Sequence record: MK327941.1
Length of the DNA stretch: 64,000 nucleotides
DNA from: Escherichia phage vB_EcoM_G37-3
Strand: one strand, 5' to 3'
Shown: piece by piece, positions 1 through 64,000 of the stretch
Layout: every line of letters starts with the position of its first letter
Numbering within the stretch: the stretch's first letter is position 1
The notes under the pieces: model-generated
Database searches by the model: none
Told to the model about the DNA's origin: nothing
Seen by the model: only the letters and a program-made list of their open reading frames with translations
Made by a program: the position numbers and the translations under genes

Positions 1-224
1 ATACTGGTTCCTTCTGCCGGAGTTTCTTCTTCCATTTCGGAAGCCAGTTTAGTTAATTCGGTTTCTACGAACTCGATCATGTTCTCTAGTGAGAACGTCT
101 TTTTGACCTTAATATCAAATTGTTTTGCGTAGTCCGCTAATTCTGTTTTAGCGGTTTTCTGTGCTTCTTTGTCGTCGGACGCCGCAATAGCGCGGAGTTC
201 TTCGAAATATTCTTTATCAAACAT
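1..224 (-). CDS. hypothetical protein, N-terminal part only (ORF runs off the window start)
   Basis: ATG at 224-222 preceded by GGAGAATAAC; open frame MFDKEYFEELRAIAASDD... continues to position 1. Confidence 0.5.
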   Translation of the reverse strand, partial: MFDKEYFEELRAIAASDDKEAQKTAKTELADYAKQFDIKVKKTFSLENMIEFVETELTKLASEMEEETPAEGTS

Positions 225-250
225 GTTATTCTCCTGATTGGGGGTGTTTG

Positions 251-258
251 TATAAATA
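251..258 (+). promoter_or_regulatory. T4-type late promoter motif TATAAATA upstream of uvsW
   Basis: exact TATAAATA about 40 nt upstream of the uvsW ATG. Confidence 0.4.
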
Positions 259-294
259 TTTGTATACTGTATTTATTGAGTGAGGCTATTCGCT

Positions 295-1982
295 ATGCAA
301 GATATTAAATTCACTTTCTGAACTACTCCCATGTTCAAATTGAATGTAGCGATTCAATTTTATTAGAAATGCGAGATTATTTTAGTTTTGAAGTCGAGGG
401 AGCGCGGTTTCAAAAAAGATTTAAGTATGGTGGATGGGATGGGCGTATTCGTCTTTTAGATTACAACGGAAAGCTGCCAATCGGTCTAACTAAAACCGTG
501 GGAATCTTCGCTAAAAATATGGGCTATAGCGTATGGGTAGATCCTCGCTTATTCGAAAAAGAACAAGTTACAGAAGAAGAAATTACAAAATGGTGTAATA
601 ACTTAGAATTATATTCCGGTGCTAACAGGATCACCCCTCATTGGTATCAATCAAAGGCCGTCTTTGAAGGTATTTCATCATAAACGCCGTATGTTAGTTT
701 TGCCTACGTCCGCTGGTAAATCTGCGATTGCTTGTATGTTGTCTCGTTGGTACTTAGAGAATTACGAAGGGAAAGTGTTGATCATCGTTCCTACCACGTC
801 GCTAGTGCTGCAAATGCGTGATGACTTTGTTGATTATCGCCAGTTTCCTTATGAAGCAATTCATACTATCATGAGCGGTACTAGTAAACACGTAGGTGAT
901 CGCCTGATCGTTGTTAGTACGTGGCAATCTGCATGTAAACAACCTAGTGAGTGGTTCCAACAATTCGGGATGGTTATTGTTGACGAATGTCACAAGGCCA
1001 CTGCTAAAACCTGCTAAACATCGTTACTGATATGGATCATTGTCAATTTAAGATCGGCATGACTGGTTCCCCTCGTGACGGGAAAGCTAACATGATGCAG
1101 TATGTCGGGCTTTTCGGTGATATTTCTAAGATCGTGAGTATTGACCGCCTGATGGAAGAAGGGCAGGTGACAAAACTGAAAATTAACTGTCTTTTCCTTC
1201 GTTATACCGATGAGGAATAGCGCGGTTAAGGGGCGAGAATATGCGGAAGAGATCAAGTACATTACATCTAACCCACGACGAAATAAGTTTGCTTGTAATT
1301 TGGCGCTAAAACTCGCTAAGAAGGGCGAAAACGTATTCCTGATGTTCCGCAACACTAAGCACTGAAAATTAACTGTCTTTTCCTTCGTTATACCGATGAG
1401 GAATGTAGCGCGGTTAAGGGGCGAGAATATGCGGAAGAGATCAAGTACATTACATCTAACCCACGACGAAATAAGTTTGCTTGTAATTTGGCGCTAAAAC
1501 TCGCTAAGAAGGGCGAAAACGTATTCCTGATGTTCCGCAACACTAAGCACGGAAAACTTATGTATGATGCGTTACAGAAGGTACACGACAAGGTTTATTA
1601 TATTGACGGTGGAGTTAAGACAGAAGAACGTGATGAATTTAAGAAATTAGCGGAAGGGGAAACCGGGATCATTTGCGTTGCATCCTATGGTGTGTTCTCT
1701 ACTGGTGTTTCCATCAAGAATTTGCATCATGTTATTTTCGGTCATCCAGTGAAGGAATCAACTATCGTTCGTCAGAGTATCGGTCGTGCATTGCGTAAAC
1801 ATGGTTCTAAGGATATTGCAACGGTCTGGGATCTTATAGATCATCTGGCGGTGAAGACAAAGAGCAATAATGCTAAGAAACAGTTTAGCCACCTTAATTA
1901 TGCTCTTAAACATGCGCTTGAAAGAATAAAAATTTACAACACCGATCGATTCGAATATGTCACGAAAACAATCGAGATTTAA
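295..1982 (+). pseudogene. uvsW: UvsW-like helicase gene, disrupted by three frameshifts and an internal tandem duplication
   Basis: Pieces in three frames (ATG 295; 369..683; 619..1017; 1032..1220; 1488..1982) together align along T4 UvsW (SAGKS Walker A, DECH box, C-terminal helicase domain); 1-nt frame breaks near 309-311, 672-680, 1009-1019; premature TAG at 1218. Confidence 0.85.
1176..1549 (+). repeat. imperfect direct tandem duplication (copy 1 1176..1361, 186 bp; copy 2 1362..1549, 188 bp) inside uvsW
   Basis: Copies identical except GT at 1405-1406, absent from copy 1, which gives TAG stop at 1218-1220. Confidence 0.9.
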
Positions 1983-1987
1983 TAAAT

Positions 1988-2010
1988 AGGGGCTTTAATG
2001 CCCCTTTATT
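1988..2010 (+). terminator. rho-independent terminator-like hairpin after uvsW
   Basis: AGGGGC-TTTA-ATGCCCCT followed by TTATT. Confidence 0.45.
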
Positions 2011-2025
2011 CTACGGAGATTAAAA

Positions 2026-2262
2026 ATGATTAGCTTTAAACGTTTTTTGGTTGAGGCCGCTATTGACGGTTTCATGCGTAAGATTTATTCTTGTAATACT
2101 ATCGAGGGATTAAATGAACTTGAGGCATATTATGAGAAGCGCAAGAAAGAAACAGAATTGAAACCTGCTGATGATATTTCGATCCGTGATGCCATCGCTG
2201 GACGCCGTAAGCAATTGGAAGCGGACAACGAGCCAGAAGAGGAGCCGGAAGAGGATTTTTAA
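2026..2262 (+). CDS. hypothetical acidic protein (78 aa)
   Basis: ORF with GGAG 8 nt upstream of ATG; acidic C-terminus. Confidence 0.6.
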   Translation: MISFKRFLVEAAIDGFMRKIYSCNTIEGLNELEAYYEKRKKETELKPADDISIRDAIAGRRKQLEADNEPEEEPEEDF

Positions 2263-2267
2263 GATAT

Positions 2268-2296
2268 AAAAAAGCCCCATCAATGATGGGGCAAAA
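2268..2296. terminator. bidirectional terminator-like hairpin between convergent genes
   Basis: AAAAAAGCCCCATCAATGATGGGGCAAAA; perfect 8-bp stem flanked by A run and T run (minus strand). Confidence 0.5.
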
Positions 2297-2325
2297 TAAA
2301 CCAATTAAAATCGGTTATCAACAAA

Positions 2326-2502
2326 TTACATTAACAGCATTGTTTGCTCTACGAGTTGTTCTTGTTCTTCGCCGTTCGCATCTTCACTAATCGAACGTTC
2401 TGTTACTAGCTGTAAGCAGTAGCCAGTGTGAACAACGCCGTTTTCTGTCTGGACGGATAACGCATCCTCGACAGGTTGTTTACAACAAATACAGATTTTC
2501 AT
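2326..2502 (-). CDS. small Cys-rich protein (58 aa), in the uvsY.-2 position; not in ORF track
   Basis: AGGAGGAATTTTT-ATG; MKICICCKQPVED...; directly downstream of uvsY. Confidence 0.5.
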   Translation of the reverse strand: MKICICCKQPVEDALSVQTENGVVHTGYCLQLVTERSISEDANGEEQEQLVEQTMLLM

Positions 2503-2523
2503 AAAAATTCCTCCTGCATGTAT

Positions 2524-2931
2524 TTAGCGACCAGATTCCAGCATACGCAATTCTATAGCATTCTTGATCGCAAAGCCACGAGATTTAACGATATCAAGTG
2601 CGCGACCAGCGAAATCCATTACCATCTGGTAATATGCAATTTTCGTATCAAGCGGTAAGATCTCGTCGTCTGCTGCCATGACAACTTTCAATTCTGATTT
2701 CTCATATTCAGCACGACACCAGTCATCACTACGGTTAGTGTAAAAGTCAAGACGATTTTTCATAGCCTTTTTCTTTTTAGCCTCAAGAGCAATCGTCTCT
2801 CTTTTCGCCTCGCTGTAAATCCTTAACCACTTTGAGTATACTACCGGATTATTCAGCGCCTCCCATTGCAACTTAGTCGCATCGATCTTCATGTCAGATT
2901 CTAATTGTTCTTTCAAATCGTTTAGGTCCAT
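2524..2931 (-). CDS. uvsY: UvsY recombination mediator protein
   Basis: 135 aa; aligns with T4 UvsY (LQWEA.NN...YSKWL, KSRGFAIK). Confidence 0.9.
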   Translation of the reverse strand: MDLNDLKEQLESDMKIDATKLQWEALNNPVVYSKWLRIYSEAKRETIALEAKKKKAMKNRLDFYTNRSDDWCRAEYEKSELKVVMAADDEILPLDTKIAYYQMVMDFAGRALDIVKSRGFAIKNAIELRMLESGR

Positions 2932-2978
2932 AATATCCCCTTATTCACACTAAGACCTATATCATATCACACACAAAA

Positions 2979-3377
2979 TCACTTTGCAAGTCTTATGCGT
3001 AGTTGTTCAAGATCATCTGGGTTATCTATTACTGAAAAGTAGATTGATACTATGATTGAGTTATCGTCGTACTGCGGAGTTACTTCTACTGTCAGGTTTC
3101 GGACCCGTGGTTCATAGTTTCGGATCGCCTCATTGATGTTTTTTGATAAGGTATCCACCGTCAGTGGGTTCATGTTCTCAAACAGTGATTTATTGAGATC
3201 GCATCCAAACAGTGGATCAAATGGACGAGATCCCTTGCGAGTAGTCACGATCAGTAGAATAGAATCTTTAACCGCTTTAATCCCTATGTTCTTTTTAACG
3301 TCGTTATTCCACGATCTGGATATATTGAGATCCAAATCAGTATACATCTGATTAATAGTTGCCATGTTATACCTCAA
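2979..3377 (-). CDS. 25: baseplate wedge protein gp25
   Basis: 132 aa; TTRKGSRPFDPLFGCDL and FSVIDNPDD motifs match T4 gp25. Confidence 0.9.
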   Translation of the reverse strand: MRYNMATINQMYTDLDLNISRSWNNDVKKNIGIKAVKDSILLIVTTRKGSRPFDPLFGCDLNKSLFENMNPLTVDTLSKNINEAIRNYEPRVRNLTVEVTPQYDDNSIIVSIYFSVIDNPDDLEQLRIRLAK

Positions 3378-4003
3378 AGAATTTTAAGGAAACTGGATAG
3401 ACCTGATAATGAATATACACCAGATTCCCCGCATTCGCACTTGATCGGTACTGCCAGCGTGATTTGATTTCTTGTTAGCTCGTCGATCACTTCTTCCACT
3501 TTATCCGTGGTAAGCATATCCAGCACGCGGTCAAAGTCCTGTGCGTTCAGGTCGTCTATATTGAATTGCTGATCGCCGATCACGATATATTCGATACATG
3601 CAATTACCATCTGCATAATATCAACATCTTCTGTAAACTTAGGTTGACGAAATTTGATTTTTACTTGCCCTAAGTCCAGAATATACGGTTCAACTTCTGG
3701 TATCTGTGTGCGTGAAACATCAAGAGAGTATACTTTCTCTTTATTGCATACACCACACACCCAAGTAGCATCAATTTTCATCTTATTGAGGCTGTGACAC
3801 CATAAGAGAAGAAAAATATATTCTGCTTCGCATTTCTCTAGCTCTAATGCATTGATCCCCGTACATTCATGTATGATCTCTATAACAACCTCTGACAGCT
3901 TGCCAGTCTCTTTTGCTGCTACCAGTTTTTGAAATTCGCCGAAGGTGAAAGCACGGGCGTGTATCAACTTTTCGCCTAATTGGATCTTGAAAAAGTATTG
4001 CAT
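3374..4003 (-). CDS. 26: baseplate hub protein gp26
   Basis: 209 aa, size and position as T4 gp26; 4-nt overlap with gene 25. Confidence 0.75.
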   Translation of the reverse strand: MQYFFKIQLGEKLIHARAFTFGEFQKLVAAKETGKLSEVVIEIIHECTGINALELEKCEAEYIFLLLWCHSLNKMKIDATWVCGVCNKEKVYSLDVSRTQIPEVEPYILDLGQVKIKFRQPKFTEDVDIMQMVIACIEYIVIGDQQFNIDDLNAQDFDRVLDMLTTDKVEEVIDELTRNQITLAVPIKCECGESGVYSLSGLSSFLKIL

Positions 4004-4045
4004 AATAAAACACCCTTTATAAACACATAGAATTATTTAGTATTT

Positions 4046-4053
4046 TATAAATA
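4046..4053 (+). promoter_or_regulatory. T4-type late promoter motif TATAAATA upstream of gene 51
   Basis: exact TATAAATA about 20 nt upstream of the gene 51 ATG. Confidence 0.45.
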
Positions 4054-4073
4054 CCCGAAAGGGGGATTATACC

Positions 4074-4844
4074 ATGAATATTATCCGAATAAAACTACCG
4101 GAAGGTGTGCAGAGATTTAAACCATTCACGGTAAAAGATTATAGAGATTTCCTTCTGGTGTCAACTGAAATTAAGATGAATCCAGAAGAAGAACAAACGA
4201 TTCTTGATGAGCTATTAGAAGAAATATATCCAGACGTAGATCCGGCATTTCGTGAATATATTTTCCTGAATGTCTTTACTAGTTCAATTGGTAAAACTAA
4301 GATACCGCTTTGTTTTACTTGCCCGACTTGCAACAAAGAAAGAAGAATGTTGCTTAACTTACAGGTTGAAGCACTAAAACCAATCGTTCTAGAGGCCGCA
4401 GGGCTTAAAATAACTTTCCGGTATGTTAAACCATCAACCGACTATGCAAAAACGTTTCTGGATGCGATAGAGCGTGTATCTGATGGTATTAATGACTATC
4501 TATGGACTGAATTGCCGGAAGAAGTTAGAGAACAGGTTATCGATTCAATCTCATTTTCTGAATTTGAAGAAGTTGTTAAGCAGATGCACACAATCAAGAT
4601 CGAACAAAAGATATCTTGTTGTGAGAGTCATGACCTGAAATACATAGGTCTTCTTCCATTATTCAAATTGTTGTTGAATCCAGATGAGTTATTCATCTTT
4701 TATCGAATAAACCATCTATTGGCAAAATCAAATTATTCTATCAGTGATCTTATGGACATGTTACCCGTCGAGAGAAACATTGCACTGACACTGGTCGAGA
4801 AAGACGTAAAAGAGGCAAACAATGCAAAGAACGGGGTTTCCTAA
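4074..4844 (+). CDS. 51: baseplate hub assembly protein gp51
   Basis: 256 aa; synteny between 26 and 27; CxxC pair (CFTCPTC). Confidence 0.75.
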   Translation: MNIIRIKLPEGVQRFKPFTVKDYRDFLLVSTEIKMNPEEEQTILDELLEEIYPDVDPAFREYIFLNVFTSSIGKTKIPLCFTCPTCNKERRMLLNLQVEALKPIVLEAAGLKITFRYVKPSTDYAKTFLDAIERVSDGINDYLWTELPEEVREQVIDSISFSEFEEVVKQMHTIKIEQKISCCESHDLKYIGLLPLFKLLLNPDELFIFYRINHLLAKSNYSISDLMDMLPVERNIALTLVEKDVKEANNAKNGVS

Positions 4845-5931
4845 TGTCTCAATAAAACTTTATCAGGATTATGAGGCATTTCTAAATCATCGCTTTATAG
4901 AATTGGGTGCTACCTTTGTTACAATGACTCTGCGTGATTCGATTCGTGGGGTGAACGAAGGATTGTTGCAATTCTATGATAATAAGGCGATGCATACAAA
5001 ATTAAACGGGAGAGAGATCATTCAGATTTCGCTATCCACTGCTAATACAGATGAAGTGTTTAACCGAATCTATGGGATCTCTCATAGTAATGTAACAATT
5101 GACCAAAAATCCGACAACATTTTAACATTCCAGTTAAAGAGCTATCACGAATCATTAAACCTTAAATTTTCTCGCTCATTGACAAATAACGCGGTTAATA
5201 ACGTAACTAGCATGATTGATGCCATCTATAAGGAAGTTCCTTTATGGAAACCTACTATAAAGGGTGATAACGTTGTTATTCCTCGTTGTCCGTGGGTTAG
5301 TACCATAAATGACTATATGGATTTTGTGAGGGCATACGGGCAAAGCGTAGAAACCGAGTCTTTCGTGTATTGCTGGGAAGATTTTGATGGTATAACGATC
5401 GCTGGACACGATACAATATTAAAAAATGAGCCAATACCAGCTATAATCTGTGAGCCTAGACTCATGGGGCAGTTTATTGATATGTCGCCTAATCTGATGG
5501 TTTTTAATTTCGAGTGGCAGACTAAGAGCAATGCTAAAGTTAAAAATTCATTTAGCAATGTGACATACACAACTATTGATTTTGTTACTAAGCAGTATAA
5601 TAAAATTATTGTTGGTAATGGGGATAACATTGCACACTTTGCTCATGGTGGCGCTTATGGCGATTTAACTTATAAGAATGCGTTTTTGGAAGGTTCTAAA
5701 CTTGCCACAATAGAACAATATGATTCATATGCTACCGCCGTGTGTCACGGTAATTTTTCGTTGCGCCCCGGTATGGTTATTCGATTCTTTGATGAGAAGC
5801 AACAAGCACGCAATGATTTTATTGTTGACGAAGTTGTGCATGAAATTAGCCGAGAGCAATCATTAACTCACCTGTATATGATCGGTAACAGCGAAGAATT
5901 ACAGGAAGTCAAATTTGAAGGTAAGATATAA
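4822..5931 (+). CDS. 27: baseplate hub protein gp27
   Basis: 369 aa; synteny and size. Confidence 0.8.
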   Translation: MQRTGFPNVSIKLYQDYEAFLNHRFIELGATFVTMTLRDSIRGVNEGLLQFYDNKAMHTKLNGREIIQISLSTANTDEVFNRIYGISHSNVTIDQKSDNILTFQLKSYHESLNLKFSRSLTNNAVNNVTSMIDAIYKEVPLWKPTIKGDNVVIPRCPWVSTINDYMDFVRAYGQSVETESFVYCWEDFDGITIAGHDTILKNEPIPAIICEPRLMGQFIDMSPNLMVFNFEWQTKSNAKVKNSFSNVTYTTIDFVTKQYNKIIVGNGDNIAHFAHGGAYGDLTYKNAFLEGSKLATIEQYDSYATAVCHGNFSLRPGMVIRFFDEKQQARNDFIVDEVVHEISREQSLTHLYMIGNSEELQEVKFEGKI

Positions 5932-6449
5932 TGACAGAAACTAAACCTATGTTAAAATTTGTTGTTCCTGTAAAAAAATTAGAGATAAACGGGAAACATA
6001 TCAAGATCCCAAAAATGGGGATTAAGCAACATCGATTATTAAAAGATGTTCGTAGCTGTGATGAAACATTAAAGATTCTTCTTGATTCAATCTGTCCTGG
6101 GTTAAACGCTGCCGAGTCTGAATTGGTTATGCTTAACCTTTGTGCGTTTAATGGTAAGTGTCTGGAAGAAAAAGATGGTCTTAAGCTGTCTGATGTGTAT
6201 ATTTGTACAGAGACTGAATTTACTTTAAATGGTAAAGTCTTTAAATTTAAAAATCCAATGTATACTTCTGACCCCATTATCGATGACGCTGATTTCTTGA
6301 GTCATCATTATCACGATCCTAGTGTAGACTTCCATGATTTCCCAGCTTTTATTATGGATTGGGCTACAGGATTAAGAAAAACTATTGCACTGGATACACC
6401 GGAAGGTACTATCTATGGTGGAATTAACATATTGGATCGCCTATCATGA
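5931..6449 (+). CDS. 28: baseplate hub distal subunit gp28
   Basis: 172 aa; synteny and size; start overlaps stop of 27. Confidence 0.8.
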   Translation: MTETKPMLKFVVPVKKLEINGKHIKIPKMGIKQHRLLKDVRSCDETLKILLDSICPGLNAAESELVMLNLCAFNGKCLEEKDGLKLSDVYICTETEFTLNGKVFKFKNPMYTSDPIIDDADFLSHHYHDPSVDFHDFPAFIMDWATGLRKTIALDTPEGTIYGGINILDRLS

Positions 6450-6473
6450 ATGACGCATTAACATCATTTCGGG

Positions 6474-8177
6474 ATGCGCAAGGAAGCGGAAGAAAACCCG
6501 ATTGATAAACTTAACAAATTAGATAAACTTGATTCTATTGATAATTTGCAAGCCGCTACCGAATTGGTGGCGGAGACAGTGGAACAAAAATCTAATGAAG
6601 TTGTTGGTGCGGTAGAGGATAACACCGCAGCCAATGAATTGACGGCAGAAAATACACAATCTACCGCTGGCAATACCCAAAAAACTTATGAAGAATTGCA
6701 AAAACTCAATAATTTCTCTTCTCAGATGAATGAGAAATTACGTGGTTTTGGTGTTATGATGGAACGTAGATTTGGTGTTGTCAGTAAAATGGCTAGCGGT
6801 ATTGGTGCGATTGAAGAAGCATTGAAAAAACCGGAACAACCGCAAACAATGCCATCACCTCAGCCAGTTTTGCCTACTGTGCCGGAACAGCCTAATAATG
6901 ACAACTATCAAGGTCTTCCAAAGAAAAAACCAGATGTTGAGGAACGGAAGAAAAAGAACGCCACAGATAAGCGTAATGCAGATTCTATGGAAAATCTTCT
7001 TAAAGTTGTTCGTGGAGGATTTAAAGAAACCATAGGTATCTCTAATAAGGTCTTAGGGATGTTATTTAAGATCACTTTGACCGCTATGGCAGAAGCCGCA
7101 AAATGGGGTGCTATTTTGATGGGTATTGTTTTTGTCATTGATACCCTGATGGTTCATTTCAGATATTGGAGCGATTTATTCGAGACAAAGTTCAGTGAAT
7201 TTATGGATAAGGCCGGAGAATGGGCTGGTCCTATTAGCGATATTTTAACTACTGTTCGTCAGGTTCGAGATTATTGGTCTAAAGGCGAATATGGGGAGTT
7301 AATTAAATCTCTTGTTATGGGTATTGGTGATGCATTCTATAAAACCTTTATCCAACTTGATCGAATTATCACTACTGGTATTGCTAAAATTCTTCGCATG
7401 ATCCCTGGTATGGGTGATTATGCCGATAAGTTAGAATATGGTGCTTTAAAATCTGCTGTCGCTCAAGGCTATACGCCAAATGAAAGAGAACTCGAATTAA
7501 TGGATAAGATCGAGTCTGAACACGAAGAAGACAAATATGGAGAGCGCACAGGATGGACAGGAAAAGCCCGTGATATTGGCGAAGCTATTGGGGATTCTAT
7601 TAAGGATAAAGTTAACGAAGGTCTTGTTAGTCTGGGCTGGAGAGATCAAAAGGATGTTGACGCAGAGAAACGACAAGAAGAATTAAAACGCGGGGAATAT
7701 AAGTCTGTTTCTGCTGAACAACGATCTGCTAGTCGTAAACTTAGAATTAAAAGCGAGGGCGCGATCAATAATATTAATGAAGTTATGGAGAATTTGAGCG
7801 GTGACTATGACAAAGAAAGAATGGGAGAGTTGAAAAAGGATATTGATGTTTACCGTGAGCAAGTTCAAGATCCTACATTAGTTGAAAGTGATCGTTCTCA
7901 GTTAGAGCGTCTTATTGAAAAATTTGATGAGATGTATGCTGATAAAACTAAGGGTGTGGTTCCAACTAATCCTGTTCCTGCAACTGAAACGGAAACAGCA
8001 AAACAAGCGGAACGTACTGAACAAATGCAGAAACAAGCTGCAATCCAGCAACAAACGACAAATCAGACCTCAAACGTAAATAATACACAAATTGTAACAA
8101 ACAATAGAACTATTAAACAGGGTGCACCAACAACTAGAATTGATGCTCCCGGTACAATTAATATGGGGAACTTTTAA
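6474..8177 (+). CDS. 29: baseplate hub / tail length determinator gp29
   Basis: 567 aa; N-terminus resembles T4 gp29; start choice uncertain (weak RBS). Confidence 0.8.
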   Translation: MRKEAEENPIDKLNKLDKLDSIDNLQAATELVAETVEQKSNEVVGAVEDNTAANELTAENTQSTAGNTQKTYEELQKLNNFSSQMNEKLRGFGVMMERRFGVVSKMASGIGAIEEALKKPEQPQTMPSPQPVLPTVPEQPNNDNYQGLPKKKPDVEERKKKNATDKRNADSMENLLKVVRGGFKETIGISNKVLGMLFKITLTAMAEAAKWGAILMGIVFVIDTLMVHFRYWSDLFETKFSEFMDKAGEWAGPISDILTTVRQVRDYWSKGEYGELIKSLVMGIGDAFYKTFIQLDRIITTGIAKILRMIPGMGDYADKLEYGALKSAVAQGYTPNERELELMDKIESEHEEDKYGERTGWTGKARDIGEAIGDSIKDKVNEGLVSLGWRDQKDVDAEKRQEELKRGEYKSVSAEQRSASRKLRIKSEGAINNINEVMENLSGDYDKERMGELKKDIDVYREQVQDPTLVESDRSQLERLIEKFDEMYADKTKGVVPTNPVPATETETAKQAERTEQMQKQAAIQQQTTNQTSNVNNTQIVTNNRTIKQGAPTTRIDAPGTINMGNF

Positions 8178-9235
8178 TGAAAATTAGTGTTATCAATGAT
8201 GCCGTTGATAGCTTTAAAGCGGGGGTTAAAACCTCCGCTGGTTTTACCTCAAAAAATAAAGGGAAAACATTAACCGCTCAATTCCCCGCTGAACGTGCTA
8301 GCGGTAATGATGCTAGCGGTTATTATATCAACGACTTATATAATAATGGTCTGTTATTCACTGCATACGATTATACATCTCGTACTACTGGTTCGTTGCG
8401 TGATTTCAGGAAAAAGAAAAATGTTGCTAGCGGTTTTGGCGGTAGCGTTAATATCGCTGGTTTTGATTTAAATTTGGGTGGGAGAAATGCTGCATTTGAC
8501 CGAGAGGCAATTGCTAATATTCTTCTTCCTCGTAGTCAATCTGACGTTGACGCTGCTAGCCATAAGTTTAATGATGTTGGTGAATCTGTTATTTCTCGCG
8601 GTGGTGGTACTTTAGGCGGTGCTCTTTCTAATATGGCATCTACTGCCGTTTTTGGCGGTATCGAAAGTATTACTGGTGGATACCTTGCCGATCACGGTGA
8701 GCAGATTTATAATACTGCGCGAAGTATGTATGCTGGTGCTGACGCACGAACTAAAAACTACGTATGGCATCTAACCCCACGTAGTATTGAAGACCTTCGC
8801 AATATTCTGATCATATACGAAACGTTTTTAGAATTGTCTTATGGTTCTAGTGGTATTTCCAGCACCGCAAAAGAATTAAAAGCGGAAGTTGATGCGTGGT
8901 ATAAAAATACACTATTGAGAAAATCCACCCCAGAGGAAGCGAAGAGAAATGATACTCTGTTTGAAGGGATCACCGATTTTCTATCAAACGTAATTACTGT
9001 ATCTAACCCGACAATATGGATGATCTCTAACTTCGGCAAGCGTACATCGTTTGAAGGGCGTAGCGATGCATTTGGTCCCGCTCAGATCTCAAGTGTACGT
9101 CTGGACAAGTCGCCTGATGGTAAGTTTAATGGCCTTGCTATTTCTCCTAACTTGCCGAGTACCTTTGTTCTGGAAGTATCATTTAGAGAGATCTTGACAC
9201 TTTCCCGTGGTACTATATTTGGGAGTGCGGCATAA
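8177..9235 (+). CDS. 48: baseplate tail-tube junction protein gp48
   Basis: 352 aa; synteny and size; ATGA overlap with 29. Confidence 0.85.
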   Translation: MKISVINDAVDSFKAGVKTSAGFTSKNKGKTLTAQFPAERASGNDASGYYINDLYNNGLLFTAYDYTSRTTGSLRDFRKKKNVASGFGGSVNIAGFDLNLGGRNAAFDREAIANILLPRSQSDVDAASHKFNDVGESVISRGGGTLGGALSNMASTAVFGGIESITGGYLADHGEQIYNTARSMYAGADARTKNYVWHLTPRSIEDLRNILIIYETFLELSYGSSGISSTAKELKAEVDAWYKNTLLRKSTPEEAKRNDTLFEGITDFLSNVITVSNPTIWMISNFGKRTSFEGRSDAFGPAQISSVRLDKSPDGKFNGLAISPNLPSTFVLEVSFREILTLSRGTIFGSAA

Positions 9236-10167
9236 TGTTTGATTTAAATGATTTTAACGAACAAGCCGCTAACCTTGACTTTCAGCGATCTAACTTATTC
9301 AGCGTGGCATTTGCCACCACTCCAAGTAATAAGACACAAGCGATCCTAGAAAGTATGGGTGGTGCGGTATATGATATTATACCAAATGCATTAAATGACT
9401 ATTTCGGGATTACTCGTGGTGATTATACTGACGCATTAACAAATCTTGCTGTACAGGGTGTTAGGCGTGCTGTTGATTCATCTGGTGTCAAAAAGTATCT
9501 TTTAGGTGCAATGTCATCCCGCGTAGTTCAATCTCTTCTGGGGCAATTTGATGTTGGTACATATGCGCTTGACTGGTTCAATATGGCATATAAGACAAGC
9601 GGTCTTCTGGTGTATGCTGTTAAGGTTCCAGAAAACAGATTGAATTATGAAATGGACCGTAACCACAATGCGCCAAACATTCGAATTACCGGACGTGATT
9701 TTGATCCGCTTGTATTGAGCTTTAGAATGGACTCTAGCGCATCAAACTATAGAGCAATGCAGGATTGGGTTAACTCAGTAGAAGACCCCGTTACAGGGCT
9801 TCGTGCGCTTCCTGTTGACGTTGAAGCAGATATTCAGGTTAACTTACATAACCGAATGGGAGTTCCTCACACGATCATGATGTTTAATGGTTGTGTTCCT
9901 GTTGGTGTGAGTGCACCGGAATTAACCTATGAAAATAACAACGAAATTACAACATTCGATGTTACTTTTGCGTATAGGACTATGCAAACTGGTGCTGTAG
10001 GAGAGCAAGCCGCGCGAGAATGGATTGAGGATAAGGCAATAAACGCAATAACAAACACTTTCGGTAATAATTTACTTGATAGTGGGTTATCTGCTGCTGG
10101 TAATGCTTTATCGCGTCTAAATGGCGTTGGTGGGCGTGTGGTGAATACTGTCACTAACTGGTTCTGA
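9235..10167 (+). CDS. 54: baseplate tail-tube initiator gp54
   Basis: 310 aa; synteny and size. Confidence 0.85.
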   Translation: MFDLNDFNEQAANLDFQRSNLFSVAFATTPSNKTQAILESMGGAVYDIIPNALNDYFGITRGDYTDALTNLAVQGVRRAVDSSGVKKYLLGAMSSRVVQSLLGQFDVGTYALDWFNMAYKTSGLLVYAVKVPENRLNYEMDRNHNAPNIRITGRDFDPLVLSFRMDSSASNYRAMQDWVNSVEDPVTGLRALPVDVEADIQVNLHNRMGVPHTIMMFNGCVPVGVSAPELTYENNNEITTFDVTFAYRTMQTGAVGEQAAREWIEDKAINAITNTFGNNLLDSGLSAAGNALSRLNGVGGRVVNTVTNWF

Positions 10168-10176
10168 TAAACGAAA

Positions 10177-10201
10177 GGCGGGGATTATCCCCGCCTTTTT
10201 A
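10177..10201 (+). terminator. rho-independent terminator after gene 54 (bidirectional)
   Basis: GGCGGGGATTATCCCCGCC followed by TTTTTA. Confidence 0.65.
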
Positions 10202-10711
10202 TTTGATTAAATCATCACATTGTTTGCGTAGTTTATAGCGATACTGTTTTGATTGTAGCAATTGAAGTTTTTCATAATCCCCTTCCTCATATGCAGCCGA
10301 AAGATCATCTTGATATGCTGCTTCCGTCCCGATTACACATACTCCAAATTTTCTACGACGGTCGGCATCTTCCATTGCTTTGCGATTCATTTCTTCAATT
10401 GAATTTTCATGACCATAATAATATTCGTAAATGCGTTTCTTCTCTGCTTCTTTATCTGCCTTAATCTTTGCGATCTGTTCTGCTGATTCCGGTTGACGAC
10501 CTAAACGCTGTAATGAGGCGTCTTTCTTTTCAAGGTAGTCAATCACGCAATCTTCAACGCTATTAAATGGAAAACGTGACTCTTTCTGCCATCGTTCACA
10601 TGACCGTACAAACTCGTGTGTATTCTTAGATGCAAGTGCCAGATCATGCACAGCGCACCCATTAAGCATAGCCACTAAAGCCGCAAGACCAATCAGTTTA
10701 ATCATTTTCAT
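10199..10711 (-). CDS. putative lipoprotein (170 aa)
   Basis: signal peptide with lipobox LNGC (MKMIKLIGLAALVAMLNGC). Confidence 0.6.
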   Translation of the reverse strand: MKMIKLIGLAALVAMLNGCAVHDLALASKNTHEFVRSCERWQKESRFPFNSVEDCVIDYLEKKDASLQRLGRQPESAEQIAKIKADKEAEKKRIYEYYYGHENSIEEMNRKAMEDADRRRKFGVCVIGTEAAYQDDLSAAYEEGDYEKLQLLQSKQYRYKLRKQCDDLIK

Positions 10712-11532
10712 TTAGTCACCTCACCGAAAATTGTAAATTGTCTACGATTCTCATCGCCGAAAGATTCTACTACGTCGTTTACCTTGACGCAAGTCCCGCG
10801 CGGTAAAATTACTTCACATTCGCAAGGGTTCCATGCAATTGACCCAACAACAAAACCTTTATGATCTTTTACGTCAATTACCCATGATACATTACAAGAA
10901 TGTTGCATCTTTCCGGTCATTGATTCATATCGATTCTCACAATAAAGGCTAGTGCTGTTTGATAGCCATCCTCCAAAGATGATTGGTGTCATGCTGGTAG
11001 ATACAAAGTTTTTAAAGGTAAACTCCTTATCTTCAATGATACGCTCTATTGTCTGAATGTCAAGATGTTGACCGCGATAAAGAGTACCGTTTAACTTTTC
11101 GGTTTTATCCATGACGCAATCCATCAAATCGACAATCTCTGATATCTCATCGGTCATGTCTTCTTCCCCTAAGAGAGCACCATTTACCCATTCGTATTGT
11201 TCAGACACATAATCACAGATTGCATTATATTCTGCTGGGGTTATGTTGTTATGTTTGTAATGTTTGAATACATTATCTCCAAAGTCTTCGGAGTGTACTT
11301 CATACATCACATTAATGATTTTCTTGACAAATCCATAATCTTGTGTCTCACGCTCAAGGAAGCGGATAACCTTCACATAATCATCAAAGTTAATCTGATC
11401 GCTAATCATCTCAGTGATCATGTAACCATTAATCCCCTCAATGTCATATGTTTCAATATAATTGTCCATACGTTCCATCATTGATTCGCGTGATTCTTCC
11501 GAAAGACGAAAATCCTGTAATTTCTTGAACAT
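10708..11532 (-). CDS. ADP-ribosyltransferase, Alt/Mod-like (274 aa)
   Basis: R-S-E motifs: LYRG, FVSTS, CECEVILPRG; paralogous to C-terminus of Alt. Confidence 0.7.
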   Translation of the reverse strand: MFKKLQDFRLSEESRESMMERMDNYIETYDIEGINGYMITEMISDQINFDDYVKVIRFLERETQDYGFVKKIINVMYEVHSEDFGDNVFKHYKHNNITPAEYNAICDYVSEQYEWVNGALLGEEDMTDEISEIVDLMDCVMDKTEKLNGTLYRGQHLDIQTIERIIEDKEFTFKNFVSTSMTPIIFGGWLSNSTSLYCENRYESMTGKMQHSCNVSWVIDVKDHKGFVVGSIAWNPCECEVILPRGTCVKVNDVVESFGDENRRQFTIFGEVTK

Positions 11533-11566
11533 TTTAAACCTCCCATATAACAGAAAACGGGGCTAG

Positions 11567-11594
11567 TATAAAACTAGTCCCCGTTTGAGTCAAC
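11567..11594 (-). terminator. terminator-like hairpin downstream of the ART gene
   Basis: ACGGGGCTAGT-ATAAAA-CTAGTCCCCGT with flanking T run on minus strand. Confidence 0.4.
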
Positions 11595-11610
11595 CATTAT
11601 TTCTTAAAAA

Positions 11611-13662
11611 TTACATTTTAAATTTATCTGGCATTGCGTCTACAGATACCAGATCAGCGATAAGCTGACGTAGAGTTGCCTTATCTGCTTTCTTACGTTC
11701 GGTTTTAGCTTCGCTAATGAAGCTGGAGAAAGACAGGTCAGAAGCAGGTTTAACAACACCTTCACGGATGAATGCATCGCCGTCCGCGATCATCTCGCCA
11801 GATTCTTGTAATGCTGCCAGTTCATTTTTGTTCATAATATGTGCCTCAATGTAATAAGTTTCTTGTGAATCCGTCGATGCCGTAGCACGAGTTACCGTAT
11901 CAAAGGATAACACAACACCGCGAGGAAGTAAAATCTCGCATTCTTTGTAAGCAAATGCTTTGTTACCTACTGGCAAGACAGGGATGTTTTCCGCGCCAGC
12001 AATGGAGAAAGCAACATTAGCGCCACCTTCACCGCGAGAGCCAGCCATAGAATCAACACCAGCAACGGCACTAGCCACGTTTGCATTCCAGCCGCCAAAA
12101 ATGTTAGGTGCAAGGGAAGTGCTCACATAGTTTTTAAAGTAAAACGCTTTTTGCTTACGTGCAGTTTCCCACATTTGCGACCGGAAGTCCATACCACGAT
12201 ACAGAATAGTACCAGGATCAAGTTTAACGCCATAGTTAGAGAAGGCATTATCCAGTGCATCGCACATCTTGACCAATTCTTCTGGATCTGCGATTCCCTC
12301 AAACTCTTCCAGCTTACGGTCGGTTAGGAAGTTGTTCATATTGATGTATGCTGCATCGGCATATTCGCTCAACACAAAACCTTCCGCGCCTGGTAGATCA
12401 AGATCAATATCTGCCATCATTTCACCCATGTTGCTAGCAATTGCTTCAAACATACCGGAAGCAACATTACGTAGGGCATCGGTTTTAATCTGGGTGATAT
12501 GACTACGCAGCATTTCAGCTTTTACATCTGCTGGCATAGACTGGTCTACTCGATCCATTGCCAGGGCGGTGATCTTGTTTTCGAATACTTCCTCGCTCAT
12601 GATTTCTTTTAAGCGTTTGATTGATGCTGCGATAACTTCCGCAGACAATGGATCATATTGATCCTGAACTTTTACCAGTTCGCTTACTGCGTATTTTGCA
12701 TCGGCTTCGCTTTCAAAAATAGTACGCATGAAACCATAGCGAGTGATAATATCACTTGTCCAGTCATTCAGAGAACGGGCGGTTGAACGTTCTAAGGCTT
12801 GACGATCAATCAGAGTATTAAACTGTTTCTTAGGTTCGGCTTCGGTGATATCTTCTTCCGGTTTAAGATTAATTTTTTCTGGATGATTCACATAGTCGCT
12901 GTTATAGGTCGCTTGAGTTTTCAGCATTTCTTCTTTAGTCAAACGAGATTTAGCCGCTACGCGTTGTTCCGCTTCCGCGTTTCGTTCTTCTTCTGACACC
13001 AGACTAGCCGCATACGCCTCATCTTTAGTCAGAGATTCACCAGTAGCCTTAGATACCCAGCGATCACCTAAATCACTTTCTACTTTAGTGAACAAGGAAT
13101 CATCAAGTTTAATCCCTTTAATCTTATCAATCGCCATACCGCGACGCTTGACAACAACTAAAGCGATCTTTTTGCTGGTCATTACTTCCTGCTGGAATAC
13201 TTCAAACTTCGGTGTACGACGCACCAAACGCTCTATAACGCGCTTAACCAGTTCGGTCTTACCTTTCATGCGGGATACGTTAAAACGGAACATAACAGCG
13301 TCTAATTGCGCTTTACGGGCTGTTTCCATAACCACATCAAAAGCACTTGCCATAACTGCAATCGGGTTATCGCCTAGACCATTTTTAAGCTGTACAATAC
13401 GACCGCTTTTGTTCATTTCGCACAGTACAACATGCGCTGTCTTGTCACCCATACGAATGATTTTAGGTGTTTTGTTGGTGAAGTTACAAAGACGGACAAT
13501 CACATCTTTATCGCGTGTCTGTACTGCAAAAAGCTGTTTAGGATTCTGCTTAGGCTTTAAGCACTGTACCGGAGCAATACTACCAAAGTTTTCTTCCTCT
13601 TCCGTCAACAGCCATTTCTCGAAAGATTCAATCATTAGGTCGTCGATTTCTAAGTTAAACAT
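11611..13662 (-). CDS. alt: ADP-ribosyltransferase Alt
   Basis: 683 aa (T4 Alt about 682 aa); ILYRG, YVSTS, ECEILLPRG motifs. Confidence 0.9.
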   Translation of the reverse strand: MFNLEIDDLMIESFEKWLLTEEEENFGSIAPVQCLKPKQNPKQLFAVQTRDKDVIVRLCNFTNKTPKIIRMGDKTAHVVLCEMNKSGRIVQLKNGLGDNPIAVMASAFDVVMETARKAQLDAVMFRFNVSRMKGKTELVKRVIERLVRRTPKFEVFQQEVMTSKKIALVVVKRRGMAIDKIKGIKLDDSLFTKVESDLGDRWVSKATGESLTKDEAYAASLVSEEERNAEAEQRVAAKSRLTKEEMLKTQATYNSDYVNHPEKINLKPEEDITEAEPKKQFNTLIDRQALERSTARSLNDWTSDIITRYGFMRTIFESEADAKYAVSELVKVQDQYDPLSAEVIAASIKRLKEIMSEEVFENKITALAMDRVDQSMPADVKAEMLRSHITQIKTDALRNVASGMFEAIASNMGEMMADIDLDLPGAEGFVLSEYADAAYINMNNFLTDRKLEEFEGIADPEELVKMCDALDNAFSNYGVKLDPGTILYRGMDFRSQMWETARKQKAFYFKNYVSTSLAPNIFGGWNANVASAVAGVDSMAGSRGEGGANVAFSIAGAENIPVLPVGNKAFAYKECEILLPRGVVLSFDTVTRATASTDSQETYYIEAHIMNKNELAALQESGEMIADGDAFIREGVVKPASDLSFSSFISEAKTERKKADKATLRQLIADLVSVDAMPDKFKM

Positions 13663-13702
13663 TTTATATCCTCTAGTTGATAACCTATAAACCTATATTT
13701 AT

Positions 13703-13730
13703 GAAAACGGGGCTTAACGCCCCCTTTTTA
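13703..13730. terminator. terminator-like hairpin between small early gene and alt
   Basis: GGGGC-TTAAC-GCCCC followed by CTTTTTA. Confidence 0.45.
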
Positions 13731-13943
13731 TTATAATGCACCATCGAGCAATTGCTCTAAGGTGTATCCTGAATAGTCTTTTTCAATCAGGATATATTTT
13801 CCTACTCGTTTAATACAACCGCGCATTTCAACATATTCTGCGTAGTTGATGGTGCGAGTTGTTCCATCTTCTAGCAAAGCAGTACCGATTTCGTTAATGC
13901 GGTCATAAGTTACGTAGGTAATGATGATTTCGATGTTAGCCAT
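13731..13943 (-). CDS. small early protein (70 aa)
   Basis: True start MANIEIII at 13943 with AAGGAG; the longer track ORF reads through the promoter. Confidence 0.6.
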   Translation of the reverse strand: MANIEIIITYVTYDRINEIGTALLEDGTTRTINYAEYVEMRGCIKRVGKYILIEKDYSGYTLEQLLDGAL

Positions 13944-13977
13944 TTGATACTCCTTAGTAGTTCGTTTCGGTATGTGT

Positions 13978-14006
13978 ATTATAGGGGATCGATGATCCCC
14001 TGTCAA
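13978..14006 (-). promoter_or_regulatory. early sigma70-type promoter cassette (PeSL-like, palindromic spacer)
   Basis: minus strand TTGACA-GGGGATCATCGATCCCC-TATAAT, AT-rich UP region. Confidence 0.6.
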
Positions 14007-14014
14007 CAACTTTT

Positions 14015-14533
14015 TTAGTTATTTTTTAATTGCTCATCTTGCAATAGGGCAATCACATGCTGGCGATGTTCTTCCGATTGAGGCACACCGAAAAAGTTTG
14101 TTTTGTAGAAATACTCTAATCGGTCTTCTCGTGTGCTCTCTTCCATCATGATCGCGGGTAGTCCGAGATTTCGGAAACGTCGCTTTTCTGCTGGCGTAAA
14201 ATCACTGTAATACAACATAGAATCATCATTACCAGCAATGCTAAACTCATCTTTCATAAAGGAGAATATTGCGTTTAAACGCTGTTTACCGTCCACGATT
14301 TCGATCTCATAGCGAGAGCCATCATCAATCTTAGCCATTGCGATAGCACCAACCGGAAAATCATTAATCAGGTTTTCGATAAACATACGTTTGTTTTCGG
14401 TGTCCCATACCAAAGGACGCTGATAATCTGGGTTCATGTTGATATATCCATCTTCTAACCACGCCTCATAAACAGAGATGACAAAGTTTTTAGTATTGGT
14501 ATAGTAACGGCGTTTAGGCGTTAAACGGTTCAT
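14015..14533 (-). CDS. DUF262 / ParB-like nuclease domain protein (172 aa)
   Basis: PDYQRPLVW and IVDGKQRL (DGQQR-type) motifs; start MNRL at 14533 with AGGAG; last gene of 5-gene operon. Confidence 0.7.
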   Translation of the reverse strand: MNRLTPKRRYYTNTKNFVISVYEAWLEDGYINMNPDYQRPLVWDTENKRMFIENLINDFPVGAIAMAKIDDGSRYEIEIVDGKQRLNAIFSFMKDEFSIAGNDDSMLYYSDFTPAEKRRFRNLGLPAIMMEESTREDRLEYFYKTNFFGVPQSEEHRQHVIALLQDEQLKNN

Positions 14534-14534
14534 G

Positions 14535-14867
14535 TTATAGTCTCCTGAATGGATCATCACGTAAATCAATATCTTTTAAGAACTCATCCCATGAATGGCG
14601 GATATTGTTCTTAATTCTCCAGATAAGCGCAGGGATTGAACGCTCTCCCATCTGGAAGTATGGATCATATGATCCGTATGCCCAATATGCTACTACAATT
14701 CCACAATCAGAGCAATAGTATTCTATTTCACTTGCTGGCGACCAAAGTCCATCAATATGATCGGTGATCTTGCTTTCGATGTTATGGCTATGACAATCAG
14801 GGCAACGGATGCAATGACCTTGTTTATCGTAATTTGACGTTAGCGAATACTTAAACAATCTCATCAT
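14535..14867 (-). CDS. zinc-ribbon-like Cys-rich protein (110 aa)
   Basis: CIRCPDC ... CSDCG; translationally coupled to neighbours. Confidence 0.6.
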   Translation of the reverse strand: MMRLFKYSLTSNYDKQGHCIRCPDCHSHNIESKITDHIDGLWSPASEIEYYCSDCGIVVAYWAYGSYDPYFQMGERSIPALIWRIKNNIRHSWDEFLKDIDLRDDPFRRL

Positions 14868-15580
14868 AGATCCTTATTGGCTTCAAATACTGCCTTTGCG
14901 AATCCTCGCGGGGTAAGTGACCTTATAGTCTTTGTTTTCGTTCCTTTCCCGCCTAGCTTAGAATGCTGTTTACTGTACCCTTTATTAATCTGCAAAGGTT
15001 TCTTTTCTGGCATCATAAAGCCTTGTCCGGTCCATAAGCAAGTCTTTTTCGGGTACATATCACGGGCGGCAATATACTCAGGAAACGTAGGATGCTTATC
15101 ATCTTCCGGCAAATAACCGCCATATTCCCACGGATGAAACATATAATCAGGCTTACGCCACATGCTAGAGATAACGCTTACAGGATTCTCTATCATGTAG
15201 GGAACTCCTAGCCATTCACCCAAATAAGCGGTTATTTTAGCTGCCCGTACATCATGAACTTGAATCAATGGTCCTTGTTCTCGTTTCTTTCGTTCAAAGT
15301 GCGCAGCGCCACTAACAGCTAAATTGGTGCACGGTGGGAATGCAAAGATAATATCCGGTTTCCCCCATTCAAGGTCCATTGCTCTTTCCAGCCAGTTCAA
15401 ATCAATCCATGTGTTTACATAGGTAATGTTTGGATGTTCAAATCTGGTATTATACTTTTTGTATGTGCCGTGGTCGCCATCATCAGCATTAAAGCAGATC
15501 ACCTTATGACCTGCTTTAGCCCATTCTAGCCCCATTATCCCCGATCCGTCAAAGTTACAGAATATTAATTTTTGTTTCAT
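14864..15580 (-). CDS. compact C5-cytosine methyltransferase-like protein (238 aa)
   Basis: motif I-like FDGSGIMG, motif IV-like FPPCTNLAVSG (Pro-Cys nucleophile), motif VI-like ENP; no large target-recognition domain. Confidence 0.55.
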   Translation of the reverse strand: MKQKLIFCNFDGSGIMGLEWAKAGHKVICFNADDGDHGTYKKYNTRFEHPNITYVNTWIDLNWLERAMDLEWGKPDIIFAFPPCTNLAVSGAAHFERKKREQGPLIQVHDVRAAKITAYLGEWLGVPYMIENPVSVISSMWRKPDYMFHPWEYGGYLPEDDKHPTFPEYIAARDMYPKKTCLWTGQGFMMPEKKPLQINKGYSKQHSKLGGKGTKTKTIRSLTPRGFAKAVFEANKDL

Positions 15581-15822
15581 ATACGCCCCTTTAATCCAAC
15601 ACAGATTTTAGAAGGTTCTTTGCCGTGCCACATTAAGTAAAGTCCGTTAATGCGGCCTTGTTTTGTATATGATTCTTTTCTGATCTTCTTATAGTGTCGT
15701 GTTTCCTCAGCCGATTGTTTAGAATACCAATCATAAAGGAAGATGAACAAAGGCCACCCATTAGCGGCCTTAATGCAGTTATTCAAAAATTCCTTATTGC
15801 GTTTAATTAATTTTCTTTTCAC
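15577..15822 (-). CDS. hypothetical protein (81 aa)
   Basis: ORF with 4-nt overlaps to both neighbours. Confidence 0.55.
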   Translation of the reverse strand: MKRKLIKRNKEFLNNCIKAANGWPLFIFLYDWYSKQSAEETRHYKKIRKESYTKQGRINGLYLMWHGKEPSKICVGLKGRI

Positions 15823-16070
15823 GCTGCCCCCATTGGTTTGATAGTAACAGAATCTAAAAGACCTTTGTTAGCCAGTTCGCGGCAAGTTTTCAGATCCGCA
15901 ACTTCCCAACCAGCCGCAATCAGGTTATCAATCAGGCTGTTAGCAACTTCTTCGCTCATGAAAGAGCACTGTTTGCCGATGGTGTAGCGTACACGCTGTA
16001 ATTTCAGTTTACGGAAGCCTTTAACGTTCAGGTCTTTAGCGATTTTCTTTGCGGTTTCGATGTTAGCCAT
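15819..16070 (-). CDS. hypothetical protein (83 aa), first gene of operon
   Basis: ORF immediately downstream of promoter cassette. Confidence 0.6.
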   Translation of the reverse strand: MANIETAKKIAKDLNVKGFRKLKLQRVRYTIGKQCSFMSEEVANSLIDNLIAAGWEVADLKTCRELANKGLLDSVTIKPMGAA

Positions 16071-16110
16071 TGTTTGATTCTCCTAAGTGGTATCTCGTCT
16101 TGATGGTTGT

Positions 16111-16139
16111 ATTGTAGGGGAGTTATCCTCCCCTGTCAA
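16111..16139 (-). promoter_or_regulatory. early promoter cassette (PeSL-like)
   Basis: TTGACA-GGGGAGGATAACTCCCC-TACAAT on minus strand. Confidence 0.55.
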
Positions 16140-16153
16140 CACTTTTTATAAAA

Positions 16154-16321
16154 TTATTTGTTAATTTCTGGTGCGTTGCTAGGATAGTAACCTTCTTTAA
16201 CACCCAGATATTTTGCAACCATCCCTACAATCTTCTGTGCTACTACAATGTCAAATTTCAGATAATCTTCGCCGTGGGTTTCAATGATATATGCTTCACA
16301 TGCTGCTTTAGTCTCGAACAT
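16154..16321 (-). CDS. small protein (55 aa), copy 1 of duplicated gene; not in ORF track
   Basis: GGAGAATCAAA-ATG; MFETKAACEAYIIETHGEDYLKFDIVVAQKIVGMVAKYLGVKEGYYPSNAPEINK. Confidence 0.55.
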   Translation of the reverse strand: MFETKAACEAYIIETHGEDYLKFDIVVAQKIVGMVAKYLGVKEGYYPSNAPEINK

Positions 16322-16354
16322 TTTGATTCTCCTATTTCGTTTCGTTATGTGTGT

Positions 16355-16383
16355 ATTATAGGGGATCTCCCGATCCCCGTCAA
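16355..16383 (-). promoter_or_regulatory. early promoter cassette (PeSL-like)
   Basis: TTGACG-GGGATCGGGAGATCCCC-TATAAT. Confidence 0.6.
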
Positions 16384-16397
16384 CAACTTTTTTAAAA

Positions 16398-16679
16398 TTA
16401 TTCGTGATTAGTTTCGATGTTGTGCATTTTGCACCAGTTCAGCCAATCACCCAGATCCTGATAGTTAATGCTTTTATCTGCTGCCATCGTTTTTGTCTTG
16501 ATACCCATATGTGCGTTATGAGTAAGCATTTTTACAGTGAACTCAATTTTATCACCTTTAGCTTTAACATCAACCAGTTTGGTCCACTGGCTACCAGCGC
16601 CGCGAATGTTCATACCAACGATGTTTCCGATGTATGCTTCTTTGTTTTTCAGGATTTCGGTTGCTTTGATGAATTTCAT
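16398..16679 (-). CDS. hypothetical protein (93 aa)
   Basis: ORF with conserved leader and GGAG. Confidence 0.6.
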   Translation of the reverse strand: MKFIKATEILKNKEAYIGNIVGMNIRGAGSQWTKLVDVKAKGDKIEFTVKMLTHNAHMGIKTKTMAADKSINYQDLGDWLNWCKMHNIETNHE

Positions 16680-16749
16680 TTTTGATTCTCCAGTTCGTTT
16701 CGGTATGTGTGTATTATGCTATGTTCTTACTTTGGTGTCAACAACTTTT

Positions 16750-17019
16750 TTAGATATTTTCAGAAATAAATTTTAAAACTTGACGTAAATGTTTCTCATC
16801 TTTGATAGTCGCCGGAAGTTCTTCTTTTACTTCCTGTGCAAGATAGATATTTCCGTTCCAAGTGAAAGATCCGTCTTCGTTTACGCGATAGCTGAACATC
16901 CACTCGCAATCATTTTCGATTTCATATACACACAGAAGGGTGTAATCGTTAAAGCTATTGATTTCAAGGTCGAAGCCGTGACGTTTTGCAAAGTTGGTAG
17001 TGGTTTTAGTCAGAGCCAT
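16750..17019 (-). CDS. hypothetical protein (89 aa)
   Basis: ORF with conserved leader. Confidence 0.6.
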   Translation of the reverse strand: MALTKTTTNFAKRHGFDLEINSFNDYTLLCVYEIENDCEWMFSYRVNEDGSFTWNGNIYLAQEVKEELPATIKDEKHLRQVLKFISENI

Positions 17020-17098
17020 TGTTTGATTCTCCTAAATGGTATCTCGTTTCGATGTGTGTATTATGCTATAGGCCGGATCTGGTGTCAATGCCTTTTTT

Positions 17099-17123
17099 AA
17101 AAAAGCCGACACTAAGGTCGGCT
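17099..17123 (-). terminator. rho-independent terminator downstream of 17131 gene
   Basis: AGCCGAC-CTTAGT-GTCGGCT then TTTTTT on minus strand. Confidence 0.5.
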
Positions 17124-17130
17124 AATAAAA

Positions 17131-17439
17131 TCATTTAGACAAGTAATCATTCTGTGCAATACGGTCGGCGTATGCTGGTGTTATGTCAATCGCCAGCACT
17201 TTAACGCGTGCTTTCTTGCGACCTGGGTTTTCTCGTAACCAGTGCTCATGACCGTGAACATTTTTATACTTTGATGCTTCTTCAAATGTACGGATCGGAC
17301 CTGGGTAATCAGCGTAAAGGATCTCTAGGTCTTCGGTGATGTAAAAATATACATCGTAATTACTGTTCTCTAGTTTAAGCAGAGAGTTGCGAAATTGTGG
17401 TAAATTCTCGCGGGTAAATTCAACTACAAGATTTTTCAT
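17131..17439 (-). CDS. small protein family member (102 aa), HxHW / LAxD family
   Basis: YFYITEDL ... HGHEHW ... VLAIDI; paralog of six neighbours. Confidence 0.65.
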   Translation of the reverse strand: MKNLVVEFTRENLPQFRNSLLKLENSNYDVYFYITEDLEILYADYPGPIRTFEEASKYKNVHGHEHWLRENPGRKKARVKVLAIDITPAYADRIAQNDYLSK

Positions 17440-17489
17440 AGTGATATCCTCATTCAGATAGATTAAAAGGGGGCTTAACGCCCCGTATA

Positions 17490-17777
17490 TTAAAACAGTC
17501 CTTCCTGTACACCGTAGTAGAGTTCATCGCTGATAATTTCATTAATGCGACGGTGTGCATATTCCTGATTTGCGAAGTTATCAGCAAGTTCTACTTTAGT
17601 TTCGCCGTCATGAGTCCATTTAGTGATAACTTTACCATCTGCAAATTTGAAGTTGAACTCTTTAGCTACTGCATCGCGTACCAGACGTGCGAACTTGTTG
17701 TTACGGATTGCATTATCGGTTTCGTGTGCAGCGTGAGCGAATTTGTTAACTTTCAGAGTGATAGTAATGTATGCCAT
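17490..17777 (-). CDS. hypothetical protein (95 aa); paralog of 21019..21330
   Basis: shared AxR..VR.A.AKEFN.K motif. Confidence 0.6.
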   Translation of the reverse strand: MAYITITLKVNKFAHAAHETDNAIRNNKFARLVRDAVAKEFNFKFADGKVITKWTHDGETKVELADNFANQEYAHRRINEIISDELYYGVQEGLF

Positions 17778-17823
17778 AATTTGATTCTCCTAGTTAGAAA
17801 GTGTATCTCGTTTCGATGGGGAT

Positions 17824-17852
17824 ATTATGCTATATCCCCGATCCGGTGTCAA
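17824..17852 (-). promoter_or_regulatory. early promoter cassette (PeSL-like)
   Basis: TTGACA, 17-nt spacer, CATAAT. Confidence 0.5.
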
Positions 17853-17858
17853 CACTTT

Positions 17859-18137
17859 TTATAAAATAATTTTTTGATATTTTTCTATGATGTTCGTGTA
17901 AGTCACATCAACCGCTAGCACCGTTGCTTCGAATCCACCGTTTAGCCAATGGCTATGATCATGATCGTGAAAGAAACCTAGACCAGTACGAAGACCTTCT
18001 TTATATTCTGCGCGTACATTCAGTTTGTCGTCGATAAACAGATAAAACCATGAATTTTTACTAGGATTGATGATACAACCTTTCAGATTAGGGAGAATAT
18101 CACGACTAAGAATAAACTTATCACCTACTTTGAGCAT
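17859..18137 (-). CDS. small protein family member (92 aa)
   Basis: start MLKVGD with GAGGAA; FYLFIDDKL ... HDHSHW ... VLAVDV. Confidence 0.6.
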   Translation of the reverse strand: MLKVGDKFILSRDILPNLKGCIINPSKNSWFYLFIDDKLNVRAEYKEGLRTGLGFFHDHDHSHWLNGGFEATVLAVDVTYTNIIEKYQKIIL

Positions 18138-18151
18138 AATATTTTCCTCAC

Positions 18152-18460
18152 TTATAAAGTTTGACCGTTGTTTTTCGCGTAATGCTGAATGCGTGCTTGA
18201 TCTGCTTCCGCTGGTGATAGATTCCATGCGATCACTACAACTTCTGACGCATCATGATCATTATCACTTACCCAATGATTATGATTCATACAATTGTTTG
18301 CTATCGCGTGAGCAAATGATCTCATTACCGGAGACGTATAATCATAGTAACGGATTTTCAGATTTTCATCAACGTACAAGTAGATCGTATACGGCTTATA
18401 TTCAGTAACCAGTAACAGACAGTTACGCAATTCTGGGAAAATCTTTTTAGTTAATTTCAT
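18152..18460 (-). CDS. small protein family member (102 aa)
   Basis: start MKLTKK with GAGGA; YLYVDENL ... NHNHW ... VIAWNL. Confidence 0.6.
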   Translation of the reverse strand: MKLTKKIFPELRNCLLLVTEYKPYTIYLYVDENLKIRYYDYTSPVMRSFAHAIANNCMNHNHWVSDNDHDASEVVVIAWNLSPAEADQARIQHYAKNNGQTL

Positions 18461-18461
18461 T

Positions 18462-18680
18462 TTATAATCCTCGGTCGCGGCTATAGTACACGGTACGCCA
18501 TACAATTTCATGTTTCGTGTCGCTCCAGCACACGATCTCATTTACTCTTAAATCTTTGTTATCAACAAAAGATGAACATTGTGACGCTTCTTTCATCATT
18601 TTATCTGCTGTTTTCTCATCAAATACAGCACAGATTTCTTTATACACTCGATAATCTTTGAATTGACTCTGGATACTCAT
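18462..18680 (-). CDS. hypothetical protein (72 aa); paralog of the next gene
   Basis: SQFKDYRVYKEICAVFDEKTADKMMKEASQCSSF. Confidence 0.55.
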   Translation of the reverse strand: MSIQSQFKDYRVYKEICAVFDEKTADKMMKEASQCSSFVDNKDLRVNEIVCWSDTKHEIVWRTVYYSRDRGL

Positions 18681-18682
18681 AA

Positions 18683-18892
18683 TTAACACCAATCAAGAGT
18701 TTTTGAGAAAACCTCTATCCATTGTTGAGTATATGCGGTTTCTTTCCATGATACAATACCAGTAGAATAATGGTTTTTGTTTCCAGAAAAGGACGGGCAT
18801 TTTGATGCATCTTCCATCATCTTTTCGGCGAACTCTGGTTCGTATACCCGCAAAATCTGTTGATATGCTTTGTATTCTTTAAATTTGCTCAT
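18683..18892 (-). CDS. hypothetical protein (69 aa); paralog of previous gene
   Basis: SKFKEYKAYQQILRVYEPEFAEKMMEDASKCPSF. Confidence 0.55.
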   Translation of the reverse strand: MSKFKEYKAYQQILRVYEPEFAEKMMEDASKCPSFSGNKNHYSTGIVSWKETAYTQQWIEVFSKTLDWC

Positions 18893-19157
18893 AATCATTC
18901 ACTACCTTATCAGCTTCTTTTGTTGTTTTTACATCAACTGCGATAACCCGTAAAGGTTCGTCATGGTTCCACCAATGATCGTGAATATCGGCTTGTGATT
19001 TATCACCAAAGGAATCACGAATATCATTTTTACATTTATAGCTAATGTGACCGTCATAGTCAACATAAAGGTAATTATCGAAAATCGGCGTTTTTAAGAT
19101 CATACCGAAAAATCTTTCTTTGTGTGTCTTATCCAGTGTTGCAGTAATTCGCATCAT
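18879..19157 (-). CDS. small protein family member (92 aa)
   Basis: YLYVDYDGH ... HDHWW ... VIAVDV. Confidence 0.6.
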   Translation of the reverse strand: MMRITATLDKTHKERFFGMILKTPIFDNYLYVDYDGHISYKCKNDIRDSFGDKSQADIHDHWWNHDEPLRVIAVDVKTTKEADKVVNDYEQI

Positions 19158-19169
19158 AATATATTCCTC

Positions 19170-19349
19170 TTAGAAAGGGATGGTCATTTCTTGAGCTTGT
19201 ACATTCTCGTTAGGATTAAACTTCATCCAACCGATATTGTCTACCAGCATATGTACATTTTTATCATATCCTACGTGAGTAGTCAACACTAAATGTGCTT
19301 TACCTTCAACGATGATTTCCATGTACTTCTGAACTTCGATAGCTTTCAT
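19170..19349 (-). CDS. small protein (59 aa); not in ORF track
   Basis: GGAGAATCAAA-ATG; MKAIEVQKYMEIIVEGKAHLVLTTHVGYDKNVHMLVDNIGWMKFNPNENVQAQEMTIPF; own promoter cassette upstream. Confidence 0.5.
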   Translation of the reverse strand: MKAIEVQKYMEIIVEGKAHLVLTTHVGYDKNVHMLVDNIGWMKFNPNENVQAQEMTIPF

Positions 19350-19413
19350 TTTGATTCTCCGTTTGTTGTCTTGATGGGAGTATCTTACTACTCCCTTTAA
19401 TCATTGTCAACGA

Positions 19414-19581
19414 TTATTTGTTAATTTCCGGTGCGTTGCTTGGATAGTAGCCTTCTTTAACACCCAGATATTTTGCAACCATTCCGGTGATCTTCTGTGC
19501 TACTACGATATCGAATTTCAGGTAGTCTTCACCGTGGTTTGCTACAATGTATGCTTCGCATTCTGCTTTAGTCTGGAACAT
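19414..19581 (-). CDS. small protein (55 aa), copy 2 of duplicated gene; not in ORF track
   Basis: about 85 percent nt identity to 16154..16321; MFQTKAECEAYIVANHGEDYLKFDIVVAQKITGMVAKYLGVKEGYYPSNAPEINK. Confidence 0.55.
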   Translation of the reverse strand: MFQTKAECEAYIVANHGEDYLKFDIVVAQKITGMVAKYLGVKEGYYPSNAPEINK

Positions 19582-19615
19582 TTTTGATTCTCCTATATCT
19601 CGTTGGTATGTGTGT

Positions 19616-19644
19616 AGTATAGGGGATCACCGATCCCCTGTCAA
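19616..19644 (-). promoter_or_regulatory. early promoter cassette (PeSL-like)
   Basis: TTGACA-GGGGATCGGTGATCCCC-TATACT. Confidence 0.6.
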
Positions 19645-19652
19645 CAACTTTT

Positions 19653-19943
19653 TTATTCTTTATACGCATATTTCATAAATTTGTCTGCTACTTCATCGGC
19701 ATGTTCCGATTCTACGCCGGATTCGAGAACAATAGCAAGGTCGGTTTCGTCGTGACCTTCGTACCAGTGATTATGTGTGTCGTTTGAATCAATATAGAAT
19801 TTATCACCTTCGTAAGTTCGAGCAAATACATCTAAATTCTCGTCGATGTAAAAGATCCAATCTTCATAAAGAATAACCGTATTAGCAAGGTTCTTATTAC
19901 CTTCAACGAAAGGTTCGGCTACAAACAAATCAGTACGTTCCAT
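19653..19943 (-). CDS. small protein family member (96 aa)
   Basis: FYIDENL ... THNHW ... LAIVLE. Confidence 0.6.
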   Translation of the reverse strand: MERTDLFVAEPFVEGNKNLANTVILYEDWIFYIDENLDVFARTYEGDKFYIDSNDTHNHWYEGHDETDLAIVLESGVESEHADEVADKFMKYAYKE

Positions 19944-19958
19944 AGTATTTTCCTCAAA

Positions 19959-20120
19959 TTAAGAAAAAGCGTTGAAAACACCCGCCAACACAACTACGTT
20001 AGCGATAAGGCTTAAAAAGCATTTCTTGATACTTTCAGTGCAGATACCAATACTGGCAGGAATTACACCGATCACGATAGCATAAAGAATAACTGCGATT
20101 TCTTGAAATACACCGTTCAT
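19959..20120 (-). CDS. small hydrophobic membrane protein (53 aa); not in ORF track
   Basis: GAGGATAATATT-ATG; MNGVFQEIAVILYAIVIGVIPASIGICTESIKKCFLSLIANVVVLAGVFNAFS. Confidence 0.5.
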   Translation of the reverse strand: MNGVFQEIAVILYAIVIGVIPASIGICTESIKKCFLSLIANVVVLAGVFNAFS

Positions 20121-20176
20121 AATATTATCCTCAATTTGTGGGAGAGTATTACCCTCCCGATTATTGTTATACTACA

Positions 20177-20479
20177 TTACGCAAAATGGCGTGTCAATAC
20201 TTCTTTTGCTGTTCCGCTAAGATTCTCGATCTCTCCTGGCATAACATCAACCGCCAGAACTTCTACAACATCCTCTGATCCTAACCAGTGAGTATGACCT
20301 TTGTAGAACTTGATATCCCATTTATCGCTATCGCTAGCCCACCACACATCACCGTCTATAAAGTTGATGTAAAGCACACTACGACACATTGAATTAGTTA
20401 CTTTCAATACTGCGCCTTTCATCTCTTCCACGGTATGGTCTTCCATTTTGAAGACCTCGCCTACCTTAACTTTTGCCAT
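20177..20479 (-). CDS. small protein family member (100 aa)
   Basis: start MAKVKV; LYINFIDGD ... GHTHW ... VLAVDV. Confidence 0.6.
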   Translation of the reverse strand: MAKVKVGEVFKMEDHTVEEMKGAVLKVTNSMCRSVLYINFIDGDVWWASDSDKWDIKFYKGHTHWLGSEDVVEVLAVDVMPGEIENLSGTAKEVLTRHFA

Positions 20480-20480
20480 G

Positions 20481-20747
20481 TTACATGCTCCGAATATGTT
20501 TAGATGCATCTTCCAGTTCGTCGATAGTGACACTGTGAGCCAGTAAGTGTACTGGTTGTGGTTCTTCACCTTCCATAGTATTGATCAGATGACCGTTTCC
20601 TGGGTGGAATGTATCGTTGCCGTTCCAAATAGCATACACATCATCTTCTGTTACGTAGATAATAAGTCCAATCGGTGATTCTGGTAATTGAAAAATTTTA
20701 CCCACTGCATCTTTGCGATTGTTTACGATATCTTTTACTGTCTTCAT
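20481..20747 (-). CDS. small protein family member, divergent (88 aa)
   Basis: IIYVTEDD ... GNGH ... LLAHSV. Confidence 0.5.
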   Translation of the reverse strand: MKTVKDIVNNRKDAVGKIFQLPESPIGLIIYVTEDDVYAIWNGNDTFHPGNGHLINTMEGEEPQPVHLLAHSVTIDELEDASKHIRSM

Positions 20748-20766
20748 TTAGTTACCTCTCGTTAAA

Positions 20767-20946
20767 TTACATCACAATCACGCCAGCCGTTGAAAGTTGA
20801 TGTTTCAACTGAGCATTTTCTGCTACTGTCAAATCAATGATTTCTTGTGACGCTGCAATCATATAGCCATTGGTGATATTGTTTTGCATCAGTTCAATGG
20901 TTTCTTCGTTGTAGCGGATTTTAGCGATGATTTCGTTGAAGTTCAT
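20767..20946 (-). CDS. small protein (59 aa); not in ORF track
   Basis: GGAGAATCAAAC-ATG; MNFNEIIAKIRYNEETIELMQNNITNGYMIAASQEIIDLTVAENAQLKHQLSTAGVIVM. Confidence 0.5.
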   Translation of the reverse strand: MNFNEIIAKIRYNEETIELMQNNITNGYMIAASQEIIDLTVAENAQLKHQLSTAGVIVM

Positions 20947-20980
20947 GTTTGATTCTCCTAGTTCGTTTCGGTATGTGTGT

Positions 20981-21010
20981 ATTATAGGGGAGTTTAACCT
21001 CCCTTGTCAA
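20981..21010 (-). promoter_or_regulatory. early promoter cassette (PeSL-like)
   Basis: TTGACA-AGGGAGGTTAAACTCCCC-TATAAT. Confidence 0.6.
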
Positions 21011-21018
21011 CAACTTTT

Positions 21019-21330
21019 TTAAAGTTTTTCCATGATAACGGTCATAATTACATCTTCTGCGCGGGCGGTCAGATTATCAGCGTCAGCATGTGGGCGGTTG
21101 GTTGTTACAGAGATAACACCGTTGCGCACTGGTTTGATATTGATATCAAGATGATCCGCGAAACGTTCGCCAGTTACAGAATGAATTTTGGTGTTAAATT
21201 CTTTTGCCAGTGCCTTGCGAACTTCACGAATCAGGATAGCGTTTTTCAGTTGGTTCTCCGCGCTCATGGTCTTCTGGGTGTTCATGGTTCCGTCGAAGTC
21301 AATCATTGGCAGCGTTACGATGTATTTCAT
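21019..21330 (-). CDS. hypothetical protein (103 aa); paralog of 17490..17777
   Basis: ORF with conserved leader. Confidence 0.6.
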   Translation of the reverse strand: MKYIVTLPMIDFDGTMNTQKTMSAENQLKNAILIREVRKALAKEFNTKIHSVTGERFADHLDINIKPVRNGVISVTTNRPHADADNLTARAEDVIMTVIMEKL

Positions 21331-21375
21331 TTTTGATTCTCCGTTTAAGAAAGTGTGTTTCGTTTTGATGTGTGT

Positions 21376-21404
21376 AGTATAGGGGATACGTGATCCCCTG
21401 TCAA
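21376..21404 (-). promoter_or_regulatory. early promoter cassette (PeSL-like)
   Basis: TTGACA-GGGGATCACGTATCCCC-TATACT. Confidence 0.6.
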
Positions 21405-21417
21405 CAACTTTTTTGAA

Positions 21418-21762
21418 TTATTTTTTCATGAGCTTAATGGCTTCTTCCATAGCCAGCACATTTCGATAGTTAGGGTATCGTGTTAGATCGTCATACATTC
21501 GCTTAAGGGTGGAAACTTCCTCAAACTCTGGGTTTTCTAGATACAGTTGAACAAATTGTTTCTCTACCATCTCGGCTTTTAGCTTGTCTGCTTGTTCCTG
21601 TTCATATGATTTCGTTGGACCCAACACCAACAAAATGATAAAGGTGATCAACGGGCTAATGATCAATGATAGGATAACATAACCGATAACGCTACGGTTT
21701 AAACGGCTTGCGTACATGCCTACCAGGAAAACAAAAAGGATATAGATAAACAGAAAGAACAT
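21418..21762 (-). CDS. membrane protein (114 aa)
   Basis: two hydrophobic N-terminal segments. Confidence 0.6.
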   Translation of the reverse strand: MFFLFIYILFVFLVGMYASRLNRSVIGYVILSLIISPLITFIILLVLGPTKSYEQEQADKLKAEMVEKQFVQLYLENPEFEEVSTLKRMYDDLTRYPNYRNVLAMEEAIKLMKK

Positions 21763-21769
21763 ATAATGG

Positions 21770-22243
21770 TTACTCCTTATTTTCGCGCTCGTACTTTTCG
21801 AAATAAAATTCTACTGGCTGGTCATGAATTGACAGCAAGCCAAAGCGTTTAGCCGCTCGCAATCCCATATTGCGCTGAATGTACTTCTGGAAGTTCTCGC
21901 GTATACACTTACGCCAGTATTCTAAGCCCATACAGCTTTTATAAAGATTGCATTGCACACACGCCGGATTCATGTTATCAAGTATATCATGTTCCGGTTT
22001 ATGCATTCCTACAACCTTATACTTCCACGATCCATCATCATTACGGGCAATTCGTCCATTTTCATCATAGACTACCTTTGAGCGTCGCAATACTGGTTTG
22101 ATGTGGTCTGCGTGCCAGCGATCCCCTAGTTCCTCGCCACAATAGGCACAACGTCCACCATATTTCATTTTCAGGATCTGGCGTTGCTCTTTCTTTGACA
22201 ATTTTTTAGGTTTAGGGGCTTTCGCCCCTTCATTATCACACAT
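21770..22243 (-). CDS. small HNH endonuclease-like protein (157 aa)
   Basis: CAYCGEEL ... HADHIKP ... PACVQCN (HNH zinc-finger pattern); overlaps ligase stop. Confidence 0.65.
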   Translation of the reverse strand: MCDNEGAKAPKPKKLSKKEQRQILKMKYGGRCAYCGEELGDRWHADHIKPVLRRSKVVYDENGRIARNDDGSWKYKVVGMHKPEHDILDNMNPACVQCNLYKSCMGLEYWRKCIRENFQKYIQRNMGLRAAKRFGLLSIHDQPVEFYFEKYERENKE

Positions 22244-23738
22244 CGAATACCTCTTTTACTGTATTTGCAGTGGTCTTGTCGTAGCGAATACGTTTGATGA
22301 TCGGGAGAAATAAAGAGAACTCCGGTTCATCTTCTTTACGTGATTTGCTGCGGATATACCCGTTGCATGTCATCTCAATGACTTTTCCAATCAGGTTATG
22401 ACGGTCAGCCCATAACATTTCTCGGTCGAGTTCATTTCGACGATCGAACGGAATTACACGTTCAATACCATCATCACCTTTTTCGGTTGTAGTGTCGGTT
22501 AATCCCGATCCGGTGTTAGTCATCATTCGTCCGCACGCACTACGGACAGTAAAACCGCCTACCTTATTGGGGTCTTTACTATGCGGATATACATCAACAA
22601 TTTCCGCGTCGAAGTCAATCACTTCTTTAAATTTAACCTGATCTTTACTACGGCGATCTTCAAATACACCATGTAAATTTTTAAGGATAATACCTTCTAA
22701 GCCCATGTTTACATAGCGATGATATACTTCGCGAGCTTCATCTATATTGTTAACTACAGTGTTTTCGATTATCTGAACACGAGGATCGTTAAGTTCTTCA
22801 ACAATCTGTTTTAGTTCTTCGAATCGATCTTTATATTGCTTCGTTGCTTTCTCGTTTCCGTAATACACATCACGGTCGATAACATCCCAGACAGTATAAA
22901 CAATACATTGGGCTTCTTCTTTTGGAATAGTTCCTTTAAGTGATTTGTTGAGGATACCATTTCCGGTCTGACGGTCTGCAACAACGGATTCTTTTACTGC
23001 TTCCGCTACTGGCGTTAATGGCATTTCCTCTTCTTCAAATATCCATGACAGAGTACCATCATAAACGCTTTCAACGAAGTTCTGCGCTGGTGTTTGCGAA
23101 AGGGTAGGCATATATACCAATTCGCCATCTAGAACAATTCCACGGCCTCGTAGACGCTCTAAAACCGCAAACAAATCATCAAGTCCCTGATAGGTATTAC
23201 CTGAACGGGTATAGATTGCTAATGTTTCCCCGTCAATATCAGCCATACCACGAGCACCATCGCTTTTAAGTTGTGCATACGCCGGATACTTGATATTAGC
23301 AATAGCCTTATCAGAATATGACGATGCAAGGTGACACGGTTGCTGGGGGATCAGTTTCTTCCATACCTTGTTTGCAGTGGTAGCGGAACAACCACATTCC
23401 AGATCACGATTCAGGACCATCATTGCAACTTTAGCATCATCTTCTGACAAGCAAGTCAGAGTATCGGTAACTAGCTGTAATGCTGCGTTACCAGTTACTT
23501 GACGCGTGGCAAGTTTATTTTTAAAGACCTGTAATGCACCGGATAAAGACAATACAGACGAATAACGCGATGGTTTATCGTATTTCTTTACGCCAAACGT
23601 AACCTGTTTGCAATATGCCAGATAAAAGCATTCTTTCAGTGTTTCATTGCTTGCAGATTCTTTCAGGATCTTTTCTTTCAGCGATGTTTTGTCTGTTGCT
23701 GCAAGCTGGTTAATGATATTAAGAATTGACATTTTCAC
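22236..23738 (-). CDS. 30: ATP-dependent DNA ligase gp30
   Basis: 500 aa; KSDGAR active-site motif; aligns with T4 ligase. Confidence 0.9.
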   Translation of the reverse strand: MKMSILNIINQLAATDKTSLKEKILKESASNETLKECFYLAYCKQVTFGVKKYDKPSRYSSVLSLSGALQVFKNKLATRQVTGNAALQLVTDTLTCLSEDDAKVAMMVLNRDLECGCSATTANKVWKKLIPQQPCHLASSYSDKAIANIKYPAYAQLKSDGARGMADIDGETLAIYTRSGNTYQGLDDLFAVLERLRGRGIVLDGELVYMPTLSQTPAQNFVESVYDGTLSWIFEEEEMPLTPVAEAVKESVVADRQTGNGILNKSLKGTIPKEEAQCIVYTVWDVIDRDVYYGNEKATKQYKDRFEELKQIVEELNDPRVQIIENTVVNNIDEAREVYHRYVNMGLEGIILKNLHGVFEDRRSKDQVKFKEVIDFDAEIVDVYPHSKDPNKVGGFTVRSACGRMMTNTGSGLTDTTTEKGDDGIERVIPFDRRNELDREMLWADRHNLIGKVIEMTCNGYIRSKSRKEDEPEFSLFLPIIKRIRYDKTTANTVKEVFDV

Positions 23739-24198
23739 CTCGTTTTGTTAAACGTTCACGAATATCATTGAGGATACTACAAAATTCCGATTCAGTCAAT
23801 ATAGTCTTTAACGGATCAGTTCCACCTATGCTATGACGTAATTTCTTATTTCCTGTAGCGAGTAATGCTTTACAAAATTCTGGGTTATTCCGTGCCATCG
23901 TAACAAATGCCAGATGTACCAGTCTGTAATAATGCTCACTCATTCGATGAATCGGGCGACCCTGAAAATATAACATGTGATTCTCAATCTTTTCAGTTCT
24001 TCCGGTTCTTTTTGCTTTGCCACCGTGCATCAAAAAGATTTCTCTTTGTCTCTGAGGGTTCTTAAATCTTAGCCCCTGTAAAAATCCTTCTGTGCTGTTA
24101 ATATCGCAACCAAATAGACGGAATGGTCTTTTATTGAAATTACTCAATTCACCAGATGGATAAGGTCCACCCGCATAGATATCAATTTCAGAAGTCAT
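23719..24198 (-). CDS. NADAR (YbiA-like) domain protein (159 aa)
   Basis: SNF, STEGFLQGLRF (cf. SEHYFQAQKF), GGKAKRTGR, ALLATGNKKL motifs. Confidence 0.65.
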   Translation of the reverse strand: MTSEIDIYAGGPYPSGELSNFNKRPFRLFGCDINSTEGFLQGLRFKNPQRQREIFLMHGGKAKRTGRTEKIENHMLYFQGRPIHRMSEHYYRLVHLAFVTMARNNPEFCKALLATGNKKLRHSIGGTDPLKTILTESEFCSILNDIRERLTKRGENVNS

Positions 24199-24352
24199 TG
24201 AAACTAATCTCGCTAATCAGAGAGAACGGATCATAATCGTCATTAGGAATATCGATAGTAATCGAATGAGGATTTACCCATACACCAAACTGGTCTTCTT
24301 CGGTGAATACTTCGGTATGGATTTCGTGGATGTTTACATTCATAGTTTTCAT
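24188..24352 (-). CDS. small protein (54 aa); not in ORF track
   Basis: AAGGAATTTTATT-ATG; stop overlaps NADAR-like gene start. Confidence 0.4.
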   Translation of the reverse strand: MKTMNVNIHEIHTEVFTEEDQFGVWVNPHSITIDIPNDDYDPFSLISEISFNDF

Positions 24353-24397
24353 AATAAAATTCCTTAATAATCAATAACTTACAAAATCATATAGCCA

Positions 24398-24423
24398 AAA
24401 TATAGGCGGGATTATTACCCGCC
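24398..24423 (-). terminator. rho-independent terminator after gene 31
   Basis: GGCGGGTAATAATCCCGCC followed by T-rich tract on minus strand. Confidence 0.5.
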
Positions 24424-24434
24424 GTTTAAAATCA

Positions 24435-24758
24435 TTAACCGTAAACTACCACAATATTCTGTTTGTGCGTTACAGTCCATTTCAGGTCGATCTCTTCTTC
24501 CTTCTTAACGCCGTTAATAACGTCTGGATGAGGAACTTTATTAAGTTTCCCATGAGGAAGCAATACAGTCTTGCCCAGCAATTCTTTATCAACGTTATCA
24601 CCGATATCAATAATCTTACCGACTAAAGGAATCTCTCCCATAGTTCGTTTTTGCTCTATGATAATACCAAAATCGCTCTTTACTTCGGTCCCTGCGCTTT
24701 CCGCTTTAGCTTCAATGATCACATAGTCACCAAGTGCTTTAGGAGTTTTAACGGTCAT
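24435..24758 (-). CDS. 31: co-chaperonin GroES-like gp31
   Basis: 107 aa; GroES-like pattern (LGDYVII, AESAG); T4 position between ligase and cd. Confidence 0.7.
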   Translation of the reverse strand: MTVKTPKALGDYVIIEAKAESAGTEVKSDFGIIIEQKRTMGEIPLVGKIIDIGDNVDKELLGKTVLLPHGKLNKVPHPDVINGVKKEEEIDLKWTVTHKQNIVVVYG

Positions 24759-24799
24759 AATTTTCTTACCTCTTCAATTCATCTCAATAGTAAATTATT

Positions 24800-25410
24800 T
24801 TATTTCGCGACCTTTGGATTTCGCCGCAGACCGGAATGTATTTGCGCTATACAACAATAAGAAACATTAAACATATCAGCTATAATTTGCTTCTTAACTT
24901 TTCCTTTAAGCCGCATTATTTCTTCGACTTGCGCATTTGTCAGTTTTGCCCGTGAGTGGTTTTCACCGACATTGTTATTGAGTCCAGTTCTAAATGAATG
25001 TCTCATATTTTCTAGTAAGGTTACTATTTCTAGATTCCACACATAATTGCAGGTTTTACACCATTGATGTGATTAACCTCAAGTCCGGTAACGTCTCCTA
25101 GAAATGCATTTGCTACAAGTCGATGTATCTTTTCGGCTTTAACTGAGATTTTACCATTGTCTTTTTGTTTTGACAATGTTGAATAATAATATCCATATCG
25201 GTCTAAAATTGGTTTTATTATTTTACCAACACGTTTTTGTTTTACGAGCTTAATATTACCGGGAGAAACTTCTCTATAAAATTCGATACTTCGGTCAATA
25301 GATCTCAATCTACCATAATTAGAGATTTCATACCACGGATAACCTACAGCTTGTCTCCATTCTTCCGGCGCTGGTAATATGATATTATCATCTTTTGTTT
25401 CCATTGTCAA
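24800..25410 (-). pseudogene. HNH homing endonuclease (NUMOD4 + HNH) split by a -1 frameshift
   Basis: N-part YPWYEISNYGRLRS ... VNHINGVK; C-part CNYVWNLEIVTLLENMRH continues in another frame; shift at TTTT 25054-25057. Confidence 0.6.
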
Positions 25411-25733
25411 CTGCCACCGTAAATTTCGACGATCTGCGCTGGAGTCAGCCCATCCACATTAATCAGACTATCAAGCCCAAAACTACGGAAACCTTCAACT
25501 GCAATTTCATATACTGGCAAAGATGTTTCTGATTCTTTACGCGGTTTTTCAACATTCGGAACTAACCACTTTTCGTATGTTTCAAACGGCATCAGTGCCG
25601 GATCTCGCGTGGCGATCATCTCGCGGACAGTACCATCTTTCTTAGTAAACTGCAAAGAGTGAGTACCGACCGAAAACATTTTCTTTAGTGCTTCACGAAG
25701 TGCGATATTATCAACTTGTTCAGTCATTATCAA
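25407..25733 (-). CDS. hypothetical protein (108 aa)
   Basis: ORF overlapping cd stop. Confidence 0.55.
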   Translation of the reverse strand: MIMTEQVDNIALREALKKMFSVGTHSLQFTKKDGTVREMIATRDPALMPFETYEKWLVPNVEKPRKESETSLPVYEIAVEGFRSFGLDSLINVDGLTPAQIVEIYGGS

Positions 25734-26226
25734 TACCCTTCAAATCAGTCAATAATGCTTTTGGAATACGCGTGATTGTAATATCTGTATTATTCAGAAT
25801 ATCAGCCCAATCACGCCCACCATTTCGATCATATGTGTCGCAATAGTATAAATGTTTAATTCCACTGTTTGCAATTGCTTTAGCGCAATCTGGACACGGT
25901 GAAGCAGTACACCACATACTAGCGCCTTCAATCGATACACCGCTACGGGCAGCAAACAAAATAGCATTTAATTCAGCATGGATCTCGTTTTTCTGTGACC
26001 ATGCACTATGCTCTGGTCGTTTTTCTGGGATCATTTTGCCGTCATCATCCAGCCAACCGTTTTTATGTGCATGACAGCTACAATTTACTTGCCCTGCTGG
26101 AGTTCCGTTAAATCCAGTAGAAATGATTCGCCCGTCTTTTTCGATCAGTGCGCCTACCTTCCACGAAACACATTTAGAGTTCTTTGCGATCAGATAGGCG
26201 ATCTGCATGTAAGTTTGTGACAACAT
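25720..26226 (-). CDS. cd: dCMP deaminase
   Basis: 168 aa; HAELNAI and PCPDCA zinc-binding motifs. Confidence 0.9.
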   Translation of the reverse strand: MLSQTYMQIAYLIAKNSKCVSWKVGALIEKDGRIISTGFNGTPAGQVNCSCHAHKNGWLDDDGKMIPEKRPEHSAWSQKNEIHAELNAILFAARSGVSIEGASMWCTASPCPDCAKAIANSGIKHLYYCDTYDRNGGRDWADILNNTDITITRIPKALLTDLKGIDND

Positions 26227-26247
26227 AATATAATCCTCACATATTAA

Positions 26248-26451
26248 TTAACCGTATACGCGAAAGTATTCTACTGATCCGTCGCTATACTGTTTTACAT
26301 TGAATGTATTCACACCATGATTATTTCTCATGATGACATATACACTGCGACGTTCATCGCTAAACGGCATAACTGGCGCTGGTTCAATATCAACACTAAA
26401 ACCACGGTTAGCAAGTGCTTCGCCTAATTGCTTGAGTTTATCGGTAAACAT
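26248..26451 (-). CDS. hypothetical protein (67 aa)
   Basis: ORF, synteny. Confidence 0.5.
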   Translation of the reverse strand: MFTDKLKQLGEALANRGFSVDIEPAPVMPFSDERRSVYVIMRNNHGVNTFNVKQYSDGSVEYFRVYG

Positions 26452-27350
26452 TAAAATTCTCCGTAGTTAACCTGAAAACATTCTACACCAATTGAGCGGT
26501 ACATGTCAACCACTTGATCGCGGTCATCTACCGCCAAAACAACATGATAACGCGGTGCAATTTCAGAGAAGAAGATCTCTTTCTTCACTTCATGATCAGG
26601 ACGACGATCATTAGTTTCACGTTGAAAGTGATCACTAGGTTCAATACCCTGTTCACGCAGCCATTGCAGAGTATCTTCTTCGCAAACATCCTCACGCCCT
26701 GAGCATGTAATGATACGATAGCCATTATCACGATACAGTTTAAGCATTTCGATCACTTGCGGACGAGGTTTATCTTCTTTGACCTTTGTCCAGTCAAACG
26801 GATGACGACCGCCCTTATCCGCTAATGTCCCATCAATATCAAAGATCACTGCCTTTGGCAGCATGGTATTCGGTTTGTATACTTCTTGACCCATATATTC
26901 CTGCATCAGATAAAATTGGTTACGCAAATGAGAAAGTGGAATTGCTTTCTCGCCGCGATAGAAATTACGTTTCTTTAGTGTCTCAAATGATTCATTGAAC
27001 ACTTGTTCAGTATACACCGCGTTAAATTCTTTTGCAAGTTCTTTGTAGAATACACGATGTTTTTCTTTCAGGTTGGTATCGGAGATAATGATACTCAATC
27101 CGCGTGATAGAGTCTCACGAGCAATCATTCTCTGAATAGACTCTACCAGTTTTTCTTTTTCCTTAGTATACTTGTATTTCAAATGTGAGTCAACACCAAA
27201 CAACATAAGACGAAGATCATCGCGATTCACATTACGATAATTACTAAACCGTTTACACGTTTCCATAGCCCATGTAGTTTTACCGGACCCAGAACAACCA
27301 ACGGTTAAAATCACTTCACATTTCGGCATTATTTCTCCTTCGGTTTGCAC
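26451..27350 (-). CDS. pseT: polynucleotide 5-prime kinase / 3-prime phosphatase
   Basis: 299 aa; GCSGSGKTT P-loop and DIDGTLA HAD motif; aligns with T4 Pnk. Confidence 0.9.
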   Translation of the reverse strand: MQTEGEIMPKCEVILTVGCSGSGKTTWAMETCKRFSNYRNVNRDDLRLMLFGVDSHLKYKYTKEKEKLVESIQRMIARETLSRGLSIIISDTNLKEKHRVFYKELAKEFNAVYTEQVFNESFETLKKRNFYRGEKAIPLSHLRNQFYLMQEYMGQEVYKPNTMLPKAVIFDIDGTLADKGGRHPFDWTKVKEDKPRPQVIEMLKLYRDNGYRIITCSGREDVCEEDTLQWLREQGIEPSDHFQRETNDRRPDHEVKKEIFFSEIAPRYHVVLAVDDRDQVVDMYRSIGVECFQVNYGEF

Positions 27351-27781
27351 CGTTCCTCATTAAGTTCTTTTCGATAATAACACATGATCAACTTACTTTC
27401 AAGTGTATATCTCTTAATATCCGCAAGCCAGACTCTAAATTTTTGGGAGTCCTCCCACGACATAGAAACTCTAGGTTTACCGTCTATTGTATCCACTTTC
27501 AGGTCAATGTCAACTTTTTCTATTGGTGCTGGTAGTGAAGGATGTAATTTCGGTTCCTGTGAATAATGGTCCAGTGTACACGAAGAAAGCGCAAATACAA
27601 TAGGCACAGCGAAAACATGGATTATGGCGGTCTGAAAATTCTTATGTGCTTTCTTAAACATCCAGTGTATCACGAAAATTGAAAACACCATCAGGATAAT
27701 AATGCTTGCACCTATCCCCAGATAATCAACCAGATTAAAATTGCTTATCTGCTCTTGCGTAGGCAATATTTCTATGCTCAT
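27329..27781 (-). CDS. membrane protein (150 aa)
   Basis: two TM segments. Confidence 0.55.
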   Translation of the reverse strand: MSIEILPTQEQISNFNLVDYLGIGASIIILMVFSIFVIHWMFKKAHKNFQTAIIHVFAVPIVFALSSCTLDHYSQEPKLHPSLPAPIEKVDIDLKVDTIDGKPRVSMSWEDSQKFRVWLADIKRYTLESKLIMCYYRKELNEERCKPKEK

Positions 27782-28101
27782 TTAGTAGCCTCCTTTAATT
27801 CTTCGGTAAACTCCTTAAATGAGTCATTAAGCTGTTTCTCTACCAACTTGGGTTTTTGTGCTACTACATAGCCTCGTGTAGCGTCTTTCATTGCTTTGTT
27901 TTGTTCTTCTGCAAACTTAGTTCTTATTCCGTACATCTCCTTTTGTAGTGAGTCTACAATCTTCATCTTTTCATCTGTCTTTTTCTTATACTCTGTAAAT
28001 TCCTGATTCAGTCGATCTACCTCCTTTTTATTTTCCCACCACATATTACCACCTACCCCTAGCAAGACAGAGATGATAACAATGTATATCAGCTTTGACA
28101 T
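27778..28101 (-). CDS. membrane-anchored coiled-coil protein (107 aa)
   Basis: N-terminal TM then charged helical region. Confidence 0.55.
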   Translation of the reverse strand: MSKLIYIVIISVLLGVGGNMWWENKKEVDRLNQEFTEYKKKTDEKMKIVDSLQKEMYGIRTKFAEEQNKAMKDATRGYVVAQKPKLVEKQLNDSFKEFTEELKEATK

Positions 28102-28144
28102 ATTACCCCCAACGACAAAAGGCGGGAACTAGCCCCGCTTATTA

Positions 28145-29314
28145 TTACCAATCAATCTTATCAGCCGGAATCAGTTTCTTATAATTCCGTAGATAGTAAG
28201 TTTTCATTGAATCCAGAATACGGTCATAATCAAGACCATCAAATGCAATCATCAGACACATGAAAATATATGCTTGTGCATCACCGTGTTTACGTGATTC
28301 GATAGTCGCATTTGATGCATATGTCTTTCTGTCTTCTCCCGCGTGTGCGTTATAAAATTCTGTTGCTGTCGTGAAGGCATTGCGAAGAATAGACCTGAAT
28401 GCTTCCTCGAATAGCTCGATTCGTTCCAGTGCTTCCGGTTCGCCTTCATATGCAGCACGCAAATCATCGGTTTCGCTTTCTACGACATAGTAGATCAGGT
28501 TATTAGGAAACATCGATGTGTTTTTAATGTTATGCACACCAATATACCATTCACTCTTCACTTTGAACATTTGACCGTCTTTAGTGCGTGCAACAATTCC
28601 TTCGATACCTTCTGCGATCCGAACTTCATCAAGAATATTGCTAAAACGCGCTGAATCAACCTGTAACGCATTTACCAGATGAGAACGTAGGATTGCGTCA
28701 GCAAATAGCATTTGATGCGGTACGTACTCTCCTGTGACGTTATGGCGTACATTCAGAAGTGTTAGCGACGGTTCAGAATATTCTACAACAATTCGGTTGC
28801 TGGGCGCTGTATATTCAAAGTTGAAAGTATAATCAGACCCAATATCAGCAATCTTAGCGCGTAGATCCGCATACTTCTCTGAATACAGAAGACCGTTTGC
28901 TCTCTCTGCTTGGCTTGAGTACAAGGCCGCTTTAGACTTCAACTGAACATAGCCGTTATCAATGTATGTGCTTACTAGACTACCGTCCATTTTGTCCATG
29001 ACCATTTCCACATCTTCCGGCTTAAAGCGAGCGCGATCATTCTCACCCAAATTAAAAAACTTCTCCATAGGACGAGATGCGATGCGGACCGGACGACCTT
29101 TATCGTCAATTTCAAACATGATCCCGCGACACTCTAACGCATCTGGTTTATTCCACATTTCCGGTTTGCTCAAGTACAGATAGCTAAAAATGCGCATACG
29201 GGTTTGCATCGCCGTAATTTCATCTTTGTAATAGAACGTATCAGATCCGTCACATAGTGCCATCAGATTTTTGAACAATGCTAAAACTTTTTTGTTGTTT
29301 TCTTTTGTTGACAT
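28145..29314 (-). CDS. rnlA: RNA ligase 1
   Basis: 389 aa; ALECRGIMFE, RIASRPMEKFFNL match T4 Rnl1. Confidence 0.85.
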   Translation of the reverse strand: MSTKENNKKVLALFKNLMALCDGSDTFYYKDEITAMQTRMRIFSYLYLSKPEMWNKPDALECRGIMFEIDDKGRPVRIASRPMEKFFNLGENDRARFKPEDVEMVMDKMDGSLVSTYIDNGYVQLKSKAALYSSQAERANGLLYSEKYADLRAKIADIGSDYTFNFEYTAPSNRIVVEYSEPSLTLLNVRHNVTGEYVPHQMLFADAILRSHLVNALQVDSARFSNILDEVRIAEGIEGIVARTKDGQMFKVKSEWYIGVHNIKNTSMFPNNLIYYVVESETDDLRAAYEGEPEALERIELFEEAFRSILRNAFTTATEFYNAHAGEDRKTYASNATIESRKHGDAQAYIFMCLMIAFDGLDYDRILDSMKTYYLRNYKKLIPADKIDW

Positions 29315-29711
29315 AATTTGTGTTCCATTCTGGTTTAAATTTGGTGATCAAAACAGGTTCTTCGATATCGGCAGTGCTTATAATATCTTTACCCGTTGGA
29401 TTCTCAATATATAACTCAAAGCACTGGCGGTAATAGAATGTTACTGTCTTCCCTTCCTCTAGCGCCTTATGAATATTCTTACTCTTGCGAGTATCCGCTG
29501 TTGGTGTTTGTCTGTTAATGCTAGTCCGGTAATAATTGATCCGCTTTCTGAGATTGACAGTCTGACCAATGTATACCAGTTCATCATCAACCACAATAGC
29601 ATAAAGAACATTTAAACGGTTCTTCTGAGGCGGTAGAATCACATCACCATCTTTACACTCTAAACATGAATATTTAACGAATCCATAGTTTTCTATTAGC
29701 TCATTAATCAT
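29250..29711 (-). CDS. denA: endonuclease II (GIY-YIG)
   Basis: 153 aa; VYIGQTVNLRKRINYYR matches T4 EndoII; 3-prime end overlaps rnlA start by about 65 nt. Confidence 0.85.
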   Translation of the reverse strand: MINELIENYGFVKYSCLECKDGDVILPPQKNRLNVLYAIVVDDELVYIGQTVNLRKRINYYRTSINRQTPTADTRKSKNIHKALEEGKTVTFYYRQCFELYIENPTGKDIISTADIEEPVLITKFKPEWNTNYVNKRKQQKSFSIVQKSDGTM

Positions 29712-29761
29712 TATCCTTTCCTCACGTCACAACAAAGGCGGGATTTCTCCCGCCCACCTTA

Positions 29762-30160
29762 TTAACTTTCCAGAATATCGCGAGCTTCGTTACGCTCCTT
29801 GATGATTTTCAGGACAAATTCCAGTTTTTCTTTGTTTAGTGTTCCGTTTTCCATTGCTTCTTTGACGGTAAACACTCCGCCACCTTGCCCGTATACAGTG
29901 ACAGTGATTTCACCTAACATCGTGGTATGAAAACCGCCAATTTTCGGTGATTCGAAAGAAACAATTACCTCGCGGACAGTATTACCGTCGTTGATTTCTG
30001 AGAGGGTAATGTCGTTTTTGTAGGCGGTTGCTTTAACCATACGGATCAGCATAGTCTGATCTGGGGAGATGGTCATTTTGTCCATTGCATGTTGCAATGC
30101 AGCGTAACCGAAAACTTTAACGAAGTCCAGAACGTCTTTGCGAGTTTGAAATTTAATCAT
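29762..30160 (-). CDS. hypothetical protein (132 aa)
   Basis: ORF behind promoter cassette. Confidence 0.6.
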   Translation of the reverse strand: MIKFQTRKDVLDFVKVFGYAALQHAMDKMTISPDQTMLIRMVKATAYKNDITLSEINDGNTVREVIVSFESPKIGGFHTTMLGEITVTVYGQGGGVFTVKEAMENGTLNKEKLEFVLKIIKERNEARDILES

Positions 30161-30193
30161 CTTGATACTCCTTAGTTGTTTTGGTATGGGAGT

Positions 30194-30222
30194 ATCTTAC
30201 TACTCCCGTGATATGCTGTCAA
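30194..30222 (-). promoter_or_regulatory. early promoter cassette (PeSL-like, stem-loop overlapping -10)
   Basis: TTGACA, 17-nt spacer, TAAGAT inside GGGAGTA..TACTCCC hairpin. Confidence 0.5.
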
Positions 30223-30230
30223 CTGCTTTT

Positions 30231-30380
30231 TTATGCAACCGCAAACATCAACATTTGAACATTCTTGGCTGTCTGGCTTTCAAAGTTCTGACATTCTTTG
30301 ATAATGTCCTCTACTTTCTCGCCGGAGATCTCCGCGTAAGTTTCGATTGCCATTTTAAGTACCGCGTCAAAGTTGTTCAT
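30231..30380 (-). CDS. small protein (49 aa); not in ORF track
   Basis: GGAGAATCAA-ATG; MNNFDAVLKMAIETYAEISGEKVEDIIKECQNFESQTAKNVQMLMFAVA. Confidence 0.45.
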   Translation of the reverse strand: MNNFDAVLKMAIETYAEISGEKVEDIIKECQNFESQTAKNVQMLMFAVA

Positions 30381-30418
30381 TTGATTCTCCTTAAAGTGTA
30401 TTTCGTTTCGATGGGGGT

Positions 30419-30447
30419 ATATTACTACCCCCGTTTCATGCTGTCAA
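30419..30447 (-). promoter_or_regulatory. early promoter cassette (PeSL-like)
   Basis: TTGACA, 17-nt spacer, TAATAT within GGGGGTAGTAATATACCCCC. Confidence 0.5.
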
Positions 30448-30666
30448 CTACTTTTTAATGACAAGTTCGAATTTTGCTACCTTGCGTCCTCGTTTATTGA
30501 AAGCAACCCACGGACGGTTTTCAATGTAGAACAATTCTTCACCAATAATGAATACTGGCTGATTGTAAAGGCGACCCATCAGGTCACGCTGGCGAATGGT
30601 AGTAGATTCGTATACTTCGCCCACTACAAAGTGTTTGCTGATAGAGTCGGTGCAAGTAAATTTCAT
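30448..30666 (-). CDS. hypothetical protein (72 aa); paralog of 59498..59704
   Basis: shared C-terminal VAKFE motif. Confidence 0.55.
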   Translation of the reverse strand: MKFTCTDSISKHFVVGEVYESTTIRQRDLMGRLYNQPVFIIGEELFYIENRPWVAFNKRGRKVAKFELVIKK

Positions 30667-30699
30667 TTTGATTCTCCTTTGTTTCGTTTCGATGGGAGT

Positions 30700-30728
30700 A
30701 TCTTACTACCCCCGTTATTCAGTGTCAA
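30700..30728 (-). promoter_or_regulatory. early promoter cassette (PeSL-like)
   Basis: TTGACA, 17-nt spacer, TAAGAT. Confidence 0.5.
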
Positions 30729-30735
30729 CTACTTT

Positions 30736-30954
30736 TTACTTGTTGTATTCATTCCACCATTGGGTGAGCTTATCAATTATTTTTGTGTTTCTATCCAACT
30801 TCTCCCACCGTTTTCTAGGGTTTATCAACCGGAATAGGTAAGGTGTACTTGTTAAGTGAACTCGGTCAATGTAGTGATTGATGTACTGCTTTTCGATTCT
30901 AAGTTTCATCTTTTTACGATGAAAATATGCAATGACTTGTTCTTCTGTTTCCAT
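30736..30954 (-). CDS. hypothetical basic protein (72 aa)
   Basis: ORF behind promoter-like element. Confidence 0.55.
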   Translation of the reverse strand: METEEQVIAYFHRKKMKLRIEKQYINHYIDRVHLTSTPYLFRLINPRKRWEKLDRNTKIIDKLTQWWNEYNK

Positions 30955-31015
30955 ATGTTCCTCCGTTTCGATGTGCGTATTATGCTATGGCAAGATCAGA
31001 TTGTCAACACCCAAT

Positions 31016-31043
31016 AACAAAAAAGTCGCCACGATGGGCGACT
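31016..31043 (-). terminator. rho-independent terminator downstream of HAD-like gene
   Basis: AGTCGCC-CATCGT-GGCGACT then TTTTTTGTTATT on minus strand. Confidence 0.5.
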
Positions 31044-31054
31044 TTGAACAAACA

Positions 31055-31531
31055 TTAATCATGACCGTGATTTGCAATATCCGCTCGCGTCTTATCTTTG
31101 TGATTTCCTACGTCAAAGACACGATAACCATTTTCACGCAAAACTTTAATCACTTCTGGGTTATCCTCAAAGACTCCGACAACTTCATCTTTATCAAAGG
31201 ATTTAATTACCTCTAATTTGATGTGATAGTCTTTACGGGAATCGGTACGGCCTCTCATAAAGATTTTATCAAAACACACCCCGTTAGAAATTAACCAATC
31301 AATTGTTTCCATGTAAGCATGTGAACTTCGTCCGGTGAGGATGTAAATCAAATGCCCGTTGTCGGAAAGAGCATTAATAACACGAATTACATCGTAAATG
31401 GGGGAATCTCCCCCACATGCCTTGTTATATTCGATCCATGACTCGACTTTATCAAGATTTTCGGTTGGCATCTTTGCTAGTCGATGCGTTGGATCTGTGA
31501 TCGTAAAATCTAAATCGACAAAATATATCAT
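31055..31531 (-). CDS. HAD-superfamily phosphatase-like protein (158 aa)
   Basis: N-terminal VDLDFTIT (DxD) motif. Confidence 0.6.
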   Translation of the reverse strand: MIYFVDLDFTITDPTHRLAKMPTENLDKVESWIEYNKACGGDSPIYDVIRVINALSDNGHLIYILTGRSSHAYMETIDWLISNGVCFDKIFMRGRTDSRKDYHIKLEVIKSFDKDEVVGVFEDNPEVIKVLRENGYRVFDVGNHKDKTRADIANHGHD

Positions 31532-32691
31532 AGATATTTCCCGAATCGGTTGTAGTCGTCGTCTGTTAAATCGGTATTAACCTGAGATACCAGATACATA
31601 ATCTCTACTTCTTGCGCTGCATTCTGTACTTCGTCAGAGTTCAACCATTTACGCATCCACGGTAACGGATGACGACGAACACTAAACGGGCTTTTCAGTC
31701 CGGCAGCACGCATACGGGAATCTGCCAGGTATTCTACATAGGTTTTCAGAATTTCCGGTGACAGGTTAGGAATTGCCCCCATTGCGAATAGGTGGTCTAC
31801 CCATTCTTTTTCTTGCTCGACAACATCCAGAAAGATTTTCGTTGCTTCACCTTCAAGTTCTTCCGCAATCTGTTTCCACTCATCACCATCAACCCCCGTT
31901 TGCCATTGACGAATAATGTATTGTGTGCCTTTTAAGTGAAGTTGTTCATCACGCGCAATAAATTTCATGATCTTCGCGTTACCTTCCAGTAAACCACGTT
32001 CGGCAAAGCTGAAAGTACATGCAAAGGACACATAAAAACGAATTGCTTCCAGTGCATTGACGCAGTGTGCACACAGATAAATCGAAGCCATCAGATCTCG
32101 TTTTGTATCTTCAAAAAATCTTCTTGCATCATCTAATGCTGTCTGGTCGTCTCGTTCTTCCCAATAGCGGAGATCTTCTTTTGCATTCTCATACTTACGA
32201 ATCCAATAAAGAACATCATCATAATATTTCCCGATAGATTCCGCTCGCTTCATGATAGCAGGGTTATCGATGATCTGGTCGAACTCACTAGCCGGATCAA
32301 TGAAACAGTTACGCATAATGTGTGTATAGCTTCGGCTATGAATCGTTTCGCTGAATGTCCATGTTTGCAACCATGTATCGAGAGTTGGATCAGATACAAT
32401 TGGACCAAATACACGGGCTGGCGCTCTGCCTTGAATCGAATCTAGCAAAGTTTGATAACGTAAGTTCTCGGTGAAGAAACGCTTTTCAACATCGCTCATA
32501 TTCAGATATTGAATGCGGTCAGTTGCAAGTGAAATCTCTTCTGGACGCCAGAAAAATGACAACTGCTTCTCGATCAACTCTTCAAATACTTGATGACGCT
32601 GAATATCATAACGAGCAATCCCTAAATCACTACCAAAAAACATCGGTTCGGTCATAATATCAACATGTTCACGATTAAATACGCTCATCAC
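31528..32691 (-). CDS. nrdB: ribonucleotide reductase small subunit
   Basis: 387 aa uninterrupted; synteny. Confidence 0.9.
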   Translation of the reverse strand: MMSVFNREHVDIMTEPMFFGSDLGIARYDIQRHQVFEELIEKQLSFFWRPEEISLATDRIQYLNMSDVEKRFFTENLRYQTLLDSIQGRAPARVFGPIVSDPTLDTWLQTWTFSETIHSRSYTHIMRNCFIDPASEFDQIIDNPAIMKRAESIGKYYDDVLYWIRKYENAKEDLRYWEERDDQTALDDARRFFEDTKRDLMASIYLCAHCVNALEAIRFYVSFACTFSFAERGLLEGNAKIMKFIARDEQLHLKGTQYIIRQWQTGVDGDEWKQIAEELEGEATKIFLDVVEQEKEWVDHLFAMGAIPNLSPEILKTYVEYLADSRMRAAGLKSPFSVRRHPLPWMRKWLNSDEVQNAAQEVEIMYLVSQVNTDLTDDDYNRFGKYL

Positions 32692-33230
32692 TATTCTCCA
32701 TCAATTTTGTTTATATTGTAACCCATGTTGCCTTTTTCTATTTCTCTCAACGCAACTGAATTAAACGCTCTTGCCGCATCTTGTTCGCTATCAAATCTCC
32801 CTATATGAACACTCTTTCCTTGTATATTAATATGAACTAGCCATCTATTTGTGTACTTACACCAACTTACCCCGTTATATTTTGATGATGCACCTTTAAA
32901 TTTAGTTCTGTTTCGATTGTTGACAGAATAATCAGTACCTCGTAAATTTTCTATATGATTGTTCAGCTTGTTTCGGTCGATGTGATCTATAACTTTAGGC
33001 TTATGCCCGTGAAACATATGATAAATCACATGATGTATTAACTTCTTTCTATTGTCTACTGTTAGTTGAAGATATCCCCCATTATGTGGACTTCCAACCT
33101 CATCACCAACTTTAACTTTATTGCTTGTTGAAACCTTTCTGAAAAGTTTACCATCTTCGTATTTAAATAGATAATGATACCTTTCGTAAAGTATTCGGTC
33201 CTCTTCCGTATAATGTATTACCTCATACAT
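32691..33230 (-). CDS. HNH + AP2-domain homing endonuclease (mobE-like position)
   Basis: 179 aa; IDHIDRNKLNN (HNH) and YNGVSWCK...HIGRFDSEQDAARAFN (AP2-like). Confidence 0.7.
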   Translation of the reverse strand: MYEVIHYTEEDRILYERYHYLFKYEDGKLFRKVSTSNKVKVGDEVGSPHNGGYLQLTVDNRKKLIHHVIYHMFHGHKPKVIDHIDRNKLNNHIENLRGTDYSVNNRNRTKFKGASSKYNGVSWCKYTNRWLVHINIQGKSVHIGRFDSEQDAARAFNSVALREIEKGNMGYNINKIDGE

Positions 33231-33606
33231 AATATTTTACTCACTTTTTAACACAAAAGAACTTAGTATTTCTGTTAACTTCGCTATCCTGCTGCAATTC
33301 CTGCACAGCTTCAAAACAATTTTGATGTGATGAAAACTCTACGCTGGTAACAGTTCCTTTATTATATACGCCTACGCTAACGGAAAGCAATAACCATACA
33401 GTAGCCATTATCCTACAACCTCAAAGCATTTATCATCAGGAAGAATAGCCCATTCTACGCCATATTCATCCTCAACGTAGTAGCAAGCCCCATCATGTCG
33501 AGCATCATATACATCACCGACAACAAAGCTATCAGCTAGCTAAAAATCTACAGCAACACATTTTAATTTGGTCATAATAAAATCCTCACTTGTTTTTGAT
33601 GGTTGT

Positions 33607-33635
33607 ATTATAGCGGGGATTTCTCCCCGCGTCAA
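33607..33635 (-). promoter_or_regulatory. early promoter cassette (PeSL-like) downstream of nrdA
   Basis: TTGACG-CGGGGAGAAATCCCCGC-TATAAT. Confidence 0.5.
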
Positions 33636-33643
33636 CAGTTATT

Positions 33644-35887
33644 TTACAGCTTACAGGATGAACACTCGCTAGCGTCTTCCGTACCATCAGCACCATCACG
33701 CACGTTAGCGTAATACAGTGTCTTGAGGCCGTAATATTGAGCAAACAGCATATCATCTAACACATCAGCAATATCGACTTTACCAGTCTTATAAGTGCTT
33801 GGATCATAGGATGTATTGGAACTAATCGCCTGATCTACAAACTTCTGCATGATCGCTGCCAGTGTCAGATAGGGCTTGTTACCTTTCTTGATCAGTGTCC
33901 AAAGCAGGTCAATAACATCAGCATTATTCTCTACGTTCGGAATAACCTGATTAAATTGCCCTTCTTTCGATCCTTTAACCGATACAATCCCGCGAGGCGG
34001 TTCAATACCGTTTGTGCTGTTAGATACCTGAGAAGATGACTCACAAGGCATCAGCGCCGAAAGCGTACTGTTACGAATGCCATATTTTTTCAGGTCTTCG
34101 CGCAGTTCTTCCCAATCCATCTCATACACCGGATCAACCAGTTCATCTACTGTCTTTTTGTACCAGTCGATAGGAAGTTCACCGCGACCATAGCGTGTTT
34201 CGTGCATCAGTTCGCAAGCACCCTTCTCTTTAGCCAGTCGCACACTAGCCTTAATCAGAGCATATTGCAAGCGTTCAAACGTTTTATGCGTAAACTCGTT
34301 AGCGTCTTCATATGTGAAGAAATTATCTGCTAGATATGATGCAAAGTTAGTCACGCCAACGCCCAGAGATCGACGTTTTTTGGCTGTCAGAGCTTGTTCT
34401 ACAGGATAATCCTGATAATCTAACAGGTTGTCAAGTGCACGCACCATAACCATAGCAATGCGTTCTACTTCTTCCATATTTTCGATATCGAAATTACCTA
34501 AAACATATGCTGCCAAAGTACATAGGCTAATTTCTGAATCATCACGACCCATCGGTTTTGTTGGCAGAGCAATTTCACAACACAGGTTAGATTGTTTAAT
34601 CGGTGCTACATTACGAATAAACGCCCCGTGATTGTTCATGTTGTCTGTGAACGCTGGATAGATTCGACCAGTGTTAAAACGTTCAATTGCCACCGCTAAA
34701 AACAGGTCTTCGGCTTTAACACGAGTTTTACGAACACTCGGATCTTTTTCCAGTTTTTCGTAAAGCTGACGGAAACCTTCCTCATCTCGGAAGTACAGAT
34801 CCCACAACAAGCCACCTGCAACATCTGGACTAAACAGAGTAATGTAATCCCGTTTAAGGAATCGCTCTACCATCAGGTTATTAATCTGTACGCCGTAATC
34901 AAGATGACGAATGCGGTTATCTTCTACCCCCTTATTGTTCTTTAACACAATCAGACTTTCAAACTCTAAATGCCACATTGGGTAATAGAGAGTCGCCGCC
35001 CCGCCACGAATACCGCCTTGTGAGCATGACTTAACGGCAGTCTGAAAATGTTTCCAGAATGGGATAACTCCAGTATGACGAACTTCACCATGCCCGATCT
35101 TAGATCCTTCCGCGCGAATCATGCCAGCGTTGATACCGATACCAGCACGCTTGCTAATATACTTGATGATTGCATTTGCGGTTTCATTAATACCCTGCAA
35201 TGAGTCATCACTTTCAATCACCACACACGAACTAAATTGGCGTGTTGGGGTACGCACACCTGCCATAATCGGAGTAGGCAGAGAGATTTGCTTATTCGCA
35301 ACCGCATTATAAAAATCAATCACATGTTCAAGTCGATTTTCTGTCTCTTCTTGATGCAAGCACATACCGATCAGCATATACGCAAATTGCGGTGTTTCGA
35401 TGATTTTCTTAGTGCTGCGATCCTGAACAAGATATTTCTCTTTTAACTGCATCGCACCAGCATAGGTCATTTTAAAATCAAGTTTATGGTCGATGAATTT
35501 CTCCAGATATTCCACTTCTTCACGGGAATACTTTTGCAGAATTTCACGATCATATTTTCCGGTTGCAATATTACGCTCAATATGGCTGTAAAAATCAATC
35601 GGTTGGAATTGACCGTATACTGATTTGCGAAGCGCGAACATTGCAAGGTTACTTGCTACATATTGATAATCAGGTGTTTCTACAGTAATGTTATCTGCTG
35701 CGACCTTAATCAATACTTTCTGGATATCATTGGTAGACATACCTTCTGTCAGAAGTGGTTCAACCATATCAAACAATTCATATGGATCAACGTTATGACC
35801 TTCGGCTGCCGCTTCCAGAATTTTCATTACTTTTTCTTTTTCAAACGGAACAGTCAGACCGGAAGACTTAACAACATTTTTAATCAT
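33644..35887 (-). CDS. nrdA: ribonucleotide reductase large subunit
   Basis: 747 aa; ATP-cone N-terminus, C-terminal CSSCKL-type tail. Confidence 0.9.
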   Translation of the reverse strand: MIKNVVKSSGLTVPFEKEKVMKILEAAAEGHNVDPYELFDMVEPLLTEGMSTNDIQKVLIKVAADNITVETPDYQYVASNLAMFALRKSVYGQFQPIDFYSHIERNIATGKYDREILQKYSREEVEYLEKFIDHKLDFKMTYAGAMQLKEKYLVQDRSTKKIIETPQFAYMLIGMCLHQEETENRLEHVIDFYNAVANKQISLPTPIMAGVRTPTRQFSSCVVIESDDSLQGINETANAIIKYISKRAGIGINAGMIRAEGSKIGHGEVRHTGVIPFWKHFQTAVKSCSQGGIRGGAATLYYPMWHLEFESLIVLKNNKGVEDNRIRHLDYGVQINNLMVERFLKRDYITLFSPDVAGGLLWDLYFRDEEGFRQLYEKLEKDPSVRKTRVKAEDLFLAVAIERFNTGRIYPAFTDNMNNHGAFIRNVAPIKQSNLCCEIALPTKPMGRDDSEISLCTLAAYVLGNFDIENMEEVERIAMVMVRALDNLLDYQDYPVEQALTAKKRRSLGVGVTNFASYLADNFFTYEDANEFTHKTFERLQYALIKASVRLAKEKGACELMHETRYGRGELPIDWYKKTVDELVDPVYEMDWEELREDLKKYGIRNSTLSALMPCESSSQVSNSTNGIEPPRGIVSVKGSKEGQFNQVIPNVENNADVIDLLWTLIKKGNKPYLTLAAIMQKFVDQAISSNTSYDPSTYKTGKVDIADVLDDMLFAQYYGLKTLYYANVRDGADGTEDASECSSCKL

Positions 35888-35956
35888 ATTACCTCACTTC
35901 ATATTTTAGCAGGAACAAGTTTTATCCTCCATATTGGGGGCTTTCGCCCCCTTTGT

Positions 35957-37177
35957 TTATACTGCCATTTGAGCGGTGATCGCTGGATGGCTTTGATAGT
36001 TGTGAATTTTAAAATCTTTCGGAGTCTTTGTCAATACCTCATCTAAAGATTTAAATTCCGGCAACTCAATTGTTGGTTTATCAAACGGAACACGGCTTAA
36101 CTGTTCCATAACTTGATCAAAATGGTTTTTGTAAATGTGAGTATCTCCACCAGAGAAAATCAGTTCTCCTACCTCAAGATCACACATTTTCGCTATGATG
36201 TGAGTTAACAGCGCATAGCTGGCGACGTTAAAGGGCAAGCCCAAAAAGCAGTCTACGCTTCGCTGAAACCACATACAAGACAGTTTACCTTCATTGACGT
36301 AGAATTGTACGAACGGATGACATACACCCAATACAGCATTATGTGTTCCTTGTACGTTCCATGAGTCAATGATGATACGTCGATCCGTTGGATTGTTTTT
36401 AATTTGTTCAATCACGTTTTGTAACTGGTCTTCCCAAATCTTCGGGCGATAGACATATTCTTCATCGTCTTTAGTGCTTGATGTGTCTACGTCCATACTA
36501 ACAAACATCGTGGTATCCGGTGCTATAATATCCCCACCCAGATAATCACTATCAAGCAGATAACCGAAATAACCATCATCTACCCATTCCTGGAATCCCC
36601 ACAAGCAATATGCATCATTAACAAAATTAGATTGAGTCTTCCAGTGGTCTGCTACCAGAATATAATCAAACTCTTCATAACGCATACCACGCCAGATAGC
36701 ACATAAACGGTCTTCTGTGTCATTGGTTGGCGTAAAGTCTTCTACCCACGGGTGCTTAAATGTATGTGTATATTTGCTCTTAACGCGCTTAATTTTGATT
36801 TCACCATGTGGATGAATCGGTTTGCGTCGCCACGCCATACCATACATATTGCCGACATTATAACCATTGAATCGCAAGGGATTCTTTTCTTTCATATCAA
36901 GACAGTTGCCGCGCCAAATATCAAAGGCTTCCTCGTCAAACTTGCCGCGTGTAATTTCCTGTAAGCGACGGCGGTCAAGTGATCCATCCATAAACCATAG
37001 CAATTCGCCAATTACAGAGGCTGTAGCCATCTTTTTAGTGGTCAGTAATGGGAAACCCTTGCTTAAATCAATTCGCATCTCTGCGCCGAATTTAGAGAGC
37101 GTACCTACCCCCGTGCGGTCTTCACGAGGACAGCCATTATCAAGAACATCACGCAATAGTTTCAAATATTCTTTCAT
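35957..37177 (-). CDS. td: thymidylate synthase with about 120-aa internal insertion
   Basis: 406 aa; DRTGVGT, DRRIIIDSWN, CHPFVQFYV, FLGLPFNVASYALL; insertion between WRRK and DQLQNV. Confidence 0.85.
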   Translation of the reverse strand: MKEYLKLLRDVLDNGCPREDRTGVGTLSKFGAEMRIDLSKGFPLLTTKKMATASVIGELLWFMDGSLDRRRLQEITRGKFDEEAFDIWRGNCLDMKEKNPLRFNGYNVGNMYGMAWRRKPIHPHGEIKIKRVKSKYTHTFKHPWVEDFTPTNDTEDRLCAIWRGMRYEEFDYILVADHWKTQSNFVNDAYCLWGFQEWVDDGYFGYLLDSDYLGGDIIAPDTTMFVSMDVDTSSTKDDEEYVYRPKIWEDQLQNVIEQIKNNPTDRRIIIDSWNVQGTHNAVLGVCHPFVQFYVNEGKLSCMWFQRSVDCFLGLPFNVASYALLTHIIAKMCDLEVGELIFSGGDTHIYKNHFDQVMEQLSRVPFDKPTIELPEFKSLDEVLTKTPKDFKIHNYQSHPAITAQMAV

Positions 37178-37418
37178 CCCACATCACCTTTTTCTTATTG
37201 ATTGCTTTCTTACGCAGTTTTGCTACTGTCTCGTCAATGTCTATAAAGATAACACCACGGTCGAATATAGTAGCAGGTCTTGATATATCGCTATTTTCTT
37301 GCACAGGAAGCCATGATGCGCTCGCTTCATCATAGAGATATTGTAAACCGTAATAATCTACGGCTACTGCGTAGTTTTCACTGGTAGCTGACCATAATTG
37401 AATAATACCGACTTTCAT
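37149..37418 (-). CDS. hypothetical protein (89 aa from MKVGIIQ)
   Basis: ORF between frd and td; start uncertain. Confidence 0.45.
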   Translation of the reverse strand: MKVGIIQLWSATSENYAVAVDYYGLQYLYDEASASWLPVQENSDISRPATIFDRGVIFIDIDETVAKLRKKAINKKKVMWDERIFETIA

Positions 37419-37511
37419 TATTGTTCCCGTCCGCAATGTAAACACCGACTACCAGCAAACATCAAAGATTCACCACAATGTTTGCACTCATAATCTGTCA
37501 GAATTTTCATG

Positions 37512-38093
37512 TTACGCCTTCTTACGTTCTAAAATTTGTTCGCTGATCAGGTAATCATCAAGGAAGTAATTATGTTCTTCTTTTGTTGCAAAGTCAAAAT
37601 ATAATTCCTGAATCATTTCCTTAGAGATGCCAACATCATATTCAAACGGATCATTAATTCCTGGTCGTTGAACATACGTTAACACAATACGGTCCGCAAA
37701 GTCAACTGCTTTTTCAATCAGGGAAGGTCCGCCAATAACGCTTACCAAACCTTGCAATTTCTCTATGACTTCTAATAATTCCTTCAATCCACCATCATTA
37801 GTAATCGCGGTATACACATCTGGTTGGTCGCCGTTTTTTGCTTTCGGTGCTGGCTTACTGGTATCGGTGCTAACAACCACATTCACACGACCTTCCAGTG
37901 CTTTAGGGAGACTTTCAAAGGTATTACGTCCCATTACAACCGCCGCAAGATCAACATCTCCCATAGTGCGCATTTTAAAGTTTTCCATGTCCTTTTTGAT
38001 TGGACGTCCCCACGGTAAACCGCCTTTAAAACCAAAAGCCCAATTTTCATCTGACATTTTAGTATCACCAATCGCAAATACACATTGAATCAT
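37512..38093 (-). CDS. frd: dihydrofolate reductase
   Basis: 193 aa; GGLPWG, MGRNTFESLP motifs. Confidence 0.85.
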   Translation of the reverse strand: MIQCVFAIGDTKMSDENWAFGFKGGLPWGRPIKKDMENFKMRTMGDVDLAAVVMGRNTFESLPKALEGRVNVVVSTDTSKPAPKAKNGDQPDVYTAITNDGGLKELLEVIEKLQGLVSVIGGPSLIEKAVDFADRIVLTYVQRPGINDPFEYDVGISKEMIQELYFDFATKEEHNYFLDDYLISEQILERKKA

Positions 38094-38108
38094 AATATAA
38101 ATCTCCCA

Positions 38109-38471
38109 TCAAATCAGTTTGAAATAGTTTTCGTTTACATTTTCTTCTGTGATTGCTGTCTTAAATTCTTGACCGTTATCCGGTGTGATGAAATAACGGT
38201 CAGAATAATCACGAAAACGTTTTAAGTGAGATACCCCAACATTAACACCATTTTCCCAAAAACGAAAGGTAATCATTTTTGGTTCATATCGATAGTCGCT
38301 GGTTAACACAGTACCATCACCGCGACGGGCTTCATAAACCGTAATACATTCACGATTAGCGGCTTTAAGGCATTCTTCAATAGTGCCGCATGAGATAATA
38401 CTTACTTTTTCATCTACGATTTGTTCTACAGTCCACATAATATAATCCTCTCTTTGTTTCGATATGTGCAT
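38109..38471 (-). CDS. hypothetical protein (120 aa)
   Basis: ORF with promoter cassette at 38461..38488. Confidence 0.6.
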   Translation of the reverse strand: MHISKQREDYIMWTVEQIVDEKVSIISCGTIEECLKAANRECITVYEARRGDGTVLTSDYRYEPKMITFRFWENGVNVGVSHLKRFRDYSDRYFITPDNGQEFKTAITEENVNENYFKLI

Positions 38472-38488
38472 TATACACTATTGCGTTA
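38461..38488 (-). promoter_or_regulatory. early promoter cassette
   Basis: TTGACA, 16-nt spacer, TATAAT. Confidence 0.5.
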
Positions 38489-39709
38489 CGCTGTCAACTC
38501 TTTTTCAAAAGATTTTACGATATACATGATGGTGCTCAATTCGGACGGCGCTACTGTCTCTGTGTAGCCATCCGGCATATCTTCTTTCGAGATATAGGAA
38601 GTTTTACCTTTCATTGCTTCCTTGATTTTGTTCTCTAATTCTAAGATCTTTTGACCGTCTTGTAAAGTCAATTCATAAAAGATCTCATGATCGAACTTTG
38701 AAACACGAGATTGGTTTCTCATGCGCTCATGTGTTTCTTTGTTTGTTATTCCAAATTTCACGCCAACAAAGGAATCATTGTTGGTTAATTTCTGTATATA
38801 AAGAGTTCCTGTCTTTAATGCCTGATAACCATGCTTAGAACACAACGGGCAGCGTGTTCCGCGATTAACAAAATTATCAATAGTTACATCCCATTCATGG
38901 TTACGTTCGCATGTCAGAAGTATTCTTGTTAATGCACCTTTCCACTTTCCTGAAATCCCAATAAATTTTAGTCTGTTGGTTTCGCATATTTTTTTAATTT
39001 GTTTTAATCGGTCACTTTTTGTTATTGGTGCTGTTCCGCTACATTTGCGACACCGACGACCTAGTTTGAACTTATCATAACTTTGTTCGTAAATGTGATT
39101 ATTAGGACACTCAAATTTAAGTTTAGTTTTTGTTCCTCTCCATTCCCCAATTATACCCAAAAATTTATAATCTCCTTTATTTTCATTTATATAAGATAAG
39201 GAATCTTCTTTATCATGCATCTTGCCCCCGTTACATAAAGGACATCTTGTTTTTTGATGAATGAAATCTGTATATGTTGGTTGGTATGTGTGTCCGTTTG
39301 TACAGTTCATAATGAGTCTTGTTCTGCTATTTTTATACTCCCCACCAACAAAACCAACAAATACATCGTTTGTTTCTTGTTTTATTCTTTCTATCACATT
39401 GTTTGGGTTTAATCTTTGAGAATCAACCACACATTTCTTACACGAAACTTTTTTCCTGATATTTGCTAGAGTTGATGTGTATTCATGCTTGTTATTACAT
39501 AATATAAGAGCTTTTGTTTTGAGACCAGACCATTCTCCAACAAACCCCATGAAAGAATAACCAACTTCCAAACATGAATTTTTTACAACATTTTCCCAAT
39601 AGAAGGGAGTTTTCGTGTTTCCTTTTATTTCTATACGAATCTCGTGTGCTTGACGTACCAACATATTTTTATCCTCCGTTGTTTCGATGATTGTATTATA
39701 CATTACCAC
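38486..39709 (-). CDS. protein with four tandem Cys-containing repeats and C-terminal GIY-YIG / T5orf172-like domain (407 aa)
   Basis: four roughly 45-aa repeats (FxGxxGEWxGxKTK...CxNxHxY, CPLC / CRKC) then LYIQKL...VKFGITNK...DGYTETV. Confidence 0.55.
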   Translation of the reverse strand: MVMYNTIIETTEDKNMLVRQAHEIRIEIKGNTKTPFYWENVVKNSCLEVGYSFMGFVGEWSGLKTKALILCNNKHEYTSTLANIRKKVSCKKCVVDSQRLNPNNVIERIKQETNDVFVGFVGGEYKNSRTRLIMNCTNGHTYQPTYTDFIHQKTRCPLCNGGKMHDKEDSLSYINENKGDYKFLGIIGEWRGTKTKLKFECPNNHIYEQSYDKFKLGRRCRKCSGTAPITKSDRLKQIKKICETNRLKFIGISGKWKGALTRILLTCERNHEWDVTIDNFVNRGTRCPLCSKHGYQALKTGTLYIQKLTNNDSFVGVKFGITNKETHERMRNQSRVSKFDHEIFYELTLQDGQKILELENKIKEAMKGKTSYISKEDMPDGYTETVAPSELSTIMYIVKSFEKELTA

Positions 39710-39723
39710 ATCAGCATGTCAAT
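39695..39723 (-). promoter_or_regulatory. early promoter cassette
   Basis: TTGACA, 17-nt spacer, TATAAT. Confidence 0.5.
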
Positions 39724-39752
39724 ACATTTTCATAAAATTTTAGGCAATAAAA

Positions 39753-39775
39753 AAGCCTTCCCGAAGGAAGGCTTT
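39753..39775. terminator. bidirectional rho-independent terminator after gene 32
   Basis: AAGCCTTCC-CGAA-GGAAGGCTT flanked by A run and T run. Confidence 0.6.
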
Positions 39776-39783
39776 AAAATTCA

Positions 39784-40758
39784 TTACATCCCTAACAGAG
39801 CGTCAAGATCATCCAGATCAGAAGCGGAGGAAGTACCGCCACCCAGGTCCAGAGATGCCATCAGATCATCAGCGGAAGAATCTAACGCCGTGCTAGCTGC
39901 GTTAATACCAACTACAGTGCTAACCGCGTTAATACCAGCATCGAATGCATTCATCTGTGCGTCAAAATCGTCAAGCTGGCTGTTAATCGCTGCCGCAGCA
40001 CTGGAAGCCGCAGCACCAGCTACCATAGACACACCCATAGTTTTCTTAAATTTGGTTTCCAGTTCATCGAACGGTTTAAACTGGCTAGGCGCTACAATCT
40101 CACTCAGGTCAACCATGTTTTCCATCAGATATTTCTGATATGCTTCGTCTTCAATTTTCGGAAGCTGTGATTGCTGCATGAAACGAGAATCATCATAGTT
40201 CTGGTGTTTATCAACCTTCTTAGCTTTCAGGAGGAAGTTAGCACCGGAGAACACACAAGTTACATCTACCGGAACTTCGCCCATATCGGTATTCACGTTC
40301 ACCATTGCAACGATCTTATCATAAATTTTCTGACCGAAGCGGAATTTGAATACCTTACCTTCATTTTCTGGTGCTTGAGGATCTTTCAGTACCAGAATAT
40401 TTGCGTAGTAAGAGGCTTTACGCTTAATCAGTTGCCATTCGGTTTTATCGGTATTGTACAGGTCTTTTTCGTTAATATATTTGCACACAGGGCAAGAATC
40501 AAAATCACCGTGGGTGCTTGAGCAGTTTTCCCAATACCATTTACCATTAACTTTGAAGGAATGGTTTACCAGTTTCACAATCGGCAGACCGTCTTCTGTC
40601 TTAGACGGCAGGAAGCGAATCAGGGCTTCACCGTTACCTGCTGCATCAGTCTTAATCTTCCACTCTTTCGGATCTTCTTTGGAGAAACCGTTGCCACCTT
40701 TCAGTGCGGCCAGTTGAGCTTGCAGTTTGGAAGAATCTTGGCGTTTAAACATATTCAC
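39784..40758 (-). CDS. 32: single-stranded DNA-binding protein gp32
   Basis: 324 aa; [19 protein letters not shown] zinc site, acidic C-terminus. Confidence 0.9.
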
Positions 40759-40788
40759 TATTCCTTCTTTTGATTAATTTACTAGACT

Positions 40789-40816
40789 ATTATACAGATT
40801 TAAATTTACTTGTCAA
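40789..40816 (-). promoter_or_regulatory. sigma70-type promoter upstream of gene 32
   Basis: TTGACA, 16-nt spacer, TATAAT about 35 nt upstream of ATG. Confidence 0.5.
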
Positions 40817-41493
40817 CTATTTGTTTCGGCTTTTAATTGAGATATTTCTTTACACTCTTTAACTACTTTAACAAATAATGCTCTTGCTTTTGCGGCGTCA
40901 ATAACAAGTAGTTTCTTGTACGCCTTCATTTTAACACTATAAGTTTGCCAAATCAAGTCTTTGGCTACCTTGTCGTGTTCGTCGATTATATTTAGAAAGC
41001 TATCTAACAACATAAACGACTCAAACGATATAATCCGATTTTGCAGTAGTTTAAAGATACCGCTAGTTTCGGTTGCGGGATTGTATGTAATTAGCTCTTT
41101 AAGAGTAACCCCGCGTTTCTCTGAGAAGTATACCAGACTTTTAATGTCATCGTCAAATCGTGTTGCTGCATCGGTTATCTTTCCTATGTATTCCATATAA
41201 AAGCCGTATGCGTCAACATCAGTGATTTCACCTACCCATGCATCGGTATTAGCTACCAGATTGCTTAGGAATAGGAAGTATAATTCTCTTAGATTGTACT
41301 TTTCCGCTAATTTTGCGAAATAATACTTATCTCTGCGTTTATTGAATGCGGCATCAGACAACCGCATCCTCCAATTGTATTTTACGCAATCATAACGCCC
41401 GTTCATGTGAGCTTTCATCATGCAATATAACATATACACAGATTTAGCATTAATTCGCATATCTGGATCTGGAGGAAGACGGTTTCTGATCAT
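40813..41493 (-). CDS. 59: helicase loader gp59
   Basis: 226 aa; aligns with T4 gp59 (YKLYLMIK..HMNGKYD, ISFESF.LLDSFLNIID). Confidence 0.85.
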   Translation of the reverse strand: MIRNRLPPDPDMRINAKSVYMLYCMMKAHMNGRYDCVKYNWRMRLSDAAFNKRRDKYYFAKLAEKYNLRELYFLFLSNLVANTDAWVGEITDVDAYGFYMEYIGKITDAATRFDDDIKSLVYFSEKRGVTLKELITYNPATETSGIFKLLQNRIISFESFMLLDSFLNIIDEHDKVAKDLIWQTYSVKMKAYKKLLVIDAAKARALFVKVVKECKEISQLKAETNS

Positions 41494-41502
41494 ACATACC
41501 CC

Positions 41503-41772
41503 TTAAATATCGAGAGTGTTTGTCGGTTCGTCGATCACTCCCTTCCTGAGCGTTCTATTTACTATACATTCTTGTGTGATCTTGTCAATAATGGACACTG
41601 GAATATATTTCTGATAGTGACCATATTCGATAGAGTTTTCCTCTACAAACTGCGTTGTCGCTTCAAGATAAGTCAATCCATCTTCAACAACCAGTTTTTC
41701 GATTGCAAGACCGTTTGCTGTTTTATTCGCGGCTTTTACCGCATGTTCATTAAGCATTGAACACCCGATCAT
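41503..41772 (-). CDS. 33: late transcription co-activator gp33
   Basis: 89 aa; YLEATTQFVEENSI matches T4 gp33. Confidence 0.7.
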   Translation of the reverse strand: MIGCSMLNEHAVKAANKTANGLAIEKLVVEDGLTYLEATTQFVEENSIEYGHYQKYIPVSIIDKITQECIVNRTLRKGVIDEPTNTLDI

Positions 41773-42025
41773 AGAGTTCTACCGCTTCGTCGCGTTCTGC
41801 TTCGAAGGTTTCGCGCTGTTGCTGGTGATACAGTTTAAACAGAATGCCCCACATTTTACCATCTACGCCTAATTCTTCTTTAGCACGCTGTTTGATCTCT
41901 TTGATCTTATCGCCATATGCTTCTTGAATGGTTTTCTGATCGCTGGCTTCTTTAATCAGTTGTGCCAGGGTATTTCCGTGTACATTTTCATCGAATACTA
42001 CTTTTTCTTTTTTCTGTTCAGTCAT
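41750..42025 (-). CDS. dsbA: dsDNA-binding protein DsbA-like
   Basis: 91 aa; size and position between 33 and rnh. Confidence 0.55.
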   Translation of the reverse strand: MTEQKKEKVVFDENVHGNTLAQLIKEASDQKTIQEAYGDKIKEIKQRAKEELGVDGKMWGILFKLYHQQQRETFEAERDEAVELYDRVFNA

Positions 42026-42030
42026 AATAT

Positions 42031-42627
42031 TTAACCCTCTTTCGTCATTAATTGAAAACCACGTTCAGCTTTTGAGATTTCGCTAGGACTTAAATCGTCA
42101 CCCACATATTCTAGCATCATTTCTCGGATAATGTCAAGTGCTTTTTCATCACCTGATTTTAACTCGAACTCAAGTTCATAGTGAGCGTCTCCCATTACTT
42201 CGCCGACTTTGCAATAATAGAAAGTGTCTTTGCACATTTCCACTATAGCACCCTCAAGGTCAAGTGTCAATGACTTGCGGTATGTCATGACTTGCAGTAA
42301 AGGAACGATAAGGTCGGAGTTTACGCCTAGACTATCAACATAGTGATAGAAATCATCCATTGTTGAAAAAGTAATTTCTTCTCGGTTGAAGAGTCCAGAT
42401 TCACTATCACCTATTTTGACCATGATCAATGATCTATTAACGTCAAGTCGAGCATAAATTCCTTTTCGACGCAGTGCATGATCTTCGGTATCATAATAAA
42501 ATTCGTGTTTTAGAGTGTTAGCACGATCTACTAGATTGCACCCGTCATACATTGCCACCCACAAATCACAGATGGTTTCGACGCCAATTTGTGAGTGTGC
42601 ATAGTATTTTAATTCAAGTTCTTTCAT
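42031..42627 (-). CDS. CYTH-like (triphosphate tunnel metalloenzyme) domain protein (198 aa)
   Basis: N-terminal ELELK (ExExK) and C-terminal ELEFELK acidic motifs. Confidence 0.45.
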   Translation of the reverse strand: MKELELKYYAHSQIGVETICDLWVAMYDGCNLVDRANTLKHEFYYDTEDHALRRKGIYARLDVNRSLIMVKIGDSESGLFNREEITFSTMDDFYHYVDSLGVNSDLIVPLLQVMTYRKSLTLDLEGAIVEMCKDTFYYCKVGEVMGDAHYELEFELKSGDEKALDIIREMMLEYVGDDLSPSEISKAERGFQLMTKEG

Positions 42628-42637
42628 CTGTCAACCC

Positions 42638-43585
42638 TTAGAACTCACCAATTTTCTGCAACATTTTAACTAACGCATTTGTTACAAAATAGTTATAAAT
42701 TTTACCGCGTGGTGCTGGTTTAGATTTCTCCCATGCTAACAAAATTTCATATTCGATGTTATCGGGAATAAATTCAAAATCAATAAGTTCGCGGTTTTCG
42801 TCAAAGCGTCGTGCTTCTTCCTCTGTCATCAAAGACTTTGGATCTTCGGCATCGAAAATTTGCTCTAACCATTTGGTTGCAATTGGTTTAGCTCGTTCTC
42901 CTTCAAGTCGTGAGATAATGAAATCACTACGGCACTTGATCGAAGCTACACCGTCTTTTGCGTCACCCTTAACACATTTTACCATAAGGTCTTTGTAAGG
43001 GCTACCATATTTGCATTTCTTCCATGCTTTCTGTACTGGCGCCCACTGTTTCACGTTTTTGTATTTGTGCAACTGTGTGTAGTCACCATCGCCGGAGTTG
43101 ATTAGCACCTGACGACCTTCTACAGAAAACTTTTTAGTTAATACAGCGATTATATCATCCGCTTCAACTTTGTCAACCTTAATAACGTGATAAGGCATGT
43201 TCTCTTTAAACTCTTCGGTGATCTTATTGATCGCAGCAAAGATCATCTCCCAATCACGCGGATCTGCGTCTCGTTTTTCCTTACGGTTGCGTTTATAGTA
43301 AGGGGCGATATCACGTCGCCAGTAACCTTTACTTGAATCAAAGGCAAGTACCGTAATAGGGTATTGCTCTTTGAATTTTGTCATATTATAACGCATGGTG
43401 TCAAGGATAAGATGACGGATCATGCCTTCATTAATAGGATCTTCCGGTTTAAAGGTATGCGAGATAGTAGCAATCATAAGCTGCGACATATCAATCAAAT
43501 GCACACCTTCCGGCAGTTTATCTTCTGGATCATCGAAGAAATCATTAAGTGTAGCGGTAGTTTTTGTAAACGGGTTATACGTCAT
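42638..43585 (-). CDS. rnh: RNase H / 5-prime-3-prime exonuclease
   Basis: 315 aa; aligns with T4 RNase H (GYWRRD, SGDGDYTQLHKY, PRGKIY). Confidence 0.85.
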   Translation of the reverse strand: MTYNPFTKTTATLNDFFDDPEDKLPEGVHLIDMSQLMIATISHTFKPEDPINEGMIRHLILDTMRYNMTKFKEQYPITVLAFDSSKGYWRRDIAPYYKRNRKEKRDADPRDWEMIFAAINKITEEFKENMPYHVIKVDKVEADDIIAVLTKKFSVEGRQVLINSGDGDYTQLHKYKNVKQWAPVQKAWKKCKYGSPYKDLMVKCVKGDAKDGVASIKCRSDFIISRLEGERAKPIATKWLEQIFDAEDPKSLMTEEEARRFDENRELIDFEFIPDNIEYEILLAWEKSKPAPRGKIYNYFVTNALVKMLQKIGEF

Positions 43586-43587
43586 AA

Positions 43588-43773
43588 TTAAGTTCTCTCC
43601 ACTCTCACAACAACATATTCGCCAAACGAGTTAGATACTTCACGATCATACCCGTATTTCTCCATAACTCGCAGAATTGCATTGTTTAGTTCTGCGCGAA
43701 AATAATTATAATCCTTATCAGGTATTCTGTCAACTATCCATTTTGCACCGTCTGACAAATCAAATTTAACCAT
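43588..43773 (-). CDS. hypothetical protein (61 aa)
   Basis: ORF, coupled to rnh. Confidence 0.5.
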   Translation of the reverse strand: MVKFDLSDGAKWIVDRIPDKDYNYFRAELNNAILRVMEKYGYDREVSNSFGEYVVVRVERT

Positions 43774-43779
43774 AATATA

Positions 43780-44361
43780 TCATCCTCTTTTTGGAAAATT
43801 TAAATAAGCATACTCGCCAACTATTTCATGTGCTGCACGGTCATAAGCCTTAGCCGCCTCAACTTCTGTCTCAAAGTATCCTAGATGTATATTCTTTCGA
43901 TTGATAACAATATACGCCTTCCACGGCTTTTTCTTGCTTGGTGATAATGATACACCTTTATATTTGCTATGGCAAGCCTTTTTCTTTGAGACGTTAAACT
44001 GATTTTGCTGTTCGGTTGCTTCTCTCATGTTTGACGGTCTATTGTTAGTTTTGTCTTGGTCTATGTGATCTATTCGTTCAACCTGAGTACCATACTCTAA
44101 AAACCAGACAACTCTATGTACAAACAGATTAAGTTTATGACCATTGTTGTAAAATGTAAAGTATAAATATCCTTCTTTATGGAGACATACCCTTACCACA
44201 TCACCTTTTTTGTATATGGACCCTTCTTTTCGGAATCCAGCAGCTACAGAATCCTTTAAATGGTATAATATTCCATCGACATGATAGAATCTACCTTTTA
44301 TCGCTTTCTGTGTCTCGATATCCCAAAATTTTGTTTTTGCCACAACAAACACCTCACACAA
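43780..44361 (-). CDS. HNH + AP2-domain homing endonuclease (193 aa)
   Basis: IDHIDQDKTNN (HNH) and YKGVS...HLGYFETEVEAAKAYD (AP2-like); paralog of 32691..33230. Confidence 0.7.
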   Translation of the reverse strand: MCEVFVVAKTKFWDIETQKAIKGRFYHVDGILYHLKDSVAAGFRKEGSIYKKGDVVRVCLHKEGYLYFTFYNNGHKLNLFVHRVVWFLEYGTQVERIDHIDQDKTNNRPSNMREATEQQNQFNVSKKKACHSKYKGVSLSPSKKKPWKAYIVINRKNIHLGYFETEVEAAKAYDRAAHEIVGEYAYLNFPKRG

Positions 44362-44395
44362 TAAATAATTTCATATTATAACAGGAGACCCAATA

Positions 44396-47300
44396 ATGGC
44401 AGATTTTTCTCAACATTTCAAGGCCACCTTTGGCTTTGACGCTGGTAATGAAAAGGTCGTCAATGTAGCATACGCAGATAAAAACACATCAACGGATGCG
44501 GTCAACGTTGAATTTTTCAATTACCATAATGGTATTACTCAGTATGACACAACTCGCGGTTATGATCAATACGGAACTACAATCTATCAAAACCGTCCGT
44601 ATTATGCAAAAGAAGATATCACAAAGCCAGCGGGTGATTTTGACCCGACGAAATGGCAAGCACTGCGCAACGATCCACGTTGGGATTATATTGCAGCAAC
44701 TTCCGGTGATACTCCTTTAAAGTCTGGTGATTATATCGCAGCAGATGGTCAATTTGCAAACTTGACTTTCTCTATGCCAAACAAACCAGCAGAGGGAGAC
44801 ACTATAACAGTAAAAGATATCGGTGGCAAGTGTGGTGTTAACGAATTATCGTTCTTGAGTTCAGGGCATGAGTTTTACCATAACGGTAATGTGTATAACC
44901 GAAAATGGTATTGCACTACCCCGTATGCAATGAACTATTTCATCTTTGTTCGTAATCGTTGGCATGTTTATCAGACAGGAACAGAGCCACGCGGTGTGTA
45001 CGCACAGCCAGCGATTGATGCTATTCAAATGCAGAATGGTGATCAGGTATTTCGTCGTAGTTCGTTGGGTAATATTACCTTAGTGCTTCCTAAGTTTGCC
45101 AACAATGGCGACATGATCCAGACTACAGATCTTGACGGGTTAACCGCAACCAACCACGTTACGGTTAAAGTTCATGAGCACGCAGAAGAACAATCAATTG
45201 GCACGTCCGGTCTAAAAGAGATTATCGGTAAGCGTAGCGGTCATGGTGTATTCATATTTGACAAACCGGAAAACTTATGGCGTTTGTGGGATGGTGATCA
45301 GTCTGTTCGCTTGAATCCTATCATTAGTGATACTCGCTTATCCCCTAATAGCTATGTTGCAGTATTTGGTGATCGTGATGTTGCCTTGACTTTACCGACC
45401 AATGTCGAGCCGGGTGATCGCATTCAAGTTTCTATGCAGTATATGCACGGAAACCAGACTTGCCGAATCATTACCTCAGAAGAGGATACAAAAATCCTTA
45501 TGCAGAAAAACATGGTTCAGTTTCCTAAGCGTAGCGAGTACCCATTCAATGGGACCGATACATGGACGGGAGTATCTGAATTGTCTTTCAACGCTGCAAA
45601 TGATTATGTACCTTATCTGGAGTTCTCTTATTCAGAAGGTGATGATGGTAAGAAATACTGGTTGGTGGCACATGCTCACCCGATTGTAGAACGAGTAGAT
45701 CCGACTCGTAAAGATCGTGTTGGTGTAATTGCACTGGCTACCCAGGATGAAACAAACAAAAACCATGAAGATAATCCTAGCGACGAAGTTGCGGTGACTC
45801 CAAAGGTTCTGGCTAACAAAACAGCCAACGAAACTCGACGCGGTATTGCTCGCATTGCGACTCAAGCGGAAACGCATCAAGATACTGGTTCCAGCTTCCT
45901 GGATGATGTTATCGTTACGCCTAAAAAGTTAAATGATTGTGTTGCTACCGAAGCCCGTCGTGGTGTAATGGAAATTGCAACTCAACATGAAACCAACGAA
46001 GGTTTAGACGATACTCGCGCAATAACTCCTAAGAAGTTAGAAGAACGTCGCGCTTCCGAAGATCTCGCTGGTATTGCTGAAATTGTTCAGGTTGGCGGTA
46101 GTGCTGCCACTCGACGTGGCGAAGCTGGTACAGGGATCTATAACATCAACGACCATGCTAAAATTGTTACGCCACAAAACATCAACGAAGTCAAGGCGAC
46201 CGAAACTTCCCGTGGTGTTGGCTATCTGGCAACTGACGCGGAAGTGCAAGGGGCTACAGAATCAACCCCGCAAGATGCTTTACTAATCACGACTCGCACG
46301 CTAACGAAGCGTACTGCTACAGAATCGCGTACTGGTATCGCTGAAATTGCAACTCAGGAAGAAACAAACTTAGGTCAAAGTGATAACCATATCATCACGC
46401 CTAAAAAGCTGCATACTCGCCGCGCAACGGAAACTTTACACGGTTTAGCAGAAATTGCAACTCAGTCGGAATTTGACGCAGGTCGTGACGATGCTCGCAT
46501 TTCTACCCCATTGAAGATTAAAACCTTCTTTGAGAATGCACAGCGTTTGAAAGTAGATCCGACTCAGGGGCTTAACCTTACGGGTGACTTGTGGCAAGGT
46601 ATCACGATCAGCGGTCTTGATGCAACCGAAGACACAAAAGGTGTCGCTAAAGTTGCTACTACTCAGCTTACGGATGTTGGTCAAGATGATACTACAATCA
46701 TCACGCCTAAAAAGCTGCAAGGCAAAAAAGCCACCGAAGGTAAAGAAGGTATTATCCGCGTTGGTACTCAAGCCGAAACCGTGGCTGGTACACTGGCTAA
46801 TGTAGCAATTTCTCCGAAGAACTTCAAATATGTTGTTCAGACAGAGGATACATGGAAAGCAACCGAAGCTCGTCGTGGATTCTTGAAAGTTGCTACTCAG
46901 GAAAACTGTTTTGTTGGTGATAATCTGCAAGGTTCTACTCAAGAACTAGGAAACTACCAGCATGACGGAATTGCTGTTACCCCTAAAGGATTAAACTACG
47001 CACTTGCTAATTTCTTACCTAAGATGGCAACTGCCCAGAATAGTTTGAAATTGGGTAACGTAGATGCCGCTAAATGGGCGCGTAGAGACATTGACCAGAC
47101 CATTGAGAGCAATTACACGTTTAATAAAAACGTTAACGTGAAGGGCGATTTAGAGTGCTTAAAATCAGGTTCCTTTGAAACTCTGTTTGTGACTAAGAAC
47201 TCGACTGATGATCCGAGTAATGGTCATCTGGTGTTGGGTGAGCGTGGAGTTGACGGTCACACCGGAATTACTCTGCATGGCACAACCGCATCGGAAGGCA

Positions 47301-48136
47301 TGGAAAACTCATGGTCTATTATCGTTGGTGGCACTGGAACATCTCAAGTTGTTGATAGTAATGCTATCGCTTTCGGTAAAATCAATGATGGTGGAGTCGT
47401 CGAGCATTACGCCTTTGCTATGGAACACAATGGCGACGCGACAGCATATAGAGACTTTATTGCAGGTCGTAACCTGTATGCGAAACAAGGCGGTTTATAC
47501 ATTGTTGACCAGTCTAATCCGGCAATGACTCGTTCCCCAGATGGTATGCTGAATATCGGTCACGGTGGAAGTGTTAACATCAAGGCAGGTCATCAAACGT
47601 TAACTACAGAGATCGCCGGACAGAAATATCAGATCGTCCACGCAGGAAACGCAGACGAAGTTCTTAACCGTCAGTTTGTTAAGAATGCTGGCGATACAAT
47701 GGTCGGTAAGCTGACTATGGATAATGCGCCTATTGTTTCTGTTAAGCATGAAGCTAGCGCGGCAACCGCTCCGGCAATCAGCAACATCGGTTTCTGGAAT
47801 ATGCGCGTTACTACCCAGAACATCAAAGAAACTTATCCAGAGAAGAAAAACGGTACTCTGATGCAATGGGGTACTGACGCGGACGGGCTTACCCAGCTTT
47901 GGTCCCCCGATGGTACTCATAAACATTATATCCGTTCCGGTACTGGTGGTCAATGGACCGCATGGGGTGAAATTTACACCAAACAGAATAAGCCTACCGC
48001 TCAGGAAATCGGGGCAGTAGTTGCAGAAGGTGGTTTAATGAACTCTATGACGGTTCGTGACTGGATCAAAGTTGGTAATGTTAAAATCATCGCCAATAAT
48101 CTGACTCGTACCGTAGACTTTATCTGGGAAGACTAA
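44396..48136 (+). CDS. 34: long tail fibre proximal subunit gp34
   Basis: 1246 aa; repeated (T/S)PKKL, ATQ.E motifs; synteny. Confidence 0.9.
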   Translation: MADFSQHFKATFGFDAGNEKVVNVAYADKNTSTDAVNVEFFNYHNGITQYDTTRGYDQYGTTIYQNRPYYAKEDITKPAGDFDPTKWQALRNDPRWDYIAATSGDTPLKSGDYIAADGQFANLTFSMPNKPAEGDTITVKDIGGKCGVNELSFLSSGHEFYHNGNVYNRKWYCTTPYAMNYFIFVRNRWHVYQTGTEPRGVYAQPAIDAIQMQNGDQVFRRSSLGNITLVLPKFANNGDMIQTTDLDGLTATNHVTVKVHEHAEEQSIGTSGLKEIIGKRSGHGVFIFDKPENLWRLWDGDQSVRLNPIISDTRLSPNSYVAVFGDRDVALTLPTNVEPGDRIQVSMQYMHGNQTCRIITSEEDTKILMQKNMVQFPKRSEYPFNGTDTWTGVSELSFNAANDYVPYLEFSYSEGDDGKKYWLVAHAHPIVERVDPTRKDRVGVIALATQDETNKNHEDNPSDEVAVTPKVLANKTANETRRGIARIATQAETHQDTGSSFLDDVIVTPKKLNDCVATEARRGVMEIATQHETNEGLDDTRAITPKKLEERRASEDLAGIAEIVQVGGSAATRRGEAGTGIYNINDHAKIVTPQNINEVKATETSRGVGYLATDAEVQGATESTPQDALLITTRTLTKRTATESRTGIAEIATQEETNLGQSDNHIITPKKLHTRRATETLHGLAEIATQSEFDAGRDDARISTPLKIKTFFENAQRLKVDPTQGLNLTGDLWQGITISGLDATEDTKGVAKVATTQLTDVGQDDTTIITPKKLQGKKATEGKEGIIRVGTQAETVAGTLANVAISPKNFKYVVQTEDTWKATEARRGFLKVATQENCFVGDNLQGSTQELGNYQHDGIAVTPKGLNYALANFLPKMATAQNSLKLGNVDAAKWARRDIDQTIESNYTFNKNVNVKGDLECLKSGSFETLFVTKNSTDDPSNGHLVLGERGVDGHTGITLHGTTASEGMENSWSIIVGGTGTSQVVDSNAIAFGKINDGGVVEHYAFAMEHNGDATAYRDFIAGRNLYAKQGGLYIVDQSNPAMTRSPDGMLNIGHGGSVNIKAGHQTLTTEIAGQKYQIVHAGNADEVLNRQFVKNAGDTMVGKLTMDNAPIVSVKHEASAATAPAISNIGFWNMRVTTQNIKETYPEKKNGTLMQWGTDADGLTQLWSPDGTHKHYIRSGTGGQWTAWGEIYTKQNKPTAQEIGAVVAEGGLMNSMTVRDWIKVGNVKIIANNLTRTVDFIWED

Positions 48137-48142
48137 TTAAAG

Positions 48143-48158
48143 GGGGCGAAAGCCCCCC
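48143..48158 (+). terminator. hairpin after gene 34
   Basis: GGGGGCGAAAGCCCCC; weak T tract. Confidence 0.35.
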
Positions 48159-48170
48159 TATGGGGTTATT

Positions 48171-49310
48171 ATGACACAAGAGATAGAATTACGCAACACT
48201 GGAATTAGGTTTGCGCATTTCGACGAAGACTCTGCGACATTTACCAGCATTTCAGAAAATAACTCTGTGATGTATAAGCTGGAAGTGCGCGGATCTAATG
48301 CGGATTCTACCAAACCAGCAAGAATTAGATTTAATGGAGTGGAGATCGTCGGGACTGGCTATGAGACTGGCCTAAACTTTAAAGTTTTTACTCCAACTGG
48401 ACAATTGCACGAAGAAAAGGTATTCTATGGTCGTGGTGCTGTATTGGCAATGCGTGATTATCTTTATTTGCTAAAAGGCGACTATATCATTGCGATGGCA
48501 ACGCATGGAGAATTGTTTGCAGATCCGATAAGTGATGATATATTTTCTAAGCTGGGATCTGTATCATTCCCGAATCACATTTTGTTACAGCAAATGCCTC
48601 GTGTATCCTATGCAGCAATTTATTCTACTAAAATGGGTAAAATTGTGTGCGAAGGGATGCAAGCAACGCACGGAGAAGGTCAAGATTCGTCTATACAAAT
48701 TGAGAAAGTTTATGATACTATAGACGATCTTGCAATAACAGGAACACCACAACGATTTTTAGATTATCCGGTTGAGTATGTTAGCGAAGATGCCGAACAT
48801 TTCGAGATAATACAATGGCCTCATGATGAGATCAGCGCACCACTTGAACATTTTAACATAAAGGCAGGTGACAAACTATCAATATCCTTTGAATTGTTCC
48901 GTGATAGTGCCGCAGCCGCAGCCAACGTAACAGCGCGTTTCTATCACAACTACTTCACTGATGGACAATATCAAACTGGCGTTCGTTATAATGCCAGCCA
49001 GAAAGATCAATGGGAAAAGTTTGAAACCGTCTATACCGTACCGGAAGGAGTTGATAGTGTTGCCACTGGTTGTATCAGATATCCAACCAACTCAAATGAA
49101 GGTATTGTTAAAATTAGAAACATACTAATAACGCCGATCAGTGGAGTCGTCAAAACTACTGGTCCTACTTCCTTTGGTGTTAACGGTATTAGAACAACTC
49201 ACATTCAGGATAACGGTAATTTCGATAACCCTGTTATGAGTCTTCTTAAACTACCTAGAGACAATAAACATATCACATCCAACAACTTTAAAGAGTTCGA
49301 TGTTGATTAA
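48171..49310 (+). CDS. 35: long tail fibre hinge protein gp35
   Basis: 379 aa; synteny and size. Confidence 0.8.
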   Translation: MTQEIELRNTGIRFAHFDEDSATFTSISENNSVMYKLEVRGSNADSTKPARIRFNGVEIVGTGYETGLNFKVFTPTGQLHEEKVFYGRGAVLAMRDYLYLLKGDYIIAMATHGELFADPISDDIFSKLGSVSFPNHILLQQMPRVSYAAIYSTKMGKIVCEGMQATHGEGQDSSIQIEKVYDTIDDLAITGTPQRFLDYPVEYVSEDAEHFEIIQWPHDEISAPLEHFNIKAGDKLSISFELFRDSAAAAANVTARFYHNYFTDGQYQTGVRYNASQKDQWEKFETVYTVPEGVDSVATGCIRYPTNSNEGIVKIRNILITPISGVVKTTGPTSFGVNGIRTTHIQDNGNFDNPVMSLLKLPRDNKHITSNNFKEFDVD

Positions 49311-49471
49311 CATTTTTAACAAGCCGATCCTCGTGGTCGGCTTTATTTTTATACAGTTGGTTAAAACATAACCAAAACGAAGAAAGATCTTTAGAATAAT
49401 AGAAAATTTGTTTCGGTTAAAAAATAGTCAGTGCCTACGGCACGTCGCGAAGCGATATTTTGTTAACATTC

Positions 49472-49479
49472 TATAAATA
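49472..49479 (+). promoter_or_regulatory. T4-type late promoter motif TATAAATA upstream of gene 36
   Basis: exact TATAAATA about 35 nt upstream of ATG. Confidence 0.5.
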
Positions 49480-49512
49480 CTCGGAACTATAACTAATTTT
49501 TGAGGTTACTTT

Positions 49513-51003
49513 ATGGCAGATTTGAAACATGGATCTACTGTAGGCGGATCTCCCATTTGGACGCAAGGAAACTTGACGATCCAGCCAGCGGGGGATCAGC
49601 TTTTCTACAAAGGTCATAAAATCTATACCGCTTTTGATAAACCTTCGGCTGCCGATTTTGATGCTGTTAGTGCATCCGAAGGTGGCACATTTCAAAAGCA
49701 AGTTCATTTCGAGGAAGGTTTAAGCGTAGGTAGCGCATCGGCTGGAGAAACCAAAAAGAACGGGATCTTTAAAGGAAATAGTGATGCGGCTAACTTTGAT
49801 GGTGTAAGTTGGGGTTTGCATTCGTGGAAATCTATTGGTTTTGTTAATGCTCGTGATGATGTTATCATGGCTTATATTGACACTACCACAGGTGATTTTA
49901 AAACTAAAGGGACTATCGAAGGGACAACCATTAAAGACACAGGTCAACGCGTCTATAGCCCTGTTAATAAACCAACGAATAATGATTTAGATTTGGTGTC
50001 TCGTCGCGGTGATACCCTCACAGGAACATATAATTTAAACACTGTCACTGTTAAACTATCGGTTGATTCGAAATTAATTGCAAGGGAACGTGATTTAATT
50101 AATTTTGATGCGACTAAGATCTATTATGGTAACGTTCTTGATACGTTGGTCTTCCGAAGTAAAGATGAGCCTACCATTTTTGTTAATGGCAGAGAAGGTC
50201 GTTTTTATCACACCAACAATAAACCAACTAAAGCCGATGTTGGGCTAGGCAATGTCACCAATGATGCACAGGTTAAACGTGCTGGTGATATTATGGAAGG
50301 TAACTTGCAAGCACCTAGAATGTTGGCGACAAACGATCCTGCTGGTCCTAATGAATTGGTTCGTTTGAGCTACTTTGAGAGAAAATCAATGGTAGCAAAT
50401 CCAACCATCATTGGAAACGTTGATTGGAACACTCTTATTAATCGCGGTATCTATCGTGTGGAAAATGCTGGGTCAGGTACTAATAAACCGTCTGATAGCT
50501 ATTATAACGGCGTTTTGATGGTATATCGCCCAGAAGATGCGGTCGGTACTCGTCGAATTGTTCAGGTGTATTATCCTGAATCTATTGACCATCCGATGTG
50601 CTGGCGTTCTTGTTCTAATGAATCATGGACTGCATGGAACTATGTAGATCACCGTAAATTGGCTGATATTCGCTATGTTAACGTCACTGGCGATACCATG
50701 ACAGGACCGTTAACTGTTCCGGCTGCAAACGGTGTTAGAACGGCTAGAGGTGCATATAATGGTGATAACTACTATGCCGGGTTAAATAGTGCTGACGGCA
50801 CGGCTATGATTCACCGTATCAGCGATATTAAAGCCACTGAAAAATTGGGTATTACACATGATTCGAAAGCTGTTTTCGTTAAATCGCGTGGAAATACTCA
50901 AGCCACAGACCGCTATGAACTTTACCACGAAGGGCATAAACCTACCCCTGCCGAAGTTGGTGCGGTTCCACTTAATGCGGTGATTGATTTCGGTACTTTC
51001 TAA
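49513..51003 (+). CDS. 36: long tail fibre distal connector gp36 (enlarged, 496 aa)
   Basis: synteny between 35 and 37; repeated YxxxNKPT motifs. Confidence 0.7.
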   Translation: MADLKHGSTVGGSPIWTQGNLTIQPAGDQLFYKGHKIYTAFDKPSAADFDAVSASEGGTFQKQVHFEEGLSVGSASAGETKKNGIFKGNSDAANFDGVSWGLHSWKSIGFVNARDDVIMAYIDTTTGDFKTKGTIEGTTIKDTGQRVYSPVNKPTNNDLDLVSRRGDTLTGTYNLNTVTVKLSVDSKLIARERDLINFDATKIYYGNVLDTLVFRSKDEPTIFVNGREGRFYHTNNKPTKADVGLGNVTNDAQVKRAGDIMEGNLQAPRMLATNDPAGPNELVRLSYFERKSMVANPTIIGNVDWNTLINRGIYRVENAGSGTNKPSDSYYNGVLMVYRPEDAVGTRRIVQVYYPESIDHPMCWRSCSNESWTAWNYVDHRKLADIRYVNVTGDTMTGPLTVPAANGVRTARGAYNGDNYYAGLNSADGTAMIHRISDIKATEKLGITHDSKAVFVKSRGNTQATDRYELYHEGHKPTPAEVGAVPLNAVIDFGTF

Positions 51004-51007
51004 TTTT

Positions 51008-51033
51008 AGCGGGGATTCTCTCCCCGCTTTTCT
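51008..51033 (+). terminator. rho-independent terminator after gene 36
   Basis: AGCGGGGA-TTCTC-TCCCCGCT then TTTCT. Confidence 0.5.
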
Positions 51034-51073
51034 AAATAATATTATTCTAATAACCGTTTAAGGATTTTATAAA

Positions 51074-53938
51074 ATGGCAGATTTAAACAGAATCCAATTT
51101 AAACGCACTAGCACTAAAGGTCGTAAACCTGATGCTAGTACGATGTATCCGGGGGAATTGGCAATCAACCTTGCGGATCAATACATGTTTACTAAAAATG
51201 ATTCGGGGACTCTCATCAATTTAAGTTGTCCTCCGGTGTATAACCGTGACGTTATAATGGCGGGTAAGGTTAAAGGGAATGATTATATTTTAAGCAAAAC
51301 CGCTAATTATTTTGAAGACCAAACCGCGCGAGATCTTAATTATTTTGGTGCGTTTCGACCGAATAATGCTGATGGTTGGTCTAACTTGATTCTGAACATT
51401 CCTCATCCCAGCGGTAAAGCACACGGTCGCGGTTTTGAGTTCCAATATGGGTCCAGCTCACCTCAAGTTAAAACCTATGGCTTTGATAAAGATGGTAATA
51501 AGCGATTCAGCTTTCGCATGTATCACGAAGGTGATAAGCCTAGTCCGTCAGAATTAAATGTGTACAGCAAACAAGAAGTAGATCGGATGTTCCAAAAGAC
51601 ACTTGATTTTGGAACTGAGTCTGGTTGGTTTAAAATTGCTACTGTATATCTTCCGCAACACTTCGGTCGTAGTGCTAAAATTAGATTGGTTGGTGGTAAT
51701 GGCTATAATGTAGGAAAGACAGATCGATGTAATATTATTGAATTAGTGTTGCGGAATGGCAACAATGCCCCTAAAGGAATTAATATTGTTGCTTATCATC
51801 ACATTTCTGGGGGTGAAAACCAATTTTGTGCTATTAATACAAGCGACGATAATTATGATATATATGCTTATTATTTCGGACATACATCATTTGTTCTTGC
51901 TGAATATCAAGCGTCTACCGGTGTTAATTTAACTGTACTTGATCGACCTGAATATGTCGGCGAAAAACCTGTAGCTGATCATATCTATGATGCATATACA
52001 ATATACTCCTTTAACAGTTTCAGTAACCGTGGAACGTTAAATTTTGCTGGAAACCCTCAAGGCCAATATGACATTGAGCATATGAACGAACAACCGACAA
52101 ATGCTAAAAAGATGTTGCGTCGGTTTAGAAGCTCTGCTCTTTCCACTATCTGGCATGAAACCGTTGATGACCAGAATTATCGTCTTGCCACTGGCTTTAC
52201 AGATTCAGGTCAACAATTATTGCTGACAACAACCGGGTTACATGTCAAGAGATTAACATTGGATGGCGGTGCTGCGGGTGGAAATGCTGGTATTGATATT
52301 CGTCGAGGACCAAACGAAGCAAGCCATTTTAATTTTATGGATTATCGCACTGGTCAAGATGTTCGTAATGGCTGGTTTGGTTTTGGTGATTTGACGACCA
52401 AAGATTTTATTTGGTGGAACGATAACGGTCAAAACTCGATAAACTTGGTCGAAAACGGTGAATTACAGATTTCTGGCGGTAAAGGCCAGAAAATTGTAAT
52501 GAATAGCGAAGTTGCATTATCTGAAAATGCTCGTTTGGCTGTTAGAGGTGGTAATTATGGCGTGATATTCCGTAATGATGGAACGAGCTTTCATCTGCTT
52601 ACTACCGATTTAAAAGATTCTTTTGGTAGTTGGAATAATCGCAGACCGTTCAGTTATGATTTCGCCGAAGGTGGATTAGATCTAGGTGGCACAACGACCG
52701 CTCGTTGTTTACATCTGGGAATTGATGGTAGTACCCGCATCGAGGATAACTTAGTTTTCCGGGCTGGATCTCGTCAATCAATGGACTATATTGAAATGAT
52801 CCATTGGGGTAACAGTAATATCGCTCGTGACAACGTTTTGAGTATGAAAGACTCGAAAGGATTCCTTGCTGAATTTGAACGCGTGGGTGGGACTAACGGC
52901 GTTAAAACCAGATTATTTGGCGAAACCTTCACTGACGGTACATTATACCTAAATCAGATGAATAATAGCTCTGAACGATTCTCTATCAACAATTGGGGAA
53001 ATTCAGAAGTTGGACGCGCGGCAGTAATGGAGATCGGTGATTCCAAAGGTTATCACTTCTATACTGAACGTAGAACAGATAACACCGTTTTATTTGATGT
53101 AGCTGGTGCTTTGACCGTGCATGGACCTAACGGAATAACCATCAAAAACTCAACTGGTGCACGCCATATCTGGTTTAGAGATGACAGCGAATCGGAAAAG
53201 GCTGTTATCTGGGCTACAGATGAGGGTATTTTACATATTCGCAATAACCACGGTGGACAATTTAGTCATCACTTCCAGGGTGCAATGATTAAAGCGGGAG
53301 AGCGTGTTCCATATAATAGTGAATACGCTCTTATCCGTGGTGATATTTCCGGTGGTGCATGGGTAGACTGGCGAGCGCGTCCGGCTGGATTGTTGGTAGA
53401 CTGTCAGGACTCACGAAATCAAGCATATAACATTTGGAAAGCTACTCATTGGGGCGAACAGCACCTTGCGGCGATGGGTGTTCATGCTGGCGGTGGTAAT
53501 CCTCATGTTGTATTGCATGTGGGTGGGAATGATTATGCATTTGCATCTAACGGTGATTTTACTGCTGGTGCTGCTGTATATTGTAACGACGTTTATATTC
53601 GTTCTGACCGTCGTCTGAAAATTAATGTTGAAGACTACGAAGAGAATGCGGTAGATAAGGTAAATAAACTCAAAGTTAAAACCTATGATAAAGTTAAATC
53701 TCTTTCTGACCGCGAAGTTATCGGCCATGAGATTGGTATTATCGCACAGGATTTGCAAGAAGTATTACCGGAAGCTGTTAGCACTTCTAGTGTCGGATCT
53801 CAGGATAACCCAGAAGAAATTTTAACAATTTCAAACTCCGCAGTGAACGCGCTGTTAATTAAAGCGATCCAAGAAATGAGCGAAGAAAATAAAATCCTTC
53901 GTGAACGTCTTGCTGCAATTGAGGCTAAATTAGGGTAA
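51074..53938 (+). CDS. 37: long tail fibre distal subunit gp37 with C-terminal intramolecular chaperone (peptidase S74-like) domain
   Basis: 954 aa; C-terminal about 110 aa IRSDRRLKINVEDYE...IGIIAQDLQEVLPEAV...NALLIKAIQE typical of auto-cleaving fibre chaperone domains. Confidence 0.85.
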   Translation: MADLNRIQFKRTSTKGRKPDASTMYPGELAINLADQYMFTKNDSGTLINLSCPPVYNRDVIMAGKVKGNDYILSKTANYFEDQTARDLNYFGAFRPNNADGWSNLILNIPHPSGKAHGRGFEFQYGSSSPQVKTYGFDKDGNKRFSFRMYHEGDKPSPSELNVYSKQEVDRMFQKTLDFGTESGWFKIATVYLPQHFGRSAKIRLVGGNGYNVGKTDRCNIIELVLRNGNNAPKGINIVAYHHISGGENQFCAINTSDDNYDIYAYYFGHTSFVLAEYQASTGVNLTVLDRPEYVGEKPVADHIYDAYTIYSFNSFSNRGTLNFAGNPQGQYDIEHMNEQPTNAKKMLRRFRSSALSTIWHETVDDQNYRLATGFTDSGQQLLLTTTGLHVKRLTLDGGAAGGNAGIDIRRGPNEASHFNFMDYRTGQDVRNGWFGFGDLTTKDFIWWNDNGQNSINLVENGELQISGGKGQKIVMNSEVALSENARLAVRGGNYGVIFRNDGTSFHLLTTDLKDSFGSWNNRRPFSYDFAEGGLDLGGTTTARCLHLGIDGSTRIEDNLVFRAGSRQSMDYIEMIHWGNSNIARDNVLSMKDSKGFLAEFERVGGTNGVKTRLFGETFTDGTLYLNQMNNSSERFSINNWGNSEVGRAAVMEIGDSKGYHFYTERRTDNTVLFDVAGALTVHGPNGITIKNSTGARHIWFRDDSESEKAVIWATDEGILHIRNNHGGQFSHHFQGAMIKAGERVPYNSEYALIRGDISGGAWVDWRARPAGLLVDCQDSRNQAYNIWKATHWGEQHLAAMGVHAGGGNPHVVLHVGGNDYAFASNGDFTAGAAVYCNDVYIRSDRRLKINVEDYEENAVDKVNKLKVKTYDKVKSLSDREVIGHEIGIIAQDLQEVLPEAVSTSSVGSQDNPEEILTISNSAVNALLIKAIQEMSEENKILRERLAAIEAKLG

Positions 53939-53977
53939 TTGGAAAGCGGGGAGAAAATCCCCGCTAAGGATTCTTAT

Positions 53978-54274
53978 ATGGGATATTGGGTCAGTAGTGA
54001 AATTAATACTAAAATCGATGCTTTAAAATGGCATGTATTTGATATTCCTAACGGCTATGGTACTGCTCGCGCTGGCGTTGCTGTCATGCGTCATAATGCT
54101 GGTGGTGGATGGTCTGATGCACATATTAACGTAGATGGTTTGACCGTTGCTCGTCGTCGTGGTGGGTCCAATTGGGGATCTACTATAAATTCGTTTGTTC
54201 CTGCTGGCTGTACCGTCTCCTTTGGTTTAGGGGGTGAAGGTGGTGTTGAATATTTTAAATTCATGGAGTTTTAA
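53978..54274 (+). CDS. small Gly-rich protein, paralog 1 of 3 (98 aa)
   Basis: AAGGA-N7-ATG; MGYW...FDIPNGYG...GGGW; hairpin 53946..53964 just upstream. Confidence 0.6.
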   Translation: MGYWVSSEINTKIDALKWHVFDIPNGYGTARAGVAVMRHNAGGGWSDAHINVDGLTVARRRGGSNWGSTINSFVPAGCTVSFGLGGEGGVEYFKFMEF

Positions 54275-54276
54275 TT

Positions 54277-54582
54277 ATGGCTGGATGGATAAATCAAAGA
54301 ATGTCAAACGCTATTAGTATTTGGGCTAATGGTGGATATTTTGATATCCCTAACGGTTGGGTCACTGATTCATGCGGAATTGTTTTTGCTCATATGGAAG
54401 CCATTAACGGTGCTGGTGATCTTGGTTCTGAATTGGCTGTAAATGGATTGATTGAATCAGGTCATCACGCTGGTAATGCCGGAAGTTGGGGCGCTAGTTC
54501 TTTAGTTGGCGCTGGTGCTACCGTTAGCTTTACATTGGGTAAAGGTAGTTTGCATTATTTCAAATTCAGGAGAATGCACTAA
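54277..54582 (+). CDS. small Gly-rich protein, paralog 2 of 3 (101 aa)
   Basis: MAGW...FDIPNGW...; ends YFKFRRMH. Confidence 0.6.
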   Translation: MAGWINQRMSNAISIWANGGYFDIPNGWVTDSCGIVFAHMEAINGAGDLGSELAVNGLIESGHHAGNAGSWGASSLVGAGATVSFTLGKGSLHYFKFRRMH

Positions 54583-54884
54583 TGGCATTTTGGGTAGATG
54601 GCGCTTTGGGGAATAGGGCGGGTAAAGCAAATCAAGGATGGTTTGATATTCCTAACGGTTGGACAGCCGACGCTTTCGGGACTATTTCATTTTCCGCTCA
54701 TTCTTCCGGTGGTGGCGGCGGTGACTCTGAATTGTTTATTCATGGTTTTTGTGTTTCTGGAAGCCATAAGGGTCATGATTGGGGACAGATCCATTCTTGT
54801 ATTGCACCGCAAGGGGCGGTAATTACCGTTAGCACAAATAGGGGGGTCGCTCATCTTCGTTATAGACGTTTGAGCAACCGCTAA
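54582..54884 (+). CDS. small Gly-rich protein, paralog 3 of 3 (100 aa)
   Basis: AGGAG RBS; MAFW...FDIPNGW...GGGGGD. Confidence 0.6.
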   Translation: MAFWVDGALGNRAGKANQGWFDIPNGWTADAFGTISFSAHSSGGGGGDSELFIHGFCVSGSHKGHDWGQIHSCIAPQGAVITVSTNRGVAHLRYRRLSNR

Positions 54885-54939
54885 ATAAATAGAATTACGG
54901 AAAACTCCCAGGGAAGGGAACTACTAAGGAGAAACGGCT

Positions 54940-55179
54940 ATGGTCTATAATATCGTCATTGGTGCTTTGTCTAATTTCGGAATGAAACTATTGTCAAAGT
55001 TAATTAGTGAAAAGATGCTCACTAAAATTTTCTTCTATTGCGCTCGTCGTCTTGCGGCTTATACCAATACGCCAATTGATGATCGTTTTGTGGAAGAGCT
55101 TTATAAGGAGTTTAATAAAGATCAGTCAGAAGATAGCAACGAGCAAAATAAAAATAGTGATAGTCAAGTACCTAAATAA
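54940..55179 (+). CDS. hypothetical protein (79 aa)
   Basis: AAGGAG RBS; hydrophobic N-terminus, acidic C-terminus. Confidence 0.55.
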   Translation: MVYNIVIGALSNFGMKLLSKLISEKMLTKIFFYCARRLAAYTNTPIDDRFVEELYKEFNKDQSEDSNEQNKNSDSQVPK

Positions 55180-55212
55180 GAATACACTGTCATAGTTATC
55201 TTAGGGCATTAT

Positions 55213-55869
55213 ATGCAAGTTTCTGAAAAAGGGAAAGACTTTGCTATCTCAAATGTCCTGCGCGCTATTTTCACAACTAAAAGCACGGAGTTGCTCGTAC
55301 TTCGTGTTTTTGCTGCCGTCGTGTTGTCTATATTAGCATTTGTCGTTTATAGTAAAAACGAGTTATTTGCCTTGTATAAAGAGACTCGTTATGAGACTTA
55401 TGCTCACGTTCTCCAGGTAGAGAAAGACCGCAATTTTGATAATGCAGCACAGGAGCAGTTACAGATAGTTCATGTGTCGGCTAATGCCGATTTTTCTGCT
55501 GTTTTTAGTTTTCGTCCGAAAAACCTAAACTATTTTGTTGATTTGGTGGCATATGAAGGAAAGTTACCTCATACAATCGACGAAAAGAATTTAGGCGGAT
55601 TCCCTATCAATAAAACGAGTGAAGAATATCGTAGGCATCTTTTAGGTAAATCCTATTTTACCGATAAAGATTTCCAGTATATTCCATCAAGAGAAAAGAA
55701 ATTAGAGAGTATCGATATAGGGTTTATGTATTCTTGCCCTATATTCAATCTCGATAATGTCTATTCTGGTAGTATCGCCATTGCATGGAAGAATAAACCG
55801 GATATTGACATTGAGAATTTAGATACTCTTTGCAATCAATCTGCCAGAATCCTCGGAAGGATTAGATAA
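55213..55869 (+). CDS. t: holin t
   Basis: 218 aa; single N-terminal TM; LQIVHVSANADFSAVFSFRPKNLNYFVDLVAYEGKLP matches T4 holin. Confidence 0.85.
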   Translation: MQVSEKGKDFAISNVLRAIFTTKSTELLVLRVFAAVVLSILAFVVYSKNELFALYKETRYETYAHVLQVEKDRNFDNAAQEQLQIVHVSANADFSAVFSFRPKNLNYFVDLVAYEGKLPHTIDEKNLGGFPINKTSEEYRRHLLGKSYFTDKDFQYIPSREKKLESIDIGFMYSCPIFNLDNVYSGSIAIAWKNKPDIDIENLDTLCNQSARILGRIR

Positions 55870-55875
55870 CTTAAA

Positions 55876-55908
55876 GGGGAAGCCTTTCGGCCTCCCCTTC
55901 TTTTTTAT
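55876..55908. terminator. bidirectional rho-independent terminator after holin
   Basis: AGGGGAAGCC-TTTC-GGCCTCCCCT then TTCTTTTTTATT. Confidence 0.6.
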
Positions 55909-56153
55909 TGGCGCATAGAAGCCCCTGAATCACATTTTGACGCTGTATGATGAAAACATGTAGCGTACCAGTCATCGGCTTGTTTGTCTTCGTCAGAAAA
56001 CGCATAATTTCGTTGTATGCCGTTTTCTACTTTGACCAGTGCAATAGCTGTTTCTGGAAGATCAATCAATCGGACAAAATCACCATCTTCCCACTCTACA
56101 CGAGCAATATCATAGCCCATCTCAAAGTATACAATCGCTTGTTCTAATTTCAT
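55905..56153 (-). CDS. DUF2829-like (Tad2-like) small protein (82 aa)
   Basis: N-terminal FEMGYDIARVEW and C-terminal AFSDEDKQADDW resemble the DUF2829 pattern. Confidence 0.45.
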   Translation of the reverse strand: MKLEQAIVYFEMGYDIARVEWEDGDFVRLIDLPETAIALVKVENGIQRNYAFSDEDKQADDWYATCFHHTASKCDSGASMRQ

Positions 56154-56479
56154 TCTGGAAACTTCCCGTAAACATTCTCTGCTAGCTTACGTGCATCTTT
56201 TACAATATCTTTCATGTAATGACTATAATTTTTAGCTAGATCAATGATACAATCAACAAAGAAGTAATAGCGTCGCAGTGCTACCAGCTCAACATCTTCA
56301 AGATGACCATTTTCTCCAATCGCTGAAATGTGTTTAAATTCCTTTCGGATCGCGTCCATCGCTACATTAACTTCTTTTATAATATCTTTCGTATTATATG
56401 CACCTCGACTAATCAAAATTTTGGTTAGGTCTTCTGCTTTTTCGTGAAAGTTGTCAATTTCAAACTCGATCATAATCAC
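56150..56479 (-). CDS. hypothetical protein (109 aa); paralog of 56588..56920
   Basis: shared helical pattern, both end ...EN(V/I)(Y/F)GKF. Confidence 0.55.
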   Translation of the reverse strand: MIMIEFEIDNFHEKAEDLTKILISRGAYNTKDIIKEVNVAMDAIRKEFKHISAIGENGHLEDVELVALRRYYFFVDCIIDLAKNYSHYMKDIVKDARKLAENVYGKFPE

Positions 56480-56587
56480 CTCTCATAATTTCACGCTGTT
56501 GTTTCAACATTTTTTCGTGGTTTGCTAATTCTATACCTTGTAATAGCATAACCAGTGCAATTTTCAATGATTCATCATCTTTCATAA

Positions 56588-56920
56588 TCAAAATTTACCG
56601 AAAATATTCTCTGTCATAATTCTTGCTTCGTCGATTATTTTCGTCATGTTCATGGTGTAGTTATGATCATTTAGTGCCTTAATAACAACGAGCAAGGAAT
56701 CTAAAAACACTCGATACCGGGTATATTCTACGCTATTTGTGAATACCGATGTTTTCTCTACTTTATCGATCAGATAGCCTAAAGCCGATAGCGCCTCGTT
56801 TACTTCCCTTGTTACTTTATCGGCGCTAAACAACACCGGATAAAGACGCGGTGTGATTAACCGCGCTGCCTCTTTCAATTCGGTCGCTTTCCATGATTCA
56901 TATTTGTCATAGTTAAACAT
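56588..56920 (-). CDS. hypothetical protein (110 aa); paralog of 56150..56479
   Basis: see paralog. Confidence 0.55.
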   Translation of the reverse strand: MFNYDKYESWKATELKEAARLITPRLYPVLFSADKVTREVNEALSALGYLIDKVEKTSVFTNSVEYTRYRVFLDSLLVVIKALNDHNYTMNMTKIIDEARIMTENIFGKF

Positions 56921-56931
56921 TGTATAATCTC

Positions 56932-57264
56932 TTACAGATGAAAACCTGTTACGATCACCGCATCGATCATACCGCTAGGAATAAACGGTTCGCCCTCTTT
57001 TATTTCAACTTTGAATTGATGCCATTTCGCTAATACTTCTTCCGGTACACCCAGCGATTCGGCGTCTGCTTTAGTTTCATCCATAATCCAACTAGGCTGC
57101 ATGAGAGCATAGTTTACATAGTCCATTTCTTGGGTCATGTCATCAATGTTAATATATTTGCAGTTGACGCGTTTCAGAATTTCAAATTCTTTATTATCAA
57201 CCTGTACCATGTATAATTCAGTAGTTTCTGGAATCAGTTCCCACACAATCAGTACATTTTTCAT
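56932..57264 (-). CDS. hypothetical protein (110 aa)
   Basis: ORF in small-gene block. Confidence 0.55.
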   Translation of the reverse strand: MKNVLIVWELIPETTELYMVQVDNKEFEILKRVNCKYINIDDMTQEMDYVNYALMQPSWIMDETKADAESLGVPEEVLAKWHQFKVEIKEGEPFIPSGMIDAVIVTGFHL

Positions 57265-57272
57265 AGTTCACC

Positions 57273-57641
57273 TCACTTAACAAAGATTTTCTTTAATGCT
57301 TTCAGGATCGTTGCTTCCGGCGCTTCTTCCGGTGGAGGAAGCAATTCTACCACTTCCTCTTCCAACTCGATATAGTCTACCAGATATTCTACATAGAATG
57401 CAAGTGCTTCCATGAAATTAGATGCTACATCCGATTCACCACACGCGCCTACATGCATTGTATAAACATCACTGCGATCAAGTTTGTGAATACTCCCCAG
57501 ATAGTTCCGGTTATACCAGACTTCCCACACTTTCAGCTTTCCGGTTTTGGTTGATGTTTTATAATCGGTTTCGTAATGATGCAATTGACGTTGCAGATCA
57601 TTGATAATAACACATTTTTCGTAATTGTTTTGAATTTCCAT
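57273..57641 (-). CDS. hypothetical protein (122 aa)
   Basis: ORF in small-gene block. Confidence 0.55.
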   Translation of the reverse strand: MEIQNNYEKCVIINDLQRQLHHYETDYKTSTKTGKLKVWEVWYNRNYLGSIHKLDRSDVYTMHVGACGESDVASNFMEALAFYVEYLVDYIELEEEVVELLPPPEEAPEATILKALKKIFVK

Positions 57642-57651
57642 GATGTAATCC

Positions 57652-57843
57652 TCACTTATCGTTAAGAAGTTCTAAAACTTTCTGTCGTACTTTGTCAATA
57701 TTAGTTGATTCAAAAACTGTACGGTATCCCCAGCTTTGACCGTATGAGCGGTTGCAATCTCCATATCCCCATTGTTCAACCTGATAGTATTCAAGGAATG
57801 GATGCTGCCGAACTATGATACCATCGCGATTAAAAATTACCAT
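57652..57843 (-). CDS. hypothetical protein (63 aa)
   Basis: ORF. Confidence 0.5.
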   Translation of the reverse strand: MVIFNRDGIIVRQHPFLEYYQVEQWGYGDCNRSYGQSWGYRTVFESTNIDKVRQKVLELLNDK

Positions 57844-57866
57844 AATATAATCCTCACGTCAACAAC

Positions 57867-58154
57867 TTATTTTCGGTTGTGGTCACGATATGTTTTAAAA
57901 TATCCCTCGTACCACGGTAAAACATCTGGATTTTTACCACTATACAGACCTTTAACCATCATGTCAATAAGACCGTCCGGTGTTTGATAATTACCAGCTT
58001 TTATAAGCTCTCTGATTAAAATTTCCCTGTATATGTCTTTCGGATCTTCGTAATCAACTTGTATCGTGGTTGTAGTCTCATTCAATTTGGTTTCTGGAGT
58101 ATCTTGCATCGCCTTCCACCAATCTTTTGTAATCTTCATGTTATTGAATTGCAT
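57867..58154 (-). CDS. hypothetical protein (95 aa)
   Basis: ORF. Confidence 0.55.
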   Translation of the reverse strand: MQFNNMKITKDWWKAMQDTPETKLNETTTTIQVDYEDPKDIYREILIRELIKAGNYQTPDGLIDMMVKGLYSGKNPDVLPWYEGYFKTYRDHNRK

Positions 58155-58165
58155 AATTTAACCTC

Positions 58166-58924
58166 TTACTTGCAAACGTATTGATCTACATCAATTGCGC
58201 CACCGAATGTAGGATGACGTTTTTCGAATCGAATAGTTCCGTCGTTTGGTTCGAAAACGGAGTATTCATATAGATCTTTCTTGCCAACATTCTTATAAAA
58301 CCCGCCTTTAGTCATAACGGTTTCTTGTACGTTTGCTTTGTGTACGTTGTATTCATCAATGTATACAAAATCAACCATCTTCCCATTTTTAATTGTTACT
58401 TTAAGATCTCCTGGTTGGTTTCCATATTTTGCATACAGTGGCGCTTCTTTAATTTTTGTGGAAATTCCATCTTTCATACTCCACTCATAACGAACGGTGC
58501 ATTGATAGGTAAAAGTTTCGACCTTCGGTTCTTCCACCACTTTTTCTTCCTGTTTCGGTTGTTCTTCTTCAACCTTCGCAGAAGTCTCTGAATCGCTTTC
58601 TGACGCGGTTTCTTCTTTAGGTAATACATTCATCAAGTTTTGGATTTGAGCGTTGTATACAGCCTCCAGTGGCTGAATCTGCCCGATATTGATCATTGTA
58701 TCACGAACAGTTTTATTCCAGTTTCGTTGCTCTTGTTTCAGAGACGGATCAATCTTAACAGCCTTAACATACACCTCATGAAGTTTAGAGTCCAGTGCGG
58801 AGATAGACTCATTAGCACAAATAAACTTCTCTGATTTGGTAGTAGCTTTAGCGCAATCGAAGGACGCAGCGTTAGCACCGAAAGCAGTAGCAGAAAGAAC
58901 GATAGCAGCGATAATGTTTTTCAT
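58166..58924 (-). CDS. secreted protein with LprI / DUF1311-like N-terminal domain (252 aa)
   Basis: signal peptide MKNIIAAIVLSATAFGANA; CAKATTKSEKFIC...LDSKL...Y pattern. Confidence 0.6.
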   Translation of the reverse strand: MKNIIAAIVLSATAFGANAASFDCAKATTKSEKFICANESISALDSKLHEVYVKAVKIDPSLKQEQRNWNKTVRDTMINIGQIQPLEAVYNAQIQNLMNVLPKEETASESDSETSAKVEEEQPKQEEKVVEEPKVETFTYQCTVRYEWSMKDGISTKIKEAPLYAKYGNQPGDLKVTIKNGKMVDFVYIDEYNVHKANVQETVMTKGGFYKNVGKKDLYEYSVFEPNDGTIRFEKRHPTFGGAIDVDQYVCK

Positions 58925-58958
58925 AATATATTCCTCAGTGTTTTGTCTTGATGTGAGT

Positions 58959-58987
58959 ATGTTACTACTCCCTTAATCCGGTGTCAA
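58959..58987 (-). promoter_or_regulatory. early promoter cassette (PeSL-like)
   Basis: TTGACA, 17-nt spacer, TAACAT within GGGAGTAGTAACATACTCAC. Confidence 0.5.
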
Positions 58988-58994
58988 CTACTTT

Positions 58995-59150
58995 TTAAAT
59001 TTCTTCTACAGTAAAGTCTTCAATGTTGTTGTGCTCGGAGAACGTTGCCAGACCAGCATTCCATGCATCATCCTCAGAGAAGAATACGCCGTAACGTTCA
59101 TATCCTTTAGAGCCTTCAAATTTAACCATTAATTTGTGAGTATGTTTCAT
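58995..59150 (-). CDS. small protein (51 aa)
   Basis: true start MKHTHK with AAGGAG; the track ORF N-terminus MLTGDRRSPI is translated promoter sequence. Confidence 0.5.
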   Translation of the reverse strand: MKHTHKLMVKFEGSKGYERYGVFFSEDDAWNAGLATFSEHNNIEDFTVEEI

Positions 59151-59181
59151 TTTGATTCTCCTTCGTTGTCTTGACGAGTTT

Positions 59182-59210
59182 AGTATAGGGGATCGGCGAT
59201 CCCCTGTCAA
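59182..59210 (-). promoter_or_regulatory. early promoter cassette (PeSL-like, palindromic spacer)
   Basis: TTGACA-GGGGATCGCCGATCCCC-TATACT. Confidence 0.6.
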
Positions 59211-59220
59211 CAACTATTTT

Positions 59221-59433
59221 TTAATTTTTACCCGCTCGTGCATTAATACGCATTTTCTGCATAGCCATGATCTGGCTTACTGCTTCTTCTTTACGTTCTT
59301 GCGTGATAACGTGACCAGATTCCGCAAACTCTCCAGCAACTTCTTCTACGATCTCGCGAACTTGAGAACGTCCAAAGATGCGGTTTCCTTCGTAGCTCAT
59401 AAATTCAGTCACTACTTGCTCAATAGATTTCAT
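59221..59433 (-). CDS. hypothetical protein (70 aa)
   Basis: start MKSIEQ with AAGGAG. Confidence 0.55.
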   Translation of the reverse strand: MKSIEQVVTEFMSYEGNRIFGRSQVREIVEEVAGEFAESGHVITQERKEEAVSQIMAMQKMRINARAGKN

Positions 59434-59462
59434 GTGATTCTCCTTTCGTTTGGTATGGGAGT

Positions 59463-59491
59463 ATAATACTACTCCCATTATTCAGTGTCAA
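59463..59491 (-). promoter_or_regulatory. early promoter cassette (PeSL-like)
   Basis: TTGACA, 17-nt spacer, TATTAT within GGGAGTAGTATTATACTCCC. Confidence 0.55.
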
Positions 59492-59497
59492 TAGATT

Positions 59498-59704
59498 TTA
59501 TTCGATTATTTCAAATTTTGCTACCGGATCACCGTTTCGTTTGGTTGCAGTAAGTTGTTGTTTGTCAAAGTAAAACCAAATATAGTCACCATGAACTACA
59601 TCAAATGTGTTTCCGCTATTGTCCGTGAATACATCAACATCATAATCACACCCGACACCAAAGCTATAATTGATGTGATCGGTTTCAATGCAACGTACTT
59701 TCAT
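59498..59704 (-). CDS. hypothetical protein (68 aa); paralog of 30448..30666
   Basis: shared VAKFE C-terminus. Confidence 0.55.
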   Translation of the reverse strand: MKVRCIETDHINYSFGVGCDYDVDVFTDNSGNTFDVVHGDYIWFYFDKQQLTATKRNGDPVAKFEIIE

Positions 59705-59775
59705 TTTTTGAATCTCCTTTTTGTTTCACTGTGTGTATTATGCAATGCTGGATTATGGAAGTCAAACAACTTTTC

Positions 59776-59803
59776 AAATAAAAAAGCCGACCACAAGGAT
59801 CGG
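59776..59803 (-). terminator. rho-independent terminator
   Basis: AGCCGA-TCCTTGTGG-TCGGCT then TTTTTTATTT on minus strand. Confidence 0.5.
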
Positions 59804-59815
59804 CTTAATAATCAG

Positions 59816-60211
59816 TTACTTACTAAATTTCTTTTTGGCTTCGTCTACTGCATGAGATGCCAGTACCGCCGCCGCATGTGCACTTTTATCTGTGTTGCAG
59901 AGAACACCCAGATAAACATCACGCCAAAGTTTAATCATCTCGTAGATCATATCAATATCATTTTCTTGTTTGTTGGCGATGCTATTCGTCGTTATCTGGT
60001 AAGGTAACGGCTTGATCTGTACTGGTTCCGTCATCGGGCTAATCGGTTTCGGATCAGTCATAATAGGTGCTGTTGTGGGTGGTGTTTTCCATACGCCATT
60101 ATTCCACGGTTTAATCGTTGTGTCGTAAAGTTTATAAGGATTTTTGTCTTGGTCAACCATCCATGCATGATGAGTACCCAAACCATTTGAAGTGATGCGT
60201 CGTTCAGTCAT
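59816..60211 (-). CDS. hypothetical protein (131 aa)
   Basis: ORF. Confidence 0.55.
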   Translation of the reverse strand: MTERRITSNGLGTHHAWMVDQDKNPYKLYDTTIKPWNNGVWKTPPTTAPIMTDPKPISPMTEPVQIKPLPYQITTNSIANKQENDIDMIYEMIKLWRDVYLGVLCNTDKSAHAAAVLASHAVDEAKKKFSK

Positions 60212-60214
60212 AAT

Positions 60215-60418
60215 TTATTTCCTCTCTGAAAATTCTTTCATCAAGCTGTCGATCTTTGCTCTGTGTTCTGGCGTGTTTGTCATCTCTGCTAATTTGCTCA
60301 GAGATTCACTGGTGATCCGGTTGGATTCTTCCAGTGTTTCAACGACAATTGGAACAATCTTTTTATTGTTGTACAGAAATGCAATATAACCGCCTTCTGG
60401 ATATTCTTTCATAATCAA
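60215..60418 (-). CDS. hypothetical protein (67 aa)
   Basis: ORF coupled to gene 52. Confidence 0.5.
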   Translation of the reverse strand: MIMKEYPEGGYIAFLYNNKKIVPIVVETLEESNRITSESLSKLAEMTNTPEHRAKIDSLMKEFSERK

Positions 60419-61776
60419 CCCTTCTTAAGTTCTTTAAGATCTTTCTTATATTCCTTCATTGCGGTCGTCTTTGTCCAATACTCATATTCACTATGATGTT
60501 TCTCGGCATCTTTGACCAGTCGATCATACTCTTCTTGAGTAACGCTATACAATGGCATAGAAACTAGCTTATCGGCGTATGGACGCAGTTTTTCATGTCC
60601 ATTGATGGATTGCATTACCTCGGCCTTTTTCTTGCCCTGTAGCTCGATTTCGCCCTTAATTACGAGATCGATAAATTCGGCTTTAGCCATTGCATAATTG
60701 TATGCTTCCAGCGTTTCCGCTTGCATCAATTCAATGCGTTTATCGACATACCCCAATCGGATTTCGACGAATCGACGGACCAGTTCGCTCGCTTTCTCGA
60801 ATACTTCTACTAAACCACGTTCATTAACCACTACGATATTCTGGGCTACTAACTGCGTTAGTTTAAAATCCTTCATGATTTGCTCATGTCGAGCGGATTC
60901 ATCTTCGCTTTTGAAATAATCGCGTTTCAGTGTTACTTCAAATCTGAATCCGTCCTTAGAGCAACGGTCATTATACGATACAATCAGATCTTTTTCTTCC
61001 AGTGCATCCAGTACCGCTACATATTCTTCACGGTCGAACTTATAAGGAACTTCTGATATTGTCAGTTTAGTCTTGCCGTTTAGTTCATATGTACCCTCAA
61101 GAATCACACCATCGCGATCATCTCGCGGGATAACTTTACCCGTGAATTTTGGGAATTGAACACTAGGTTCTTTATCCAGTTTTCCGACAAGTGCTAGCTC
61201 TGTGCATTCAATGAGGCTTTCCAGTGAATGCGGTAAAATGTCAGTTTTATACCCTGTAGCAATACCACTAATACCATTAGCCAATACCATTGGCACAACT
61301 GGCAAGTAGAACGCTGGCGGGATGTGTTCCAGATCTTCGTGCTTAGGTGCGCAATTCATATCTTTATAGATTTTAAAGAAGTTTTCATGCACACGAGCAA
61401 AGATATAACGTGCTGCACCTGCTTTCTGGACTAAACGCGATCCGAAGTTACCTTGACCGTCAAGCAGTGGAGTATTATTGCTCCATGTATTCGCCATTAG
61501 TGATCCGGCTTCTACGGCATTAGTTTCCCCGTGGTGATACCCCAACTCAGCAACACCAGACCCAATATCTGCCATCTTACGGAATTTCTTACGGTCGCCT
61601 TTACTCTTTTGAAGTGCACATTCCATAACAAAGCGTTGCACTGGTTTAAGCCCATCTACCAATTGAGGAATCCCGCGTTCCTCGGCAGAATAGATCGCAT
61701 ATTCCTTAGCTTCATTATGTACAATGCTTTCAAGGCTACGGTAAGTAACTGATTTATTCATCTTCACCTCATACAC
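60415..61776 (-). CDS. 52: DNA topoisomerase II medium subunit gp52
   Basis: 453 aa; GyrA-like N-terminus (LKPVQRF). Confidence 0.85.
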   Translation of the reverse strand: MYEVKMNKSVTYRSLESIVHNEAKEYAIYSAEERGIPQLVDGLKPVQRFVMECALQKSKGDRKKFRKMADIGSGVAELGYHHGETNAVEAGSLMANTWSNNTPLLDGQGNFGSRLVQKAGAARYIFARVHENFFKIYKDMNCAPKHEDLEHIPPAFYLPVVPMVLANGISGIATGYKTDILPHSLESLIECTELALVGKLDKEPSVQFPKFTGKVIPRDDRDGVILEGTYELNGKTKLTISEVPYKFDREEYVAVLDALEEKDLIVSYNDRCSKDGFRFEVTLKRDYFKSEDESARHEQIMKDFKLTQLVAQNIVVVNERGLVEVFEKASELVRRFVEIRLGYVDKRIELMQAETLEAYNYAMAKAEFIDLVIKGEIELQGKKKAEVMQSINGHEKLRPYADKLVSMPLYSVTQEEYDRLVKDAEKHHSEYEYWTKTTAMKEYKKDLKELKKG

Positions 61777-62131
61777 GCTTACAAATCACATTCTTTACTT
61801 TATCAGATTTATCAGCCCAATCCAATAGCCATTTTAACGGAAGGATTGACACAATAAACGGGGCAGCAATCAAAGCAAACATGATACACCTGATAATCAG
61901 GAAAACGCAAGTGACAAAACTAGCGATAGTGATCCCGACAAAACAAAATACCATAGAAAACAGAGTAATGATATAGAAAGGCCAGAATACCCACTCCCGC
62001 ATCTTAACGCCTTTGTATTCTCTGAATTGCTTAAAATCTACAAACAACTCTCGGATAGACGCGTACAGGACCGAAAAATCATCTTTCATTGCTCTGAATG
62101 AGCAATCTTCTATTTTAGAATGACCTAGCAT
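61769..62131 (-). CDS. membrane protein (120 aa)
   Basis: two or three TM segments. Confidence 0.55.
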   Translation of the reverse strand: MLGHSKIEDCSFRAMKDDFSVLYASIRELFVDFKQFREYKGVKMREWVFWPFYIITLFSMVFCFVGITIASFVTCVFLIIRCIMFALIAAPFIVSILPLKWLLDWADKSDKVKNVICKRV

Positions 62132-62133
62132 TA

Positions 62134-62427
62134 TTAACCGCCTTTCATCATTGATACTGGAATTGTTTTCTGATTTGTGTATAACTGGCCTACTTCAATT
62201 TTTTCTTGAATCACCACGACGTTACAATATCCACTGTCTTTAAGTTTTCTGATAATAACTCGCTTTTGTTCGTCGGTGATAGGATTGACTGTTCTCACCA
62301 ATTCACCGCAAATAATAGCACCATCTTTACAATTACCAGTAACTTTCATGCTACGACCGTGAACAACAACCACGTCACCGTAAATCACATTTTCGTCGTC
62401 GTATTTGGTAATAACCGTGACCGTCAT
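62134..62427 (-). CDS. hypothetical protein (97 aa)
   Basis: ORF. Confidence 0.5.
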   Translation of the reverse strand: MTVTVITKYDDENVIYGDVVVVHGRSMKVTGNCKDGAIICGELVRTVNPITDEQKRVIIRKLKDSGYCNVVVIQEKIEVGQLYTNQKTIPVSMMKGG

Positions 62428-62443
62428 AATGTATTCCCTCTAA

Positions 62444-62470
62444 GAAAGGCCGCGCAAAGCGGCCTATGTT
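62444..62470. terminator. terminator-like hairpin
   Basis: AGGCCGC-GCAAA-GCGGCCT. Confidence 0.45.
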
Positions 62471-62472
62471 GA

Positions 62473-62799
62473 TTATTGTTCTACAGTATAACCGTTGTTT
62501 TCAAGCCATGCAATAACAATCTTTTCACCAATTTCATCGAGCATTTCATCAGAGCCATATTCTTTGATGAAAATCGATGGATCATTATTGCTTACTACGT
62601 GCTGGATCACAACATGTTCAGGAATTGCGTCTAGTAGTTCGCTATGATCATACTCATTAACGATATCTTCAACACTAACATTATTAACCAAATCAACATC
62701 ATCCATAGTCACAGTAACGCGACCGGACGGACGCAATGAATATTGGCTACTTTCAACTTCAACATGTGCACTTTCGCAAGTAACTTTCATATCAACCAT
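62473..62799 (-). CDS. hypothetical acidic protein (108 aa)
   Basis: ORF. Confidence 0.5.
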   Translation of the reverse strand: MVDMKVTCESAHVEVESSQYSLRPSGRVTVTMDDVDLVNNVSVEDIVNEYDHSELLDAIPEHVVIQHVVSNNDPSIFIKEYGSDEMLDEIGEKIVIAWLENNGYTVEQ

Positions 62800-62813
62800 A
62801 ATTAATTCCTCTG

Positions 62814-63815
62814 TTAGTAATGGCTAAAACCTTCGGTTACATCTTCAACCACATAGTAACGATGGCAGCGCATTTTGGCATTCGCATAATCTTTCGGGAT
62901 ACTTACAACGTGACGCGGATCAACTTTACATTTAATGATTCGGCCTCGTCCACCGCCATAGTGCGGAATATAGTGTTTCGCTGCAACGTGGAGGCCATTA
63001 GAGCAAGTGCGATCATCATCTGGGTCCACGTCTTTACGCTTCATTTTAACCGTGCGACCTGGGCTATTATCAAACGTATGCGTAAAGAAATCTTTATAAT
63101 CAACATCAACACGTTTCCATGCATAGAAACAACCATCTTCCACGATCTCAATGTCGTTGTGCTCTAAGAAGTCAAATAGACGATCTACGGCCTTACGGCT
63201 AGGGTTTTTCTTGCACTTCTCAAAGAAGTTAAGATAGTGCGTATATGGCTTATTCTCTTTAATCGACTCCACAACTCGACGAGTCAGATTATTATCAAGA
63301 ACAATATTATGATAATACACAATACCATTTTCGATACGGAAAGCGCCGTGATAATATACTTCAACCGCTTTCTTAATGTCAATCAGCGTAATAGCTTTGA
63401 TGAAATCATTATGTTTAATCGCTTCCAGTGCTTCCTTAAAGTTAACATGTGATGGATCAGCAGTATAAACAATGTCACCACATGTAATAGTAATAAACTT
63501 AGTTGAGGCTATGGCTACGATTTTTGAGGAAGTAGTTACGGGCTTTTTTGCGCGTTCACCGCCTTTTCCTTTACTGGTTTTACGGCGTGCTTTACGTTTT
63601 TCTAGTGCCTTGCGACCTTCCGCTACTGCGTCTTTCTGAATCAGTAATACACGGGAGGCAGTGCGACGAGATACACCAAATGCTGCCGCAAGTGCTTCGC
63701 GGGTAGTAAACTTACCTTCGCCCCACTGTTTAGCCAGTTTGATTTGTTTCGCAGAATCCAGACATTGAACGTTACGGTCAGAGACGGTGATTTTTGCTTT
63801 AGTCATAGTATTCAT
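62814..63815 (-). CDS. rIIB: rIIB protein
   Basis: 333 aa; AVDRLFDFL..DIEIVEDGCFYAWK, IPHYGGG, DPRHVVSIPKDYANAKMRC match T4 rIIB; start may be ATG 63806 (better SD spacing). Confidence 0.75.
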   Translation of the reverse strand: MNTMTKAKITVSDRNVQCLDSAKQIKLAKQWGEGKFTTREALAAAFGVSRRTASRVLLIQKDAVAEGRKALEKRKARRKTSKGKGGERAKKPVTTSSKIVAIASTKFITITCGDIVYTADPSHVNFKEALEAIKHNDFIKAITLIDIKKAVEVYYHGAFRIENGIVYYHNIVLDNNLTRRVVESIKENKPYTHYLNFFEKCKKNPSRKAVDRLFDFLEHNDIEIVEDGCFYAWKRVDVDYKDFFTHTFDNSPGRTVKMKRKDVDPDDDRTCSNGLHVAAKHYIPHYGGGRGRIIKCKVDPRHVVSIPKDYANAKMRCHRYYVVEDVTEGFSHY

Positions 63816-63857
63816 TCCTCTATTAGTTGGGCGACTATCGCCGCCCGATTCACATCA

Positions 63858-63989
63858 TTATTTTGCTTCGACAACCTTGCGGATTGTGCGGTCTGATACA
63901 TTATAGATTCGTGCCAGTTCGCCTTTAGTCAAACCGCGAGCGTATTGTTTACGGATGGTTTCTTTCTGGATGGCGGTCAGTTTAGTCAT
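63858..63989 (-). CDS. small HTH protein (43 aa), or the C-terminal end of a longer gene (rIIA) running off the window
   Basis: GAGGTGATATT-ATG; ...GLTKGELARIYNVSDRTIRKVVEAK resembles rIIB N-terminal HTH; frame stays open to window end. Confidence 0.35.
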   Translation of the reverse strand: MTKLTAIQKETIRKQYARGLTKGELARIYNVSDRTIRKVVEAK

Positions 63990-64000
63990 AATATCACCTC

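Follow-up and report, generated by a model that had tools for sequence, protein, structure and literature searches.

Two paralogous 55-codon genes with their own promoter and stem-loop cassettes in an RB49-like coliphage

The window analyzed here is a 64,000-nt stretch of Escherichia phage vB_EcoM_G37-3 (MK327941.1), a Krischvirus (RB49-like T4-type coliphage) with 92–97% nucleotide identity to 58 phage records. Two 55-codon genes, copy A and copy B, lie 3,260 bp apart on either side of a block of small early genes (Table 1). Their coding sequences are identical at 145 of 168 nt (86.3%, against “about 85 percent” in the original prediction) and their proteins are 89% identical; an independent repeat search recovered a 172-nt direct repeat covering the pair, with 87% identity and the same spacing. 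Copy A is 97–99% identical at the nucleotide level to its ORF191 orthologs and 98% identical in amino acids to RB49p191; for copy B, the values are 97.6–99.4% for ORF205 orthologs and 100% for RB49p205. Both match the phrog_8009 profile end to end (positions 1–55 of 55), and both are annotated as coding sequences in RB49, Phi1, Makalu_002 and others. The two genes are real paralogs, orthologous to RB49 ORF191 and ORF205.

Table 1. Coordinates of the paired genes, their cassettes and the other small ORFs in the window.
Feature	Position	Strand	Details
Copy A	16154..16321	minus	RB49/phi1 ORF191 ortholog; annotated RB49p191, phi1p191; phrog_8009, E 7e-38
Copy B	19414..19581	minus	RB49/phi1 ORF205 ortholog; annotated RB49p205, phi1p205; phrog_8009, E 1e-38
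Block of 10 small early genes between copies	16398..19349	minus	ORF204..ORF193
PeSL upstream of copy A	16322..16397	minus	PeSL193/191 type; member of repeat family D1
PeSL upstream of copy B (PeSL206/205)	19582..19652	minus	Promoter, hairpin, SD AGGAGAATCAAAA
PeSL downstream of copy A (PeSL191/190)	16071..16153	minus	−20.5 kcal/mol, z −3.7; drives ORF190
PeSL downstream of copy B (PeSL205/204)	19350..19413	minus	−15.2 kcal/mol, z −3.8; drives ORF204
uvsY.-2 (Pfam DUF2685), 58 aa	2326..2502	minus	RB49p172; no PeSL; different SD caGGAGGAattttt
RB49 ORF204 (p204), 59 aa	19170..19349	minus	Own PeSL, GGAGAATCAAA leader; phrog_15082
Hydrophobic ORF in ORF207 slot, 53 aa	19959..20120	minus	Own promoter and stem-loop; SD GAGGATAATATT
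RB49 ORF209 (p209), 59 aa	20767..20946	minus	Own PeSL, GGAGAATCAAAC leader; phrog_14803; 55 records
RB49p215 (31.-1 in AJ550428), 54 aa	24188..24352	minus	Different SD AAGGAATTTTATT; phrog_15277; 59 records
RB49p226, 49 aa	30231..30380	minus	PeSL, stem-loop overlapping −10; GGAGAATCAA leader; phrog_21179
RB49p263, 51 aa	58995..59150	minus	PeSL (GGGGATCGCCGATCCCC), GGAGAATCAAA leader; phrog_19699

Each copy had been predicted to have its own promoter cassette and a leader–ATG start, and both features are present, with a near-consensus sigma70 promoter and a hairpin upstream of each gene. The promoter of copy A consists of a −35 element TTGACG (16383–16378), a 17-nt spacer and a −10 element TATAAT (16360–16355); that of copy B has TTGACA (19644–19639), a 17-nt spacer and TATACT (19621–19616). 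Each matches the consensus hexamers at 11 of 12 positions. An AT-rich tract, beginning with the preceding gene's stop codon, lies ahead of the −35 element (TAATTTTAAAAAAGTTG for A, TAAAGAATAAAAAAGTTG for B). The spacer hairpin is GGGGATC-GGGA-GATCCCC in the copy A cassette (in the MFE structure, −14.9 kcal/mol) and GGGGATC-GGT-GATCCCC in that of copy B; these 7–8 bp stems occur in both the MFE and centroid structures, with whole-segment z scores of only −2.2 and −1.4. The cassette ends with a Shine-Dalgarno (SD) sequence and start, AGGAGAATCAAA(A)ATG, the leader before the ATG being AGGAGAATCAAA in copy A and AGGAGAATCAAAA in copy B. The cassette and its GGAGAATCAAA leader together are the PeSL (promoter-early stem-loop): the A and B cassettes have the promoter, AT-rich tract, stem-loop, SD and start, repetition and crossover site of this element.

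PeSLs are defined as many-fold repeats that favor positions ahead of ORFans in hyperplastic regions, and similar cassettes recur in the window. We counted 18 PeSL-type cassettes, all on the minus strand, with pairwise identities of 54–86% and with repeat families D1 and D2 in six and five copies. All ten of the best promoter-like sites between 15700 and 21500 fall between genes, and all are on the minus strand. With at most one mismatch, GGAGAATCAAA occurs 15 times in the window, always on the minus strand, against an expectation of 2.0, and 100 shuffles never gave as many. The leader is not confined to small genes, since it also precedes larger ORFs of 70–103 aa (16070, 16679, 17019, 17777 and 21330).

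These elements have been described in RB49 and phi1 by Arbiol, Comeau, Kutateladze, Adamia and Krisch (2010, Genome Biol Evol 2:140; PMC2839356). In that work, PeSL206/205, upstream of ORF205, was a strong promoter (~13,000 Miller units in a lacZ fusion), promoter activity was also reported for PeSL193/192, and the stem-loop of PeSL211/210 was a terminator (PMC2839356). A mini-circle spanning ORF191–194 was sequenced as well, placing ORF191 inside a recombination mini-circle (PMC2839356), and mapped 5′ ends are in agreement with the early promoter consensus of RB49 (PMC1524935). The original prediction had passed over both points, namely the identity of the cassette as the published PeSL and the existing annotation of all these genes in relatives. 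Downstream of copy A, the PeSL191/190 stem-loop is presumed to act as an attenuator for copy A transcripts, a role carried over from the test of PeSL211/210 by Arbiol et al. (2010). There is no U-tract after the PeSL hairpins, so the terminator function is taken from that paper and not from the sequence. PeSL205/204, downstream of copy B, belongs to the other PeSL class, in which the stem-loop overlaps the −10 element.

Seven other ORFs of fewer than 60 codons had been listed as sharing the same leader. All seven exist, but the leader precedes only ORF204, ORF209, p226 and p263; it is absent from uvsY.-2, p215 and the ORF in the ORF207 slot. Nor was the list complete, as further genes of fewer than 60 aa lie at 33241..33408, 37418..37510, 56460..56585 and 63858..63989. 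The claim that real genes were hidden by a 60-aa display cut-off stands, supported by selection, annotation and family matches. Conservation in related phages was checked: the pair and six of the seven others are annotated in RB49, the exception being the ORF in the ORF207 slot. Full-length PHROG matches were found for ORF204, ORF209, p215, p226 and p263. ORF204, ORF209 and p215 occur in 55–59 phage records, all RB49-like (ORF204 in 56, at 90–100% amino acid identity), and the promoter of ORF209 matches the consensus at 12 of 12 positions. The uvsY.-2 gene is a conserved T4-type gene; its product scores 54.3 bits against Pfam DUF2685 (cut-off 25) and is 100% identical to RB49p172, whose gene directly adjoins uvsY. 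The ORF in the ORF207 slot has the same upstream PeSL as RB49 ORF207 and is a different ORF, shared with only two other phage records, FL15 and Makalu_002; the two nucleotide differences from Makalu_002 are both non-synonymous. It appears to be a rare ORFan and is the least supported of the seven. The window resembles phi1 in the absence of ORF192; ORF195, 196 and 196.1 are absent as well. In addition, the homolog of RB49 ORF233 (33408..33575) has an in-frame TAG, suggesting that some of these small genes are dispensable.

There is strong evidence, from patterns of substitution, that the 55-codon pair are real genes under purifying selection. The codon changes between A and B comprise 14 synonymous and 6 non-synonymous changes (NG86: dN 0.055, dS 0.75, dN/dS 0.07), and third codon positions account for five of the six variable sites among A orthologs and five of the seven among B orthologs. 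Against homologs from other phage types, dN is only 0.12–0.25 and dS is saturated or very high, being computable in just one of six comparisons (1.73). Moreover, at least one copy is present in all 58 records with a Krischvirus alt gene, with two copies in 51 and one in seven. Four natural variants (Cognac, FL04, JK32 and MIZ4) each lost a copy by recombination, at four different crossovers. In Cognac and FL04, the ORF204..ORF193 block was lost by recombination between the two cassettes, leaving the order ORF206, a single chimeric cassette, ORF190. The Cognac junction fuses a B-type PeSL to an A-type coding sequence, with the crossover in AGGAGAATCAAAATGTTC, and the FL04 crossover lies within the stem, between TTGACAGGGGATC and GGGAGATCCCC. 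In JK32, only ORF191 was excised and a chimeric PeSL193/190 remains; in MIZ4, ORF191 to ORF186 were deleted, with a chimeric PeSL at the junction.

Homologs at 70–83% identity occur in unrelated phages. Examples come from Swiduovirus swi2 (gp36), siphoviruses of Salmonella, two contigs from IMG/VR and one from Logan that also carries a small terminase. On contigs L009 and L010, the promoter and leader that accompany the gene are of Krischvirus type (AACGAAACGAAAT...GAGGAAT). The protein has no sequence match in Pfam, NCBIfam or the PDB and no Foldseek match. The product is taken to be a soluble protein. An AF2 model with two helices (pLDDT 67, pTM 0.37) suggests, with low confidence, that it forms a two-helix hairpin, and the paralogs differ mainly on one predicted helix (positions 3, 7, 13–15 and 32). 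At a guess, the protein could be an accessory host-interaction or anti-defense factor.

How did the two copies arise? A and B are 84–88% identical throughout the five two-copy genomes examined, with A grouping with A and B with B; since the copies are distinct in all five, the duplication is older than the sampled genus. The PeSLs that precede A and B share 86% identity, barely above the 85% between the A and ORF209 PeSLs, and hence the flanks show neither co-duplication of the PeSL nor the route of duplication. The best explanation overall, and one that we regard as highly probable, is that the pair are paralogous early ORFan cassettes of the Krischvirus hyperplastic region.

It is quite unlikely that the copies were instead acquired independently, as related alleles that entered two PeSL slots from outside donors as mobile cassettes. 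The closest relative of each copy is the other (89% amino acid identity, versus 83% for homolog P0003 and 70–72% for the siphovirus homologs), they share an APEINK tail that the siphovirus versions lack, and a search of 1.84 billion representative proteins turned up no donor nearer to one copy only. In favor of separate acquisition are the presence of the family in unrelated phages, the L009/L010 gene with its accompanying promoter and leader, which suggests that a whole cassette can move, and the A/B dS, which is far above the genome-wide divergence of the genus. It is distinctly improbable that ongoing or partial gene conversion, rather than purifying selection on two independent genes, keeps the copies similar. 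Divergence is uneven along the gene, with 20 of the 23 nucleotide differences in the first 99 nt, three in the last 69 nt and a 32-nt identical run within the last third, as conversion might produce. However, the last 22 codons are identical in protein too, so that constraint explains much of the pattern; 3 of the 14 synonymous changes fall in these codons, an apparently uniform distribution by a rough, informal estimate; and the five two-copy genomes read all agree on the A- and B-specific states, none showing a mosaic coding sequence. Lastly, that the small ORFs are untranslated chance frames in spacer DNA between regulatory cassettes is scarcely credible: a search for transcripts, ribosome footprints or peptides from these ORFs found none, the ORF in the ORF207 slot is confined to three genomes with no synonymous-substitution support, and the neighboring ORF233 homolog is interrupted, but the pair combines low dN/dS, an SD at optimal spacing, retention in every record and conservation across phage families, and the others have full-length family matches and intact frames in 55–59 records.

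If the pair are paralogous early cassettes, each copy would be an autonomous transcription and translation unit, with a PeSL upstream and the ORF following it. The PeSL would supply the AT-rich tract, the sigma70 promoter, the spacer hairpin, a conserved short leader and a strong SD (AGGAGAATCAAA), and the hairpin of the next PeSL, 3′ of the ORF, would attenuate read-through. Both copies would be transcribed by host RNA polymerase immediately after infection, and we infer early expression of both ORFs in this phage. The pair would derive from one old duplication, for which we infer PeSL recombination as the likely mode, through either mini-circle re-insertion or unequal crossing-over, and purifying selection has since kept both copies. 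As repeats of 60–86% identity, the PeSLs continue to serve as substrates for the phage's homologous recombination, such that either copy can disappear, by itself or along with the intervening genes, with at least one copy always retained.

What are the implications of the pair? The pair and its PeSL cassettes are already known, with the genes annotated since 2003 in RB49/phi1. Thus, the original prediction was correct for the pair, cassettes and ORFs, yet ordinary, describing a known feature of low novelty. The new detail is the age of the duplication, the retention of copies, the four natural one-copy variants and the homologs in unrelated phages. A broader reading, which we consider unlikely, is that this is a selected, non-dispensable early gene that moves across families, between enterobacterial myoviruses and siphoviruses, with its own promoter and leader. 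Were this true, the helix differences would be consistent with specialization toward two versions of a host target or defense, and the pair would also be a built-in direct repeat by which the phage sheds or regains a 3-kb block of ten accessory genes.

The closest known system is the set of RB49/phi1 PeSL-ORFan cassettes (PMC2839356), which occupies the same loci, with copy A as ORF191 and copy B as ORF205, and has the same anatomy: an AT-rich tract, TTGACA-N17-TATAAT, a GGGG...CCCC stem-loop, an SD and an ATG. The words “paralog” and “duplicat” (in the sense of gene duplication) are absent from Arbiol et al. 2010 (PMC2839356) and its 2014 sequel, indicating that ORF191 and ORF205 were not described there as paralogs; with their natural deletions, Cognac, FL04, JK32 and MIZ4 add new cases of the mechanism published in 2010. 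Both copies are full matches to phrog_8009, with nothing different, and because this family is listed in PHROGs v4 as function unknown, membership explains nothing mechanistic. Phage morons, described by Hendrix and colleagues, are autonomous promoter-gene-terminator units inserted between phage genes; their definition comes from temperate lambdoid phages, where the prophage expresses them. Like a moron, each window cassette combines a single small accessory gene with a promoter of its own and has a stem-loop downstream; the cassettes are also variably present and are exchanged between unrelated phages. Unlike morons, they belong to the early genes of a virulent T4-type phage, and the conserved, repeated regulatory sequence at their boundaries is itself the recombination site. 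In integrons, gene cassettes that are small and mostly orphans lie in arrays; they leave as circles and insert again at repeated boundaries. PeSL-ORFan arrays resemble these in their small orphan genes, circles and repeated boundary sequences. However, PeSL cassettes have no integrase, attC or attI, their recombination is thought to be homologous and to use the phage's own machinery, and, in contrast to integrons with a single Pc, each PeSL cassette has its own promoter.

The two 55-codon open reading frames, copy A and copy B, lie at the predicted coordinates and have to be read on the minus strand, which is the gene strand in this region, so that the reverse complement is required (see table). 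Their coding sequences are 86.3% identical (145/168 nt), close to the ~85% first estimated, and their proteins match at 49 of 55 residues. A repeat finder independently reported the pair as a 172-nt direct repeat with 87% identity and a spacing of 3,260 bp. The surrounding region, 15800-20200, matches 58 phage records at 92-97% nucleotide identity, and every one of these is a T4-type coliphage of the RB49-like genus Krischvirus.

What is the evidence that these are genes? First, the codons that differ between the copies comprise 14 synonymous and 6 non-synonymous differences, with dN 0.055, dS 0.75 and dN/dS 0.07 (NG86). Second, third codon positions account for 5 of 6 variable sites among seven A orthologues and 5 of 7 among eight B orthologues. 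Third, both copies are carried as annotated CDSs in all relatives inspected and belong to phrog_8009. Fourth, at least one copy is present in 58/58 records with the alt gene. As far as sequence can show, the 55-aa ORFs are real genes. A literature search found nothing relevant on Krischvirus transcriptomics or proteomics for A, B or the other small ORFs; the paralogue-specific tryptic peptides are AACEAYIIETHGEDYLK for A and AECEAYIVANHGEDYLK for B. The six amino-acid differences fall at positions 3, 7, 13-15 and 32, and the final 22 residues are identical. The 23 nucleotide differences are likewise uneven: 20 fall within the first 99 nt, and the final 69 nt contain 3. An ancient conversion event covering part of the gene, or tighter constraint on the C-terminal third, could explain this.

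Coordinates of the 55-aa gene pair and of other features (window positions unless a contig is named)
Feature	Position	Strand	Remarks
Copy A	16154..16321	-	55 codons; RB49/phi1 ORF191 via annotated relatives; phrog_8009
Copy B	19414..19581	-	55 codons; RB49/phi1 ORF205 via annotated relatives; phrog_8009
uvsY.-2 (DUF2685)	2326..2502		conserved T4-type gene, without PeSL
ORF204	19170		annotated in RB49; full-length PHROG family
ORF209	20767		annotated in RB49; full-length PHROG family
p215 (also 31.-1)	24188		annotated in RB49; full-length PHROG family
p226	30231		annotated in RB49; full-length PHROG family
p263	58995		annotated in RB49; full-length PHROG family
Hydrophobic 53-aa ORF	19959..20120	-	replaces RB49 ORF207 behind same PeSL
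Further intact small genes	33241..33408, 37418..37510, 56460..56585, 63858..63989		
HxHW family	17131-17439, 17859-18137, 18152-18460, 18879-19157, 20177-20479	-	BLASTP
HxHW family, probable members	19653-19943, 20481-20747	-	
Tandem paralogues	18462-18680, 18683-18898	-	RB49 ORF201/ORF202 equivalents
GmrSD_N (DUF262) protein	14015-14533	-	early region
HNH_3 + AP2 protein	32691-33230	-	179 aa
RB49 ORF233 homologue	33408..33575	-	consensus PeSL promoter
Promoter + leader of 55-aa homologue	L009 2236-2299; L010 3941-4004		sigma70 consensus promoter

Each copy also has its own promoter cassette and leader-ATG start, as proposed, with promoter, hairpin and Shine-Dalgarno (SD) sequence at both. From 5' to 3', the order is an AT-rich tract, a near-consensus sigma70 promoter (TTGACG-17-TATAAT for A, TTGACA-17-TATACT for B), a short leader and AGGAGAATCAAA(A)ATG, and the 17-nt promoter spacer of both copies is a GGGGATC-loop-GATCCCC hairpin. 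This cassette is the promoter-early stem-loop (PeSL) of RB49 and phi1 (Arbiol et al. 2010, PMC2839356), which opens with an AT-rich region and continues with a sigma70-like promoter, whose boxes have a G-tract/C-tract stem-loop between or over them, followed by the SD sequence and start. There are about 50 PeSLs per genome, chiefly upstream of ORFans in hyperplastic regions, and termination by one PeSL stem-loop was shown to equal that of rrnB T1 (PMC2839356). The cassette ahead of copy B, PeSL206/205, has been cloned; ~13,000 Miller units were measured, and the majority of clones acquired promoter-down mutations (PMC2839356). Mapped transcript 5' ends agree with the RB49 early promoter consensus (Nolan et al. 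2006, PMC1524935). We counted 18 PeSLs in the window, and these fit the published classes, with the stem-loop either within the spacer or overlapping the -10 box; no Rfam family matched anywhere in the window. The window has 15 occurrences of the leader motif GGAGAATCAAA (≤1 mismatch), all on the minus strand, versus 2.0 expected. Since it is also found upstream of ORFs of 70-103 aa, it marks the cassette, not small genes as such. Homology between PeSLs can extend past the start codon: the leader and first five codons (MANIE) are common to ORF185 and ORF190 (13915-13943 vs 16042-16070), and ORF190 and ORF194 are 76% identical over 79 nt across the start (16035-16113 vs 16984-17062), which suggests that N-termini have been swapped by past crossovers.

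How did the pair arise? Across five two-copy genomes (RB49, Phi1, Makalu_002, one IMG/VR genome and the window), A is 97-99% identical to A and B is 97.6-99.4% identical to B, with A versus B at 84-88% throughout. Thus, the duplication is older than the sampled genus, and the copies are not homogenising. A single-gene cassette bounded by PeSLs may have been copied through PeSL recombination; this mode would fit the data. The A/B similarity stops no more than ~4 nt from the stop codon, and the downstream PeSLs are of different classes. The upstream PeSL of A is 86% identical to that of B, 85% to that of ORF209 and 81% to that of ORF185; being about equally like the ORF209 cassette, it shows a generic similarity that does not mark duplication boundaries, so co-duplication of the upstream PeSL with the gene is not demonstrable. 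Independent acquisition of two alleles is the weaker alternative because A and B are mutual nearest relatives. A larger segmental duplication (ORF210..205 vs ORF198..191) is disfavoured, as ORF198 and ORF210 have no significant BLASTP similarity and the other paralogues are a diffuse multi-copy family without colinearity.

By tblastn, two copies are present in 51 Krischvirus records and one copy in 7. We inspected four of the seven single-copy genomes. In Cognac and FL04, a single cassette lies between ORF206 and ORF190, and the inter-copy block, ten genes in the window, is absent. The Cognac PeSL is B-type through ...CCAACGAGATAT and the coding sequence is A-type from codon 3, placing the crossover within AGGAGAATCAAAATGTTC. 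In FL04 the switch occurs within the stem, where TTGACAGGGGATC of B is followed by GGGAGATCCCC of A. The two deletions are independent events. JK32 has lost only ORF191, leaving a chimeric PeSL that is of the 193/191 type (the cassette upstream of A) to the -10 region and then of the 191/190 type (the cassette downstream of A). In MIZ4, ORF191 to ORF186 are deleted, with the junction inside a PeSL. Mini-circle crossovers have been reported in two zones, from the -10 box to the ATG and inside the stem-loop (PMC2839356), and the deletion junctions in all four genomes agree with these zones. The repeats actively serve as recombination substrates.

The gene extends beyond Krischvirus. Homologues with 70-72% identity are found in 45-47 kb siphoviruses, such as Swiduovirus swi2 (gp36) and Salmonella phages SeSz-2, D10 and Pu29, and others in two IMG/VR contigs; an unrelated phage-like contig has a homologue with 83% identity. 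Against non-Krischvirus homologues, dN is 0.12-0.25, and dS is saturated or very high (computable in 1 of 6 comparisons, at 1.73). An HMM search of 1.84 billion representative proteins gave three credible relative clusters only (P0001, P0005 and P0007). P0006 was rejected as a chimeric assembly, the other matches were low complexity in long proteins, and P0004, from the first search, was excluded as a 3'-chimeric assembly. Complete E. coli genomes, searched for prophages, gave zero nucleotide matches. In the two IMG/VR contigs, L009 and L010 (41 and 31 kb), the copy most resembles those of the siphoviruses. Upstream of it come the promoter TTGACG-17-TACTAT and the leader AACGAAACGAAATTGAGGAATTGAAAATG, against AACGAAACGAAATAGGAGAATCAAAATG in copy A; the two leaders share an exact 13-nt stretch, AACGAAACGAAAT. 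No other motif of this kind occurs in these loci, which points to joint movement of promoter, leader and ORF.

What might the protein do? The 55-aa protein has no match in Pfam (E<=1) or NCBIfam, nor in a profile search of PDB sequences (E<=1). An AF2 model from a shallow alignment has helices at 5-16 and 18-39 and a disordered tail, a low-confidence helical hairpin (pLDDT 67), and its best Foldseek match in the PDB has an E-value of 5.6. A tentative working guess is that it might be an early accessory host-interaction or anti-defence factor, given that its cassette bears early expression signals, that it is small, that at least one copy is universally retained and that it has spread horizontally. 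The role of this universally retained, horizontally mobile early protein is the remaining interest of the gene.

Seven other ORFs below 60 aa had been listed in the original prediction with the same leader. All seven exist; ORF204, ORF209, p226 and p263 share the leader, and the SD contexts of uvsY.-2, p215 and the hydrophobic 53-aa ORF differ from it. ORF204, ORF209 and p215 occur in 55-59 phage records, exclusively RB49-like. Per-gene dN/dS against RB49 was uninformative for the small ORFs because RB49 is too close (0-5 differences each). The hydrophobic ORF has a counterpart in only two other records, with no synonymous-substitution support; it is a plausible candidate gene. The slot that it occupies (19959-20220, vs 21053-21344 in RB49 locus L012) has a common PeSL, with promoter, GGGAGGG...CTCTCCC stem-loop and SD GAGGATAATATT, ahead of wholly different ORFs, RB49 having a soluble protein of 63 aa, ORF207. 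The case illustrates cleanly how an ORF can be replaced while its cassette slot is conserved. The list was incomplete, with four further intact small genes (see table), and the window has at least 13 genes below 60 aa. A 60-aa display cut-off does hide real genes, and indeed conceals a substantial share of genuine early genes in T4-type phages; the repeated promoter/SD cassette flags them reliably.

The window has several other features. Much of the block between A and B is occupied by a family of ~90-100 aa paralogues with a C-terminal HxHW ... V(L)AVDV motif (BLASTP E-values 2e-15 to 5e-3; zero Pfam matches), and the tandem paralogues beside them share 40% identity over 63 aa (E 6e-16). The GmrSD_N protein has a nuclease-type domain (E 4e-20); RB49 p187 (519 nt) is its positional counterpart. 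The HNH_3 + AP2 protein, which is homing-endonuclease-like, is encoded between nrdB and the small genes upstream of nrdA, whereas RB49 has no gene at that position. RB49 has three tandem small genes, p231, p232 and p233 (L013 983-1490 vs window 33241-33575), of which the window holds two; p232 is absent. p231 and p232 are apparent paralogues, since RB49 p232 matches the p231 locus of the window (38% identity, E 6e-10). The ORF233 homologue has TAG in frame at codon 12, where RB49 has GAA; it represents an amber allele or else a small early gene inactivated by a nonsense mutation.

How does this locus compare with what was known? The original observation is in essence right, and real genes are involved. 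However, these same loci were covered years earlier by publication or annotation, for the genes as well as for their promoter cassette and the shuffling mechanism. A recombination mini-circle holding ORFs 191-194 has been sequenced (PMC2839356), and ORF192, the model ORFan of that study, lies between ORF193 and ORF191 in RB49, whereas phi1 and the window lack it. Neither that paper nor its 2014 sequel mentions paralogues or gene duplication. Since the junctions match known zones and the PeSL papers are silent on paralogues, the natural deletions and the paralogy are small additions to a known mechanism, and the biological gain consists only of increments to the published PeSL model. First, PeSL-bounded cassettes can duplicate and then persist for a long time. 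Second, the cassette with its leader is seen in unrelated siphovirus contigs. Third, four independent natural deletions, with differing crossovers within PeSLs, confirm a mechanism that had been put forward on the strength of two genomes and PCR products.

Follow-up and report, generated by a model that had tools for sequence, protein, structure and literature searches.

A stretch of 64,000 nucleotides of Escherichia phage vB_EcoM_G37-3 (MK327941.1; hereafter the window) carries a 159-aa ORF beside the DNA ligase gene, raising the question of whether the product removes ADP-ribose from phage DNA. An earlier note on the window had proposed this from the NADAR motifs and the adjacent ligase, and had pointed to two ADP-ribosyltransferase genes in the same window. 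The analysis described here indicates that the ORF is probably the Krischvirus (RB49-type) ortholog of T4 gp30.3/AdfN, which would remove the ADP-ribose placed by the DarT1 toxin on guanine of phage DNA. This reading is supported by synteny and purifying selection, by membership of the family, by the NADAR fold, and by the Glu, the His and the complete C-terminal helix that the protein retains. The element is of a known kind, phage NADARs of the AdfN type, in its RB49 form; the residual novelty is a natural active-site variant.

The coordinates given earlier for the ORF are exact, and its strand, which had been left unstated, is minus (Table 1). In the ORF list of the window the frame extends from ATG to TAA, and the translation contains all four motifs quoted earlier, SNF at residues 19-21, STEGFLQGLRF at 35-45, GGKAKRTGR at 59-67 and ALLATG at 111-116. 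The place of the gene, adfN, is between genes 31 and 30, which is also where T4 and RB49 have it. The gene order is that of RB49, gene for gene, and the 3.7-kb neighbourhood is 97-99% identical to that of ~59 Krischvirus genomes, including RB49, JSE, PHB13, KFS-EC and GEC-3S. The 3' end of adfN overlaps the ligase gene by 14 nt, with the true ATG of the ligase at 23732 and its Shine-Dalgarno sequence (GAGG, 23741..23738) inside the 3' end of adfN. The 3' end of the ligase gene is overlapped by 8 nt by an HNH endonuclease gene, so that the ligase gene is bounded by overlapping genes on both sides.

Upstream of adfN lies a 54-aa ORF, and translational coupling of the two genes through their 11-nt overlap is likely. 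The product of the 54-aa ORF is acidic and conserved. Its core, IPNDDYDP.SLI, recurs in a relative at 69% identity, where the 54-aa ORF, 30.3 and the ligase gene follow each other in the same order and overlap in the same way. A Pfam search with the 54-aa product gave no match, and homology to T4 30.4 was rejected, the two sequences having no similarity. Given the need of T4 AdfN for a phage helper, discussed below, this tightly coupled ORF is worth attention. A terminator-like hairpin separates the 54-aa ORF from gene 31, which encodes a GroES-like co-chaperonin; as a consensus match only, it may mark the upstream edge of the overlapping set 31.-1/adfN/30. Immediately ahead of the 54-aa ORF and adfN, a consensus scan gave no convincing promoter, and promoter-like sites were not enriched (19 observed vs 16.5±4.3 in shuffles).

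Table 1. Coordinates of the genes and residues discussed, in positions of the window
Feature	Position	Strand	Matches and equivalents
RB49p183 counterpart, ADP-ribosyltransferase, 274 aa	10708..11532	minus	PF03496
alt, ADP-ribosyltransferase, full-length	11611..13662	minus	PF03496
HNH endonuclease gene, RB49p212	21770..22243	minus	PF01844, phrog_2118
gene 30, ATP-dependent DNA ligase	22236..23732	minus	PF01068, phrog_114; RB49 annotation 1497 nt
adfN / gene 30.3 ortholog, 159-aa phage NADAR (gp30.3 family), predicted ADP-ribosylglycohydrolase	23719..24198	minus	PF08010
C-terminal helix, residues 136-158 plus Ser159	23722..23792	minus	DSSP on the AlphaFold2 model, high pLDDT
His122, phage-NADAR signature histidine, codon CAT	23833..23835	minus	replaces Glu (YbiA) / Asp (DarG1) of the last strand
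Lys63 in motif AKRTGR, codon AAA	24010..24012	minus	probable equivalent of PnNADAR K75 / E. coli C7 K115; T4 has Q62
Arg44, phosphate-coordinating lysine position, codon AGA	24067..24069	minus	T4 K43, PnNADAR K50, E. coli C7 K95
Glu37, catalytic glutamate, codon GAA	24088..24090	minus	T4 E36, PnNADAR E43, E. coli C7 NADAR E88 (alignments)
54-aa ORF, RB49p215 / gp31.-1	24188..24352	minus	phrog_15277; stop overlaps adfN start by 11 nt
Terminator-like GC hairpin and T-run, between gene 31 and the 54-aa ORF	24405..24423	minus	consensus match only
NUMOD4/HNH_3 homing endonuclease, between genes 31 and 31.1	24800..25410	minus	

Profile searches placed the protein in the Pfam family PF08010 (Phage_30_3; E=1.2e-38; 132.5 bits, the cut-off being 36; positions 2-138 of the 138 in the profile covered) and in phrog_652 (E=2.5e-45). 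With clustering at 50% identity and a limit of E<=1e-3, the family comprises 973 clusters. The Pfam NADAR search suggested in the earlier note as a check gave a divided result. The canonical NADAR model PF08719 reached 15.5 bits (E=0.021), where its cut-off is 35.1, whereas the fold search and the motif register identified a NADAR. Since PF08719 stayed below its cut-off, the link to NADARs had to rest on fold and motif register, and the relationship to PF08719 holds at the superfamily or fold level only. A profile of 85 family members found E. coli YbiA (2B3W, E=7.9e-4) and the P. nicotianae NADAR (PnNADAR, 8BAU), and the alignment with them matches the SNF motif, Glu, Gln and basic residue to their counterparts. 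The AlphaFold2 model computed from the 85-member alignment has a pLDDT of 96.8 and a pTM of 0.90. Foldseek comparisons of the model with the PDB and with viral models agreed on the NADAR fold, in the form of the NADAR (YbiA) core domain only, without an N-terminal extension. Together, the profile and structure comparisons put the NADAR fold of the protein beyond reasonable doubt. A phmmer search of the PDB sequences gave a lone spurious match to DltA (E=3.8e-4) and no NADAR. A weak NCBIfam match to NF053876, 'DS32_2 NADAR family anti-phage protein' (E=0.023), was also seen; NADAR domains also serve the defence side.

The protein is 100% identical to RB49 gp30.3 (NP_891785; AJ550428), the genes differing at four nucleotides, all synonymous, in an identical neighbourhood. 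Comparison with another Krischvirus gave a dN/dS of 0.023 (20 synonymous vs 2 nonsynonymous differences), and comparison with the homolog at 69% identity gave ~0.10. adfN is under strong purifying selection. T4 AdfN aligns over its full length at 38% identity (E=2e-30). The two proteins share PF08010, the slot between genes 31 and 30, the core-only NADAR fold without N-terminal extension, the catalytic Glu, the signature His (H123 in T4 by alignment) and the intact C-terminal helix, and each is encoded by an orphan gene without an adjacent toxin gene. They differ in Arg44 for K43, in Lys63 for Q62 and in seven extra C-terminal residues of the present protein, which aligns to the end of T4 gp30.3. 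In addition, adfN overlaps the ligase gene directly here, without the 30.1 or 30.2 of T4.

Key residues were counted in 161 family representatives and, separately, in 80 diverse viral loci. The position of Glu37 is E in 158 of the representatives and in all 80 loci, and that of His122 is H in 159 and 78, respectively. The expected Lys seven residues after Glu37 is Arg44 here. The same position in PnNADAR, K50, coordinates the phosphates of ADP-ribose. In the family, position 44 is Lys in 147 representatives, Arg in 10 (~6%) and another residue in 4 (n=161); among the 80 viral loci, those with Arg are the two of Krischvirus and that of Acinetobacter phage 133. The members with Arg form several mutually divergent groups, their nearest neighbours have Lys, and nearly all of them keep the Glu and the His. 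Because Arg is found in several lineages that keep both residues, Arg44 appears to be a natural variant that recurs and is tolerated, rather than evidence of a decaying gene. In the NADAR of E. coli C7 DarG1, the mutant K95R hydrolyses G-ADPr in vitro and has lost DarT1 rescue in vivo (Schuller et al., PMC11543638). This split makes the efficiency of the Arg44 variant against DarTG1 a fair question.

The motif AKRTGR (residues 62-67) aligns with AKKLGR of PnNADAR, AARMGR of YbiA and AQQAGR of T4 in most alignments. The equivalence of Lys63 with PnNADAR K75 is agreed on by mafft --add, hhalign and the HMMER YbiA alignment, whereas mafft --addfragments and the HMMER 8BAU alignment place Lys63 differently; because of this disagreement we only infer the equivalence. 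Position 63 is Lys in 133 of the 161 representatives (~83%), Gln in T4 and Ala in YbiA. In E. coli C7, K115 is dispensable for catalysis in vitro and required for antitoxin function in vivo (PMC11543638). The missing Lys might be related to the failure of T4 AdfN and YbiA in uninfected cells, which is a correlation only.

The function ascribed to the protein derives from work on T4. Chimeric-phage mapping identified T4 gene 30.3 as the determinant of DarTG1 resistance, and the gene was renamed adfN (Johannesman et al. Nat Commun 2025, PMC11825919). T4 AdfN is necessary and sufficient for DarTG1 resistance: T4 or T2 with adfN deleted does not plate on DarTG1 hosts, and expression of T4 adfN rescues RB69, whose own copy is 15 residues short and whose AdfN has lowered activity through the loss of these last residues (PMC11825919). 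Purified T4 AdfN strips ADP-ribose from DarT1-modified DNA; E36A and K43A are impaired, with partial rescue by K43A (PMC11825919). T4 AdfN does not bind DarT1 and has no effect on the thymidine-modifying DarTG2 (PMC11825919). It does not rescue uninfected cells from DarT1 toxicity, and its effect is only partial in phages other than the T-even ones, from which a T-even helper factor for full activity was deduced by the authors (PMC11825919). Every phage NADAR tested so far counters DarTG1 and acts specifically on guanine, and the phage panel of the study consisted of Tevenvirinae (T2, T4, T6, RB69 and Bas35-47; PMC11825919). Activity of T4 gp30.3 on guanine-ADPr in vitro was reported independently (Toxins 2024, PMC11125620), and in a transposon screen 30.3/adfN was essential only with DarTG1 present (HIDEN-SEQ preprint 10.1101/2025.11.20.689424). 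The reversal of guanine ADP-ribosylation by a NADAR, as put forward earlier, is thus supported by the experiments on T4 AdfN (PMC11825919, PMC11125620) together with orthology.

By analogy, adfN would be expressed from the gene block running from 31 to 30, reported to be transcribed early in T4-like phages. DarT1 of the host would ADP-ribosylate N2 of guanine in the replicating phage DNA. The AdfN-type enzyme would bind the ADP-ribose with Arg44 at the phosphate-coordinating position, and Glu37 and His122 would surround the distal ribose. Hydrolysis of the ribose-guanine bond would then release ADP-ribose and restore unmodified guanine, allowing replication to continue. The enzyme would thereby act as an orphan type-IV-like antitoxin that does not bind the toxin. 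Activity and anti-DarTG1 phenotype are established for T4 AdfN only (PMC11825919), and we infer the DarT1-countering function from it for a protein that is 38% identical and has Arg where T4 has Lys. Our confidence is lowered by this K-to-R substitution and by the confinement of direct tests to other phages. The T-even helper needed by T4 AdfN, the modest identity and the PF08719 score below its cut-off also weigh against the reading. The Krischvirus source lies outside the Tevenvirinae used in the tests of T4 AdfN, and a search of the accessible literature for DarTG with RB49 or Krischvirus yielded no published test, only three incidental co-mentions.

Phage NADARs are known as 'gp30.3 proteins', defined by a His where YbiA has Glu and DarG1 has Asp (PMC11125620, PMC11543638), and comparisons with these two relatives set the present protein apart from both. 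In contrast to DarG1 (E. coli C7; G. lovleyi 8BAT), it is phage-encoded, has no N-terminal extension and no adjacent darT1, and carries His122 for the catalytic Asp (D171) and Arg44 for K95. The protein is a 159-aa core only, its neighbours are the 54-aa ORF, the ligase and gene 31, and no ADP-ribosyltransferase gene is adjacent; it is thus not of the DarG1 (BC4488-type) group. Unlike in YbiA (2B3W) and PnNADAR (8BAU), the conserved Glu of the last strand (E125 in PnNADAR) is replaced by His122, which places the protein outside the YbiA subfamily.

A tentative and rather doubtful extension of the preferred reading is that RB49-type AdfN is a functionally distinct active-site variant, with E37/R44/H122 and K63 against E36/K43/H123 and Q62 of T4. 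In such a variant, Arg44 and Lys63 might alter the efficiency, the toxin range or the dependence on a T-even helper factor. For example, the variant might neutralise DarT1 in uninfected cells, unlike T4 AdfN; alternatively, its target might be some other DarT-like toxin, with no protection against E. coli DarTG1.

The best-surviving alternative, which we regard as improbable, is an active NADAR whose target in nature is a base-ADP-ribose adduct other than that of E. coli DarT1 on DNA, for instance guanine-ADPr in RNA, or the DNA adducts of YarT-like, pierisin/ScARP-like or divergent DarT toxins. The K-to-R change and Lys63 would then mean a retuned specificity. The different residues at positions 44 (R vs K in T4) and 63 (K vs Q) are compatible with this, as is the uncoupling of in vitro activity from DarT1 rescue in DarG1 K95R (PMC11543638). 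NADAR subtypes share G-ADPr activity in vitro and differ strongly in the toxins neutralised in vivo (PMC11125620), and G-ADPr in RNA is also removed by all NADAR families (PMC12945103). However, orthology and synteny with T4 adfN argue for the same target, as does the activity of all tested phage NADARs against DarTG1 (PMC11825919). Phage NADARs are not among the removers of cytidine-ADPr in a summary table (PMC12945103), and no result of this analysis points to a different substrate.

Very improbable is a role on soluble, low-molecular-weight ADP-ribose derivatives, such as immune signals or by-products of RNA repair, in place of macromolecular adducts. Iyer et al. proposed such substrates as the main ones of phage NADARs from comparative genomics, and also pointed out associations with genes of RNA repair and of NAD salvage (PMC9503650). 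The RNA repair genes pseT and rnlA do lie a few kb away in the window, as in RB49. However, no NAD-salvage genes are adjacent to adfN in the window, and the proposal is older than the T4 experiments, in which DNA was a substrate of AdfN in vitro and loss of the gene had a DarTG1-specific phenotype (PMC11825919).

The two ADP-ribosyltransferase genes pointed out earlier are real, as both match PF03496. They are paralogous and in tandem, and the 274-aa copy resembles the C-terminal part of Alt. Co-location of T4-like NADARs with ADP-ribosyltransferases among the early genes was noted before, and the two were reported to be co-expressed early (PMC9503650). An even slighter chance is given to adfN as the eraser of the marks set by these Alt-type transferases, which lie ~10-13 kb downstream on the same strand, the two forming a writer/eraser pair on host proteins. 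Alt-type ADP-ribosyltransferases modify proteins, whereas the reported NADAR substrates are N-glycosidic base adducts and riboflavin intermediates (PMC11543638, PMC11125620, PMC12945103, PMC9503650), and no report of NADAR activity on protein ADP-ribose was found in the literature. The phenotype of T4 delta-adfN is seen only with DarTG1 (PMC11825919), the family is spread over many contexts across the 80 viral loci, and our search found no evidence tying adfN to the phage's own Alt-type enzymes.

The position beside the ligase, taken earlier as fitting a role in repair or anti-defence, proved to be weak evidence of function and was rejected as such. A ligase was detectable within 3.5 kb in 6 of the 80 diverse viral loci of the family, and in T4 two genes, 30.1 and 30.2, intervene. 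Adjacency to the ligase reflects T4-like synteny and does not characterise the family. Once the ribose-N2 bond is hydrolysed, an intact base and no nick should be left, and consequently no mechanistic role for a ligase. Least probable of all, and disfavoured, is a DNA-repair accessory working with the ligase, in favour of which stands the 14-nt gene overlap and against which stands the lack of detectable linkage in the other 74 loci, or a YbiA-like N-glycosidase of riboflavin intermediates. The protein does share the fold of YbiA, but it has His in place of the YbiA-defining Glu of the last strand. YbiA itself acts in the riboflavin pathway, and it fails to rescue cells from DarT1 (PMC11125620).

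With the AdfN-like function as the preferred reading, the significance of the locus is mainly one of annotation, since the database entries for RB49 gp30.3, the RefSeq one included, and for its ~59 copies in Krischvirus still read 'hypothetical protein'. The name suggested for the Krischvirus copies is AdfN-like phage NADAR (predicted anti-DarTG1 DNA ADP-ribosylglycohydrolase). The K-to-R change at position 44 and the K/Q difference at position 63 constitute two natural variants for probing the uncoupling of in vitro and in vivo activity, and the same two could address the need of T4 AdfN for a T-even co-factor. For phage therapy, the gene would tentatively predict resistance of Krischvirus to DarTG1-bearing hosts.

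Two further observations concern the wider family and the neighbourhood. Many representatives of the gp30.3 family are 250-540 aa long, with the NADAR domain at either end (including P0019, P0021, P0024, P0039, P0058 and P0061), and several have two matched stretches (P0019, P0021, P0069, P0117 and P0135), which suggests that the long members may be fusions or tandem NADARs. The homing endonuclease gene beyond gene 31 is absent from RB49. In phage E26 the same gene is intact (203 aa). In the window, the loss of one nucleotide from an A-run (AAAAA to AAAA, ~25054..25058) breaks the gene into two ORFs, of 126 aa and 80 aa, and reflects either a pseudogene or a homopolymer sequencing error.

Follow-up and report, generated by a model that had tools for sequence, protein, structure and literature searches.

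The coliphage vB_EcoM_G37-3 carries, between genes 31.1 and 31, a homing endonuclease gene that is split between two reading frames at a run of four A residues (A4), where its relatives have five (A5). Judged from the protein that it predicts, the ancestral gene is a NUMOD4-HNH_3 (I-HmuI-like) homing endonuclease gene, of which the vB_EcoM_G37-3 copy is a broken member. vB_EcoM_G37-3 (MK327941) was isolated from pig manure (Korf et al. 2019, PMC6563267) and is kept at the DSMZ as DSM 103248. It is a Krischvirus, an RB49-like T4-type coliphage with a genome of 167,832 bp, and the stretch analysed here, referred to as the window, comprises 64,000 nucleotides of the record MK327941.1. We put a probability of about 0.55 on the reading that the A4 run is a genuine, recent inactivating mutation, which arose by replication slippage at an A-run in a dispensable selfish gene. 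The importance of the finding beyond annotation is small. If the deletion is real, it provides a dated record of a freestanding homing endonuclease at the onset of degeneration, while sister phages retain intact copies.

On the minus strand, between positions 24800 and 25410, two open reading frames (ORFs) in different frames are the halves of one endonuclease gene:

25404-25030, minus strand: N-terminal fragment, an ORF of 124 aa from ATG 25404 to the stop TAG at 25032-25030
25054-25057, minus strand: frameshift site, an A4 run (TTTT on the plus strand) in the context GTAAAACC
25053-24800, minus strand: C-terminal part in the other frame, ending with TAA at 24802-24800

The N-terminal fragment contains the NUMOD4 module and the first half of the HNH domain (…EVNHINGVK), followed by seven out-of-frame codons. 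Counted from a TTG codon, this ORF spans 25030 to 25410, comprises 126 aa and ends on VNHINGVKPAIMCGI-stop; counted from ATG 25404, its C-terminal end is given as EVNHINGVKPAIMCGI-stop. The C-terminal part provides the second half of the HNH domain (CNYVWNLEIVTLLENMRH) and a helical, helix-turn-helix-like C-terminal domain. As an ORF with a GTG start it extends over 24800 to 25042 (80 aa) and begins with MWNLEIVTLLENMRH. Addition of one A to the A4 run fuses both frames and gives VNHINGVKTCNYVWNLEIVTLLENMRH. The frameshift is located at codons K117/T118, within the ββα-Me (HNH) catalytic core. Since the catalytic core is broken, neither fragment can be an active nuclease, and as written the vB_EcoM_G37-3 copy is predicted to be dead. 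Both halves are already present in GenBank as two separate genes of vB_EcoM_G37-3: QBO64816.1 ('protein with NUMOD4 motif') is an exact match to the N-terminal fragment, and QBO64815.1 ('hypothetical protein G37_3_00217neu') exactly matches an ATG-started 68-aa piece of the C-terminal part.

The assignment to the homing endonucleases comes from several comparisons. Pfam reveals NUMOD4 (PF07463) in residues 16-79 of the N-terminal ORF (E=1.1e-11; 45.3 bits at a cut-off of 23.4). HNH_3 reaches 17.1 bits in the same ORF as written, which is below the cut-off of 24.8 bits and covers model positions 2-28 only, and the C-terminal ORF as written has no Pfam match. In the repaired protein of 203 aa, the HNH_3 match amounts to 35.4 bits and covers model positions 2-46 of 46. 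The repaired protein furthermore matches PHROG 59 'HNH endonuclease' (1.9e-35). I-HmuI (PDB 1U3E) is the only solved structure found by sequence (E=0.003, residues 56-159), and its alignment continues across the frameshift junction. A first-pass annotation of the window had described an HNH homing endonuclease with a NUMOD4-like N-terminus. Pfam (NUMOD4 and HNH_3), PHROG 59 and I-HmuI agree with this description, and so does the annotation 'HNH homing endonuclease' in the relatives E26, ECD7 and ELT4.

In an alignment with distant homologues of the same NUMOD4+HNH_3 architecture (approximately 35% identity), the residues N111, H112, N114, G115, K117, N120, N124, L125, N133, G141 and L142 are invariant and H136 is nearly so. 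The repaired frame supplies every invariant residue past K117, namely N120, N124, L125, N133, G141 and L142. The catalytic His and the metal-binding Asn residues (H112, N120, N124, N133) are thus all encoded, but in two frames. The A4 break separates the catalytic His (…NHING) from the metal-binding Asn residues (…NLE…EN), and a complete HNH domain is found in neither polypeptide of the copy as written.

Phages with and without the endonuclease gene at the 31.1/31 locus are designated HEG+ and HEG-, respectively. Comparison with intact homologues, which had been proposed in the first-pass annotation, revealed A5 in 15 of 15 distinct relatives carrying the gene (nine phage records plus metagenome and Logan contigs). 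The first-pass annotation had placed the A4 run (T4 on the plus strand) at 25054-25057 and had proposed that one extra A joins the two frames there. The ORF translations put the run at exactly this position, and A5 in all relatives confirms the join site. The intact ORF needs a small revision: it was given as 200 aa, and the intact relatives show 203 aa with the start at ATG 25404, not at TTG 25410. A single coding sequence of 612 nt with a product of 203 aa is present in eight of the nine distinct HEG+ phages. The intact 203-aa protein occurs on at least 52 contigs, each truncated protein on one. As 15 distinct sequences carry the gene in the same place with A5, the split is not a chance resemblance.

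The A4 allele was not found in IMG/VR, JGI metagenomes or GTDB genomes. In a control search, the A5 allele matched one IMG/VR contig and no metagenome contig, and the metagenome negative for A4 therefore has little weight. Given A5 in all relatives and A4 nowhere else, the A4 state is derived and unique to MK327941. A near-identical twin genome for error calling was not found, the best relative being approximately 99% identical; a 167,851-bp ENA contig that was considered as a twin of MK327941 is not one.

Over the 1,361 nt of 31.1, the HNH gene and gene 31, four differences are private to vB_EcoM_G37-3. These are the deletion in the A-run, one synonymous change in gene 31 (24657) and the following two:

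25229, minus strand: private nonsynonymous substitution GCT to GTT, Ala58Val; vB_EcoM_G37-3 has T, all 15 others have C
24795-24802, minus strand: second private 1-nt deletion, AAATATAAATAA to AAATAAAATAA, with a T lost between 24801 and 24800

Ala58Val changes KRAGKI to KRVGKI. Outside vB_EcoM_G37-3, the same endonuclease gene is split in the phage FL20 (PP400781.1, 996-1608). Here an independent +T (GACGTTACC to GACGTTTACC), 36 nt upstream of the G37-3 frameshift, leaves ORFs of 108 aa and 70 aa. The FL20 endonuclease has a Tyr-to-Phe change in the CNY motif as well.

Concerning the locus, the endonuclease gene is located on an insert with the following surroundings:

24803-25421, minus strand: endonuclease-specific insert, 619 nt here and 620 nt in relatives, absent from HEG- phages
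25407-25733, minus strand: gene 31.1 (WYL_2, PF10902), the C-terminus of which becomes …EIYGGS-stop instead of …EIYK-stop through the insertion
24435-24758, minus strand: gene 31 (GroES-like head-assembly co-chaperonin), the essential downstream neighbour, intact
24543-24792, minus strand: divergent tract of approximately 250 nt linked to the endonuclease, comprising the spacer and the first 216 nt of gene 31

The insertion point lies within the final codons of gene 31.1, with GAAATT on one side and TATAAATAA on the other. In the HEG- phages JSE, kvi, RB49, W115 and Phi1, gene 31.1 ends with GAAATT directly followed by TATAAATAA (…EIYK-stop). The endonuclease in turn ends on the native Tyr-Lys-stop of 31.1. 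The stop of gene 31.1 and the endonuclease ATG downstream are 2 nt apart. This spacing suggests a cassette that has no promoter and is translationally coupled to 31.1. Among 59 records of related phages, 11 contain the insert and about 48 do not, and the context on all contigs read is 31.1 / HNH / 31. Both states occur within the species 'Krischvirus RB49', PHB13 being HEG+ and RB49 and kvi being HEG-.

When 10 HEG+ and 4 HEG- phages were aligned over 3.6 kb, all 44 fixed differences between the two groups fell within 24543-24792. The first 216 nt of gene 31 contain 38 nucleotide differences with only five amino acid changes, as compared to one nucleotide difference in the remaining 108 nt; cd, 31.1, 30.3 and the ligase gene contain none. 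This segment is a probable co-conversion or cleavage-immunity tract, and it suggests a cleavage target located in the 5' part of gene 31 or close by. Patchy presence together with a linked tract is the pattern typically left by a mobile freestanding homing endonuclease that carries along a cleavage-resistant version of its target. In a co-infected cell, the intact 203-aa enzyme would cleave HEG- genomes in the 5' part of gene 31 or close to it. Through repair of the double-strand break, the cut genome would then acquire the cassette and, along with it, the divergent, presumably uncleavable 5' segment of gene 31. The vB_EcoM_G37-3 copy may represent the degeneration stage of such a homing cycle, in a selfish gene that the phage can spare.

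Among characterised enzymes, I-HmuI of Bacillus phage SPO1 has the same domain order, a NUMOD4-type beta-sheet module followed by HNH (ββα-Me) and a C-terminal helical, helix-turn-helix part, with weak sequence similarity to the G37-3-type protein. The gene for I-HmuI resides in an intron and the enzyme nicks one strand, whereas the G37-3-type gene is freestanding between two genes. The residue before the catalytic His is Asn in the G37-3-type protein (VNH) and Asp in I-HmuI (VDH). In genomic arrangement, the closest likeness is offered by phage T4, where seg and mob genes are promoter-less cassettes with embedded promoters of essential downstream genes and with co-conversion tracts (PMC2988022). 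T4 mobA-mobE (e.g. MobE between nrdA and nrdB) are likewise freestanding HNH genes between conserved genes (PMC2988022, PMC2790892). With the T4 mob genes the cassette seems to share the use of upstream transcription, a downstream promoter at or within its 3' end and a co-converted flank. The locus is a different one (31.1/31), at which T4 has no gene of this kind, and the likeness is drawn from genomic anatomy. For a broken endonuclease, I-TevIII provides a precedent, being a truncated, defunct HNH endonuclease in the T4 nrdB intron and full length in RB3 (PMC2790892, PMC2988022). Both genes are intact in some T4-like phages and truncated in another. However, I-TevIII is intron-encoded and its truncation is verified in T4, whereas the G37-3 break is a single-base change in one record. 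No new mechanism or kind of system is involved, and the split is ordinary selfish-gene decay or a sequencing error.

The second private deletion is a feature missing from the first-pass annotation. It leads to an earlier stop with loss of the terminal Tyr-Lys, the last two codons of the endonuclease. Moreover, it destroys TATAAATA, a late-promoter motif upstream of gene 31 that corresponds to the T4-type late-promoter consensus. In the relatives, this motif is located at the 3' end of the cassette, and the start codon of gene 31 follows 36 nt downstream. In HEG- phages the motif makes up the final codons of gene 31.1, in HEG+ phages those of the endonuclease. All 30 HEG+ and HEG- loci compared have kept it, and it is absent only in vB_EcoM_G37-3. 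Four copies are found in the 64-kb window, and all four lie directly upstream of late genes, namely uvsW, the gp51 baseplate cluster, gp34 and gp36. The site of the second deletion contains no homopolymer. For work on T4-like endonucleases, the exact insertion point and the retained gene 31 late promoter are possibly more useful than the frameshift. The same holds for the sharply bounded 250-nt tract in gene 31, which seems to point to the probable cut region.

The record has a conspicuous irregularity of its own in uvsW (approximately 300-1980, plus strand). The gene is present as five ORF pieces with private indels of 1-2 nt at about 307, 673, 1006 and 1218, and at least three frameshifting indels fall within about 1 kb. 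It also contains an imperfect tandem duplication of 186-188 nt (1175-1368 / 1361-1556) that is present in none of 55 relatives. Most likely, the duplication is an untrimmed, poorly polished contig-end overlap that resulted from rotating a circularly permuted assembly. Phages of this collection were sequenced either with PacBio RSII/HGAP3 or with Illumina/SPAdes at k=55, and T4-like contigs were rotated (Korf et al. 2019, PMC6563267). The mean coverage of vB_EcoM_G37-3 is 456x; the paper and its supplement give no platform for the individual phages (PMC6563267). An imperfect overlap of approximately 187 nt is unlike a k=55 SPAdes contig, which makes PacBio likely. MK327941 was therefore likely sequenced by PacBio, perhaps without short-read polishing.

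The first-pass annotation had left three readings side by side, a degenerate gene, a homopolymer error and a slippage site. The first two survive, whereas the slippage site does not, as there is neither conservation nor structure. Under the second, the phage itself has A5, an intact 203-aa ORF and TATAAATA, and both 1-nt deletions exist only in the deposited consensus. We regard such a record error as a serious competitor, if a less probable one than a real mutation. A 1-nt deletion in a homopolymer is the typical residual error of unpolished PacBio RSII/HGAP3 sequence, and the A4 allele is unique to MK327941. The uvsW gene of the same record shows a clear assembly defect while it is intact in 55 relatives, and one of its indels is of the same A5-to-A4 type (CT-AAAACC versus CTAAAAACC). 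Private indels and substitutions stand at 2:1 in the endonuclease gene, as compared to a handful to 279 window-wide. Furthermore, the second deletion removes a motif that every relative has kept, which is unexpected for a mutation that persists. If the record is in error, QBO64815.1 and QBO64816.1 should be merged.

Other observations speak against an error in the record. Apart from the uvsW junction zone, there is no other broken gene in the 64 kb, approximately 94% of which is coding. A private contraction is found in only one of about 219 A/T runs of at least 5 nt (49 kb), and at a mean coverage of 456x an A5 run is normally called right. The second deletion is not in a homopolymer. Two independent random errors would both have to fall into a gene of about 610 nt, the chance of which is about 1e-4. 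Errors that are blind to function should, in addition, mostly strike essential genes. The other private small indels, at 6469, 17097 and 19958, are intergenic or tolerated; this census of private indels excludes spurious calls at 16324-16378 that stem from a paralogous HSP. Mutations filtered by selection should survive at exactly such sites, which favours a real mutation. A lysate of mixed HEG+ and HEG- phages was also considered as a source of error and is unlikely, since a deletion well inside the insert would not result from it and the gene 31 tract shows no chimerism.

A real mutation has further points in its favour. The endonuclease copy also carries the private nonsynonymous change A58V, and no damage is seen in the window's three other HNH-type genes. 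Decay is recurrent in this group of phages, as the same gene is frameshifted in FL20 and another HNH gene is split in PHB13. T4-type replication is classically prone to frameshifts at A-runs, as described by the Streisinger model.

Two readings give the A4 allele a use. According to the first, the split is recoded: a -1 slip of tRNA-Lys on A_AAA_C, or slippage of RNA polymerase, would yield low levels of a toxic nuclease beside a NUMOD4-only protein. This we consider next to negligible. The sequence GUA AAA C does allow perfect re-pairing of tRNA-Lys with AAA in the -1 frame, and the next codon after such a slip is ACC, which leads to exactly the protein of the relatives (…VKTCNY…). However, an X_XXY_YYZ heptamer is absent, and G_GUA_AAA_C offers a single-tRNA A_AAA slip only. 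Downstream of the site there is no structure (MFE -11 kcal/mol, z=0.28), as 116 of 200 shuffled sequences fold as well or better. The sole upstream SD-like element (GGUG) is separated from the site by 2-3 nt, and such a distance promotes +1 and not -1 frameshifting. Efficient transcriptional slippage needs runs of about 7-9 or more, and a run of 4 nt is far too short for it. Most importantly, the two-frame arrangement is kept in none of the 15 distinct relatives, all of which have A5. A programmed frameshift is rejected on these grounds, the lack of a heptamer, of structure and of a sufficient run and, above all, of conservation.

The second of these readings is that the 124-aa NUMOD4 protein might serve as a domesticated, nuclease-free DNA-binding repressor or protector of the gene 31 region, for which we see a very faint chance. 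The full NUMOD4 module is kept in the N-terminal ORF, and T4 intron endonucleases double as transcriptional autorepressors, as in the autorepression by I-TevI (PMC2988022). FL20, moreover, is independently truncated at nearly the same place. Against such a role, each truncated form is found on one contig only, with no sign of spread or selection, and the C-terminal helix-turn-helix domain is lost. In I-HmuI-type enzymes (1U3E), DNA binding also requires this C-terminal helix-turn-helix domain. Overall, there is a slim chance that the A4 allele is both real and useful, either through trace amounts of full-length nuclease made by -1 slippage or as a NUMOD4-only regulator near gene 31. If it were useful, the FL20 truncation 36 nt upstream would hint at recurrent selection.

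A few other features of the window deserve mention. In the gene for a gp29-like tail/baseplate hub protein (6469-6474, plus strand), a private 2-nt deletion (CG) relative to four relatives is located just past the usual start. With its new start at ATG 6474, the ORF comprises 567 aa versus 575-577 aa, a loss of about 8-10 codons. This deletion may be genuine or a further error of the consensus.

Homing endonuclease genes are numerous in Krischvirus; their distribution is patchy, and their decay has reached different stages. An intact gene for an endonuclease with HNH_3 and AP2 domains adjoins nrdB (32691-33230, minus strand) and is absent from PHB13. Another gene of the same domain composition (43783-44370, minus strand) adjoins gp34; it is intact here (196 aa) and split in PHB13. 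A 157-aa classical HNH protein (PF01844) is encoded at 21770-22243 (minus strand), overlapping the start of the DNA ligase gene, and this gene is present in PHB13, E26 and G2494 as well. Finally, a 407-aa protein with three CapR-homology / treble-clef zinc-finger repeats is encoded at 38486-39709 (minus strand), within a segment of approximately 1.1 kb that fails to align with PHB13.

Follow-up and report, generated by a model that had tools for sequence, protein, structure and literature searches.

An HNH-AP2 endonuclease gene linked to a divergent nrdB tract, and a disrupted small ORFan, in the nrdA-nrdB interval of a Krischvirus genome

Introduction

HNH-AP2 homing endonucleases were reportedly first described by Magnani et al. 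in 2004. Within the T4-related phages, one gene of this class has been listed for RB49 and two for JSE (Petrov et al. 2010, PMC2993671, Table 5). The gene for the small subunit of ribonucleotide reductase, nrdB, is a known target of several endonuclease families (PMC2988022), and the hef gene of phage U5 and I-TevIII are further examples of its repeated and independent choice as a homing target. In T4, mobE occupies the interval between nrdA and nrdB; it is promoterless and co-transcribed with nrdA, and its product nicks nrdB at nt 122-126, with co-conversion of the flanks (Wilson and Edgell 2009, PMC2790892). In RB49 and phi1, transcription cassettes named PeSL have been described (Arbiol et al. 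2010, PMC2839356; Comeau et al. 2014, PMC4122927), which are defined by sigma-70 -35 and -10 elements, a stable G/C stem-loop and, downstream, a Shine-Dalgarno (SD) sequence and the start codon of an ORFan (PMC2839356). RB49-type genomes contain 0 tRNA genes (PMC2993671).

The DNA considered here, called the window, is a 64,000-nt stretch from Escherichia phage vB_EcoM_G37-3 (MK327941.1), assigned by taxon and by comparison of synteny to Krischvirus, the RB49-like group of T4-type coliphages. The locus under study is the nrdA-nrdB 'hyperplastic' interval of such a phage, and it represents a well-documented but ordinary instance of known phage biology. The account that we favour, and that as a whole we consider probable, combines an operon headed by a PeSL cassette, invasion by a homing endonuclease gene, a null allele of a first small gene (ORF-A) and a repeat-mediated deletion among the remaining ones.

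Organization of the nrdA-nrdB interval

The positions of the features are collected in Table 1; the coordinates given in an earlier note on this DNA, made by inspection of the sequence, were all correct. The variable interval is bounded upstream by nrdA. Between nrdA and the endonuclease gene lie 413 bp, about 335 bp of which are taken up by two conserved small genes. The earlier note had treated this region as a gap or leader of 410 bp with a single interrupted ORF; its inventory missed the intact 55-aa gene, and the interval actually consists of two small genes, with one further gene deleted.

Table 1. Features of the nrdA-nrdB interval and of the second HNH-AP2 locus (positions in the window).
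Feature	Position	Strand	Basis or remarks
nrdA, ribonucleotide reductase large subunit, 747 aa	33644..35887	-	ORF list; nrdA annotation at the syntenic position in RB49 and G2494
PeSL early promoter (predicted)	33607..33635	-	TTGACG 33635-33630, 17-nt spacer, TATAAT 33612-33607
ORF-A, 55 codons, RB49p233 homolog (phrog_16302)	33408..33575	-	ATG at 33575, TAG 33542-33540, TAA 33410-33408
Intact 55-aa small gene (phrog_5579), ORF-B/C hybrid	33241..33408	-	Formed from the paralogs RB49p232 and RB49p231
Free-standing HNH_3+AP2 homing endonuclease gene (predicted), 179 aa	32691..33230	-	Pfam, PDB match, AlphaFold model
nrdB, ribonucleotide reductase small subunit	31528..32688	-	ATG start at 32688
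Divergent nrdB tract, first 278 nt	32411..32688	-	Co-inherited with the endonuclease gene
Second HNH_3+AP2 gene (phrog_99)	43780..44361	-	Flanked by the rnh-side small ORF and the long tail-fibre gene

Relatives have three small ORFs in this interval, and the middle one is missing from the window, at a repeat junction. Alignments place a 174-bp deletion between the shared 5' ends (ATGGCTACnnTATGGTTATTG, 33408-33388) of RB49p232 and RB49p231, which leaves the hybrid gene; the same hybrid junction is present in phage FL20. Homologous recombination would have removed the middle gene, acting on the nearly identical 5' ends of the two paralogs. ORF-B was found in 53 isolate records and is broken in none of them (0/53).

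The PeSL-like promoter proposed in the earlier note is well supported. It agrees with the sigma-70 consensus at 11 of 12 positions, joint best within the 4.7 kb scanned, and its spacer can form the hairpin GCGGGGA-GAAA-TCCCCGC, with a 7-bp G/C stem (33630-33613); the 101-nt region 33560..33660 around it has a folding z-score of -3.8. Its sequence shows no differences across all relatives. All the elements that define the cassettes are found at the locus: the sigma-70 -35 and -10 consensus shared with RB49 and phi1, the hairpin of a G-run and a C-run lying between them, and the SD and ORFan start codon that follow; nothing essential sets the window copy apart, which is a typical one. A role as recombination site is also shared, since in phage KMB43 a methyltransferase cassette lies between two identical PeSL copies; however, neither the endonuclease insertion nor the ORF-B deletion made use of PeSL. 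On the coding strand ahead of nrdB no further sigma-70 match of at least 11/12 was found, and T4-type late promoters (TATAAATA) and MotA-box middle promoters are both absent from the coding strand between 31400 and 36100. Located just 3' of nrdA, PeSL would probably head a single operon formed by ORF-A, the hybrid gene, the endonuclease gene and, in all likelihood, nrdB.

The endonuclease gene has only a weak SD and lacks a promoter of its own, so that it would depend on PeSL, about 400 bp upstream. This dependence might suggest that the endonuclease gene has an untranslated regulatory leader of 410 bp with a decayed ORF inside it, but such a reading is extremely improbable: the same small genes separate nrdA from nrdB in endonuclease-free genomes, one of them is intact in the window, and each of the two falls into a conserved family of phage proteins. 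Moreover, the region has no Rfam match and no notable repeat; indeed, neither Rfam (at E<=1) nor a search for repeats in 32400-33900 returned anything besides the PeSL hairpin, and the supposed leader holds no hidden RNA element.

The HNH-AP2 gene

The predicted endonuclease has the two-domain architecture of the HNH-AP2 class of T4-related phages, with a central HNH_3 domain and a C-terminal AP2 domain, and belongs to the same PHROG (phrog_99). The HNH_3 domain scores 38.2 bits (cut-off 24.8), while the AP2 domain, with 30.8 bits and E=3.8e-7, is slightly below the Pfam cut-off of 33.3; the latter domain also matches plant WRI1 among PDB sequences (E=3e-6). For an AlphaFold (AF2) model with pLDDT 89, the closest PDB structures by Foldseek are plant AP2/ERF domains, the best being AtERF1 (rmsd 1.2 A over 51 columns, prob 1.00). 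In the HNH core, the residues that show no variation among 34 homologs (D82, H83, N91, N95, R97) are all retained. The GC content of the gene is 33.9%, against 42% in its flanks, and its TAG stop lies 2 nt ahead of the nrdB ATG.

Besides the window, the gene is carried by two of 58 isolate genomes (G2494 and G5211), and the site is empty in RB49, PHB13, pEJ01 and FL20. Many metagenome contigs carry the gene as well: an identical protein occurs in at least 50 public assembly blocks, and its context agrees among the nine places displayed; this look-up considers exact protein matches only and is thus insensitive to variation or decay of the gene. Relatives of the protein are found at other junctions of conserved genes, for example at gp7/gp8, dam and the helicase loader gene. 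Paralogs at such junctions within the genus are a feature shared with the class, whereas the window allele differs by its position at the nrdB junction and by an identity of at most 47% to the other Krischvirus copies. Judging from this distribution, the gene is a sporadic mobile element. For the nrdB-junction allele, no description of a target or of a linkage to an nrdB tract was found in the publications consulted.

The window contains a second HNH_3+AP2 gene, which is also present in pEJ01. The earlier note had pointed to it as a paralog. It does adjoin the long tail-fibre gene, and the two proteins share 37% identity over 117 aa, which places them in the same family but excludes a recent duplication.

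Linkage to the 5' part of nrdB

Downstream of the endonuclease gene, the first 278 nt of nrdB diverge from RB49 at 45 diagnostic sites over 37 codons (29 synonymous, 8 non-synonymous), while past nt ~300 the gene is identical to the RB49/pEJ01 type. Over nt 1-300, nrdB of the window has 99.7% identity to the two carrier isolates and at most 87% to the other full-length matches in the phage collection. The tract is common to 10 of 10 carrier sequences; none of them reverts at sites 186-278, and some show the 'empty' allele in patches at nt 66-174. Its 3' edge is sharp, and beyond the tract the flanks differ between the window and G2494. This segment looks like a co-conversion tract. Three hallmarks of a free-standing homing endonuclease occur together at this locus: an intact nuclease motif, a sporadic presence among close relatives and the apparent co-conversion of flanking markers.

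According to the mechanism that we propose, a free-standing endonuclease gene would have inserted itself directly in front of the nrdB start codon. During mixed infection, its product would nick or cut the nrdB allele of an endonuclease-free phage, most likely at nt ~186-278, and repair by recombination from the carrier genome would copy not only the endonuclease gene but also the 5' stretch of nrdB that lies in between. The presence of the same divergent 278-nt segment in every carrier would then follow from its being copied along during repair, and the copied segment would render the carrier resistant to its own enzyme. The target and immunity region is therefore predicted to be nt 186-278 of nrdB (32503-32411); an always-linked and sharply bounded tract in this way yields a testable prediction for the target, nt ~186-278 of the RB49-type gene.

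The linkage between gene and tract could in principle also derive from hitch-hiking after one ancestral recombination rather than from repeated homing. More radically, the HNH-AP2 protein could have been domesticated for DNA binding or regulation, or could be an endonuclease that has lost its function, and would then be no active homing element but a simple neighbour of a recombinant nrdB allele. AP2 domains do bind DNA, and many phage endonuclease genes, T4 I-TevIII among them, are inactive relics; nevertheless, we regard this explanation as improbable, given that every HNH core residue invariant in the 34 homologs is conserved, that the gene is sporadic, compositionally foreign and placed on different local backgrounds, and that its relatives sit at other conserved-gene junctions, as expected of mobile endonucleases.

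Comparison with known nrdB-targeting endonucleases

The earlier note had placed the 179-aa gene at the position of mobE. The location is indeed the same nrdA-nrdB interval, but no kinship with MobE came to light, since BLASTP of the HNH-AP2 protein against T4 MobE gave no significant alignment. The protein was accordingly dropped as a candidate MobE homolog; its location between nrdA and nrdB is a feature shared with that family. MobE is characterized by an N-terminal HNH domain of the PF01844 family, with NUMOD3 in its full-length homolog. No internal terminator like that of mobE was found. The parallels are of another kind: neither gene has its own promoter, the HNH-AP2 gene appearing to rely on the one upstream, and in both cases the 5' flank of nrdB is co-inherited, the presumed target of the HNH-AP2 enzyme also lying in 5' nrdB.

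Genuine MobE homologs are found in the same nrdA-nrdB slot in SSG23, SFHK24 and phiS; the SSG23 endonuclease has 48% identity to MobE and 57% to NrdB.1. The mobE homologs of SSG23 and phiS differ from the HNH-AP2 gene in their insertion junction. Within one genus, two unrelated selfish endonucleases, of HNH-AP2 and MobE type, alternate at a site located a few bases ahead of the nrdB start codon. The hef product and I-TevIII belong to other protein families and use other insertion sites, and I-TevIII is intron-encoded. The HNH-AP2 gene would add a third, unrelated endonuclease family to those exploiting nrdB.

ORF-A and its amber codon

ORF-A and its in-frame amber are present as the earlier note had described them. 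The note had also asked whether the interrupted frame is coding in relatives and whether the HNH gene is universal at this site. The frame is conserved (phrog_16302, E=2e-41), with pN/pS of about 0.08 among intact copies, a value that indicates strong purifying selection, and the HNH gene is rare; therefore, neither answer speaks against the earlier description. A full-length single tblastn match to ORF-A is present in at least 51 of 58 isolate records. A search of 5.8 billion proteins gave no matches outside Krischvirus-like sequences, so ORF-A is a genus-restricted ORFan; Pfam returned for it a sub-threshold hint of DUF7244 and nothing else, and NCBIfam has no name for any of the four proteins.

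Codon 12 of ORF-A, TAG in the window, is GAA or GAG (Glu) in relatives, with a Glu codon in all 24 other alleles read (15 + 9). In IMG/VR, scans for relatives of ORF-A and for the sequence around the amber recovered two contigs only, both with a Glu codon. The amber is a single G->T change away from the GAG allele, and the gene is otherwise nucleotide-identical to that of phiS. Several relatives carry other disruptions of the same gene: an additional T within the T-run that the amber lengthens, in FL04 and kaaroe, which brings a TGA into frame at codon 12; a -A in pEJ01; a loss of 2 nt in FL20 and FL37; a +T in AV108; the loss of 16 nt in two metagenome contigs, each of another sample; and a change of the start codon from ATG to ATA in one contig. 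The amber does not, then, stand as a designed feature, being a private single-base change in a gene that relatives break in other ways.

In the favoured account, the private GAG->TAG nonsense mutation would leave a peptide of only 11 residues, and ORF-A of this phage would therefore be a null allele, probably without phenotypic function. Since the amber is unconserved, no tRNA gene and no other in-frame TAG are present and relatives carry independent knock-outs, the codon is best read as a null allele or a base-call error rather than as recoding. No tRNA gene was found in the window, and the window counterparts of 99 pEJ01 CDS contain no other in-frame TAG; genome-wide amber recoding was ruled out on these grounds and on the lack of tRNA genes in RB49-type genomes.

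Readthrough of this single amber, through a suppressor host or tRNA or in a programmed and possibly regulated manner, would still allow full-length ORF-A to be made. A stop codon followed by C is a weak termination context. The nucleotide after the ORF-A amber is C, the frame downstream of it shows no decay, and TAG is nearly unused as a stop in the window, where, apart from the endonuclease gene, it ends one of the 85 genes examined. On the other hand, the stop is kept in 0 of the 24 other alleles, tRNA genes are absent from both window and genus, the window has no other in-frame TAG, and the frameshifts, deletion and start-codon loss of relatives are beyond rescue by readthrough, so that we consider this explanation very unlikely.

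Sequencing or assembly error, with an intact ORF-A (GAG) in the true phage, is an unlikely alternative to a null allele, although one that deserves some weight. The change lengthens a T-run (TTTTG to TTTTT), a context prone to miscalls, and the remainder of ORF-A is undecayed and identical to phiS. Elsewhere in the window, uvsW is multiply frameshifted and one HNH gene is frameshifted, so a base-calling or assembly error at 33542 retains some likelihood; the differences from pEJ01 in uvsW and in another HNH gene are of homopolymer length. Conversely, the change in ORF-A is a substitution and not an indel, and disrupted genes number only 3 of about 100 in the window, a poor fit to a generally error-ridden assembly. 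Furthermore, the same gene has been knocked out independently, in real-looking form, in other genomes, and two of these knock-outs recur in independent sequences, the +T of FL04 and kaaroe and the 16-nt deletion of the two samples. For the null allele that we prefer, the main importance of the amber lies in a caveat for annotation, as a pseudogene rather than a recoding event.

Altogether, at least seven independent null alleles of ORF-A can be counted, comprising a nonsense mutation, four kinds of indel, the 16-nt deletion and the start-codon loss. Isolates and uncultured metagenome contigs alike carry such alleles, and three of the alleles touch the T-run at codons 10-12; in the small genes next to ORF-A no disruption is seen. 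Recurrent selection for loss of function of the RB49p233 family is an unlikely explanation of this pattern; if it were true, the product might be of use in some hosts but a burden in others, for instance by triggering a host defence system, and the T-run could serve as a simple on/off contingency site. The repeated and independent loss of a 55-codon ORFan is a small but real lead to a gene that may be conditionally costly.

Organization of the nrdA-nrdB interval

The region has matches in 58 phage records (90-97% identity), each of them a Krischvirus (RB49-like, T4-type, Straboviridae), and a 25-kb stretch of the window shows at most 98% identity to any record of the phage collection. The minus-strand order is td, nrdA, the interval under study and nrdB. 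Each component of the interval is of a known kind: a promoter-early stem-loop (PeSL), a free-standing HNH-AP2 homing endonuclease gene and a pseudogenised ORFan. All the coordinates of the earlier note (179-aa ORF, promoter, interrupted ORF with its TAG, second HNH-AP2 gene) are correct, but the region upstream of the endonuclease gene had been misread. The thymidylate synthase gene (35957..37177, minus strand) encodes 406 aa, its RB49 counterpart about 410 aa; the protein is presumably about 120 aa longer than usual ThyA proteins, the extra segment being in the middle.

Features of the nrdA-nrdB region and the second HNH_3+AP2 gene
Feature	Position	Strand	Basis
nrdA	33644..35887	-	ORF list
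PeSL promoter, TTGACG-17 nt-TATAAT	33635..33607	-	11/12 consensus positions, tied best in 4.7 kb
ORF-A (RB49p233 homolog)	ATG 33575 to TAA 33410-33408; TAG 33542-33540	-	Sequence reading
Intact hybrid gene, 55 aa, left by 174-bp deletion	33241..33408		phrog_5579, E=5e-24
HNH_3+AP2 endonuclease gene, 179 aa	32691..33230	-	Pfam HNH_3 38.2 bits; AP2 30.8 bits
nrdB	ATG at 32688, end at 31528	-	ORF list
Second HNH_3+AP2 gene	43780..44361		37% identity over 117 aa to the endonuclease protein

Most relatives, RB49 and G2494 among them, have three small genes 3' of nrdA, translationally coupled and 168, 174 and 168 bp long, namely RB49p233 (ORF-A), p232 (ORF-B) and p231 (ORF-C). The paralogs ORF-B and ORF-C are almost identical at their 5' ends (ATGGCTACnnTATGGTTATTG), and exactly 174 bp between these repeats are absent from the window, leaving an intact hybrid gene that the earlier note had overlooked. 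The same deletion junction is present in phage FL20; ORF-B is unbroken in 53 isolate records. [quoted passage not shown]

The HNH-AP2 endonuclease and its mobility

The endonuclease protein matches PHROG 99 'HNH endonuclease' (E=3e-48). Its AP2 Pfam match (E=3.8e-7) lies just under the cut-off of 33.3 bits; the assignment is independently confirmed by a phmmer search of the PDB, where the AP2 protein WRI1 is the sole match (E=3e-6), and by the predicted structure. In the AlphaFold2 model (34 homologs, pLDDT 89.1) residues 121-166 form a three-stranded sheet and a helix, and the closest PDB structures are AP2/ERF domains from plants (for AtERF1, an rmsd of 1.2 A over 51 columns with prob 1.00), so that the HNH and AP2-like content originally proposed for this gene is upheld. 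The second HNH-AP2 gene is also real, with just limited similarity to the first (Table). Phage pEJ01 carries a third HNH_3+AP2 gene between its gene 32-like and helicase genes (40090-40686 of that record, syntenic with window position ~40000), which is absent from the window; therefore, the family fills at least three slots in Krischvirus, each with presence/absence variation. This class had already been catalogued in RB49-type genomes (PMC2993671 Table 5).

G2494 and G5211 encode the same protein with 100% identity. The next best phage matches have at most 47% identity and are found at other loci, among them those beside dam and beside the helicase-loader gene; in a large protein database, the closest relative that is distinct (53% identity) is encoded between gp7 and gp8 on a different T4-like contig. 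An exact-sequence look-up returned at least 50 blocks of public assemblies, and in each of the nine places shown nrdA is followed by small ORFs, then by the endonuclease gene and nrdB. The gene is not universal at this site: in RB49, PHB13, pEJ01 and FL20 the site is empty, ORF-C being followed by nrdB after 15 bp. Its GC content is 33.9%, versus 42% for nrdA and nrdB.

Most telling is that sequence variation over the first 278 nt of nrdB follows the presence of the endonuclease gene. Over the first 300 nt, the window differs from G2494 at 1 of 300 positions, and no other full-length match in the phage collection exceeds 87% identity. Compared with RB49, the window tract has 45 diagnostic sites in 37 codons (29 synonymous and 8 non-synonymous); these stop abruptly at nt 278, beyond which window, RB49 and pEJ01 are identical over more than 240 nt. 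The tract is common to all ten carrier sequences, and no shared block of this kind was seen upstream of the endonuclease gene. The backgrounds differ: in the window ORF-A is phiS-like and distal nrdB RB49-like, whereas in G2494 ORF-A is RB49-like and distal nrdB is unlike both window and RB49. A linked nrdB tract on differing backgrounds appears to be the signature of intronless homing with co-conversion. Some carriers have patches of the 'empty' allele at nrdB nt 66-174, but none of the ten has them at nt 186-278, which points to a predicted target, with the matching immunity polymorphism, at about nt 186-278. A tract as clean as this, with a predicted target, is worth a specialist's glance.

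Relation to T4 MobE

In T4 the order is nrdA-mobE-nrdB.1-nrdB; the mobE gene is promoterless and co-transcribed with nrdA, and MobE nicks T2 nrdB at nt 122-126, the flanks being co-converted (PMC2790892). The window endonuclease has no detectable similarity to T4 MobE, which carries another HNH domain (PF01844) in place of HNH_3. The mobE position assigned to the gene by the earlier note can be retained in a restricted sense: the protein is, by analogy, a positional and functional counterpart of MobE, but falls outside the MobE family. True MobE homologs do occupy the same slot in Krischvirus, with 224 aa in Shigella phage SSG23 (also in SFHK24) and 215 aa in phiS, and in AV108 and FL15 a gene annotated 'homing endonuclease', whose start matches the SSG23 gene, lies directly 3' of ORF-A. 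The HNH-AP2 and MobE-type endonucleases have different junctions. Several endonuclease classes, for example mobE, hef and I-TevIII, are known to target nrdB independently (PMC2988022), and one slot held alternately by two unrelated families merits specialist attention.

The SSG23 endonuclease (1526-2200 of its record) aligns first with T4 MobE (residues 10-129, 48% identity) and then with T4 NrdB.1 (residues 143-223, 57% identity; T4 record 5720-6417); therefore, an ancestral full-length gene appears to have been divided in two, giving T4 mobE and nrdB.1. A NUMOD3 motif is present in NrdB.1.

PeSL promoter and expression

A PeSL is defined as a sigma-70 consensus promoter with a G-run/C-run stem-loop, mostly between the -35 and -10 elements, followed downstream by an SD and the start codon of an ORFan (PMC2839356). 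The PeSL-like promoter first noticed upstream of ORF-A fits this definition on sequence grounds: a hairpin GCGGGGA/GAAA/TCCCCGC lies inside its spacer, and the surrounding 101 nt (33560..33660) have a folding z=-3.8. In phage KMB43 an 852-bp DNA cytosine methyltransferase gene is found between nrdA and ORF-A with a copy of this PeSL on either side, the two copies being identical (913-941 and 1811-1839 of that record), a clean, textbook case of PeSL-mediated insertion or shuffling. Seven further PeSL-type promoters are present on the minus strand of the window (13978-14006, 16111-16139, 16355-16383, 19616-19644, 20981-21010, 21376-21404 and 59182-59210), each combining TTGAC(A/G) with a -10 element that resembles TATAAT and having in the spacer a G-run/C-run hairpin (-8 to -11 kcal/mol).

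On the coding strand from the PeSL to nrdB, neither another sigma-70 match of at least 11/12 nor a late or middle promoter motif was found, and the SD ahead of the endonuclease gene is weak (GAG, 9 nt before the ATG), so that this gene probably relies for its expression on the PeSL operon, just as mobE relies on nrdA. The SD of nrdB is now a GGAG provided by the 3' end of the endonuclease gene.

ORF-A and its amber codon

ORF-A, rightly called protein-like, matches phrog_16302 (E=2e-41) and is found in all 58 Krischvirus records; a search of 5.8 billion proteins gave no homolog outside the genus. Because pN/pS is about 0.08 among intact copies, ORF-A is a real protein-coding gene. Codon 12 is GAA or GAG in 24/24 other alleles read, and the window gene differs from that of phiS at one nucleotide only, a G->T substitution that turns GAG into TAG and extends a T-run. 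As the TAG is not followed by any in-frame ATG, GTG or TTG, the C-terminal portion cannot be translated separately. Nothing speaks for readthrough by design: no tRNA gene was found in the window, nor a further in-frame TAG on comparison with 99 pEJ01 proteins, and RB49-type genomes have no tRNA genes (PMC2993671 Table 2).

ORF-A has been broken independently elsewhere. FL04 and kaaroe have an additional T in the T-run where the window's change falls, leading to TGA at codon 12 (FL38 has the same pattern at the tblastn level); pEJ01 lacks one A, FL20 and FL37 have a 2-nt deletion and AV108 an inserted T. Two metagenome contigs of about 166 kb from different samples (L023 and L025, ORF-A at ~2480-2650) have in common a 2-nt insertion and a 16-nt deletion that ends at the T-run, and in a third contig (L022) the start ATG is changed to ATA; thus, inactivation extends to uncultured phages. 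Such repeated, independent inactivation may also deserve a specialist's look. The amber codon is best interpreted as a further null allele of an often-lost ORFan. It may also be a base-call error, as uvsW (at several points) and an HNH gene are frameshifted in the window, although just these two and ORF-A are disrupted out of about 100 genes.

As for stop codon usage, the 85 window genes shared with pEJ01 end in TAA (61), TGA (23) and TAG (1, a 72-aa ORF ending at 30448); TAG is also the stop codon of the HNH-AP2 gene, which was acquired horizontally. The uvsW-type helicase gene (295..1982, plus strand) is split into at least three ORFs, compared with an intact 500-aa gene in pEJ01. Homopolymers at 307, 673 and 1006 each differ by a single base, the stretch 1073-1093 is scrambled and 186 bp are directly duplicated near 1175; the gene could be a true pseudogene or a local assembly problem. 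The HNH-type endonuclease gene with the 'EVNHINGVK' motif (24800..25410, minus strand) is split into ORFs of 126 and 80 aa by a T5->T4 change at 25054, and pEJ01 has an intact 203-aa ORF at this site.
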